In this document: one piece after another, positions 1 through 64,000 of the stretch
Layout of the letters: each line of letters starts with the position of its first letter
How positions within the stretch are numbered: the first letter of the stretch is position 1
Assembly: GCA_951406725.2 (NCBI GenBank)
Contig: OX597819.1
Span: forward strand, 14,818,001-14,882,000
DNA: 64,000 nucleotides
DNA from: Octopus vulgaris
Lineage: Eukaryota
Direction: 5' to 3'
Notes under the pieces: model-generated
Seen by the model: the letters and a program-made list of their open reading frames with translations, nothing else
Database searches by the model: none
Told to the model about the DNA's origin: nothing
Translations under genes and position numbers: made by a program

Positions 1-125
1 AGTATAGTCAACCGACAGAATTTTTTTAAAAAGTTCGTTATTTCTATATTGAATCAATTTCGGAATTAATCTCATAATAGATTTTTTGGCATAGAAATAA
101 TTTTCTTATGCCCTTGTTTATAAGT

Positions 126-166
<41 letters not shown>

Positions 167-184
167 GTCCTGTACCCATATATG

Positions 185-230
<46 letters not shown>

Positions 231-317
231 TATATAAATATATATATATATAAAAATATATATATATATACATATATATATAAATATATATATATATAAA
301 AATATATATATATATAT

Positions 318-470
318 ATATGGGTAAAGGACGTCACCAACTGTGTAATAAACAACATGAAGTACGAAAACAAATGAGTTAAATACGCAAACAACGTGAA
401 AAAACATGGAAAACTGGACAAGTAGTATACTGATCAACTCTTTATCAGTTGTCAACTGTCTATCTACTCC
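318..470. mobile_element. Dispersed repeat family F fragment (Penelope pLTR-like, TA-tract associated)
   Basis: atatgggt(a/ac)aggacgtc...aaatacgcaaacaacg...atcagttgtc is shared with 36513-37545, 41515-41655 and 44460-44625; a short inverted piece lies at 165-184. Confidence 0.6.
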
Positions 471-782
471 TAGACAGACAGATAGCTGTGCGTGTGTGTG
501 TGTACATTTCATTAACATGAGATGATAATTAGTTACATAATGCCATTAACATAATCAAGTCAGAGTCTCAAATCGTCAGAGACGAATCCCTTTTGTACGT
601 ATCTTCTCAGATTGTAGAAATATTGACAGAATCAAGCATTGTTTTCGTCATATAGTCCGTGAAATACCCAAGCCCCAGATTACCAAATGATATAAATACA
701 ATTATACGAACAGGAATACACATTCAGTTCTAAATACTGATTTCTGTCACACTATTTGATGTTTAGATCACTCTAAATAAGT

Positions 783-832
<50 letters not shown>

Positions 833-859
833 TATATATATATAGTGTAATAAATAAAA

Positions 860-1200
860 TATATGCATACATACATACATATATGTACGTACCTACATCT
901 ACATGTATATATACATGCATATATAAATATATATACGTAAGTACAGGACACCACAAATAGACGTAGAACTCAACGAGAAACGAAAACGTAAAAACAAACG
1001 TGGAAACGGACCTAAACGAAAAAAACAGAGTACAAGACAAACTACACAAAGAAAAATCCCCTTCATCAGCTGTCCCTAGTTCAACTCCAGCGTGTTTCGA
1101 AGGTGAGGACAGAACACGACTCGTGGAACTAATCCTTCCTGCGAAGGAATTAAAAAAATACTTCGCAGAGGGGTAAAAACAAGGAAAGTTAAACACGTGA
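860..1200. mobile_element. F-related repeat (second copy on opposite strand at 23520-23740)
   Basis: gtacgtacctac..ctacatgta...gtacaggacacc is the reverse complement of 23640-23715; minus-strand CTGATGA near 1063-1069. Confidence 0.5.
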
Positions 1201-1452
1201 CAAAAAATGATACAAATAAAATAGAATACGAATTAAAAATACAAAAAATAAAAATACAGAATAAAATTACAAGTACGAAAAATACAGTACAAGAAATAAA
1301 ACAAACAAGAAAACAGACAATGAGGGCCTTAATGCTGGCCTACACGAGGAAAGATTGTAAGAGCGCTAGAAGAACAGTGTTCACTGTTTGAATGCCAGCG
1401 GCGAAAGGAAGCATCGTTTTCGTTTCGTTTCATCTCCTCCAAGTAAGTTTTG

Positions 1453-1652
<200 letters not shown>

Positions 1653-1659
1653 GCAGCAC

Positions 1660-2222
1660 AGAATTTTGTCAATGATCAGGTCATTGGTCGCCTGAAGACC
1701 AATCTCGTTCAGGACGACTGTCGAACACCCGAATGAATGAAGACATCATGAAAATTCATGAATTGACAAACTTCTTGATATGACTGATATGTCCTGGAGC
1801 TCCTAGCAACGAAGTTTTGAGCTAGGAATTGCAAATGAAAAGAACTGCAGCAAAATTTTGCTCACGGAAGATCAAAAGCTGTCACAAGTGAATGCATGCT
1901 GTGAACTGAAGGAACAGCTGAAAGTTGATCTTGCTCCATGTGACTTGTTTTTCTTTTTTTGTTACTCCGAATGAAAAACGTCCGTAGAGAGAACCGTTTT
2001 GCGGATGTGGAAGAGGAAAGGGAAAAAAAACAACGATGGAAGCATTAAAAGGCATCACTTCGCAAGAATTCCAGTACTGCTTCCAACAGTGGAAAACGCG
2101 TCTGGACCGATGTATTGCTTCAAATGGAAAATAATTTGAAGGCGATAAAAGTGTAAACATGTGAAATTAAGTGAATAAAATAATATGGCAAAATTCCGGC
2201 TTCTTTTTAGCACCCTCTCGAA
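1660..2222 (+). mobile_element. Decayed, internally deleted mariner transposon
   Basis: Remnant translation resembles a mariner C-terminus (FQYCFQQWKTRLDRCIASNG); ends in TIR-like ttccggcttctttttagcaccctctcg. Confidence 0.75.
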
Positions 2223-2618
2223 TTTAGCTAACAGGACACTCCAGAGAAAGCAATGCAATATTAATAAGTCAAATGGCATTAAGTACTCCGTAAATCGAAT
2301 TTATGTTGCAACAGATGCTGCAAATTTAACGCAATGTAAAATATATGAGAATATAAACAAATTGGAGCTGGTGTTCCAATTACGCAACGAACGTTTCTAT
2401 AACATGGTTATTTATTTGTTAACTAATGTATTACATTTCGTGATTACAGATCTGCAAACCAATGTTACACGTCAACTGTTCAAAATGCCTGACGAAATGT
2501 TCTGTTTATGTAATCATGTAATGTAATACATAAATGAACAAATAAGTAACTATGCTATGGAAGCGTGTGTAGCATAATTTGAACAACAGCTCTACTACAT
2601 TCGCAATCTTTATATGTA

Positions 2619-2663
<45 letters not shown>

Positions 2664-2664
2664 G

Positions 2665-2749
<85 letters not shown>

Positions 2750-3392
2750 AGAGAAAGACAGAGACAGAGAGAAAGATAAACCAGACGTGTTGTTATCTTC
2801 ATACTTGTCTTCCAAATACTGACAAAAGCGAAATGTGTTGGCCGAATCGTTACTGCACCAGACAAAATGCATAGCAGTGGTTCTTTCGGTTTTATGATCT
2901 GAGTTCAAATTCCGCTGAAGTCGACATCGCTTTTCATCCTTTTCGGGGCCAATAAAATTAAGTACCAGTTGAGCACTCGGGGTCGATAAGCTCCTATACT
3001 TCCCACCACAAATTTCAAGCATTGTACATATATTACAAATGATCATTGGGTGCACTCCATCGGGAGTACTTTTAGAGTGTATTAACACTTACGTACTCAG
3101 CTGACCGATTTAGAGCGTATATCGAACAACCCCACGCTTTTTGCTAATGGGTCTTCTGAAGTAAATCCAGAATGTGCTGTGATGTAAGGAAAGGGAGATA
3201 ATTAATAACTTCTGAAAGGTGATCGTCTAACAATGCAATAATAGTTCAGATCTCAACCATCCTTAACGTTTATAATTAATTAGCAAATGCGTAAATAACA
3301 AAGACGCAGCCTAATTAATTAATCAAAGAGTGTATACGTGTGCGTGCGTTCGTGTGTGTGTGTATGTGAATGTGTGTCTGCGCGTTCATGCG

Positions 3393-3489
<97 letters not shown>

Positions 3490-3930
3490 TAAGGGTGCGA
3501 TGGGTATATTTTTGCCATTTTATATTTTTAATTTCGCGCATTGTTTGTTTATGACTTTGTTGACTACACAGCATAGGAGGGTCAGTCGGGCACCGTCTGT
3601 GAGAAAAACAGCTCTATGACGCAATTTACTTTGCCTGAAATTTGGAAACGACATGCTGTACTACTTGGTGTTCGCGCCGGAAGCTCCAAGGGTGTTTGGG
3701 TGTCAATCTGAGGACATGCACGGAGAGTGATAAAAATCAAACATCCAGTCAACATCATGGTGTTTGAAGTGATCATTAATGATGGCGACGTTATGTCTCC
3801 ATTCATTTCCCCACACGGCCTCAGACTCAACATGGAGGCCTGCATCAAGTACCTAGAGAAAGTAGTACTGCCCCGGGTCATGAGAGTGACTGGTGGAAGA
3901 CCCTATGTCTGACAACAGGACTCTGCAGGT
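3490..3930 (+). mobile_element. Tc1/mariner-superfamily (DD37D/maT-like) transposon remnant
   Basis: KHPVNIMVFEVIINDGDVMSPF...YLEKVVLPRV...GRPYV*QQDSA; same family as 34009-34525. Confidence 0.75.
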
Positions 3931-4118
3931 GACCCCAAAGTCGTCTGGAGGCCGTGGTTGAAGTCATTGATGATTTTATTGAATACATTTACACTTTAGT
4001 ATTCCAAGATTTTTATGTAATTTTAGTAAATATATTTGTTAAAACTGAGACGTCAATGTTATTATTTATTTATTTTTTTCATTTTTGCGTAATTTAGAGG
4101 ACAATTTATTCACCGCAC

Positions 4119-4169
<51 letters not shown>

Positions 4170-4184
4170 CTATCTATCTATATA

Positions 4185-4245
<61 letters not shown>

Positions 4246-4261
4246 ATATATATATATATAT

Positions 4262-4369
4262 AACGGGAAGCTTTATGAAAATAAACAAAAGACGAAGGCA
4301 GGTGGAAAACAAACGAACAATTGTATTAGTATGGCGCTCAGGAAATATAAATAAAACAAGTCTTTAACG

Positions 4370-4372
<3 letters not shown>
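4262..4372 (-). mobile_element. Family E mini-element fragment (HHR truncated)
   Basis: Matches 23780-23890; lies between (TA)n tracts. Confidence 0.65.
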
Positions 4373-4423
<51 letters not shown>

Positions 4424-4425
<2 letters not shown>

Positions 4426-4540
4426 GGAGTAAACACATAAATGTGAAACAAGGTGGAAAAAAGAGTACTCAAATACCAGTGGTAGAGTAATATGCTTTAT
4501 TTAAAGCAGCAGAAAATTCAACAAAACCTGTTACTCTGAG

Positions 4541-4544
<4 letters not shown>
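4424..4544 (-). mobile_element. Family D mini-element 3' part, starting at the HHR GAAA
   Basis: Minus strand begins GAAACTCAGAGTAACAGG, as at 41768-41785; (TA)n on both sides. Confidence 0.65.
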
Positions 4545-4587
<43 letters not shown>

Positions 4588-4980
4588 TAAATGTGCGTGT
4601 GTGTGAATGTGTGTGTACGCATGTGCATTTGTGTATATAAACGCGTGTCTCTGTGAGGATAAAATGATTACGAAGAGATGCATACATATACATAGATACA
4701 AGCACACACATACACACACACACACACACACGCGCGCGAATGTTGATGGTTGTGAATCTCTGTATTTCGACAATGAAAATTTGCTTCTTTCATTCGCCTG
4801 AATTACCTGGGCCTGAACTGCTAGAGAATTCATTCCATGAACCTAATTCTCTGCGGGACATGCTTGTACTCAACGGGATTCCGTACAGTGTCCGTCTACA
4901 CATTTTCACTCATTACTAATATTCAACATTCAAGAGACCTTTCGGGATTTTGGACTTTTATCTATCTATCTATCTATCTG

Positions 4981-5055
<75 letters not shown>

Positions 5056-5108
5056 GTTTGTCTGTCTATCTGTCTATCTATCTATATATCTGTATGTCTG
5101 TCTGTCTA

Positions 5109-5147
<39 letters not shown>

Positions 5148-5165
5148 TTCTATTTATCTATCTAT

Positions 5166-5203
<38 letters not shown>

Positions 5204-5206
<3 letters not shown>

Positions 5207-5750
5207 TAGTTGAATGAAATTATCCTAGTTATGGATAATTCGGTTAACCGATACCCGGGTAGCAAATTCACGTCAGAAAGCACGGTTGAAGCTACATGCC
5301 AAGGGCAGAAATCACGTGATTTCGTGTGGAAATTTGTGTTTTTTTACTATAAATAAATGAAAGAATGGAGTCGAACGACGATTTAACAAAATTTCTTTAT
5401 TCTCGACACATGTTTCGTGTGGGCAGTCATCTAAAAGTTTTTGTTCGTCATGATGCTGACATAAGTTCCTTGTCTTTCCTGATGAGTAGGCGGCATAATG
5501 CACCCCTTATTCCTTCGAAATTAGGAATATGCAGTCTTCGAAACATGTGTCGAGAATAAAGGAATTTTGTTAAATCGTCGTTCAACTCCATTCTTTCATT
5601 TATTTATAGTAAAAAAACACAAATTTCCACACGAAATCACGTGATTTCTGCCCTTGGCATGTAGCTTCAACCGTGCTTTCTGACGTGAATTTGCTACCCG
5701 GGTATCGGTTAACCGAATTATACATACTAGGATAATTCATTCAACTACTT
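5204..5750 (+). mobile_element. Penelope-like/retrozyme-like mini-element with about 213-bp inverted arms
   Basis: 5204-5417 is a near-perfect reverse complement of 5539-5750; contains an HHR; TA flanks. Confidence 0.8.
5475..5555 (+). ncRNA. Type I hammerhead ribozyme
   Basis: tttc-CTGATGA(5479-85)-gtaggc..gtcttc-GAAA(5540-43)-catgt-GTC-gaga. Confidence 0.75.
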
Positions 5751-5760
5751 ATATATATAT

Positions 5761-5791
<31 letters not shown>

Positions 5792-5963
5792 TATTGATAG
5801 ATAGATAAATAGAAAGACAGACAGACAGGTAGACAGATAGTTAGACAGACAGACAGACATACAGATATATAGATAGATAGAGATATATATATATATAATA
5901 TTTTGTCTGTTTATCTGTCTGTCTATATATGTATTTATCTATGTCTGTCTACCTGTGTTCTGT

Positions 5964-5997
<34 letters not shown>

Positions 5998-6258
5998 GTA
6001 TGTATGTATGTATGTATGTATGTATGTATGTATGTATGTATGTATATGTGTGTGTGTGTATGTGTGTGTATATCTGTGAGTCTGTCTCTCTATCAAACTG
6101 TTTCTCTGTGTCACTACCTCAGCCCCTCTCCGTCTCTCTCTCTCCTTCTCCCCTTACATCTCTCCCTGACACCTCTATTTTTACTCTCCACATATGCACA
6201 CAAATATATATGCTTGTGTATATATATATATGTGTGTGTGTGTATGTATATGTATATA

Positions 6259-6327
<69 letters not shown>

Positions 6328-6364
6328 TATATACATATATATATACATATATATATATACATAC

Positions 6365-6577
<213 letters not shown>

Positions 6578-6739
6578 TGCAGACATACATAGATATACAC
6601 ATACATACATACATACGTACAGACATACAGTCAGAGACATACACGTATACATACATATATGTATACGTAAGAGTGCATGTGTAAGTAGGTGCCCCACCCC
6701 CAACCTCTACCCCCCGCCCTCACCTCACACACATACATT

Positions 6740-7655
<916 letters not shown>

Positions 7656-7757
7656 ATCACTCCTACGCTTATCACTGTTCATTTTACATATGTATTTTTT
7701 TTTTATGCAATACACATAAGTCTTTATGCTTATCAATACATGCATGAAACCAGACGT

Positions 7758-7828
<71 letters not shown>

Positions 7829-8199
7829 AATATAAGAATGTGTATATGGAATATGTGTGTGTGTGCGTGGATATTAATAAATGGAATCGCGAAATAAACT
7901 TCACCCAAGAGCAGGATCAAAATGGGCTAACTGGGTATACGACGTGTCCCCTTAGCCCATTTTGATACTGAGGCAACACTATATTATTGGTGTTTATGTA
8001 TTTCGTTCATATATTTAATTTTTTTCTCTTAACGTTTATTTAATCCCGGGTCAATCTCAGACAGACGTTGCTATGATCAAAAGACAATCCAAACATGGCT
8101 ATTTTGTCTTTTGGGGGGTTCATAGCATCTCATTTTCTCGATGGTTATGATCCCGTTTGAAGCAGGTTTGGTGGGGATAACTTTGACGGAGTGGTTCCG

Positions 8200-8290
<91 letters not shown>

Positions 8291-8309
8291 TGTATGTATG
8301 TATGTAGTT

Positions 8310-8520
8310 TTCTACTCTAGGCACAAGGCCCGAAAGTTTTGGAGACGAGGATCCAGTCGATTAGATGGACCCCAGTACGCAACTGGTATTTAGTTTATCG
8401 ACCCTGAAAGGATGAAAGGCAAAGTCGACCTCAGCAGAACTTGAACCCAGAATGTATAAAGACAGACGAAATACCGCTAAACGTTGCGCCCGGCGTGCTA
8501 ACGTTTCTGCCAGCGCGGCT
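8310..8520 (-). mobile_element. SINE-B monomer with tail 2
   Basis: Core gcctttcatcctttc.gggtcgataaa..aa.taccag on the minus strand; further monomers near 2870-3030, 10703-10895, 20205-20640, 23020-23235, 56730-56870, 60005-60198. Confidence 0.85.
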
Positions 8521-8531
8521 TAAATTATATT

Positions 8532-8607
<76 letters not shown>

Positions 8608-9311
8608 CGTGCATACAAACACACTCATACACATACACATACACATACACAAGTCTTAAACTACTTATGTTAATAGTAGTAAAATTATTAAACCGTAAAA
8701 TGTCATGCCGCCAAGAATTGCTGAAAATAGCAGTCAGATCTCTTTCGAATCACACTTTTACACTTACACTCACTTTGTATATATATAAGGATACATTCAA
8801 TAATGCAGTTTTAAATATATTGTATCAGCATCAACACTATGGTCGCGACTGGCGCGTCTGTTAGATTAGGTCCTAACTTCGCTGTTAAGCGAGAATATGA
8901 ATGAGTTAAATTATAATAATAGTAGTAGTAGTAGTAGTAGTAATAATAATAATAAGAAGAATTATAATGATAATAATACACATAATAATGATAATGATGT
9001 TTTCTTTATTGGCCCCCAAGGGCCGAATCCAAAATAAAAAGGGAGAGTTTTTTGTTAAAATTACATATCTGCTAATTATAATAATAACGATAATAATAAT
9101 TAATTATACTTGTAATATATTGGGATAGAATTGGTCAGCTTCTTACCTCCATGAAGAATCTTCCGTTTTCACAACCGGATGCATTCGAATGATTTAACGA
9201 TATTTGTCGTCATTTTTCTATTCTTTTTTTTTATATATATATTTATATATATATATATGTATTCTTTTTTAATATTGTACACTACTTGACAGACCTCCCT
9301 CTCACACTGTG

Positions 9312-9348
<37 letters not shown>

Positions 9349-9374
9349 AGTTCCCCCTTCTCTTTCTGTGTATG

Positions 9375-9419
<45 letters not shown>

Positions 9420-9477
9420 TATGTCTCACTTTCACCCTGTCTGTCTATCTGTCTGTCTGTCTTACTCTTTCTCCCTC

Positions 9478-9533
<56 letters not shown>

Positions 9534-9723
9534 CACCCGCTCGCTCTCTGTCCGTCTATTACTTTCTTTGTCTGTTGTCAAGACCTTTTTTCTCTCTTCT
9601 TCTTCTTTTCCCCCCTTCTTTCTCTCTTCCTTTATCCCCTTTCTCTCTCATTCTCTTTTGATATATATATATATATACACACATATATATATATATATAT
9701 ATCTTTGTATATATAAATGTATA

Positions 9724-9805
9724 TACAGTAAACCCTCGCTATATCGTGGTTCACCTATCGCGGGGTGGCGGTTGGAACGTAACACCCGCGACAGTCGAGG
9801 GATTA

Positions 9806-9810
<5 letters not shown>
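9724..9810. mobile_element. Tiny pogo/Tigger-like MITE
   Basis: TA-CAGTAAACCCTCG...CGAGGGATTACTG-TA terminal inverted repeats. Confidence 0.8.
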
Positions 9811-9866
<56 letters not shown>

Positions 9867-9953
9867 TACACACAAACTTACACACGCACACATATTTTTT
9901 ATTCTTTCACATATTATAGCCCTAAGGCTGTGACCATGGTGGGGCACCGATAC

Positions 9954-10004
<51 letters not shown>

Positions 10005-10006
<2 letters not shown>

Positions 10007-10415
10007 GGCGCAGGAGTGGCTGTGTGGTAAGTTGCTTGTTTACCAACCACATGGTTCCGGGTTCAGTCTCACTGCGTGGCACCTCGGGCAAGTGTCTTCT
10101 ACTATAGCCTCGGACCGACCAAAGCCTTGTGAGTGGATTTGGTAAACTGAAAGAAGCCCGTCGTATATATGTGTATATATATATATGCGTGTGTGTGTTT
10201 GTGTGTCTGTGTTTGTCCCCCTAGCATTGCTTGACAACCGATGCTGGTGTGTTTATGTCCCCGTTACTTAGCGGTTCGGCACAAGAGACCGATAGAATAA
10301 GTACTGGGCTTACAAAAGAATAAGTCCTGGGGTCGATTTGCTCGACTAAAGGCGGTGCTCCAGCATGGCCGCAGTCAAATGACTGAAACAAGTAAAAGTG
10401 TAAAAGAGTAAAGAG
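10005..10415 (+). mobile_element. SINE-A, full length (tRNA-derived, internal TA/TG microsatellite, (gtaaaaga)n tail)
   Basis: A-box TGGCTGTGTGG, B-box-like GGTTCAGTCtC, ccTyGGGCAAG motif; about 20 copies or fragments in the window. Confidence 0.9.
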
Positions 10416-10440
10416 TATATATATATGTGTGTGTCTGTAT

Positions 10441-10475
<35 letters not shown>

Positions 10476-10893
10476 CCGTCTTTCCTTTCTCTCAAACTAA
10501 CTTGTTCTCTCTTATTCGCATATTCGCACTTTATCCTGTCTTTTGTGCGTTTATTTTATCTACATTTATTATACATACATACAAACACGTATACATACAT
10601 ACACACATTACTGTTATGTAAAATATACACCCAAACAATTGCGCGCGCGCGCACACACATCCACATATTTCTGTATACATATGTTTATATATATATATAT
10701 ATATTTCTTTACTACCCACAAGGGGCTAAACTCAGAGGGGACAAACAAGGACAGACAAACGGATTAAGTCGATTACATCGACCCCAGTGCGTAACTGGTA
10801 CTTAATTTATCGACCCCGAAAGGATGAAAGGCAAAGTCGACCTCGGCGGAACTTGAACTCAGAATGTAACGACAGACGAAATACGGCTCGACG

Positions 10894-10944
<51 letters not shown>

Positions 10945-10950
<6 letters not shown>

Positions 10951-10990
10951 ATGTGTGTGTGTGTGTGTATACACACACACACACACACAT

Positions 10991-11028
<38 letters not shown>

Positions 11029-11036
11029 ATATATGG

Positions 11037-11101
<65 letters not shown>

Positions 11102-11168
11102 CACACGCACACACACACATATCATATATATATATATATATATATGATATATATGGGTATGTGTGTAT

Positions 11169-11213
<45 letters not shown>

Positions 11214-11215
11214 AT

Positions 11216-11264
<49 letters not shown>

Positions 11265-11281
11265 ATATATGGGTATGTGTG

Positions 11282-11315
<34 letters not shown>
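10945..11315. repeat. Higher-order repeat of microsatellite blocks (about 110-120 bp, 3 copies)
   Basis: tatgatatatatgggtatgtgtgta recurs near 11022, 11142 and 11258. Confidence 0.75.
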
Positions 11316-11321
<6 letters not shown>

Positions 11322-11502
11322 TTTCACTCTCGATAAATTCATCCCCTTTTTGTGTTCCCAGCACTCGGCATCTTAATTTAGGAGCCCTTAATTGTATAAC
11401 TACATGAATAATATTTTTCTATATAAATAATATTTTTGTCTTATGACTAATTCGTCTTTTGTGCTGGGCACCTGGTAGTAAATAATATTACTACCCTTCT
11501 TG

Positions 11503-11616
<114 letters not shown>

Positions 11617-12621
11617 TGTGTGTATGTATGTATGTGTGTATGTGTGCATGTATGTATGCACAAACAATGGAGTATCTCTTCCGTCGCTTTAACCAGCTAA
11701 AAATAGCAGTCCAGTCTTCCAAATCATACACTGTTGTGTTAGTAAAGAGAACGGACAAATTGGATAATATGTGGTCCCTGATATCACACACCAAAATAAT
11801 AAGGACGGTCACGGTTGGAAAACCTTTTGACCGTAGGGTGTAAGCAAGAACAGCCTACACAGAAATATGTAATACAATATAGTTAAAGATACACGTGTGT
11901 ACAAACAAAAGATTACTGTATATGGTAACTTTCCCGAATAGCGGCAATTTCACCGATTCGCGATGCCGTTATTTCGAATTTTCCGTTGTCTCGGAAATCT
12001 TCTTTAGCGTATTTATTACTTAAAATAGAAACATTAAATAAGAAATAGAGATACGGTATAACAAGGACGACTCTCTTAGTAAGGTGAGTCTTGGGAAAGG
12101 AACATAATAAACATGTATTTTCGGAAGAGTAACGTGATGCATAAACTTTTAAGAACTGTACAGCAATTTTCAAAAGTGCCGTTAATTTGGGGCGTGTGTT
12201 CCGTTATTTTGAATGTCATTTTTCCGGAAGTGTACTGTATTTGCATAAATGTATTCAAACGCAACCCAAGATGACAACGACCAGTGTGGTTGTTTGATCT
12301 GATAGAAATAGCAAAGAAATCTTTCGCATGCCACCGCTTCGGGAAAGGAAGAGCAATGTTAGATAATATGACCCACATCCAGTAATGTAAGATGGGATGA
12401 TCATGGCTGGAATACTTTTGATCATAGGTCTGTGCTGATGAGAACACAGACCTATGGTCTGAGAAACAACACCTGCAGACATATTGGGGCTAGGATCTCT
12501 TGAATAGATGCAGATAAAAAGCATAGGGCGGAGGGAATTTCCAGAGGGGAAGAAGGACTGAACAACAATAGAAGGACTGAGGATTTGTTGGTGGTGACTA
12601 CAATAAAAGAGGTGAGTCAGC

Positions 12622-12670
<49 letters not shown>

Positions 12671-12698
12671 GGTGGTGGTGGTGGTGGTGGTGGTGGTG

Positions 12699-12742
<44 letters not shown>

Positions 12743-12760
12743 TGCAGCAGCAGCAGCAGC
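12622..12760. repeat. Compound (TAG)n(TGG)n(TAG)n(CAG)n microsatellite
   Basis: Seen directly. Confidence 0.95.
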
Positions 12761-12958
12761 CGTTCAAGAATTTGGACCTGGAGATCTCCATTTCCAGCGA
12801 CTTCGGGGGCCACTTCTCAGTGGTGTCGGGCATCAACGAAGAGCCCTCGACTACGACAAGACGACCAAAGTTTTTTTTTCCAAGGTCTGGGGTCTCCCGC
12901 CCCTAAGCCCCAGACCATCACCTAATCACCCTTACACGTCTTGTTGCTTGACAGCAAC

Positions 12959-13007
<49 letters not shown>

Positions 13008-13013
13008 TAAACA

Positions 13014-13056
<43 letters not shown>

Positions 13057-14494
13057 TCAGTACAAATCAGCCAGAAGTCTTTTCTTCGGATGCCTCTGTC
13101 CTAAATGTAGGTTTCGTCTGAATTTTGTTGAGGGTTAGGGAGTTATTGGAAAACCCGGTCTTTGAGACGTAGTTTTTACAATACGCGACATGCAAGATAG
13201 CCAAGAGGGATCCTTTGTAATCCTGAAGTCTGGTATTTGTGGCGACTTTGAAGGTTCAGATTATTTTAGCGTTCTGCTCATGTTTGGCAGGGGCGTAAAG
13301 TACTGTTTTCTACCAATGTGCAGTGGTTATGCGTTTGTGCTGTTGAGGGAGACAAGATGGAGGATGTTTTCGAGGTCTCAGTTTAGGGAGGAAATACAAG
13401 TTTGTCAAAAAGTTATCAAGTCAAATCATTCGATAGCTTTGCTTTCCCTCCCTTTAACCCCTAATGTTGTAGCTGGGGCGTCTTGTGACATACCATACCC
13501 CTCATTGTTTAGACATGGCGGAGTCTATTCCTCTCTAGATCTGACACCAGCCGATTTCTTCTTTTTTGAAAGAGGCAGAGGAGAAAAGGGTTCTGGTATT
13601 GTCCTCGGAGAGATTTGAACCTAAAATCGAAGAGATCCAGAAAGAGTGCCTTAAAAGATGCTACGCAACATTCTAACACATCTGCCAACCCGACGTTAAC
13701 AACTACTAACATTCTAAGCATAATTAACAGAGCGAGGCAAATAAATTATGCTGATTAATTAGAAGACAAACGCCTGTCACGTTCATGATAATTCTTGTCA
13801 AAAAGACAAGGGAAGGAACTTGCAATTCTAAAATTAATAAAATTTGAATGTTTTGGAGATGGGACATACGGTAGGGAATGACTATGATCGATGGTAAATA
13901 TAATGATAACTCTTCACAAGTTTCGGTCTTATTGGATTTTCTTAGCTAAGCATAGTCTTATTCCGACTGTGAATGGGTACGAGGATATACAGATATATAT
14001 AAATGCAAACTAAAAAACTATTCAGCGTTCGATTAAAATGAAAATTGTTTCTAAATTAGATAACGGGGTCAGACATTGAGAGGGGAAGAGGAACGGGAAA
14101 TTAAAATAAACCTCACTGTTTGGGTGTTTTTTTTATTTCATCGGCCAAGGAAGGATGAAAAGTAAATTTGGCTTGGGTGGGATCTGGGATTTGAACTCGC
14201 GCTACAAAGAGCAAGTACAAACACTGCAAGGCACTGTGTTCGATTCTTCAGCGAGTCTACTAGTCTACAAGTCAAGGCAATTTGAAATACTTTCTGCTAT
14301 AAGCACAAAGTCGGAAATTTGGGGTAAAAGAAGAAGGTCTATTTCCACGCCCCCAGTATTTGACTGGTACTTATTTTATCCATCCCAGCGGAATTTGAAT
14401 TCAGAACGTAAAGACGGACGAAATGCCGCTAAGCATTTTGCCCGGTGGGTTAACAATTCGGTCAGCTTGCCCACCTTACGACACTGAAAATAAT

Positions 14495-14905
14495 GCTTTC
14501 AACTTTTGGCATAAGGCCAGCAATTCCGGGAGTGGCGGTCGGGTGGAGGTGGGATATCTAGTCCATTACATCGACCCCAGTACTCAACTGGTACTTTTTT
14601 TTATCGTCCCTGAAAGGATGAAAAGCAAAGTTGACCTCGGTAAACTTGAATACGAAGACGGACGAAATACCTATTTCTTTATTACCCACAAGGAGCTAAA
14701 CACAGAGGGGACAAACAAGGACTGACATAGGTATTAAGTCGATTACATCGACCCCAGTGCGTAACTGGTACTTAATTTATCGACCCCGAAAGGATGAATG
14801 GCAAAGTCGACCTCGGCGGAATTTGAACTCAGAACGTAGCGGCAGACGAAATACCGCTAAGCATTTTGTCCGGCGTGCTAACGATTCTGTCAGCTTGCCT
14901 CCTTA
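14495..14905 (-). mobile_element. SINE-B tandem dimer (head-body-tail1-body-tail2)
   Basis: Junction cgaaatacctatttcttta near 14663-14681. Confidence 0.85.
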
Positions 14906-15415
14906 AAGTAATTCAAAATAATGAGATGCAGACATAGATGCTGTTCGCCCTGCAATCATAAGGTCATCGTTGACTCATCCCTTATCACGCCCATCGCAAC
15001 ATCGATGGAAATGGCAAGCATTTCATTCATTCATTTCATTATACGTTCGTATATTTATCATTTTCATTCATTGATCCACAAGTTCGATTGTTTATTCGTT
15101 CGTTCATACAATTTGTATTTTTTCTTTCATTCATATTCGTTTCATTATAGTCTACTCACACGTCCATCCATTCAGATTGTCGTCCGTCTATACGTCCATT
15201 CATCTATTTATTTATTGATTTATCTAATTTTCTTGTCCTTCATTTTGTTTGACAGCAGACATCGCGTGTGAATACGAAGTTCGATTTGCAGGCAGCCACC
15301 TAGTTGTGGATTCAGTCCTGCAACGCATTACGTTGGGCAAGTGTCTTTTAACATAGCCAGGCAGGGTCAATTAAGACCCATACAGGCCTTAAGCACTTAA
15401 AAGATTTTGGCGCCC

Positions 15416-15460
<45 letters not shown>

Positions 15461-15634
15461 TAGTTATCGCCATACTAATATGACACACGAACCTGCGTCC
15501 ATTACAACCTTCGAACAGGGTAGGTCAGCTTTAGTCTTATATTTAGACTGCCATATTAGTATGGCGATAACTATTAATATCCAGTAACGCTGCCGTAATC
15601 TCCTTTAGAGAGACTTAGTAATTTTAATATTTCT

Positions 15635-15676
<42 letters not shown>

Positions 15677-15684
15677 ATTCAAAA

Positions 15685-16109
15685 TACGAGGTTTGATCAA
15701 TAAGTATCCGGGCTGTTGCCATAGTAACGAAGCCAAAGCACGCAGAGTGAAACCGCTTGACACAGATTGACTTTGACCTCTGATGTGCATGCGCACTAAG
15801 TTTTAACGTTCTAGCTCACTTCTCCTGTTTACAGCAGTGCTTGGAAGTAAACTCCACCACCAAGCTTTTGGCAAAATTTGATGCAGATTCTCTGCTCAAC
15901 TTTCTCCGTCATGGTCACTGCAACGATCATACGCTACACACCTTCCTTCCAAGCACTGCTGTAAACAGCGGAAATGAGCTAGAACATTAAAACTTAGTGT
16001 ACATCTACAGCAGAGTTCAAGGTCCACTTTGTGCCAAGCGGCTTCACTCTGCGTTCTTTAGCTTCGTTACTATGACAACAGTCTGGATACTTATTGATCA
16101 GACCACGTA
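15685..16109. mobile_element. Mariner-type MITE with about 160-bp TIRs
   Basis: TACGAGGTTTGATCAATAAGTATCC...GGATACTTATTGATCAGACCACGTA; TA at both ends. Confidence 0.85.
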
Positions 16110-16307
16110 TATGCCACAAAATAATTTTTTAGTTTTCAAAATGAAACAAAACTGGAAAGATGGAATATAATGTTTATTTTTTGCATATTTCCACTTTATT
16201 TATATTTGGAAAGATTTCTCCAACTGTTTTTTGCTAATGGCAAAGCCTTTTATCAAATCTTCACTATGACACCATCATCACTTCGAAACTATATTTCCGA
16301 TCTTATA

Positions 16308-16612
16308 AATCATTATTTACATTATTTACATTTGACGGATATTTGTCCTCATCTTGTTTGTTGTTAACACAACGTTTCGGCTGATATACCCTCCAGTCTT
16401 CATCGGGTGTCTTGGGCACATATTTTAGACATATGTAGACCGAGTGTAGATATGAATAGCATATGGGAACCGGTATTAAGGAAGGATAGGAAAATATTAG
16501 ATTTGAAAGCCCTAAAATTCACCTCATAATTCTCTACGGGTATATGGCGTAGTGGTTAAGAGCGCGGGCTACTAACCCCAAGATTCTGAGTTCGGTTCCA
16601 GGCAGTGACCTA

Positions 16613-16659
<47 letters not shown>

Positions 16660-16824
16660 TAATACCTTATGAATGAGAACCCACGTTCGAAATGTCCCCA
16701 AGACACCTGATGAAGGCTGGAGGGTATATCAGCCGAAATGTTGTGTTGACAACAAACAAGATGAGGACAAATATCCGTCAAATGTAAATGATATACATAA
16801 TTCCTCATCTCTTAAATATAGAAC
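16308..16824 (+). mobile_element. Family C Penelope-like insertion: inverted HHR tail, ORF end, tRNA-like head, (TAA)n, HHR tail
   Basis: 16308-16416 is the reverse complement of the 16697-16800 tail; 16416-16529 reads AHILDICRPSVDMNSIWEPVLRKDRKILDLKALKFTS*; A-box at 16545, B-box near 16590. Confidence 0.75.
16702..16747 (+). ncRNA. Minimal type I hammerhead (family C)
   Basis: gacac-CTGATGA-a-ggctg..cagcc-GAAA-(c/t)GTT-gtgtt; copies at 16366-16411(-), 42795-42840(-), 43534-43579(+), 51533-51578(+). Confidence 0.75.
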
Positions 16825-17202
16825 CATCTTACAAATCACTTCGAATATTATTTTAGCAAGTTTAAAGTGATTTCTATTGTGCCATAAACCATTTACCATT
16901 TCGGTCTTGATGCCCTAAGCAACGTGCTTATTTTGCTTAACGGTTAATCCACCACTGGCCTCGGGTCTTGTGAGTGAATGTGAGTGAATTTGAGTGGTGG
17001 TGGTGGTGGTGGTGGTGATGGCGGTGGTGGGGATGGTGGTGTTGTTGCGTGTGGTGGATGTTGTAATGGTTTGGCGATCATTTTTCGTCGTTTGGTGGTG
17101 GCGCTGATGTTGCTCCTTATTGAATGGTATTGACGGAATTGGTGCTTTCGTGTATATAGCAATATAGCGGTAGACGTAGTAATGTTGCTGTGTTTGTTGT
17201 GG

Positions 17203-17289
<87 letters not shown>

Positions 17290-17301
17290 GTGTATATATT
17301 A

Positions 17302-17465
17302 AGGAGTGGCTGTGTGGTAAGTGGCTTGCTTACCAACCACATGATTCCGGGTTCAATCCCACTGCGTGTCACCTTGGGCACGCGTCTTCTGCTATAGCCT
17401 TGCCTATAGCCCGACCAAAGCCTTGTGAGTGGATTTGGTAGACGGAAACTGAAAGAAGCCCGTCG

Positions 17466-17549
<84 letters not shown>

Positions 17550-17738
17550 TCTCCTCACCATCGAGACAACCGATGTTGGTGAGATTATATCCCCGTAACT
17601 TAGCGGTTCAGCAAAAGAGATTAAGTTGATAGAATAAGTACTTACAAAGAATAAGTCCTGGGGTCGATTTGTTCGACTAAAGGCGGTGCTCCAACATGGC
17701 CGTAGTCAAATGACTGAAACAAGTAAAAGAATAAAAGA

Positions 17739-17740
<2 letters not shown>
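17302..17740 (+). mobile_element. SINE-A
   Basis: Match to 10005-10415. Confidence 0.9.
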
Positions 17741-17769
<29 letters not shown>

Positions 17770-17928
17770 TGTGTGTATCAGTCTGTCAGTCTGTCTGTCT
17801 ACTTAGATACCTTTCTGTGTAACTACCTAACTACCTATCCACCTGTTTATCCACCCATCTGTCATTTAAATATTTCACTGTGTCCCCCAATCAAAAAACT
17901 CCGTGAATGACCATATTTTATATATTTA

Positions 17929-18326
17929 CTAGCAGTATCGCCCGGCGTTGCTCGGGTTTGTAAGGGAAATAACTATATAAGCATTTTTAGAGAGTTATAG
18001 CCAAAAAATAGCAAAAAAATGCATTAAAAATGGAAAAAAAAATTATTTAAAATATTTTTTTAAATCGTTGACTCATCGTAGACATTTTTAGAGAGTTACT
18101 TCCCTTATATAATAGCGAAAAATGCATTAAAATGGAAAAAAATGATGGTAAATTATTTTTAAAATTGTAGACTCATCGTAGACACGCGCTAATACCCAGA
18201 AGGGCTCGATATGAATAACGACTATAAGATACCCGGTTTTGGTTAAACTGCACCGCAAAATGTGGGAGTAGTTAGGAATCTAAATCGTAGGAGACCGACA
18301 CACGATTTGACTTTTATATATAAAGA
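17929..18326 (-). mobile_element. Non-autonomous Helitron
   Basis: Minus strand has 5'-TC, a subterminal hairpin CCCGAGCAACGCCGGG and a 3'-CTAG end, inserted between A and T; internal tandem duplication. Confidence 0.8.
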
Positions 18327-18629
18327 TTATAATGAAATTATTAAATTATAATGCAAGATATGTAGTTCCTATTTGCACTTTTTATAATGGAACCATAATT
18401 GTTAGCGAGTCGGATAAAATACTCAGCGATGGCATTTCTTCCGACTCTTTAAGCAACAGAGCGTAAATTCTGCAGAGGCTGACCGTAAAACAACGTAACA
18501 TCCAAATTCTGGCTTAACGTAATTTACTTGCCCTCTGCCTTAACATTCTTGGCCTTGCGCTAAAATCTGAAACAACTATTATTATCGTTATTATTTTCTT
18601 CGTTGTCTGCCACGTCTAAGACCACCTAC

Positions 18630-18743
18630 TTACCTTCCGGATCCAGGAAGATCGTCCTTATTACAAGATCCAGATTTTTCCGAACCATCACGGAAAAATC
18701 TGGATCTTGCAATAAGGACGATCTTCCTGGATCTGGAAGGTAA
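18630..18743. repeat. Near-perfect hairpin (53-bp arms, 8-nt loop)
   Basis: 18630-18682 vs 18691-18743, two mismatches. Confidence 0.9.
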
Positions 18744-18744
18744 C

Positions 18745-19490
18745 TCAGTGGTCCTGGGCGTGGCAAGCAGCGAAGAGCATACTTTTAGGATAGTTGCCGT
18801 CTATGTTCCGACAGGAGCAGGACAAGCAGATTTCTTCAGACGTCTGGAAACGTCCCTGGGAACGTTCTGCTCTCTAGTGTTAGTGGGGGATTGGAATGGA
18901 GTTTTAGATGTAAGATGGGACTATGCAGCTTTAGGAGATAGGATAGGAGGATGCAAAAGTCTCTCAAACCTGCTCAGACGATTCCAACTGTCCGACAGGT
19001 ATCGACTGGATTTCCTGGATGTGCCAGTGTGGACCTGGTCAAACCGCATCGGGTCATCCACATTGTATCTAGATAGGGTATTCTGTAGAGTAACCGATAA
19101 GGATAGCATAGGTTGTCCCCAGTTTAAAGTAGTCGACCACACAGACCACAAATTAGGGATCTGTACAGACGACTTAGACAGGGACCCAATTATTGGAAGC
19201 TGAACACATCGTTGCCGGCGCGTAAAGATTTTAGTGACCGGATTAGAAAAACTAATTAAGAAGACGTTAACGGGAGCTATAATCCACAATAGATGGTGGT
19301 TCGCCCTGAAAAGGGCGATTAGAATAGAATCGATAAGGTTTAGCAAAGGACAAGCGGTAGAAAGAAACAGTAGAGGAAGGGCTAGTCAAAAAGTTAGACG
19401 AGGCTTTTAGAAAAGGCATCGCGACCGACCTGCTCGCAATGAAATTGGCACTCGACCAATTCTTCAACGCAAAACGCGAAGTTTGTACAA
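18745..19490 (+). pseudogene. Tx1/L1-clade LINE ORF2 fragment (APE endonuclease)
   Basis: AVYVP, LVGDWN, WTW, YLDRVF and TDHK motifs, then frameshifted YWKLNTSL. Confidence 0.85.
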
Positions 19491-19544
19491 GATGTACTAC
19501 GGTGTCACTGTTCACTACCAGCAAACTAAGGTAACACCTCTTAT

Positions 19545-20195
19545 TTTTCGAGCACCTTCCGGAGTATTCGAGCGGTTCCAAGTAGTGATGCTTTCTGCAA
19601 GTGCTCCACCCTTATTGCACCCCCTGTTTGTTTCACGTATTTCTCGAGATTTTTGACACTGTTCCTAGGGCTCCGACAATCATTGGTACTACTGCTACCC
19701 TTTTCATCGACCACAACTGCTTAACTTCCCAAGCTAACCGGTCATATCTCTCAACTTTTCTTTCTTCCTTTTCGCATACCATGTAGTCAGCTAGGCATGC
19801 TATATCTATGATCCATCATATTTTGTTTTCTTTCTCAATTAAGACTATGTCTGGCTTCTCTATCTCATGGTCGCACTGAATCATAAAATCCCATAGGATC
19901 TTCGCATTTTATTTTCGATGATGCCTTCAGGTTTGTGGTCGTACCACTTTTTACTCTGTCAAGTCCATACTTGTTGCAAAGTGTCCAATGGACAAGCCTG
20001 GTTATATTGTCGTGGCATCTCTTATATTCCTTCTGGGCTAGTGGCGTACATTGGCTGGTAATATGCCATACGGTTTACCATTTTCTCCAAAGATTCCGCA
20101 CTTATCACTTTCTGATGTGTAGTCTATTCTATATTTTATGTAGTTTGTTCTTAGTGTCTGCTCTTGGGCAGCACAGATTAGAGTCTCCGTTTCCG
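19545..20195 (-). pseudogene. R4/Dong-like non-LTR retrotransposon C-terminus (zinc knuckle and restriction-like endonuclease)
   Basis: Minus-strand translation with frameshifts: KCGIFGENG..TVWHITSQCTPLAQKEYKRCHDNITRLVHW..KILWDFMIQCDHEIEKPDIVLI..IIDIAC..GALGTV..LQKASLLGTARILRKVL. Confidence 0.85.
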
Positions 20196-20691
20196 ATTAT
20201 TATAAAGGCTGCGAGCTGGCACATCGAACAAATTGCTTAGAGGTATTTCGTTCATCTTTACGTTTTGATTTTAAAATCCGACGAGATCGACTTTACTTTT
20301 CACCCTTTCGGGATCTATAAAATAAGTACTAGTTGAGTACTGAGGTCGATGTAATTGACTAGTGCCCTACCCCCAAGATCTTAATCCTTATGCCAATAGT
20401 AAAAAGGATTATTATAAAGACGGCAGAATCCTTAGCACATCGAACAAGACACTTAGCGGTATTTCGGTTGTCTTTACGTTCTGAGTTCAAATTCCGCCGA
20501 GGTTGACTTTGCCTTTCATCCTTTCGGGGTCGATAAATTAAGTACCAGTTGCGCACTGGGGTCGATGTAATCGACTTAATCCCTTTGTCTGTCCTTGTTT
20601 GTCCTCTCTGTGTTTAGCCCCTTGTGGGTAGTAAAGAAATGTATACATACATACATACATACATACATACATACATACATACATACATACA

Positions 20692-20726
<35 letters not shown>

Positions 20727-20786
20727 GTACGTACATATATTCATCTATAGATATATATGCTTGAATGTGTGTATGTGTATACATGC

Positions 20787-20819
<33 letters not shown>

Positions 20820-21239
20820 AATACAGATAGAGATAGAAAGAGAGAAAACAAAGGAGAGAGAGGTGCGCCTGCATGTGTACATGTGTATTTGTGTGTGTGT
20901 ATGTGTGTATGTGTGTGTGTGTGTGTGTGTGTGTTATGTTTTGTGTGCCGAACTTTGCTGTCAAACTGGTTAGTTCGGCCTCACGTCTCCACTGACAACA
21001 GCAACAACAACAACAGCAGCAAAAACAATAACGACACAACAGAGGGCGACAACAGCAGCAAGAACAACAGAAATAAGACGTGTGTTTTCGTATGTCATCC
21101 GGGGGTTCTTCCTTCTTCCGCTCTTCCTCTCTCTCCCCCACCCCTCACCCCACCCCCTTCCTCTCGTCTCTGAACGCCCCGACAGGCGCGTGCCTGTCGT
21201 CCGCCTCGGGCAACATTCGCCTCCTCAGCTCGCTTTATA

Positions 21240-21296
<57 letters not shown>

Positions 21297-21490
21297 ACGT
21301 ATACATGTGTGTGTGTATGTGCGCGTGTGTGTCTCTGTGTGTGTGTGTATGTGCATATATATATATATGTTTGTATTAATATGTATGCATGCATGTATAT
21401 GTACATGTATATACATGTATACATATATATATATATATGTATACATATATGTATGTACACACACACAAACACAAACACACTCACACACAC

Positions 21491-21542
<52 letters not shown>

Positions 21543-21622
21543 CATACATATATATATATACATACATATATATATATACATACATATATATATATACATA
21601 CATATATATATATACATACATA

Positions 21623-21655
<33 letters not shown>

Positions 21656-21711
21656 GCACAAAGCATTAAGTTTTGCAGGCACCAAAAGTAGCAACAGTCA
21701 ATAGCGACACA

Positions 21712-21793
<82 letters not shown>

Positions 21794-22211
21794 CGTGTGT
21801 GTGTGTGAAGAGAGGGGGGGAGTGGCAAGAGAAGAACTGAGACGGAAGGAAGAGGAATGTAACGCAAAAGGATGTAGGGAGACCAATTTCTCCAGATGAA
21901 GGTGGAATGGTGATGTGGGAGGGAGGGAGGGAGGGAGGGAAGGAGGAAATGAGGGTGGGGTCAGAGGTGGTGTGTACGGTGGGGTGAGGGTTTTAGGGTG
22001 TTGATGAGGCTGCACTGTTATTTGTACCTCTCAGATGTTTCTTTTTTTTATTTGTGACCTTCTTTATTCAGCGTCGCCATTCCATCACCTTTTCTCGTCT
22101 TACCTCCCCCCCACTTCCATCATTCTTCCGCCGATAAAACAACCTCCAAGAAAATCTCTATTCCTCTACACCACCGTCCACAACGCCGCCTTAATTTATC
22201 CCAACATCCTC

Positions 22212-22261
<50 letters not shown>

Positions 22262-22357
22262 TATATATATATATGAATACATATATATATATACATATAT
22301 GTATATATTCATATATATATATACATGTGTGTGTATGAAAATATATATGTATGTATG

Positions 22358-22396
<39 letters not shown>

Positions 22397-23480
22397 ATGC
22401 AAATAGATAGATAGATACGTATGTATGTATGTATATGTGTATATATATATATATACACATATATATATATGTGTCTGTGTGTATGTGTATGTATGTATGT
22501 ATGTATGTATGTATGTTTGTATGTATGTATATTAACGTATCTTTTTCTCGCCTCTCTTTCCCATACCGGAAACGGAAACCAGTAATTTTTTTACGCTTTG
22601 TTTCGTTTCTGCTAGTTTTAGAACCGCCATTCTTCGTCTGCTCGAGTTGATGCATCTTGTCGATAAAGAGAGAGGAAGGCATGCATAGAGGACAGAAAGA
22701 GACAGAGAGAGAAAGAGACAGACAGACAGTGGGGGAGGGTTGGTGGTTCTTTGTTTCCCGACTAGTTTCAAAAATCACTGACCCAGGTTCAAATCCTTAC
22801 CCTGGTTTCAATTTGACTTATATATTTCTTTCTGCAAGACACAATGGTTGAGACGCTGTATCTGTAGAAAGACGTACCAGTTGCTTTGTGATACTTAGTC
22901 ATGACTCTTGATATTATGAGTTCAAATCTGGCCGAGACGACACTGATCGTCTCTTTCGAGAAATTGAAGAACAAAAATCGATATAATTATATCCCAATAT
23001 TTGTATCCGCCTTTCTTTTTAAGGCGGCAAGTTGGCAGAATCGTTAACACCCCGAGCAAAATGCTAAGCGTTATTTCGTCCGGCTTTACGTCTTGAGTTC
23101 AAATTCCGTCGCGCTCGACTTTGCTTTTCATCCTTTCGGAGTCGATAAAATAAATACCAGTTGAGTACTGGGGTTGATTTAATCGATTTAGCCCCTCTAC
23201 CGAAATTTCTGTCCTTCTATCAAATTTTAAAACCAGTATGTATTTGTAGCCTTTTGCCTTACTTAGGAATTATTATTCCAATTTTCAAAATGGTAAGGAA
23301 TGACTGAAATGATAGCTTGAAGGATGAAACTGTTCTGAGATTCCTAAATAAGGACCATCATAACTTTTCCTTTCTGTCTGGGGTCAGAAAATATTCCATC
23401 TTTGTTCAATTGCTGTCGCTTGAAATGGTGCCAAAGAGTGGCCCACGTTGTTTTGAGCAATCAAACTTCTCTCAAATCAT

Positions 23481-23520
<40 letters not shown>

Positions 23521-23738
23521 GGATTTTTCGTTGTGCTTATTGTCCTGTATCTCTTTTATTCTTTTTTTCTTTTTTTTCTTTTTTGCTTGTCCTGTTCCTT
23601 GGTTTGTGTCTATGTTTTTCGTCTCTCTATGTGTTCGACGTCTTTTTGGTGTCCTGTACACATATATGCGTGTATATGTACATGTAGAGGTAGGTACGTA
23701 CATATATGTTTATATATATGCATATGTTCTATTTTATT

Positions 23739-23779
<41 letters not shown>

Positions 23780-23781
<2 letters not shown>

Positions 23782-23940
23782 CGGGAAGCTTTATGAAAAT
23801 AAACAAAAGACAAAGGCAGGTGGAATATAAACAAACAATTGTATTAGTATGGCGCTCAGGAATATAAATAAAGCAAGTCTTTTACGTTTCGAGCCTACGC
23901 TCTTCAACAGAAAGATACACAGAAAAGAAACACAGAAAGA

Positions 23941-23945
<5 letters not shown>
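23780..23945 (-). mobile_element. Family E mini-element with variant minimal HHR (23878-23916)
   Basis: tcttt-CTGTTGA-a-gagcgtaggctc-GAAA-cGTA-aaaga; other copies 30037-30200, 41200-41355(+), 46866-47045. Confidence 0.65.
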
Positions 23946-23986
<41 letters not shown>

Positions 23987-24338
23987 CATACACACACGCA
24001 TACATACATACACACATACATAAATGCATACATACATGCATACATACATAATACATACATACATACATACATACATACATACATTTAGGGCTAGAGCTAG
24101 TACCATCATTTGGGATTCTAAACTGGAAATAAATAAATAAAGAAAGAAAGAAAGAAAGGAAGAAGGAAAGAAGGGAAGGAAGAAAGAATTGGACACCCAT
24201 ATATGTACGGTTCCCCTAACGAAAAAAATTGAATAACGAACCATTTCTATGTAGAAGATTCTATTCAGTCAACGAACTGAAATTTGAACAACAAATCGCA
24301 ATTAACACTTCACACACACACGCGCGCGCACACACACG

Positions 24339-24390
<52 letters not shown>

Positions 24391-24499
24391 ACATACACAT
24401 AGAAGTGGCTGAAAGAGTGTGTGTGTGTGCAAACGATTCGTCTCAAAGTGCATGTACACATTTCACGGAACTCGCAAATTCCCATGTTTCATGTAGAAA

Positions 24500-24842
24500 C
24501 ATCGATCCCCAGTACGCCACTGGTACTTATTTTAGCGACCCTGAAAGGATGAAAAAGCAAAGTCGATCTCGGCGGAATTTGAACTCAGAACGTAGCGACA
24601 GACGAAATACCTATTTCTTTACTACCCACAAGGGGCTAAACACAGAGAGGATAAACAAGGACAGACAAACGGATTAAGTCGATTATATCGACCCCAATGC
24701 GTAACTGGTACTTATTTAATCGACTCCGAAAGGATGAAAGGCAAAGTCGACCTCGACGGAATTTGAACTCAGAACGTAACGGCAGACGAAATACCGCTAC
24801 GCATTTCGCCCGGCGTGCTAACGTTTCTGCTAGTTCGCCGCC
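24500..24842 (-). mobile_element. SINE-B tandem (second unit truncated)
   Basis: Same junction near 24603-24621. Confidence 0.85.
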
Positions 24843-24949
24843 TCTGCGAAGAAAATAATACTTCTATCCTTTAGCTAAAAACAAAAGCATGGATCGGCAG
24901 AAGCAAGACAAAGGGAACAACTTTAGAAAAGAATGGAGAGATGTTTCCA

Positions 24950-25360
24950 AGGCGCAGGAGTGGCTGTGTAGTCAGTAGCTTGCTTACCAACTACATGGTT
25001 CTGGGTTCAGTCCCTATGCGTGGCACCTTGGGCAAGTGTCTTCTACTATAGCCTCGGGCCGACCAAAGCCTTGTGAGTGGATTTGGTAGACGGAAACTGA
25101 AACAAGCCCGTCGTATATATATGTATGTATATGTATATGTGTGTGTATATGTTTGTGTCTGTGTTCGTCTCCCCAACATCGCTTGACAACCGATGCTGCT
25201 GTGTTTACGTCCCCGTAACTTAGCGGTTCGGCAAAAGAGACCGATAGAATAAGTACTAGGCTTACAAAGAATAAGTCCTGGGGTCGATTTGTTCAACTAA
25301 AAGCGGTGCTTCAGCATGGCCTCAGTCAAATGACTGAAACAAGTAAAAGAGTAAAAGAGT
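24950..25360 (+). mobile_element. SINE-A
   Basis: Full-length match. Confidence 0.9.
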
Positions 25361-25616
25361 ATAATCCTATATTCTTTGATGCATCATATTTCAAAGTAAG
25401 ACGGGATGGTCACAGCTGGAATACCTCTAAACTTAGATCTACTCGCTCAGGTTTGACTTGGAGCTAATTCATAATAACCGCTGAGTGTTTGGTGACTACA
25501 ATGACGATCACTGGTGAAGTATTCGGTCCGTTTTCTGCAAGTGTTTGCCTCGACTAACACGGGTATCTGCCCACCCTCAACCCCCACCCCCACTAACTAC
25601 CATTCGATAGTTCTCT

Positions 25617-26010
25617 CTTTACTCTTTTACTTGTTTCAGTCATTTGACTGCGGCCATGCTGGAGCACCGCCTCTAGTCGAGCAACTCGATTCCGGGACTT
25701 ATTCTTTTTGTAAGCCCAGTACTTATTCTATCGGTCTCTTTTTGCCGAACCGCTAAGTGACGGGGACGTAAACACACCAGCATCGGTTGTCAAGCAATGT
25801 TAGGGGAACAAACACAGACACACAAGCACACACATACATATATATATATATACATATATACGACAGGCTTCTTTCAGTTTCCAAATCCACTCACAAGGCA
25901 TTGGTCGTCCCGGGGCTATAGCAGAAGACACTTGCCCAAGATGCCACGCAGTGGGACTGAACCCGGAACCATGTAGTTGGTTAGCAAGCTACTTACCACA
26001 CAGCCACTTC
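25617..26010 (-). mobile_element. SINE-A
   Basis: Near full-length match. Confidence 0.9.
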
Positions 26011-26670
26011 GATCTTGGGCGGTTCCTTCGAATGTTTGCAGAACAATCACGTGCCGATATGACACGAATCCTCGACGCCTTGTTCGAAACACCTAGAAAC
26101 AGTAGCTAAAACTCCCTCAAATTACACTCAAATGCCCTCAGAAATGTTCTATCACGTCAAGCTTTTTTGTTAAAAAGGAATTATTCATTTTTTTTTTTAC
26201 TAAACACATCTAGAAAGAGTAGCCAAAACTCCCTCAAATGACACCCGAGTGTCTGAATATAAAGACGACGAATTGTTAGAGTCGGTAGAGCATCCGATGT
26301 GTTCCGGTTGAAAGATAAACTTTGCCTTGCTTTTCATCGACCCCTCTCTCCCCCCCCTCTCTCTCTTTCTGCCTTTCTCTGTCACCCTCCCTCTCTTTCT
26401 CTCTCCCCGTTTTACTGTGTGATGGGTTGAGTAGGGGGGGGCAACCGACGCAATATTTCCCAGATGCTCCTAGCAGCCGTGCTGATGTCCATTCTGGTCA
26501 AACGGTTGATGTAATACGTGTAGTTACGATGTTACTGTTGGGGAATGGAGGCGGTGCTGGCACGGTTGGAATGGCGAATGAAGGCGGTGGTGGCATGGCT
26601 GGAATGGAGAATGAAGGCGGTGGTGGCATGGCTAGAATGGGAAAAGACTAACAGAGAAGTAATGATGCCG

Positions 26671-28515
<1,845 letters not shown>

Positions 28516-29708
28516 TTACTTGAATGGCGGCGTGTGAGTGTTTGTAAGTGACGAAGGCACTGGTTGTGTAGATGGGTGGTTGCGGTCGGAATTGTGCGTG
28601 CGCTGACGGTGAGGGCGGGATGGATGTGGTGGACGTTTGAGGCGCTGGGAGTCGCTGCCTTGGCCAAGTGTCGCCGGTGCTGATGCGTGCGCACTCGCAT
28701 ACGACGCCTTGTCTAACGCCCGTCCGGTAGACCACCTGACTACAATTTCGCTTGCAGTGTCAAATTGAGACGTCAAACAGAGGTCACGCGTGCCAGGTGT
28801 GGTGGGACTGATCTAGATTTGGTGCAAGACGAGAGAAGGGATCTTCAATACGGAGAAACAGATGAATAAATAAATGAAAAAAAAAAGGAAGGCAAGAAGG
28901 AAAAGGATCCTGTGAGGTGGAGAGACTGGACAGATCGGTTGCCAGGCAGGTAAGGAAGGTAGGCAGATAATGAGCTAAACCGAAGCGCACCTATTATAGA
29001 GAGAGTGAGTCAACCTTGTAGGAGGACACTGTAAGCCTCCAGCCTGCCTCCTTTATTTCACACACAAATCCACATACACACACACGCACACACACGCACT
29101 CACACTCACACTCGCACACTCACACGCGTACACTCACATAAACACACACATCACACACATGTATGTATCTATTTATGCATGGCTGTATTTCCACACGCGC
29201 ACACACACACACATGCACCCGCATGTGTCTGTATATATATATCACTTAACATGTAAATGAGACGATCGTGAGATAAGAGGAGTATTAACCCAAATGGGGC
29301 CAATAGGGGTCCAGTTCATAAACAAACACAAATAAGGGTGCATCAAATAAAAATGAAGGACCTTCGGGGTTTTTTTGTTTGTCTTCTTTTAAATACTATA
29401 AAAGATGGATTGTTGATTTATTGAAATTATTTCTTCTACGAGAGAGGATAGACCAATAACTTGGTGGGTTTGGTACCAGTCCCAAAGGTAAAGAGATAAA
29501 AGTGACAGACGCACAGACACGTTTCTACTTCAATGGGCGTCGTCAGTAAAGTAGTTGTGCTTCATCATCACCATTGTTCGACCGTGGTCGAGACAATGGA
29601 ATTTACCATGCTACGCCAGACTTCACGGTCCATTATGGCATTACGGAGGTCCTGTTGCTGGATGTCTGTATCCCTGGAGATTACATCAGGGTAGGAGAGT
29701 GTGCTACG

Positions 29709-29760
<52 letters not shown>

Positions 29761-29885
29761 TGAAGTATATTTGCCACTTAACTGTGTCGTGCGGCTACTA
29801 TCTATACCTCACTCAGAGATTTATTATTACTTATACATACATACATCACACACACACATATATATGTGTGTGTGTGTGTGTGTAA

Positions 29886-29916
<31 letters not shown>

Positions 29917-29978
29917 CAAGCATACATATGTACACACACATATATACACATACATACGCACAAACACACACACACACA

Positions 29979-30036
<58 letters not shown>

Positions 30037-30594
30037 GTTGGAATTTACAGAAAAACAAAAGACGAAGACAGGTGGATAAACAACAAACAGGTGTATTAGA
30101 TTGACGCTCGGGAAAGTCATAAAATCTTTTACGTTTCGAGCGTACGCTCTTCAGCAGAAAGGAATATGAGGAAATAAACAGAGAGGGAATAAAAAAGCTT
30201 ATGGAGTTTTTCCCAACCATGGCGACCGGTTGGGAAAAAAAGTTTGACAGGAGAGCTAGGAAGAAGGGGAGATAATAAAGTACTGGTGATCCCAAAACGA
30301 AGCTGCGCGTGCGTGTGTGCATGTGAGAATGTGTAAGTGTGGTCCAACAGCCAATGTAAAAAATAGGGAAAGGCAGTGTAAAACCACCCCCATATTTCTG
30401 CCATTAAAGTCAGAATGAAGGGGGAACTCGCACTTGAAGGGGAAGACATTTGTTGTAGTGTTACCAATTCGCTGCAACTGCGTACGAAACATGACGACGA
30501 CGACGATGACGATACCTGTATATAGGTATCAATGTATATCCTTGTTAAGACAAATTAAAAGGAATTAATACTCAGTCCATAAACTAGACTTAAT

Positions 30595-30619
30595 AATAGT
30601 AATAATAATAATTATAATA

Positions 30620-30717
<98 letters not shown>

Positions 30718-30778
30718 GATGATGATGATGATGACGATGATGATAGTAATAATAATAATAATAATTATAATGATAAGG

Positions 30779-30817
<39 letters not shown>

Positions 30818-30826
30818 GTAATAATG

Positions 30827-30862
<36 letters not shown>

Positions 30863-30865
30863 GTA

Positions 30866-30907
<42 letters not shown>

Positions 30908-30931
30908 GTAATAATAATAATAATAATAGTA

Positions 30932-30998
<67 letters not shown>

Positions 30999-31000
30999 TG

Positions 31001-31050
<50 letters not shown>
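30595..31050. repeat. (GAT)n/(TAA)n compound microsatellite
   Basis: Seen directly. Confidence 0.95.
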
Positions 31051-31054
<4 letters not shown>

Positions 31055-31608
31055 GCCCTGATGCAGTACCAGGCAGTGGCTCTCATGGCTTCTGATCTTA
31101 ACTGATTGGAAGTGTTATCATGTACATTGTTTTGTCTTGGTATAAAAGATGGGCTACAGCAAATATTCTGCTCAATACCACAGATTTGCTTGTCAGTTGT
31201 TTGACCTTAACCAGTTGAGCATGTCCCTTAGTGGCTGACGATATGTGCATCTCTGATCACGAGCAGAAGTAGTGGGGGAGCATCATAGCCATGTGTTGAG
31301 AGGGATTCTTTGGGGTTTGAATAATTCACCTCTGGAAACATGGGTGGTTCTTTCAACATCCTTAAACAACCCTTATTCAGGGACCTTTTGAGCGGGATGG
31401 GCTACTCAACCTGAAGAAAATTCTAACTGGGCCCCACCTGCAAGGTTATGTGCTGTTTATCTTGATATGAGATCACCATGTCGCGCACATATGGTTGTGA
31501 TGCATGTGCCTGGTGTACCTTTATCAGACGGGTAGTCATGATGGGTATATTGGGCTTCGTATATTTTACCCCAGTGTCACTTTGATGGCATGCACTGCTC
31601 TCTCACTC
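31051..31608 (+). mobile_element. 558-bp element H embedded in (TAA)n
   Basis: Near-identical inverted copy at 55472-56029 with the same length and flanks. Confidence 0.85.
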
Positions 31609-31901
31609 AATAATAATAATAATAATAATAACAACAACAACAATAATAATGACAAATTCTTTTGGGTTCCGTCTTTATTTCTTATCAAAACCAGTATTTC
31701 ACGTGCAACTGCTCACACAGACAAATACTAGAGGAAAGAGACGCCGATAAGAATTTCAATTCTAACATTTCAAAAAATATATATATATATATTCAGTAAA
31801 TATAAACAGAAAAACGAAAAAAAGTAAATGTGCCGATGATAGTTCTAAAGAAGGAAACTGCCTCAGTTAAATGTCAACATGGAGTTATTTATTTATTTAT
31901 C

Positions 31902-31932
<31 letters not shown>

Positions 31933-32048
31933 TTATTTATTTATTTATTTATTTATTTAATTATTTATTTATTTATCTATTTATTTATTTATTTATTTAT
32001 TTATTTATCTATTTATTTATTTATTTATTTATTTATCTATTTATCTAT

Positions 32049-32079
<31 letters not shown>

Positions 32080-32202
32080 TGCATGTGTTTAAATTTCAAT
32101 TTTTACAAGCCTCGTTTTCAGCAAAGCAAACGCCTTTAAGGAGTTCAAGATATAAAACTTTTGCTACTGTCACGCACATGCGCACACGCATTGGTACATA
32201 CA

Positions 32203-32261
<59 letters not shown>

Positions 32262-32267
<6 letters not shown>

Positions 32268-32513
32268 TGTATACATTCGCTGCTTTCTTCGAAGGAATCT
32301 AACGCTCTTAGCTTAGTTTTCCTTGGGGCTGGCCAGATTGGAGCAATCTCAAGTATAATCATCCGAAATTGCGAAGATAATCTGGTACTCGACTGAGGAA
32401 AGAAAACTTCGAATGACCCATCCTTGTTTTCTTTGTATCGTCTATCTGGATGTATTGTTGTCCCATTTTTGTATCACCTAACTGTCCGGACGTTTTGCGT
32501 TCTAGTCCCATTT

Positions 32514-32520
<7 letters not shown>
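32262..32520 (+). mobile_element. Family G repeat (TA-tract associated; second copy 46150-46345 on -)
   Basis: ggctggccagattggagcaatctc.agtataa.ca.ccgaaattgc is shared. Confidence 0.7.
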
Positions 32521-32581
<61 letters not shown>

Positions 32582-32592
32582 GTATTTACACT

Positions 32593-32625
<33 letters not shown>

Positions 32626-32634
32626 ACACATCCG

Positions 32635-32742
32635 CGTTTAGTCCCACTGCATGACAACTTGGACAAGTGTCTTCTACAAAAGCCTCAGGCCGACCAAAGC
32701 CTTGATAGTGGATTTCGTAGATGGAAACTGAAAGGAACCCGT

Positions 32743-32784
<42 letters not shown>

Positions 32785-32953
32785 ATCCAAACAAGAAAGC
32801 ACAAAAAAACACAACAACGCGAGGACGTGGAACAAATATAGTATTATTGGACGCTCAGGAAAGAAGGAAAGAAGGAGGGTTTAACGTTTCGAGCGGAGCT
32901 CTTCGTCGGAAACATAGGAGAAGGAAAGATCCAGAGAAGGGAAGACAGTACAC

Positions 32954-33005
<52 letters not shown>

Positions 33006-33255
33006 AGTGTGTGTGTGTGTGTCAGAGTGTGTGTATGCGTCTGTGTTTGTCCCCCCACCACACCATCACTTGACAACCGATGTTGGTGTGTTTACGTCCC
33101 CGTAACGTAGCAGTTCGGCAAAGGAGGCCGATAGAATAAGTACCAGGCTTACAAAGAATGAGTCCTGCGGTCGGTTTCCTCGACTAAAAGGCGGTGTCCC
33201 AGCATGGCCACAGTCAAATGACTGAAACAAGTAAGAGAACAAAAAAATAAAAGAA
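32635..33255 (+). mobile_element. SINE-A interrupted in its microsatellite by an E-like HHR element (32781-32950, -)
   Basis: SINE halves at 32635-32745 and 33030-33255; insert has gttt-CCGACGA-a-gagctccgctc-GAAA-cGTT-aaac on - (32879-32913). Confidence 0.75.
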
Positions 33256-33950
33256 TGTGTGTGTGCGCGTGCGTATTTACAATAATATACTCACACCTAC
33301 TTACACATATACAACTGCATACACACACACACACACACACGCGCGCGCAAATTTAGGCATGAATGTGTGTGTGTGTGTGTGAGGGAGAGAGAGAGAAAGG
33401 GAGTGTGTGTGGTGTGTCTAGATGTGTGTGGATGTACGTGTAGATGTGTGTGCGCGTGTGCGTGCGCGCGCCGTTTTTCGTACCCCTCCATACAAAGATG
33501 CCTCCCAAAACAGATCATGCGCAACCGGTAGCTTACAATGAAGTAAGTGCATTTCCTCCCACTATCACCACTGCTCGTCACGCACCTACCCTTCAAATAT
33601 CGCTACTCCTCTGCCCTTCCCTCTCCGTTTCCCACCCTCTCTCTCCCTTGTCTCTCTCCGTCTTTATTTACCTCTTTCTTAACCAATTAGACAGGATCAG
33701 GAACAGAGCCGTCTGTGGCTGTGTCCTTATGTATGAGTGAGACCCGGGAGAGAGAGAGAGAGAGGGAGGATTCGGTTGGATGCTTTTAGATAAAAGCGAA
33801 ACCCCACCCACACGACTGCACTGCCCGACATACAAGAACACATGCACGCAGGTACGCGTACCTGGGTAATCAAATGCGTGCACACGTAGAGTCATTTGCA
33901 CAATGATGCCAAAACTAACACACACACACATAGACATATATATATATATG

Positions 33951-33994
<44 letters not shown>

Positions 33995-34008
33995 AATGGT
34001 ACGGTGAA

Positions 34009-34525
34009 TAAAATTGTCGTCTAAATTACCCAAAAATGAAAATAACACTGACATCTCATATTAATTGGTATATTTACCAAAATTACATAAGATTATCTTG
34101 AAATACTAAAGAGTAAATTTATTCAATGCAATCGCCATTGGCTTCAACCTAGGCCTCCAGACGACTTCAGAATCTATTGGAACTCTTATGGATGGTCTCC
34201 TTGTTTAAGTTGATGAATGCTGCCATAATCCTTGCCTTCAGTTCATCTTTGGTGTTACAAGGAGTTTTGTTGGTCTCTCAATCAACTGCACCCCACACAT
34301 AATAATCAGGGGGTTACAATCTGGGAAGTTAGGTGGCCAAATGTTAGAGGCGATGTGATCGCAGAAATTGTCTGACAGCCGTGACTGGGTTTTCCTGCGT
34401 GTGTTGTACGGTGGAGAGTTCTGTTGCCAGACATAGGGTCTTCCAGCAGCCACCCTCTTCACGTAGGGCAGCACTACCTCCACCGGGCACTTGATGTAGG
34501 CCTCTGTGTTGGGTTTGAGGCTGTG
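34009..34525 (-). mobile_element. DD37D/maT-like transposase 3' remnant
   Basis: EVVLPYVKRVAAGRPYVWQQNSPPYNT...IWPPNFPDCNPL. Confidence 0.8.
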
Positions 34526-35045
<520 letters not shown>

Positions 35046-35503
35046 GAATATATATATATATATATATATATAACACATGCATATATGTGTGTGTACATAT
35101 ATTCATATATACGCATGCGCACACATACATAGATCCCTGTTGACAGGTCACTAACATGTCATCGTAGCTATTTAATTTCTGTGCCAATTTAGGCGATTAA
35201 GGCTTAAGAAGTCACTTTGGTGAAAATGATTTGCACATCTACGTGATCTTCTGTAGCAGACGCGCCCTTCCATTCTTGCAAGCGTTCCATGTTCTTCGTC
35301 ACACACGCATGTATGTATGTGTACATCTATACATACATACATACAGACAGACAGACAAACTGACAGATAGATAGATAGATAGATAGATAGATATAGATAT
35401 ATATATATTACTTCCCCCTTACATTACCACGTGTAGTTTCTATTTTCTTTTTGTAACATATTTCTATCATATATATATGTGATTATTATAATAATTATTA
35501 TTA

Positions 35504-35576
<73 letters not shown>

Positions 35577-36426
35577 CATTATTATTATTTTTGTTATTGT
35601 TATTATTATGGTACGGATATGTACGTCTGCAATGGCGTATGTTTATATACAATATTCAAGATAAGCCATATACACATGCCTTGTTTACGTAACCAGAACT
35701 AGGTCACGTTCACGAAGTGTGAAATGCCGTTCCACTCTCTATTTGACACACTTTATGATGTGTCGTTGTTATTATTGCTACTGTCGGTCTGAGCAGTCTT
35801 AGTTCAGCCCTGATCAAGCAGATGCATGAAGGGCATTCTAGCCGTGACCATCCGATGTTTATATATACTTAGGCGAAAAATGTTCAGTGTGTCACTCTTG
35901 TTTTAAAACCGCAGGGTGTAATTTGATGGATTTTGATTGTTATTATTAGCAGGTCAAGCGACCGCATAGAGACACCGTCGTTTGCAAGGAGACTCTCTCT
36001 CTCATTGTTTTCATTGTTGCAGAACAAAGCAGGCGCTGATCGAGCAGACGACCTAGGTCACGCTTGATTTAGTGGAGCACACCCAGTCGAGCGACTGACG
36101 AAACGCGTTCCACAAAGTAAGCATAGCACATATATGTATATACATACACGCACACACACACACACACACAGAGAGAGAAAGAGAGGTGAAGAAGAGATGG
36201 AAGGAGAGAGGGAGGGAGATACTTACATACGTACATATATATATAATTAAATATACATATGTATCTATATATGCATTAAGGAAAAGGAGAGGATTATTTT
36301 CTGGTGTGAACAGGATATGTGTTTCTGCCTCAAACGCTGTCATCAACACGACAATTGTTCTAACTCATCACCAATTACCAATGGACTTTGACTTAGAATT
36401 GAACACAGTTATAGCCTATATTTACA

Positions 36427-36493
<67 letters not shown>

Positions 36494-36512
36494 TATTAAA
36501 ATATTAAAATAT

Positions 36513-37545
36513 ATATGCATATATGGGTACAGGACGTCACTAACGGTGCAAATAACACGAAATACGTAAACAAATGAGTTAAATACGTAAACGAGGGAAA
36601 ATGGAAAACAGGATAAGTAAACTCAGAGAAAAGACCCTTCATCAATTGTCAGCTCCTCATTTCAAGCTTTCAACGGCAATATGAGTATTCAATGACAGTT
36701 GCTCCCATGAATTCTAAAATGAAATTTAGGATTTATGGAGGGTCAAAGTTGGGAACAAACACATCTGGAGAGATACACATGTGGAGACAGTAGAGACATA
36801 GAAGGAAGACGAACGAAAACAAACATGGAGGATCGTTAGACCAGAACGAGAGGAAAATAGTGAAAGCTGGGAGAAACTTTTTTTTGAAAAGAGAAAAGAT
36901 AGAAGGCAGATAGAGAAACACGTCCGCTTTTTTGAACGTCCGTGCAGGAAAAGAAAGATGGACGATGGTTACGAGTGAGCAACGACAGAGAGAGAGAGAG
37001 AAGTGAAAGAGAGAAGAGAAGGGGAGAGAAAGACAGATAGAAAACGGTGAAGGAGGGAGTGGGAGAAAAAGGGAATTGGAGAAAGATGGAGGAAGAAAAC
37101 AGTATGGAGTAGAGAGTTGCATCAAAAAGGTGAGGATAAACTTACTTGGAAATGGATGCGTCGCGTTCAATTGAATAATGAATAATATAATATATATATA
37201 CACATTTATATACATATGCATATATGGGTACAGGACGACACCAACGGCGCAAATAAGAGGAAATACGTAAACAACGAGAAAAAATTGGAAAGCAGGACAA
37301 GTAAACACGGAGAAAGGACCCTTCGTCAGTTGTCGGCTGTCTATCTACTCCTTATTTCGAGGATTCAGTGACAATACGAGTATTCAAAGACAGTTGGTCC
37401 CATAAATTGTAAAATAAAATTTTGGATTTATGGAGGGTCAAAGTTGGAAACAAAAACAGGACAGTGGAGACCCACAAGGAAACAGAACGGAAACAAACAT
37501 GGAGGGTCGTTAGACCGGAACGAGAGGAAAATAGTGAACGCTAGG
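36513..37545. mobile_element. Family F partial tandem (about 1.5 units, period about 700 bp)
   Basis: 36513-36868 repeats, diverged, at 37214-37544; TA tracts on both sides. Confidence 0.75.
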
Positions 37546-37598
<53 letters not shown>

Positions 37599-37702
37599 GA
37601 TTGATAGATAGATAGAAAGATAGATATATGTACGTATGTATGAGTGTGTGCAAATATATATATATGCATACACACTCATATCTAACTATCTATTTATCTA
37701 TC

Positions 37703-37738
<36 letters not shown>

Positions 37739-37742
37739 CGTG

Positions 37743-38500
37743 AAGGCGCATGCACCAGTGGTTAGAGCGTCGAGCTTACGATCGTGAGGTTGTGAGTTCG
37801 ATTCCTGGACCGGGCTGCGTCTTGTGTTCTTGAGCAAGACACTTTATTTCCCGTTGCTCCAGTTCACTCAGCTGTAGAAATGAGTTCCGACATCACTGGT
37901 GCCAAGCTGAATCGGCCCCTTTGCCTTTCCCTTGTATAACATCAGAGGCGTAGAGATGGGAGGCTGGTATGCATGGGCGAACTGGCAGAAACGTTAGTGC
38001 GCCAGGTGATATGCTTAACGGTATTTCTTCTGCCGCTACGTTCTGAGTTCAAATTCCGTCGAGGTCGACTTTGCCTTTCATCCTTTCGGGGTCGATTAAA
38101 TAAGTACCAGTTACGCACTGGGGTCGGTATAATCGATTTAATCCGTTTGTCTGTCCTTGTTTGTCCTCTCTGTGTTTAGCCCCTTGTGGGTAGTAAAGAA
38201 ATAGGTATTTCTTCTGCCGCTACGTTCTGAGTTCAAATTCCGTCGAGGTCGACTTTGCCTTTCATCCTTTCGGGGTCGATTAAATAAGTACCAGTTACGC
38301 ACTGGGGTCGATGTAATCGACTTAATCCGTTTGTCTGTCCTTGTTTGTCCCCTCTGTGTGTAGCCCCTTGTGGGTAGTAAAGAAATAGGTATGCATGGGC
38401 GACTGCTCATTTTCCATAAAATAACCTTGCCCGGACTTATGCCTCGGAGGGTAACATTCTAGATGCAATCCCATGGTTATCCGTGACTGAAGGGGGTCTC
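37743..38500 (+). mobile_element. SINE-J (tRNA head, cttgagcaagacac motif) split by a SINE-B dimer
   Basis: Duplication ggtatgcatgggcga at 37966-37980 and 38388-38402; uninterrupted relative at 42300-42632(-). Confidence 0.85.
37976..38389 (+). mobile_element. SINE-B dimer, 184-bp period
   Basis: Units start at 38021 and 38205. Confidence 0.9.
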
Positions 38501-38559
38501 CGACATATACATACATACATACATACATACATACATACATACATACATACATACATACA

Positions 38560-38595
<36 letters not shown>

Positions 38596-38800
38596 TATAT
38601 GCATATGTATGTATAGTGGTTAGGGTGTTGCACTCACCATTGCAAGATCGTGGGTTCAATTTCCGGACCGGGCGTTGCGTTGTATTCTTGAGCAAAGCAC
38701 TTCATTTTACGTCGCTCTGCAATCATCTCAACATCTGACATGTGGTACCCAGTTGCACCTGTACAGGTAATGTCGATTTGATGGAGGGAGTGAGCTTATG

Positions 38801-39518
38801 TCAACCTATTACATTCGAATGTATCTTTCAAATGCCTTTACTTTGGCGCGTTGAGACCCGAAAAAAGCAGCCTGCAGCTAATAATTAGCAGCAGTCAATT
38901 TATCGGTTAGAGAACATATTTATTTACATAAAATTTATTAAGGGTAGAAATTGATATTTATCAATTAAAACCAGTGGTCTAGCATATTAAAATTTCTACC
39001 CTTGATTAATTTTATATAAATAAATATGTTCTCTAACCGATAAATTGACTGCTGCTAATTATTAGCAGCAGGCTGATTTTTTCGGGTCTCAACGCGCCAA
39101 AGTAAAGGCATTTGAAAGATACATTCGAATGTAATAGGTTGAACTCCATGCACGCGATACTCCGGTATCGTTTTTGCATCTAGTCCAGCAAATTGCATTC
39201 TTAACGGACCATGCTGATGAATGGCTACAGTTATCCTTGCGGATAATAATAGCCGAAACTGATCAGTACATGGGTAATTATTTTATTTCGTATATTTTCA
39301 CTTGTTTATTGCTTTGGTTTTGTGCTGAGTTTGATTTGAGAACATAATCTTTTGTGGAGAATGGCGATTTGACGTCTATATCTAGCATGTTGACTGTCCA
39401 CTTTTCGTGTTTAGTCCTTAATTGGTATATATAAATATTTTAATCTTCGGATTCTTTTTTAATATGCTAGACCACTGGTTTTAATTGATAAATATCAATT
39501 TCTACCCTTAATTAATTT

Positions 39519-39523
<5 letters not shown>
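38801..39523 (+). mobile_element. HHR mini-element, 506-bp monomer with junction-spanning 5' inversion
   Basis: Direct repeat at 38991/39497; 38801-38992 is the reverse complement of monomer end joined to monomer start. Confidence 0.85.
39209..39273 (+). ncRNA. Type I hammerhead ribozyme
   Basis: ccatg-CTGATGA-at-ggcta..tagcc-GAAA-ctgatca-GTA-catgg; palindromic stem III actgatcagt. Confidence 0.85.
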
Positions 39524-39579
<56 letters not shown>

Positions 39580-40331
39580 GAGTATAGTTAATTCGAGGAA
39601 AGTCACTTGTATACATACGTTAGGAATTATTGTAATTATAAATATTATCAATATTGAAAGATAAGAAAATAGAGAAAATGGATGTATGAATAATTTATTT
39701 GTATGTTATGAAATGTTGTTTAATCAAATGCTTAGAATTTCTGATCAGCTACGGGTTAGTACAGAAACATATATGTAGGTTCTTTTCATTTCTTTTTTTT
39801 TTTTTCGAGCCTAATATATTTATTTGTATTGTTATGTTTTTTTTAAAGAAATTTTATAACATACTAATGAATTATTAATACATTTATTTTCTCTACATTA
39901 TCTTTTCCTTCTATATACGAATATATATATATATACATATATATATAATTTTCTAATAATAATTCGAAATAATTAATTTCGCCATTTATCAAGCCGAAAG
40001 CAAGACCGTTTGTTGTTTGTTGTTTGAGCACATGAATGTACACATCCATCCACCCATCTATCCATCTAGCCATCCAGCCATCCTGCCATCCAGCCATGCA
40101 TCCCTCCATCCATACATACATACATACATACAAACGCACACACACACATACGCACGCACACACACATACACATATATGCATATATCTAATTTTATAATAT
40201 ACCATAGTAAATAGTAATACAATAAAACAGCATATTACTCTACCTTTCGTATTCAAGTACTATTTTGACCACCGTATTACGCTTGTGTAGATAGATAGAT
40301 AGATAGAGAGAGAGATAATAAATATGTGTAT

Positions 40332-40384
<53 letters not shown>

Positions 40385-40657
40385 ATATTTATATTGATAT
40401 ATATATATATACATATATGTTATACACACACACATATTTATTATTTTATTCTTTTACTTGTTTCAGTCATTTGACTGCGGCCATGCTGGAGTACTGCCTT
40501 TAGTCGAAGAAATCGACCCCAGGACTTATTCTTCGTAAGCCTAGCACTTATTCTTTGTATAGGTAACTTTGGTGGAACCACTAAGTTACGGGACGTTAAC
40601 ACGCTAACATCGGTTGTCAAGAGATTGTGGTGGGACATACAGAGACACACATGCATA

Positions 40658-40704
<47 letters not shown>

Positions 40705-40946
40705 GGGGGGGTGTTATTATTAAACTACCATTACAATAAAATGTATACACAAAATATATGTACTTACATATATACATATATACATGAGGGAACTACATGA
40801 GAACCTACATCGCTAAAAATAGAAGTCAAAATACTTTTGTGCCGCAAAATAGTCACAAATTTACTACAGGCATGGTAGGAAAAAATTCCATTGCCCATTA
40901 GAATTGTCTTACCTATGCTAGGTCAGCGCAAGTAACGCCGTTCAAC

Positions 40947-40999
40947 TTGGTACCGGTTTCGAAATGAGTGCCAAATGGGTGCCTTTTCTCTTCAGCCAA
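40947..40999 (-). ncRNA. Type I hammerhead ribozyme, canonical core
   Basis: ttgg-CTGAAGA-gaaa..tttc-GAAA-ccg-GTA-ccaa; palindromic stem III accggt. Confidence 0.85.
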
Positions 41000-41402
41000 A
41001 GTCTGACAGCTAACTACTACTAAAAGTTTCCCCCGAAATGCCTGCAAATGTCCATTTAAAGTAACCAGGCACTATTTAAACAAACGAAATGTATGAAATT
41101 ATTTATGAATAAATATGAGTGATGATATTATTAAAATACCACCACGAGTAGCAAGCGAACATTCACTGCAAAATCCAGAATTCTTTTTTTTTTTTCTATT
41201 CTTTCTCTGTTTATTTTCTCGTGTTTCTTTTTATTGAAGAGCGTAGGCTCGAAACGTAAAAGACTTTCTCACCTTTCCCAGCGTCAAACTAATACATTTA
41301 TTTGTTGTTTATACACCTGTCTTCGTCTTTTGTTTTTCTGTAAATTTCAACTATATATATATATTTGGAAAAGGATGCGTGACATTCAATCAAATAATAA
41401 TG

Positions 41403-41507
<105 letters not shown>

Positions 41508-41670
41508 ACATGCATATATGGGTACAGGACGTCACAAAACAGTAAACAACACGAAATACGAAAACAAATGAGTTGAACACGCAAACAACGAGAGAAACAA
41601 ATGGAAAACAGGACAAGTAACAAAGTTGTTGGCTGTCAATCTACTCTTCATTTCGATATATATATATATA

Positions 41671-41817
41671 CCGGTGTAAACACAGAAATGTGAAACAAGG
41701 TGGAAAAAAGAGTACTCAAATACCAGTGATAGAGTTCTAGCAAAAACTGTCCGACGAACGACAACGCGAAACTCAGAGTAACAGGTTTTGTGGAATTTTC
41801 TGCTGCTTTAAATAAAG

Positions 41818-41820
<3 letters not shown>
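41671..41820 (+). mobile_element. Family D mini-element: inverted 3' segment plus HHR (41747-41784)
   Basis: ctgt-CCGACGA-acgacaacgc-GAAA-ctcaga-GTA-acag; 41671-41735 is in opposite orientation relative to the colinear copy at 4424-4544. Confidence 0.7.
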
Positions 41821-41868
<48 letters not shown>

Positions 41869-41891
41869 AGAGAGAGCGAGAGCGAGAGTAT

Positions 41892-42207
41892 AGCTTATTG
41901 CCAACAGAAAGTGGCAGTCCTGATTAGCACCAATGTTGTTGTTTTTTAGCCCAAGGAAAACCTCATCTCCAGCTGGCTAGAGATGGCGACACTAATTCTT
42001 GTTCGAGGTATATACTTTTGAAAGTGACACTCAACCACTGTTCTCATGAATAGAGACATTATTAGTTCTAAATCTCTGAACGAGAAACATGCAGCAACAG
42101 TACGATAGAGTGAAGCTTATTTGCCAACATAAAGTGGCAGTCCTGGTTAGGACCAATGTTGCTGTTATTTAGTCCCAGGAAAACATCGTCTCCAGCTGGC
42201 TATAGAC
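41892..42207. repeat. Diverged partial tandem (period about 222 bp), related to 44115-44230
   Basis: agcttat(t)tgccaaca.aaagtggcagtcctg..ttag.ccc/aggaaaac occurs twice. Confidence 0.65.
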
Positions 42208-42233
42208 CCACGAACAGCGTCCTTATTTATGTT

Positions 42234-42299
<66 letters not shown>

Positions 42300-42302
<3 letters not shown>

Positions 42303-42632
42303 TGACTCCGTCGGTCACGAATGACCATGGGTGCACCTAAGGGGTTCCCCTCCGAAGTACAGTTCGGGGCGGAAAGTCGCCTCACCGGCGTATGCACAAC
42401 CTGGGGTTGTTTTTATGGAAGACCAGCCGTCACCCATGCATACCAGCCTCCCGTCTCTACGCCACTGATGTTATACAAGGGAAAGGCAAAGGGGCCGATA
42501 CAGCTTGGCACCAGTGACGTCGCGACTCATTTCTACAGCTGAGTGAATTGGATCAACGGGAAATAAAGTGTCTTGCTCAAGAACACAAGACGCAGCCCGG
42601 TCCAGCAATCGAACTCACAACCTCACGATTGT
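42300..42632 (-). mobile_element. SINE-J, 5'-truncated
   Basis: Match to 37743-38500; flanking duplication agcgtccttatttatgttta at about 42217 and 42633. Confidence 0.8.
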
Positions 42633-42705
42633 AGCGTCCTTATTTATGTTTACATACATACATACATACACACAAAACACACACACACACATATATATAT
42701 ATAAT

Positions 42706-42898
42706 ACAGTTCTATATTTAAGAGATGAGGAATTATGTTCATTATTTACGTTATTTATATTCAACGGATATTTGTCCTCATTTTGTTTGTTGTTAGCAGA
42801 ACGTTTCGTCTGGTATACCCTCCAGCCTTCATCAGGTGTCTTAAGGAAATTTCGAACCTGGGTTCTCATTCCTAAGGTATTTTTCGATGTTATTATTA

Positions 42899-42969
<71 letters not shown>

Positions 42970-43012
42970 CATTATCATCACCATCATCATTATTATTATT
43001 ATAATTATTATA

Positions 43013-43066
<54 letters not shown>

Positions 43067-43081
43067 ATAATTATTATTTTA

Positions 43082-43177
<96 letters not shown>

Positions 43178-43277
43178 TCACAGCCTGGAATCGAACTCGG
43201 AATCTTGAGGTTAGTAGCCGGCGCTCTTCACCACTAAGCCATATGTCCGTGATTCCGAGTTCGATTCCAGGAATTGA

Positions 43278-43364
<87 letters not shown>

Positions 43365-43367
43365 TTA

Positions 43368-43449
<82 letters not shown>

Positions 43450-43627
43450 CAACAACAACAACAACAACAACAATAATAATAATAATAATGATAACAATAA
43501 CATTGAAAAATACCTTAGGAATGAGAACCCCAAGATACCTGATGAAGGTTGGAGGGTATATCAGCCGAAACGCTGTGTTAACAACAAAGAAGATGAGGTC
43601 AAATATCCGTTAAATGTAAATAATGTA
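42706..43627. mobile_element. Family C head-to-head inverted pair
   Basis: Minus copy 42706-43250 (head, TAA, HHR) abuts plus copy 43251-43627, which starts at the B-box. Confidence 0.85.
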
Positions 43628-44305
43628 TATATATATATATATACACATACATATATATATATATGCGTCTTATTTATGTTTACCTATATATGTAAGCATA
43701 GATATATGCACACACAGAGAAGGGGAGGAAAAGTAAAAGTGAGAGAGACAGACAGACAGTAATGTGTAATACTTGTACACGCTTACGTATTCATGCATAC
43801 GGGCACAAACAATGTGCCATGGGTACACACACAATAACCGCCCAAGGGATAGAAGTATCCATTACACTACCGGTATATCACCTATGTTTAACCGCAGGCA
43901 TACATATGCAAGCATATTATGCTCATAAATTAAAGGTAAAGACAAGAGTAAACATGAGTCTTTTTCAAGAATCAATATTTAAAGAAAACAAGTGACTTAA
44001 ATCACCTTTTAATAAATAATATATGATGTTAGTCAATTGTTGTTCATCGATATTTCTCCATTTTCTGTCTTCTTCATATATATATAATATACATATATAT
44101 ATATATATATATATTAATAATTATTGCCAAGTTAACATGGCAGTCCAGAACAATAGGACGAATGCTGCCGTTGATTAACTCCAAGAGGCCATCGCCTAGT
44201 TTCAGGGTATTTGCCCCTTATCAATGTAAAGTAGCCGAATCCAGCAGGCGCTGCTACTGACCGTCTGTTCGAAAGATTATTTACCTAAAATTCAGTGGAA
44301 AACAT

Positions 44306-44357
<52 letters not shown>

Positions 44358-44626
44358 ACACACATATATATATAAATAATATAAATAATATATATATATA
44401 TGCACATATACATACATGTATATGTATATACTTACATATACATGTATATACATATGCATACATGGGCACAGGACGTCACAGAACGTAAACAACATGAAAT
44501 GCGAAAACTTGGAATACGAATATTTTTTGCGAACAACGAAAGAAACAAATGGAAAACAAGACAAGCAACATAAAAAAACCACTCTTCATCAGTTGTCAGC
44601 TGTTTATCTACTCCATAGTTCGAGCA

Positions 44627-44666
<40 letters not shown>

Positions 44667-44794
44667 CATAGACGTGCGGTCCATGGAAAGAAGGGAAGCT
44701 ACGTTTCCCTTAAAAATTATAGAAATTGAAACTACATTACTTATTTTTCATAAGATGCTTCTATAAAATTAATATAAACTTATCAACCATCAAT

Positions 44795-45180
44795 ATAAAA
44801 TTATCAACCATCGCACAAACAATAACTCTGAGCACCTCTTCAAACTCCACCCATCTTACACCCGTGGACATATTTACAAAGTAAGAAAACAGCACAGCTC
44901 CCATGACTTCAGGAAACATTTTTTCACGCTGAGAGTTGCTGAAGCGTGGAACAAACTGCCGGCATCGGTTGTTAGTTGTCGGAGCACTGCATCCTTCAAA
45001 ACTTCCATGCTTTCTGAGATTCGCCAACACTACACTTGATTTTCTCCCCTCCATACACACACAAGCATGTTCACTTTCCAGACACTTCTACATTACTGCA
45101 TGTACTTTATATGCACTTTCTGACAAGTTGCGGTGCACCTGAGCACTGTATACAAGAATTTCATTATTATTATTATTATT
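44795..45180 (+). pseudogene. CR1-clade LINE 3' end
   Basis: TRGHIYKVRKQHSSHDFRKHFFTLRVAEAWNKLPASVV..FK, then 3' UTR and (ATT)n tail. Confidence 0.85.
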
Positions 45181-45399
45181 ATAAACGACATGACATCATA
45201 GACTTCAAACTTATTGTTGGAATTAGCATGAGACGACAAACAATGGCAGACGACACAAAAAAAAGTCTTGCAAGGGAAGCAACACGAGCTGTTGCATCCT
45301 CTTCGGTATAATATTTCAACATTTTTTCCAATAAAAATGCCACAAAGACTTAGTAAGAGATGGCAACGAATAGTTTTAGATGTTAATAAATACTTAACC

Positions 45400-45784
45400 A
45401 GTGGAGGCGCAATGGCCCAGTGGTTAGGGCAGCGGACTCGCGGTCATAGGATCGCGGTTTCGATTCCCAGACCGGGCGTTGTGAGTGTTTATTGAGCGAA
45501 AACACCTAAAGCTCCACGAGGCTCCGGCAGGGGATGTTGGTGATCCCTGCTCTACTCTTTCACCACAACTTTCTCTCACTCTTACTTCCTGTTTCTGTTG
45601 TACCTGTATTTCAAAGGGCCGGCCTTGTCACTCTCTGTGTCACGCTGAATATCCCCGAGAACTACGTTAAGGGTGCACGTGTCTGTGGAGTGCTCAGCCA
45701 CTTACACGTCAATTTCACGAGCAGGCTGTTCCATTGATTCGGATCAACCGGAACCCTCATCGTCGTAACCGACGGAGTGCTTCC
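45400..45784 (+). mobile_element. SINE-I, full length with TSD
   Basis: A-box TGGCCCAGTGG, B-box GTTTCGATTCC; TSD aaatacttaacc at 45388-45399 and 45785-45796. Confidence 0.9.
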
Positions 45785-46372
45785 AAATACTTAACCGCTT
45801 GGATTAAGTTTCTGTCAATTCGCAATACCTATGATATATATATAATCTTACCTTGTTATGTAACACTTACATAGGAAAAAGGAAGCAAGTTGACATTCTG
45901 CTTCCATCAGAAAAACCGTGAAAAGATAACATGCGCGTAGTTTCCTGCGTTTATTCAACTAATATTTTATGTGTTTTCAAATTGCACAACACCCTTCATA
46001 TAATATGTAATGTCTTTAATTTTAAAAATAGCTGTATAATATGAACATGTCAATTTGATTCAAATATCTATGTGACTGAAAAGTTTGGTCACTGCTTCTC
46101 CAGCCAGAAAGATCACCAAAAATGAGACAAGAACGCAAACCATACAGACATACGATACAAAAAAAAAAACAAGGATGGGTCATTCGGAGTTTTCTTTCTT
46201 CAGTCGAATTCCAGATTATCTTTGCAATTTCGGCTGGTTATACTCGAGATTGCTCCAATCTGGCCAGCCCCAAGGATAAAATAAGCTAAGAGCACTAGAT
46301 TCCTTGGAAGAAAGCAGCGAATGTATACGAAAACAAGGACGGAAAAGTAGAAGAAATAGTGTAAAAACGAAT

Positions 46373-46406
<34 letters not shown>

Positions 46407-46774
46407 TCATTCGGTCATACAAATGCAAATTCACAGTAGTGTACTCACTGAAACATCCAAATCATAAGCCAATGATAGTCGCAGTGTCGTAGGGTGGGAC
46501 CTCTGTTTACACAGTGATTTGACCTGCTGGATATGGCAGCCAAATTCCCACAAACCTCATACCACTGTCTACAAACATATGAAGGTCACGTTAGATAATA
46601 CAATCTTAGATATACAGAGACAAGTTGAATTCATGAAGATATCTTTGGTTGCATTTCTGATGGATCGTATCTGACCTAGGGTTAAATACGAACAACAAAC
46701 GAATAAAGCATACACATACACTGCCGTATTCACTCGCTCGAATCTACACACATGCACGCACACTAATGTTTGTC

Positions 46775-46867
<93 letters not shown>

Positions 46868-47493
46868 GGAGAGTTTACGAAAAAAACAAAAGACGAAGGC
46901 TGGTGGTGTGCAAAACAAACAGATGTATTAGTATAACGCTCAGGAATAGAAAAAGTCTTTACGTTTCGAGCCTACGCTCTTCTACAGAAAGGGACACAGA
47001 AAAAACAAGGAGAGAAAAAAATGTGTGTAGTGGCTAACGATCTATCATGGCAACATATATATATATATATGCATGCATTGGGATTTTATGTACTTATCGC
47101 TTGTGTGTTTACATATTTTCCACTCGTTGATGTCCTGTATTTTATTATACATATATATATGTATATATATATATATATATATATTATTATTATATGTGTG
47201 TGTGCGTCTGTTTGGCACCTCACCATCGCTTGACAACCGATGTTGGTGCGTTTACGTCCCCGTTAAATTAGCGATTCGGCACCGTTAGAATAAGTACGAG
47301 GCTTACAAAGAATAAATCCCGGGGGTCGACTTGTTCGACTAAAAAGGCGGTGCTCCAGCATGGCCGCAGCCAAATGACGGAAACAAAAAGAAAAGGAATA
47401 AAAGTAAAGAATATCGAGAGAGAAAGAGAGAGAGAGAGCGATTGATAGATAGTTTGATTGATAGAGAGAGGGAGACAGAGAGTGATAGACATA

Positions 47494-47531
<38 letters not shown>

Positions 47532-48025
47532 GATATATATAGAGAGAGGCAGGTGGGAACGAGTGAGAGAGAGAGAGAGTAAGAGTGGGAGAGGCGGAGT
47601 AGTGTAAAAAGGCGACCAGGCTGGTTGACTAAGCTTCTTAAATGACATGGAAGGAGGAGGGTGATATAGCAATGGCTCGTTCCCAATCGCTTACAAAAGC
47701 CGTGTCGCTTGCGTACAATGTCTGGGACGGAGGGGAAACAAAGAGTCGCAGCTCTGAGACCGGGGGATCGGCTCATTCTGTTCGACAGACAGCAGCAGGC
47801 GTAGTGGGTGTTTCTCGGTGTGTGTGCGTGTGTGTGTGTGTGTGTGCGTGCGTGTGTGTGTGTGTGTGTTGGTGTGTACAATCATACATATACATGCATA
47901 CACGAACGAGCGAGCGAGCGGGCACACGTATATACGCGCGCGCATGACAGACATAAATGTATGTACCTGGGTGCGCGCTTGCGTTAATAGTGAGACAGAT
48001 AGATAGGTAGATAGATTGATAGATT

Positions 48026-48068
<43 letters not shown>

Positions 48069-48118
48069 TGATTGATTGATAGATAGATAGATTGATAGAT
48101 AGATAGATAGATAAATAA

Positions 48119-48161
<43 letters not shown>

Positions 48162-48175
48162 TTGATTGATTGATT

Positions 48176-48311
<136 letters not shown>

Positions 48312-48539
48312 CATACATACATACATACAGACATATTCATGTGTATGAATTTGTTATGTATGCATATATATATAAATATATATAACCGTCACTTAGCGGT
48401 TCGGCAAAAGAGACCAATAGAATAAGTACTGGGCTTACAAAGAATAAGTCCCGGGGTTGATTTGCTCGACTAAAAGGCGGTGCTCCAGCATGGCGGCAGT
48501 CAAATGACTGAAACAAGTAAAAGAGTAATAGAGTAAAGA

Positions 48540-48648
<109 letters not shown>

Positions 48649-48762
48649 CACACCTATACATATATGTCTGTGTACAGACGTGTGTGTTTATGGGGATATA
48701 TGTATATATGTACATATGCATGTAAATATGTACATATATGCATCTATATGTATGTATATATG

Positions 48763-48834
<72 letters not shown>

Positions 48835-48991
48835 TAAACATATATATATATATATATGGATAAATGTATATGTGTGTGTATATGCATGTATGTATTCATG
48901 TATGTGTACATTCTCACGCAATTATCCCATTGACTTGTTCACTACTGACATCCTCGCTCAGATACACTAACAATCACAATAACTCTAACAT

Positions 48992-49023
<32 letters not shown>

Positions 49024-50069
49024 CATCACACACATTTTGCTACAGAACAACAACAACCAGAACAACAACAACAACAACAGCAGCAACAACAATACGAGAG
49101 GTGGCATAAAAGTAAAACAAGGAAAGCATATAAATCGAGTCGAGTCTCTGTTGCACCTGCTGTCGAGTCTTTCCAGGTGAAAAGATTTCTTGTTTGACCT
49201 TTTAAAATATAAAATAGGCGCCCACCTGCCCGTTTGAAATGTTGAACTGAAGGTAGGTAGGTCGGTAGGTAGGCAGGTAGGTAGGTAGGTCGGTAGGTAG
49301 GTAGGGTGGTAGGGAGGTGGGAGGCGTGTGGGTGGGTAAAACACGTTGGTAGGTAGATTGGTAGTTACCTGGCCAAGTATGTTGATAGCTACGTAGCTAG
49401 ATAGGTAAGGTAGGTAGATGTACAAAGAAGCGCAGGATACACGCGGACACACGCACACACACACGCGTGCGGGCGAGGACCCTGGCGCATGCACGCACGC
49501 ACGTATGCTACTAGGTAGGTAGGTAGGTAGAAAGGTAGGTAAGTAGGTAGGTAGGTAGGTAGGTTGGTAGATAAGTTGGTAATCACCCAGGTATGTAGGT
49601 AGGCAGGTATGCAGCTTGTTAAATAAGAGGGGTTTGTTGATAGATTTGCTTGAGGACGCGTGCGCGTGCGTGCGTGCGTGCGTGTGCGCACGTGTGTGCG
49701 TGTGAGTGTGCGTGTGTGTGCGTGTGTGTGTGTGCGTGTGTGTGAGCGTGTGTGTGTGTGTACGTGTGCGTGTGTGTGTGTATGTGTGTGTGAGTGTGCG
49801 TGTGTGTGTACGTGTGCGTGTGTGTGTGTGTGTGTGTGTGCGTGTGTGTGCGTGTATGTGTGCGTGTGTGTGCGTGTGTGAGTGTGCGTGTGTGTGTGTG
49901 TGTGCGTGTGTGTGTGTGTGTACGTATGTGTGCGTGTGTGTGTGTGCGTGTGTGTGTGTGTGTGTGTGCACGCGCGTACCTGTGTATGTGTGTGCACGTG
50001 TTTATTAGTCAGAAACGACAACAGGTAAACTAGGGACCTGTTTTAAAGATGTGCACCCAGGTAGAAGTC

Positions 50070-50605
50070 CTTTATTCTTCTATTCTTTTACTTGTTACAG
50101 TCATATTTGGCTGCGGCCATGCTGGAGCACCACCTTTTTGTCGAACTAATCGACCACAGGATTTAATTCTTTGTAAGCCTATTACTTATTGCATCCATAT
50201 TTTTTGCCGAACTGTTAAGTTACGGGGACGTAAACACACCAACATCAGTTGTCAAGCGATGGGGCGGGACAAACACAGACACACAAATACATACGTACAT
50301 ACATACGTACATACATACATACATACATACATACATACATACATACATACATACATGCATACATACATACATACATACATACATGCATACATACATACAG
50401 ACAGACAGACAAACAGACTGACAGGCAGGCAGGCAGATAAATAAATAGATAGATATACGACAGGCTTCTTTCAGTTTCCGTCTACCAAATCCATTCACAA
50501 GGCTTTAGACGGCCCAAGTCTATAGTAGATTACACTTGCCCAAGGTACCATGCAGTCGGATTGAACCCGGTACCATGTGGTTGGGAAGCAATCTTCTTAC
50601 CACAC
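50070..50605 (-). mobile_element. SINE-A
   Basis: Match; partial copies also at 40440-40650, 47200-47410, 48385-48540, 53945-54135, 55200-55362, 60600-60940. Confidence 0.85.
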
Positions 50606-50896
50606 AGATATTTATATATCTTGTATATTTTTATCTCTTACTCTCAATAAAAGAACCTCAAAGTACCATTAGATCTACAAGAAATAGCAACCAAATCTCC
50701 CTCAAATCACATTCTACACCACCACCACCACCACCACTGCCATCATACACAGATGAAGCTGCACACCAACGTCATCGTTCGTCCTTCTACAAACAACAGC
50801 TAAATGTTTCTCATGTTTCTGATCGACTAAATAAATAAATCCGTCTACCGCTGCCCCAGCATGGCCGCAACCTCAAGGCTGAAACTTATAAAAGCA

Positions 50897-50964
50897 TATA
50901 TGGCGTAGTGGTTAAGATCGCGGGCTACTAACCTCAAGATCCCAGTTCCATTCCAAGCAGTCAT

Positions 50965-51032
<68 letters not shown>

Positions 51033-51673
51033 GGCGTAGGAGTGGCTGTGTGGTAAGCAACTTGCTTACGAATCACATGGTTCCGGGTTCAGTCCCACTG
51101 CGTGGCACCTTGGGCAAGTGTCTTCTACTATAGCCTCGGGCCGACCAAAGCCTTGTGAGTGGATTTGGTAGACGGAAACTGAAAGAAGCCCGTCGCATGT
51201 ATGTATATATAAATATATATGTATATATGTATATATATATTATGTGTGTATATGTTTGTCTGTGTTTGTCCCCCCCCCCCCCAACATCGCTTGACAATCG
51301 ATGTTAGTGTGTTTACGTCCCCGTAATATAGCGGTTCGGCAAAATTGACCGATAGAATAAGTACTCAGCTTCCAAAGAATAAGTCCTGGGGTCGATTTGC
51401 TTGACTAAAGGTGATGCTCCAGCATGGCCACAGTCATATTACTGAAAAAGTAAAAGAGAAAAGAATAAAGAGTATAACAACAACATCGAAATATACCTTA
51501 GGAATGAGAACCCAGGTTCGAAATTTCCCCAAGACACCTGATGAAGGCTGGAGGGTATATCAGCCGAAACATTGTGTTAACAACAAACAAGATGAGGACA
51601 AATATCCGTCGAATGTAAACAATGTAAATAATGAAGATAATGTACATAATTCCTCATCTCTTAGATATAGAAT
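50897..51673 (+). mobile_element. Family C element with SINE-A (51031-51472) nested in its (TAA)n
   Basis: tRNA-like head 50897-50968, (TAA)n, SINE-A, then HHR tail 51475-51673. Confidence 0.85.
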
Positions 51674-52660
51674 TAAAAGAATAAATATTTAACTTTGTGA
51701 CCCTGTTAATGTAGTTGTGGCCCCATTGAAGTAGTTGCTTCCTGTTTTCGCACAAGTATCATTCTAAGACACAAACATGAAGAACCAAAATGGAACCAGC
51801 GAAATGCTTTTAGCTTCTATGAATAGATTCCATATCAAAGATATACAATCAAGTTTGATTTACTGCAGAAGCAGCTTTGAATCCTGCGTTTAGCCGTAAA
51901 AGATATCTAAAATATTTCCATTTATTAATTAAACAATTAATAAAAATTAAATAATTGATTTAATGCACAATAAATTATTCTGTCACCAGTGTTTTTTTTG
52001 TTTTTTTAATAATATTTTTACTACAGTTTATTAAAAATATTGTAGCTTGGATGTCTGCATGTGAAGCAGTGTTAAATTAAAATGGCCATGTGTATAGCAT
52101 ATTTATTGTAAATACATCGTTGAAAAGCAAATTTACTGCGTTATTCATCCATAGATAACATCTGTTATGGATGTATTGTGTTTAAAAACGCAATATATAT
52201 CGGAGACAGATGAAAAATCGTCTCCCAGCAGCGTTTAGCCAGTACGCTATATGCATTTCGCTATTGTTAAGCCTCGTCAATAACGTGCACTTGCAGCCTT
52301 ATACTAAGAGGAGATGTGTCAACTAATGTTCTTGCTGGTCGCTACTGAGACGATTTTTCGTCTGCCCCCGCTCTCTCCCTCTCCAATTTCTCTCTCTTCC
52401 CTATCCCTCTTTCTCTTTCCCTCTCTCTCACTCTCTCTCCCCTTCCCAATTCTCTCTCACCCTCTCTTCCTCTGTCTCTGTCTATTTCTCTCTCATTCTG
52501 TATGTCTTTATTTCTCTCTGTCTCTCCCACTCTCTCCCTCTCTCGGAAATCCAATGAACAAAATTAACTGACACTACGCAAAGAAATTTTTTTTTTTAAA
52601 CTGTTTTAAAGTTTAAAATTTCCTAAAAAGTATGGCAAAGTAAAAAGTATGGCAAAAGTA

Positions 52661-53040
52661 TAGGCGCAGGAGTGGCTGTGTGGTAAGTAGCTTGTTTACC
52701 AACCACATGATTCCGGGTTCAGTCCCACTGCGTGGCACCTTGGGCAAGTGTCTTCTACTATAGCCTCGGGCCGACCAAAGCCTTGTGAGTGGATTTGGTA
52801 GACGGAAACTGAAAAGAAGCCCGTCGTATATATGTATATGTATATCTATGCATGTGTGTGTTTGTGTCCGATGCTGGTGTGTTTATGTCCCCGTTACTTA
52901 GCGGTTCGGCAAAAGAGACCGATAGAATAAGTACTGGGCTTACAAAAGAATAAGTCCCGGGGTCGAGTTGCTCGATTAGAGGCGCTGCTCCAGCATGGCC
53001 GCAGTCAAATGACTGAAACAAGTAAAAGAGTAAAAGAGCA
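52661..53040 (+). mobile_element. SINE-A
   Basis: Full-length match. Confidence 0.9.
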
Positions 53041-53309
53041 AAGAGTAAACCATTTTCTGTCTCATTTTCCTTACCATATTCATCACAAAAGAAAATTGTA
53101 AATAAAACCAACATTAGTATGGACTTTGTAAAGTTTTAAAATACACATTTTAAAATTCCCGGGACACCAGTGAAAAACGAGCGAGAGGGGGAAAGGGAGA
53201 GAGATATAGAAATAGAGAGAGAAAGGAAAAAAGAGAGAGAAAGAGAGAGAGAAAGGTTTAAAGTTACTCAACTGAATGCGATACGATACGATCCAAATGT
53301 TAAAATATT

Positions 53310-53832
53310 CTTTTCTAGTCTAGGCACAAAGACCGAAATTCAGGGGGGGGGGGGGGTGCAGTCGATTACATCGACCCCAGTGCGAAACTGGTACTCAATT
53401 TATCGACCCCGAAAGGATGAAAGGCAAAGTCGATCTCGGCGGAATTTGAACTCAGAACGTAAAGACAGACGAAATACCTATTTCTTTACTACCCACAAGG
53501 GGCTAAACACAGAGACGACAAACAAGGACAGACAAACGGATTAAACCGATTTTATCGACCCCAGTGCCTTAACTGGTACTTATTTAATCGACCCCGAAAG
53601 GATGAAAGGCAAAGTCGACCTCGGCAGAATTTGAACTCAGAACGTAAAGACAGACGAAATACCTATTTTTTTACTACCCACAAGGAAATAAACACAGAGG
53701 GGACAAACAAGGACAGACAAACGGATTAAGTTGATTACATCGACCCTACTGCGTAACTGGTACTTATTTAATCGACCCCGAAAGGATGAAAAGCAAACTT
53801 GACCTCGGTGGAATTTGAACTCAGAACGTAAC
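53310..53832 (-). mobile_element. SINE-B trimer
   Basis: Junctions near 53470 and 53655; last unit ends in tail 2. Confidence 0.9.
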
Positions 53833-54183
53833 ATTCATATTAAAAAATTAAAAACTATACAAAATGTTACGTTTATATACTTATTTTGCAAGATTCTTGA
53901 TGCGAAATCGCGTGTTGAAGCAGGCATTGTTGTATTTCGGGATACTTTTATTCTTTAACGTGTTCCAGTCATTTGATTGCGGCCATGCTGGAGCACCGCC
54001 TTTAGTCGAACAAGTCGACCCCAAGACTCATTCTTTCTGAGCCTAGTACTTATTCTATCGGTGTTGGTGTGTTTACGGGGACGTAAACACACCAGCATCG
54101 GCTGTCAAGCGACGGTGGGGGACAAACACAGACACATACATACACACACATATATATATATATCCATCCATACATACATTTAT

Positions 54184-54230
<47 letters not shown>

Positions 54231-54348
54231 CATTTATATATGTGTGTATGTGTGTGTAGGGGGGCTCCAGTTCCTATCCGTGCATTGGGTTCGTCAGTTT
54301 TCATCCAATCTCTTCGGCTGATGTTTTTGCCGATATATATATATATAT

Positions 54349-55125
54349 ATTGTATAAAAGGGCTTAGTAAAATAAATTACTTTGCCACATACTGAACTCA
54401 TTAGAAATAGCAGCCAAAAAAAGATTTTTTAGCCATTTCTAATACTTAAAGAAAATTTTACAATGTAATATTTTGAATTCGCCTTAAATGGTCCCTTTAC
54501 ATACTGAATACTTGGTGAAATTGATTAATAACTAATTAATTTTACCCTCAATTGTTGAAATTATAATTCATTTCTCTTTGTTTAATGCCTCGGTTTTCAC
54601 CGATAAAATATGGTGTTTGCTAGTCTGACCCACGTGGGTGGAAGGGGGAGAGCAGGAATTCTTCGCTTGCATATTTTGAATTTGTTGGCACTGTTAGTTT
54701 GAACGGATCTTCTGAGGTGAAAAGTCGCCAAAAGGGTATGCTCCTACTTTCAGTGTTTCCAAATTCGAATTAAGAAATTTTGGGCTGACGAAAGAAATGT
54801 CGAATTGTATTTGGCTGATCTAGAAACGTACGTTCTCAAATAATCTTTGCACTTGTGATTTTTTAATGTTTTTACCCCCATACCTTCGTGGGTTATTTTG
54901 AGTAAACACTATCTGAGAGAAATTTTCTTTAAGTATTAGAAATGGCTAAAAAATCTTTTTTTGGCTGCTATTTCTAATGAGTTCAGTATGTGGCAAAGTA
55001 ATTTATTTTACTAAGCCCTTTTATACAATGTAATATTTTGAATTCGCCTTAAATGGTCCCTTTACATACTGAATACTTGGTGAAATTGATTAATAACTAA
55101 TTAATTTTACCCTCAATTGTTGAAA

Positions 55126-55126
<1 letters not shown>
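54349..55126 (+). mobile_element. HHR mini-element, 565-bp monomer with 103-bp direct repeat and 5' inversion
   Basis: 54459-54561 = 55024-55126; 54349-54457 = reverse complement of 54920-55029; (TA)n on both sides. Confidence 0.85.
54779..54840 (+). ncRNA. Type I hammerhead (stem II base imperfect)
   Basis: tttggg-CTGACGA-...-GAAA-cgtac-GTT-ctcaaa; palindromic stem III acgtacgt. Confidence 0.65.
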
Positions 55127-55184
<58 letters not shown>

Positions 55185-55433
55185 TAGATAGATATATATG
55201 ATGGGCTTCTTTCAGTTTCCGTCTACCAAATCCACTAACAAGGCTTTAGTTGGCCCGAGGCTATAGTAGAAGACACTTGCCCAAGGTGCCACCCAGTGGG
55301 ACTGAACCAGGAACCATGTGGTTGGTAAGCAAGCTACTTAGTACACAGTCACTCCTGCGCCTATATGGCCATTTATTTTTGCCAAATAACCACACGCACT
55401 ATATACTTTTCTTTCACTTCAGCTTCATTATTA

Positions 55434-55471
<38 letters not shown>

Positions 55472-56025
55472 GAGTGAGAGAGCAGAGCATGCCATCAAAG
55501 TGACACTGGGGTAAAATATACGAAGCCCAATATACCCATCATGACTACCCGTCTGATAAAGGTACACCAGGCACATGCATCACAACCATATGTGCGCGAC
55601 ATGGTGATCTCATATCAAGATAAACAGCACATCACCTTGCAGGTGGGGCCCAGTTAGAATTTTCTTCAGGTTGAGTAGCCCATCCCGCTCAAAAGGTCCC
55701 TGAATAAGGATTGTTTAAGGATGTTGAAAGAACCACCCATGTTTCCAGAGGTGAATTATTCAAACCCCAAAGAATCCCTCTCAACACATGGCTATGATGC
55801 TCCCCCACTACTTCTGCTCGTGATCAGAGATGCACATATCGTCAGCCACTAAGGGACATGCTCAACTGGTTAAGGTCAAACAACTGACAAGCAAATCTGT
55901 GGTATTGAGCAGAATATTTGCTGTAGCCCATCTTTTATACCAAGACAAAACAATGTACATGATAACACTTCCAATCAGTTAAGTTCAGAAGCCATGAGAG
56001 CCACTGCCTGGTACTGCATCAGGGC

Positions 56026-56029
<4 letters not shown>
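55472..56029 (-). mobile_element. Element H, second copy
   Basis: Reverse complement of 31051-31608, about 4 substitutions by eye. Confidence 0.85.
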
Positions 56030-56080
<51 letters not shown>

Positions 56081-56299
56081 GCGTCTTTTGTCTGGAAATC
56101 TTTCGTCACACGTCACATGACTGTTCGTCCCACGTGCCTCCTCCAGAGGATGGAGAGTCGCTGAAGAGGTAACAGGATGTGCGACGAAGGATTTCAGCCA
56201 AAGGGTTTTAGAATAAAAATAAGAATAAAATTTAAGTGAAGAACGAGTATACAGTAGACGTGGCTATATCGCAAAAAACAAAAGGGACCATTCCGAAAT

Positions 56300-56706
56300 A
56301 CTCTTTACTCTTTACTCTTTTACTTGTTTCAGTCATTTGACTGCGGCCATGCTGGAGCACCGCCTTTAATCGAGCAACTCGACCCCGGGACTTATTCTTT
56401 TGTAAGCCCAGTACTTATTCTATCGGTCTCTTTTGCCGAACCGCTAAGTAACGGGGACACAAACACACCAGCATCGGTTGTCAAGCAATGCTAGGATGAC
56501 AAACACAGACACAAACACACACACGCATATATATATATACATATATACGACGGGCTTCTTTCAGTTTCCGTCTACCAAATCCACTCACAAGGCTTTGGTC
56601 GGCCCGAGGCTATAGTAGAAGGCACTTTCCCAAGGTGCCACGCAGTGGGACTGAACCCGGAACCATGTGGTTGGTAAACAAGCTACTTACCACACAGCCA
56701 CTCCTG
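56300..56706 (-). mobile_element. SINE-A
   Basis: Full-length match. Confidence 0.9.
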
Positions 56707-57017
56707 TGTATACAAAATGTATTGTTATTCTTTTCTACTCGAGGCACAAGGCTCGAAATATTTGGGGAGGGCGCCAGTCGATTAGATCGATCTCTGTACG
56801 CAACTGGTACTTAATTTATCGACTCCAAAAATATGAAAAGCAATGTCGACCTCGGCGGAATTTGAACTCAGATCAAAATGTATTTTTAATAATTCGTCGA
56901 ACGTGTTTTGCGACTCAGATGACACTGTAAAGGCAAGCACACACTGATGATTCGTTTCTCAGTTAAATGGTTCAAGGTTCGATCTCAGCGCCAGAGACTT
57001 GAAGAAGTATCTACACT

Positions 57018-57401
57018 GGGAAGCACTCCGTCGGTTCCGACGACGAGGGTTCCGGTTGATCCGAATCAACGGAACAGCCTGCTCGTGAAATTAACGTGTA
57101 AGTGGCTGAGCACTCCACATACACGTGCACCCTTAACGTAGTTCTCGGGGATATTCAGCGTGACACAGAGAGTGACAAGGCCGGCCCCTTGAAATACAGG
57201 TACAACAGAAACAGGATGTAAGAGTGAGAGAAAGTTGTGGTGAAAGAGTACAGCAGGGATCACCACCATCCCCTACCGGAGCCCCGTGGAGCTTTAGGTG
57301 TTTTCGCTCAATAAACACTCACAACGCCCGGTCTGGGAATCGAAACCGCGATCCTATGACCGCGAGTCCGCTGCCCTAACCACTGGGCCATTGCGCCTCC
57401 T
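57018..57401 (-). mobile_element. SINE-I with TSD
   Basis: Reverse complement of 45400-45784; TSD agtatctacact at 57006-57017 and 57402-57413. Confidence 0.9.
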
Positions 57402-59364
57402 AGTATCTACACTAGACCTGTGGTCAAAATGGGTAGATGAATAGACGGGACGGAAGTCTCTGGAAGGGAATGGCCTTATCTCTGGTCGTAGACTTAATTT
57501 GTCTTCGCCTAGTTTACTGTTTGGATTTTGGTGGACTTTAATGGAGTCAACTCCGTTGCAAAACAGTGTAGACAGAGTCTCCTTCAGAGGATAACTTCAT
57601 CCCCCCTTCTTTGCACCCCACAATAAAGGTCATGACCCCTAATCTTACTTCCAAACTAAAAAAAAAAGAGATCATGTCGCTGAAGTTCTTATCAAATCTA
57701 ATCTTGCTCCAATCGTTTAATACACTTTCTCCCACCGCATACAGTCATAATTTCTCTCTCCCCCCTGTCTTTCTCTCCCCCTCTCTCTCCCCTTCTTTCT
57801 CCCCCTCTCTCTCTCTCCCCTTCTTTCTCTCCCCCTCTCTCTCTCTTTCTGTATTTGTTTTACAACTAATACACCACCGTATTCTGATCTTGCAGACAAT
57901 AAACAACTCTTAAAACCATTCGACCGCTTTTTTTTTTTTTAAGGTTTTAATCCAACAAATAACCCCCACCTCCTCCATAATCCTCGAATTTACTGATCGT
58001 CTCTAATAACGATTTCGCAAACATAATCAAAGCTGCACGACAAAACTAGTCTTCAATTTTAAAACCAGAGAACACTTCCTCGCACAGCCTGCAGTTGACT
58101 CATTTCGAAAGCAGAAGTAGTGAGACTCACAATAGTTCACTGTTCCTCCGTCTTTGACGGAATTGCAGTAACATATACAAACATTACAGACGACACACCA
58201 AAGAAAACCATCCATTTGAAATGCAAACATGATAAGGCTCTTCTATACACAGTGACTTCTGGTCTTCAGAACACCCATTTCTCCTCATTCTGGATCAATC
58301 ACCTTAGCCTCACCGCTAATCGCTACGGCCAATATTTCCTCCTCAGTCCTCCGAAATTCCGTTTCTCCCCCCATTTTGCACCTAAAAGTTGATGTCCTGT
58401 TGTTCAAAAACACGACTTTCACCGGTTTGGGTGAATCTTCGAAGTTTATGGCCGTAAACCCATCCTCTATATCGAATAAGACACATTTGGGGATTAAGTC
58501 CAAAACACACTGTCAGAAAATAAAGGATACGGCACTGCTACGGATGGAATGCTTTTGATCATTATTTTGCTAGAATGGCACGAACCTAGGGCTAAGCATC
58601 AACAACAAAGAATAACTTATTAAAAATCAGTAGAGATTAATCACGGGTACCGCTAACCCACCCAATTGTACAAGATGAAAACAAACGAACTAACAGGGAT
58701 GATTAAAAGTAGTTCCAGCTGCAAGAAACAACAGTCAAATCTCCGTTATTTGTACTGGGTACATTGGATAATGTTGTCTGGGAAACACTATGTCTGAAGA
58801 AAAATTCGCGGAATGCATTTGATCCTAGGTCGATCGGGATTGGCCTGTGGCTAAAAACATCAGATAAAAACAAATGACTGGTAAAAGATCTATTGAATGC
58901 TTTCACTTGTGATTGGAGTTTAACGTTTAATGGTTCGGATGACACTCATTGATTTTATGATATTTATACGCTTTTTATTTTATTTTATTTTATTTTATTT
59001 TATTTATTATATCATTGTAAGCCGTGTTTTCACAACGAATTAATCACTGAACAGGAAAGAACAAATCGATTTATCATCTTCAAACCTTCGCTACTTCGGG
59101 GATTTTGAGATGAAAGACTTTTAGATTTTCCATTCTCTTCGATGCCATCAATATTTCAGCACTATTAAATTCTTCAATTCTGAACCAATCAACAGATTGT
59201 GTTTAACTCTCTACCAATAATCCGTCCTTGAGACTCGAACCAAAAGACAAGTACATTGTCAAGTACGTTGTCAAGCGAAAAAAAGTGGATACTGCATTTA
59301 GCCTGTTTCTTTCATATTTTGAGTTCAAATCGTATCAGAATCAAACTTTGGCATCCATCTTCAC

Positions 59365-59557
59365 TCTCTTTTACTCTTTTACTTGTTTCAGTCATTTGAC
59401 TGCGGCCATGCTGGAGCACCGCCTTTAGTCGAGCAAATCGACCCCGGGACTTATTCTTTGTAAGCCCAGTACTTATTCCATCGGTCTCTTTTGCTGAACC
59501 GCTAAGTAACGGGGACGTAAACACACCAGCATCGGTTGTCAAACAATGCTAGGGGGA

Positions 59558-59601
<44 letters not shown>

Positions 59602-59790
59602 TACACACACATATATATACATATACATATATACGACAGACTTCTTTCAGTTTCCGTCTACCAAATCCACTCACAAGGCATTGGTCGGCCCGGGGCTATA
59701 GCAGAAGACGCTTGCCCAAGATGCCACGCAGTGGGACTGAACCCGGAACCATGTGGCTGGTTAGCAAGCTACTTACCACACAGCCACTCC
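59365..59790 (-). mobile_element. SINE-A
   Basis: Full-length match. Confidence 0.9.
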
Positions 59791-60214
59791 TTATTAGAAC
59801 GAACCGTAAAATTAGAGGTGGTTGGCCTATTGAGCTACCACACAGCGCAGACAAAACCCACGCTTTGAAATATAACACTTCAAAAAGTCTATGCGAAGTT
59901 TATATTCTGGCCGTTTTATGCAAGGTTTAAATGTGATCCCCTTTCCTTCTCGCTCCGTTTGTAGTTCAGAGATAGATAGATGTATTTAGATATTGTAATT
60001 ACTGTTTCAAATTTTGGCACAAGGCTAGCGATTTCGAGGCAGCGACTAAGTCGATTACATCGACCACCAGTTTCAACTTGCACTTATTTTATCGAAGGGC
60101 AAAGTCGACCTCGGCAGAATTTGAACTCAGAATGTAAAAACGGACAAAATGCCACTCAGAATTTTGCCCGGCGTGCTAACGATTCTGCCAGCTCACCACT
60201 TTTATACATATTGT

Positions 60215-60449
60215 AATAATAAAGTCAGACCAAATAGAGATAGTTTGAAATTATTCAATACGTACGTCTAATACATAATATGTGTAATACATAATAGGAA
60301 ATGTATTCATTATGTAAGATATTTCAATGCTATAACTGAGAAAGATCTTACGTAATGGATGCATTTCCAATTATATAATGCGCAGACTTGAAACGTACGT
60401 ATTAAATGATTTCAAAATACCACTGTTTGGTTTGACTTCAATATTATTA
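60215..60449. mobile_element. Old palindromic MITE-like foldback
   Basis: taataataaagtcagaccaaatag...ctgtttggtttgacttcaatattatta; imperfect pairing continues to the centre. Confidence 0.65.
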
Positions 60450-60791
60450 CAACTAAAATGATTCGATGCCTGTACAAACAAGCTGGTCTTGACTCTACTC
60501 AAGCGGTACTCTAACCACGATTTGGAGTAGTTTCTTATATTTGACTCGAGTCGAAAATTCTAGTTCCCTGCACAAAATATGTCCTGATCTGTTATCCTTT
60601 ACTTCTTTCAGTCATTAGACTGCGGCTATGCTGGGGCACCGCCGGGAAGAATTTTCAGTCGAATGAACTGAGACCCGTACTTCTTTTTAAAGCTTGGTAC
60701 TTATTCTATCAGTCTCTTTTGCCGAACCGCTAGATTACGGGGATGTAGATACACCAATACCGGTTGACAAGTGGTGAGCGGGACAAACACT

Positions 60792-60889
<98 letters not shown>

Positions 60890-60952
60890 CAAACCTTCCA
60901 ATATATACATACATATATACGACGGGCTTCTCTCAGTTTCAATCTCCAAATA

Positions 60953-61340
60953 AGGCGAGCTGGCAGAAACGTTAGCACGCCGGGAGAAATGCTTAGCGGT
61001 ATTTCGTCTGCCGCTACGTTCTGAGTTCAAATTCCGCCGAGGTTGACTTTGCCTTTCATCCTGTCGATTAAATAAGTACCAGTTGCGCACTGGGGTCGAT
61101 ATAATCGACTTAATCCGTTTGTCTGTCCTTGTTTGTCCTCTCTGTGTTTAGCCCCTTGTGGGTAGTAAAGAAATAGGTATTTCGTCTGCTGCTATGTTCT
61201 GAATTCAGATTCCGCTGAGATCGACTTTGCCTTTCATCCTTTCGGGGTCGATAAATTAAGTACCAGTTACGCACTGGGGTCAATGTAATCGATTGGGCTC
61301 CCTCCCCCAAAATTCTGGGCCTTGTACCTAGAGTAGAAAG
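60953..61340 (+). mobile_element. SINE-B dimer (tail 1 then tail 2)
   Basis: Junction gaaataggtatttcg near 61170. Confidence 0.9.
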
Positions 61341-62322
61341 GAAAATAATTTTTCGCATCCAGTACAATGTTAATAACTACTCCTTTTCTTTCTTCCCTTC
61401 TCTCTGTCTTTTGATAAAAGTCCACCGTACGAAACGTTGTACGTTCCTTTATTTTGCTTTTTCCTTACAATGTAAAGCTAGTTACCTTGTTTACCTGTTT
61501 GTTTATTCTGAAATTTGTTTGGAACATTATCACGTTGATGAAGGTCCACACCCTCCCGCTGCCGCCTCTGAATTACTCTAAACAAATTTTACTCGGCGTT
61601 ATTACAAGAAAATTGCTTGAGACTGAAGTATGATGTGAATGTTCGGGAGCAGAGTTGTGTGGGATATTGAAGTCAACAACCTAAACGCAATGCTAAAGGA
61701 TACAAATGGCATTTCTTTTATTGGAATTTCTAGTAGATAGAAATAAGGAGTGAAGCTGGTCTAGTCTCTAGTTCCGTCCCGTATGCTGGCTGCACCTTCT
61801 TCACGTCTGCTTAACGATAAGCTTCTTTATTTACATAGACGGACGTGAGAATGTTACGTGCGTATTTCTGTTTATTTTTATTTTATCTTCTACCATCAAT
61901 GGCGTCTGCCTCCCTTTCATTACAATTGGTTGGCGAGCACTCAAAACTCGGGTTGATTCTTCAGTAAAAATCCTTAAAGAGTGATACATGAGAAAGGAAG
62001 GGCCGGCACAAAATTATTCAAGAAGATAAAAATATACAAAACCTAGTTTCTTCCGCTTTCGTAAATCATCTTATCGTAAATATCTCGTTAGGAGAATCGG
62101 ATCTTGGGTGCAACCGTAATCGTTTAGTTCGAACATTCATTCTTCAATCACATGGTTCAAGATTCGATCTCATTTCGGGATGCCTCAAGAAGTAAAATTA
62201 GAGAGACTTTTAGTTTACAGATCAAAACTCCAACTTATTTTCCTACTGTGAAGCTTGTGACATTGTGTAGGTCCGTATGACATGAGGGTATCTATCTATC
62301 TATCTATCTGATTGTCTGTCTG

Positions 62323-62401
<79 letters not shown>

Positions 62402-62467
62402 GTCTATCTGTCTGTCTGTCTATCTATCTATCTTTCATTCTCTCTCTCTTTCTCTTTATATATATAT

Positions 62468-62934
62468 ATAACATAAGGGACATCAGCCATCTGAATGTGG
62501 CTAGGGACAGGGCAGGGCGGTGGGGGTGTTACTGATGCATTTAGCCCCAGGCGATCATCAACGTCACCAGGAGGGCTGACACCATCACGGTGTCCTCTAG
62601 CCTGCAAAGGGAGATCATTCCCCGAAGAAGCGGATGCCACATACGGACCTAGGTTTCAAGGTATTTGCCTATTATCAACGCATGGCAGGCACCGCTCCTC
62701 GACGAATAACTCTCTGTGCAGGCTATATTTAAAGATTTTCACAGTAAATACATTTACTGATGTAGAAAATCCGTTCGAAAGCAATAATAATTCTCTAAAC
62801 GAGATATAAACAGTAACTGCTCCATAACATAAGGGACATCAGCCATCTGAAGTCCCTAGCCACATTCAGATGGCTGATGTCCCTTATGTTATGGAGCAGT
62901 TACTGTTTATATCTCGTTTAGAGAATTATTATTG

Positions 62935-62936
<2 letters not shown>
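62468..62936 (-). mobile_element. HHR mini-element, 356-bp monomer with junction-spanning 5' inversion
   Basis: 62468-62495 = 62824-62851; 62852-62936 = reverse complement of 62780-62851 continued by 62496-62509. Confidence 0.85.
62640..62684 (-). ncRNA. Type I hammerhead with U3-A8 variant core
   Basis: catgcg-TTGATAA-taggcaaatacctt-GAAA-cctag-GTC-cgtatg. Confidence 0.7.
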
Positions 62937-62975
<39 letters not shown>

Positions 62976-64000
62976 TTTATTTATCTGGAGCCTGTCAAGA
63001 TTCAAAATTCGATTAAGGTTCCTCTTCTCCGGAGAAATGGCTAAAATTTGCCGCTTATAACTATTTGCAAGATTTGTGGTTTTTAATTTAAGATTATCTT
63101 TACATTCTTAGCTGATCGAGTGATTTTTACTTGTTGAATTATTACTACATAATATGTGTGTGTGTGTGTGTGTTTGAGTTAGCTATATTTAATTATGATA
63201 TAAAGATGGGGTTGAACGGTACACCTTTTCCTTTTCCACTATCACTAAGGCGAGAAGGAAGTAGCTCCCTCGACACATACCGAATTTGCTGTGCAGTCGG
63301 ATCGAACCAGGAACCTTGTGCTTTTGTATCAAGTTGCTATATTACTATCATAATAATTTCATACATAAATACTTGATGTCTAATATAGACGCTAAATCAG
63401 AAATTTGGAGGCGGTAAGAAGGGAATAGTCAACCCACTCTAGTATTTGAGTATTATTTTTTTATCGAGCACGGAGGGAAGAAGGATAAAGATGAATTTCT
63501 CCGAATGTAAGGAGCTTAAAGAACATTCGATCCTCTAACAAGTCTGCCAATTCGCCGGCTCTATAGTACTTTTATAATACTAAATTCCTTTCCTTGTAGT
63601 TATTCTGTGAATGTTTCAATCAATGAATGACTGCAAGAAATGTTTACGACCAGAGAAGTCTAATACTTTCGTTATTTCGACATCAGTGAATGTTTTTCGT
63701 CTTGAGGCGAACAGATTTATTACTTCTGAAATTTCTAAGACATCGAAATGAATAAAAATATGCCATTCACACGTTAATCTAAAGTGTAGCGAAGATGTAA
63801 AGTTAATAAATGTACTTCTTCAGTCGACTAATTTTACCTTAAACAAAGGGAATACCAACAAAAAGCGAGATAAAAAGAAAATAAAAATGGCGACTATCGC
63901 TCAAAATGTCTGAAACAATAATTAACAAATGGAAAACGAGTGAAGTGTGAAGACAAGTTTAATGTTACCTGCAGTGAAAATGACACGTGATAAACGTCGT

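Follow-up and report, generated by a model that had tools for sequence, protein, structure and literature searches.

For the non-LTR retrozymes, self-cleavage and circular RNAs were shown in coral, mussel and axolotl, and Penelope-like elements (PLEs) were named as their likely drivers (PMC7229834). Retrozymes have also been linked to the pseudo-LTRs of PLEs (10.64898/2026.07.22.740005), and circular templates were proposed for copies of more than unit length (PMC4209133). The PLEs themselves are reported to insert as partial tandems with an adjacent inverted copy and a tail at one end; their target duplications are 8–10 bp in size, and the insertions are biased towards (TA)n (PMC8557442, PMC3846280). 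Both strands of the target are nicked by a purified PLE, which extends them starting at two adjacent internal sites, and the stretch between the two sites corresponds to the genomic tail; for one PLE in vitro, uncleaved RNA was the dominant template and ribozyme mutants still inserted (PMC11167929). The origin of the tandem, inverted and tailed PLE insertions has been called an open question (PMC8557442, PMC11167929).

The window analysed here is a stretch of 64,000 nucleotides from Octopus vulgaris; it contains copies of four repeat families, E1–E4 (Table 1). Based on the evidence below, we read E1–E3 as protein-less hammerhead repeats, which would be copied from circular, unit-length RNA by a borrowed Penelope-like reverse transcriptase/endonuclease; the probability of this reading is about 0.6. 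Both the non-LTR retrozyme class and the circle model are already published (PMC7229834, PMC4209133, 10.64898/2026.07.22.740005). The new parts are the families E1–E3, a strict rule for the ends of their arms and the family E4. As judged from the DNA, E1–E3 are a real and new set of non-LTR retrozymes with direct footprints of PLE integration.

Table 1. Positions of the E1–E4 features in the window
Feature	Position	Strand	Remarks
E4 copy	16312–16421	−	
E4 copy	16536–16824	+	includes 16707
E4 copy	42709–42931	−	
E4 hammerhead cores	43539, 51538	+	
E1 second (inverted) arm	38801–38992	−	unit 467–506 then 1–152; 3′ part and (TA)n flank absent
E1 forward arm	38991–39520	+	one 506-nt unit plus 24 nt; ends at the long fixed end (site B)
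E1 type I hammerhead	39209–39273	+	predicted cut after GUA, 39268
E1 short fixed end (site A, unit 444–448) and ~82-nt A-to-B tail	39434–39520	+	
(TA)n microsatellite	39522–39578	.	target at the E1 3′ end
E2 inverted arm	54341–54458	−	unit 465–581; ends at the short fixed end in (TA)n
E2 forward arm	54456–55128	+	period 565; ends at the long fixed end, then (TA)n
E2 type I hammerhead	54778–54841	+	CUGACGA...GAAAC, loop GUAC, GUU triplet; predicted cut after 54834
E3 arm	62468–62851	−	period 356 plus 28 nt; ends at the short fixed end in (TA)n
E3 type I hammerhead	62637–62684	−	U3-A8 core variant, GUC triplet; predicted cut after 62646
E3 second arm	62852–62936	+	unit 344–356 then 1–72; ends at the long fixed end (44-nt tail) in (TA)n

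In the E1 copy, 38801–38952 and 38991–39142 are 97% complementary. A second inverted match, between 38916–38992 and 39457–39533, is 94%, and the direct repeats are spaced by 506. The complementarity and the period agree with an earlier note on this DNA, which had the inverted block running from the end of the monomer into its start, and the microsatellite abuts the forward arm, as expected from the (TA)n 3′ end given there. The 27-bp terminal repeat and the monomer junction, which the same note treated as fixed features, merely mark the point at which the forward arm of this copy stops. Self-BLAST recovered both of the further elements that it had assigned to the same plan, E2 and E3; their hammerheads are present, on the strands that it gave, and the two copies are typical of their families. 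Different from these, the inverted arm of the E1 copy is atypical. It stops at unit position 152 without (TA)n, whereas 90 of 90 scored arms of the ordered E1 sample end at a fixed site; the arm was probably truncated secondarily. The sequence to its left (38610–38800) has no match that reaches its end among the other loci compared. A SINE-like repeat (38615–38800) abuts the shortened arm, and one 184-bp tandem pair of another common repeat is located further upstream (38020–38392). Elsewhere in the window, one 210-codon open frame (18571–19203, plus strand) appears LINE-endonuclease-like by eye and has no Pfam match.

The E1 hammerhead was identified by direct reading; it contains stem I (CCAUG/CAUGG), CUGAUGA, stem II, GAAAC, a palindromic loop III and GUA, and its predicted fold has a z-score of −4.65. 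Type I is the correct class for this ribozyme, whereas the word intact, also used before, is uncertain, as one extra base follows A9 in the window copy and in none of the others among 30 copies. E2 carries an unpaired A.A or U.U at the base of stem II. Rfam gave no hammerhead among 150 listed of 372 window matches, all of them microsatellite noise, and did not report the E1 hammerhead in 39100–39400; one strict motif scan of the window missed all three ribozymes, owing to their variants. In the ordered loci described below, the motif is readable in 22 of 49 for E1, 32 of 45 for E2 and 18 of 41 for E3, counts that are limited by the many arms too short to reach the hammerhead. Across 13 hand-picked E1 copies, 98% of the cells pair and four of the 20 pairs are changed in both partners, one of these four lying within the palindrome of loop III; the shuffle test of this pairing is inflated by the relatedness of the copies. 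Among the 18 E3 loci with readable motif, the core is U3-A8 in ten, C3-G8 in seven and mismatched in one. Owing to these compensatory changes, in the E1 pairs and in the C3-G8/U3-A8 switch of E3, the predicted ribozymes of E1–E3 appear to be under selection.

For the whole units of E1–E3, the predicted folds are rods that place the ribozyme close to the tip (z −8.0, −8.1 and −4.6; none of 100 shuffles was as stable in each case). Covariation is not claimed for the whole E1 rod: the consensus fold of eight units was built from differently phased pieces, and only four of 93 pairs are changed on both sides. No ATG frame exceeds 87 aa in E1, 92 aa in E2 or 30 aa in E3, as determined for one natural multimer of each family.

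All three families are of high copy number in the host genome, which is 2.8 Gb in size and rich in microsatellites. Exact motifs upstream of both 3′ ends of each family matched 1,365, 1,355 and 712 times for E1, E2 and E3, respectively, compared to 0 for the reversed-pattern controls; E1–E3 are therefore repeats that did not arise by chance. Similarity searches gave 1,958, 2,388 and 1,584 first-look candidates, of which 38–40 were scored. To avoid ranking bias, we analyzed loci in position order on one contig (C1): 49 for E1, 45 for E2 and 41 for E3, 135 in total. The E1 and E2 loci represent all of the first 100 motif matches listed, the E3 loci the 76 matches on C1, with 24 matches on C2 left out; the sample of each family thus covers about 100 or fewer of 712–1,365 motif matches. 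Another 20 loci, including the three window copies, were used in the variant tests only. Distant relatives of E2 (68–77%) and of E3 (86% over the tail) were also observed (L190:4989–5391, L190:6110–6470, L158:485–755 and L189:5276–5317), those of L190 within (TA)n, which suggests that the genome contains many more such families.

Head-to-head pairs make up 100 of these 135 loci, and the other 35 consist of one arm each. While the arms have free 5′ ends, their 3′ ends are fixed at two sites per family, one short (A) and one long (B), 44–94 nt apart. They correspond to unit positions ~444–448 and 524–530 in E1, ~16 and 110 in E2, and 28 and 72 in E3. By script, the 100 two-armed loci comprise 92 A+B, three A+A, one B+B and four with some other end. 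Following review by eye, A+B was assigned to 94 of 97 classifiable pairs, with a binomial p of ~1e-22 against free choice. In this review, L198 was recoded as one long arm split by an inserted repeat, and L303 as long plus short with a small internal piece. The short+short pair of L247 and L250 is secondary, as it represents a single locus that was duplicated and has mirrored flanks; L047 genuinely departs from the rule. The near-identical E3 loci L247 and L250 lie 54 kb apart on C1 (67.40 and 67.45 Mb), and the mirrored flank suggests that an inverted duplication started from the palindrome.

At 208 of 235 arm ends we found (TA)5 or more, in a search window that includes 14 nt of the element. 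Clear shared strings of 11–14 bp are present at L081, L236, L298, L299 and L307, five of the 24 strings listed, the others lying within microsatellite. Because 11–14 bp are duplicated where the target is not pure microsatellite, (TA)n is likely the target and not a tail. The junctions between arms vary by locus, with 1–5 nt of microhomology, blunt joins or short inserts. The inserts of L090, L095, L117 and L121 copy nearby element sequence and resemble what we take to be the signature of polymerase-theta end joining. Upstream of the 5′ ends of the 35 single-armed loci, nothing is shared beyond microsatellite. No PLE fragment adjoins a 5′ end in the 135 loci; PLE protein matches occur in three of them, none adjoining. 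Taken together, the tail, the inverted arm, the partial tandem, the (TA)n target and the duplication of ~11–14 bp in E1–E3 make up the insertion signature known from published PLEs.

The 135 loci thus bear out the view in the earlier note of non-autonomous, TA-targeting elements with Penelope-type signature and no link to long ORFs. LTR-like ends of long ORF-bearing PLEs, which that note had named as a refuting alternative, were not found among these loci: the 5′ ends are free and no PLE coding sequence adjoins them. The special rule that it placed at the monomer junction did not hold up. What holds instead is that each of the two fixed 3′ ends is used by one arm, while the 5′ ends are free; a template of more than one unit is required by only 44 of 92 pairs, and the so-called junction is likely only the stopping place of the other arm.

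Family E4 provides a contrast. This family (window copies in Table 1, and L311–L360) is composed of a tRNA-like head, an (AAT)n tract and a minimal hammerhead, with two 3′ ends ~25 nt apart, and has 4,870 exact motif matches. The head contains motifs that presumably correspond to the A and B boxes of Pol III promoters; ARAGORN and Rfam reported no tRNA in the head and no hammerhead in one E4 copy. Of 27 ordered E4 loci, 18 are head-to-head, and inspection by eye showed 16 of these 18 to be short plus long. The 5′ start is fixed, as any arm extending into the head terminates somewhere in the first ~15 positions of it, and tandem continuity from end to head was found in none of the 27 loci. Since E4 pairs its arms without tandems, inversion needs no circle, and multi-unit arms are confined to E1–E3; the inverted arm had been taken before as a sign of a circular or tandem template, and for the circle this argument is lost. 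None of 42 E4 arm ends lies in (TA)n, so another enzyme probably acts on E4, which makes it an imperfect control for E1–E3. E4 looks like a SINE with Penelope-type integration.

The periods of E1, E2 and E3 are 506, 565 and 356, and their arms reach up to 4.2, 5.9 and 5.7 units, respectively. At least one period is covered by 71 of 235 arms, the longest being 5.9 periods, in line with the templates longer than one unit postulated earlier. The ribozyme circles postulated together with them were not shown as such; circularity is favoured by indirect tests, namely clean passages over the cut site and locus-wide variants. Among 168 passages, five arm ends fall at the predicted cut site, compared to 5.7 expected. 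The site is crossed cleanly in 156 of 162 passages; the remaining six show either an arm end or a deletion, point differences, or a 1-nt gap that occurs in two units of a single locus. Because arms do not stop at the cut more often than expected and mostly cross it cleanly, a cleaved linear unit is disfavoured as template. Two whole ribozymes in one arm are present in only 20 of 135 loci, which speaks against the circle reading.

The strongest competitor of the circle is an uncleaved linear multimer transcribed from tandem donors, with the same enzyme and twin priming; arrays would become uniform by DNA-level duplication or conversion, and the ribozyme would have some other role. We regard this as unlikely, though worth serious attention. 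Unprocessed RNA was the main substrate in vitro (PMC11167929), and in this genome the autonomous PLE family with a 781-aa frame, described below, itself forms a partial tandem of 4,787 bp. The two templates differ in the variants expected from them: variants specific to one unit of a linear multimer should turn up in both arms at the same register, whereas a circle makes variants locus-wide. In 49 multi-copy loci we counted 195 single-unit variants, 16 private variants in all copies, which may possibly originate from unsampled subfamilies, three in both arms at one register, and ten other entries. A clearly derived variant common to both arms at one register only was found in none of the 10,876 columns of these loci. 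In two of the three register-shared cases, the shared allele is that of the family and the derived one is present in adjacent upstream units, which therefore indicates later duplication at the DNA level; the third, L146, is ambiguous, as both arms carry the same allele in their first pass and a different one further upstream, a split that a multimer could explain. Duplication or conversion is visible in about five of the 49 loci (L122, L310, L282, L289 and perhaps L146), so the long arrays are not all rolling-circle products, and the nested sharing of derived alleles in the first four of these speaks for the multimer. The power of the register test is limited by sample size and by such duplication.

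Against the multimer, the variants of most long arrays form a star-like pattern (in L145, for example, 12 variants are confined to single units and none is shared), and many haplotype groups exist, each with uniform arrays. A>G and T>C together account for 19 of 47 locus-wide compared to 28 of 200 single-unit variants (Fisher p 1e-4). A-to-I editing was rejected as the source of the locus-wide variants, with A>G at 9 and T>C at 10. In addition, the ribozyme covaries and E2 has no fixed 5′ start. The 5′ arm ends pile up at E1 unit 326–350 (27 ends; window 39316–39340) and at E3 unit 251–300, near the 3′ foot of the predicted rod, while E2 has a weak 5′ peak. The pile-up could represent a barrier to reverse transcription or, on a linear RNA, a transcription start, which for E1 would suit the multimer. 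Taken together, the lack of clearly register-shared variants and the presence of locus-wide ones favour the circle.

Far less probable is a cleaved linear unit as template, with the reverse transcriptase switching, on every pass, from the 5′ end of the unit to a 3′ end, either its own or that of another unit. R2-type enzymes are known to jump between templates, and this model predicts the same monomer bottleneck as the circle; however, the lack of excess of arm ends at the predicted cut and the high proportion of clean passages argue against it.

RNA-level signals were sought in sequencing runs. Parts of E1 are present in 20 of 24 runs with four organism labels, none of the runs listed being recorded as RNA, and contigs were compared from four runs of one organism. 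The first base of four contigs is 39269, immediately downstream of the predicted cut. They were rejected as evidence of cleavage because a common 1-nt insertion first differs at 39299, so that a graph of 31-letter words, the word size given in the index description, branches at 39269 anyway. A few A>G differences found only in contigs guessed to be RNA were rejected as well; they occur in single contigs with no excess over other changes and no matched DNA.

The two arms of one locus are much closer to each other than to the arms of other loci. For E1–E3, opposite arms diverge by 0.56/0.73/1.46%, compared to 2.7/8.1/9.0% between loci, and in 65 of 69 loci an arm is more similar to its sister than to the median foreign arm. 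Within a locus, a single haplotype is common to both arms and to all tandem units. Both arms thus evidently descend from one template variant, and likely from the same RNA molecule; the same pattern could also result from a pool in which a single donor prevails at any given time, or from conversion of one arm by the other. The 5′ ends of both arms coincide in 20 of 41 E1 pairs (permuted mean 7.0) and seven of 32 E2 pairs (1.4). E3 shows no excess of this kind (two of 19, compared to 1.8 expected).

The coinciding ends and the many near-palindromic junctions would suit a single priming, in which the inverted arm is a fold-back of the first cDNA by self-priming and the second end is cut by endonuclease. 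Self-priming has indeed been proposed (PMC3846280), as has endonuclease resolution of the tail (PMC8557442). However, 27 of 92 pairs consist of two arms that each include sequence lacking in the other, so fold-back of one cDNA cannot produce them; these include the loop orientation of the window copies of E1 and E3. The purified PLE, moreover, extends both target strands from two start sites (PMC11167929). We consider fold-back very improbable as a general account; as the sole route it is refuted by the 27 pairs, and at some loci it may still act. Since E1–E3 share all features of PLE insertions, the inverted 5′ segment probably arose from a second priming, as a cDNA that has a 3′ end of its own. 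It is hardly credible that E1–E3 represent DNA transposons of the MITE kind, or that they are the pseudo-LTRs at the ends of long elements with ORFs. Outward-facing inverted arms in TA do resemble terminal inverted repeats, but arm lengths and junctions vary per locus and the two ends differ from each other; moreover, 35 of 135 loci contain just one arm, whose 5′ end is free, and none of the 5′ ends runs into shared or PLE-coding sequence.

A GIY-YIG search for partner elements gave 6,136 candidates; 16 of the 150 scored lie in an intact frame of 781 aa, which contains a reverse transcriptase, a C-terminal GIY-YIG domain and the cysteine motif given for Neptune/Nematis in PMC8557442. Members of this family have a U3-A8 ribozyme, (TA)n ends and two ends ~37 nt apart, and the two head-to-head loci read (L185 and L187) are both short plus long. 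The family (L181–L190 and L155–L180; for example L182:1842–4184) is young and autonomous, with ~90-bp subrepeats in the 3′ region and an upstream frame of 250–480 codons, one of which was tested and has no Pfam match. Several other GIY-YIG families are present in the same genome. By its behaviour, the 781-aa family is a candidate driver of E1–E3. Comparison with 40 GIY-YIG loci revealed no significant tail likeness between E1–E3 and PLEs. With gap settings chosen by the analyst, 30 of 1000 shuffles were as good for E1–E2, 36 for E1–PLE and 197 for E3 against the 781-aa family. Among the 135 loci, no arm continues into PLE coding sequence.

Under the circle reading, insertion may proceed as follows. 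A tandem copy with two ribozymes would be transcribed and cleave itself twice, and ligation of the unit would yield a circle in the shape of a rod. Both strands of an AT-rich target, in most cases (TA)n, would then be nicked ~11–14 bp apart, as the duplications and the in vitro work (PMC11167929) suggest. Each nick would prime a cDNA, which would start from site A at one nick and from site B at the other, in agreement with the observed ends, and likely on the same RNA. Each cDNA would run back over a variable distance, up to nearly six turns as judged from the arm lengths, and would often stop at the foot of the predicted rod. The cDNA ends would finally be joined via microhomology or short templated inserts, as found at the junctions, to form the head-to-head pair; some long arrays were likely lengthened afterwards by duplication at the DNA level.

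A more far-reaching version is tentative, and we hold it somewhat below an even chance. A dimer of a Penelope-type enzyme would fire twice on one RNA circle, obligatorily once per start site on opposite strands of the staggered nick, and would roll for up to six turns; the rule of one short and one long arm would be the record of the dimer. E4 would insert by the same two-site, head-to-head route from linear RNA, as a SINE with a Penelope-like partner.

In the published literature, we found no account of the E1–E3 families, of the strict rule of one site per arm, or of a tRNA-headed family with PLE-type integration; Repbase, Dfam, supplements (notably the family list of PMC8557442) and subscription papers may hold these families. 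The accessible parts of PMC10886601 and 10.1101/596502 do not cover a tRNA-headed PLE-type family. The mobilisation of retrozymes by PLEs has so far rested on co-occurrence and sequence likeness, and E1–E3 show the PLE integration signature directly. They are short, young and of high copy number, and place a sharp constraint on PLE insertion, one arm per start site and one haplotype per insertion; E4 is their natural linear comparator. For the host genome, the inverted pairs may be a source of long double-stranded RNAs and fragile palindromes.

Compared to the metazoan non-LTR retrozymes (Cervera and de la Pena 2020, PMC7229834; Li et al. 2026, 10.64898/2026.07.22.740005), E1–E3 are alike in having one type I hammerhead per unit and ORF-less head-to-tail repeats. 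The palindromic loop III, the highly self-paired RNA, the co-occurrence with PLEs and the proposed circular intermediate copied by PLEs are also common to both. The units of E1 and E2 (506 and 565 nt) exceed the 170–400 nt of PMC7229834 and lie within the 51–972 bp of 10.64898/2026.07.22.740005. Head-to-head arms with dual ends are present in E1–E3; the word inverted is absent from the available text of PMC7229834, and that of 10.64898/2026.07.22.740005 describes none. Cleavage and circles were shown for the published retrozymes, whereas E1–E3 are known from DNA sequence alone.

Like the PLEs (PMC3846280, PMC8557442; Poseidon PAc, PMC11167929), E1–E3 possess partial tandems, an inverted truncated copy, a tail, (TA)n bias and two starts of reverse transcription, and their duplications of ~11–14 bp are similar in size to the 8–10 bp of PLEs. 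Different from the PLEs, they contain no ORF, and their tails are 44–94 nt in length, compared to 30–40. The start sites showed no difference between strands in vitro (PMC11167929), whereas each site takes one arm in 94 of 97 pairs of E1–E3. Like the non-autonomous Chlamys PLEs, such as MRC1 (PMC8557442), they are short PLE derivatives with multicopy head-to-tail insertions; those elements, however, are described as resembling their autonomous partner at the 3′ end, and most Chlamys have no hammerhead, whereas no partner match was found for E1–E3.

E1–E3 may finally be set beside the inversions of L1. In L1 twin priming, two primings from opposite target strands create a 5′ inversion; the arms barely overlap and the second site is variable. 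Different from these inversions, both sites are fixed in E1–E3, and the arms overlap by hundreds of bases or several units.
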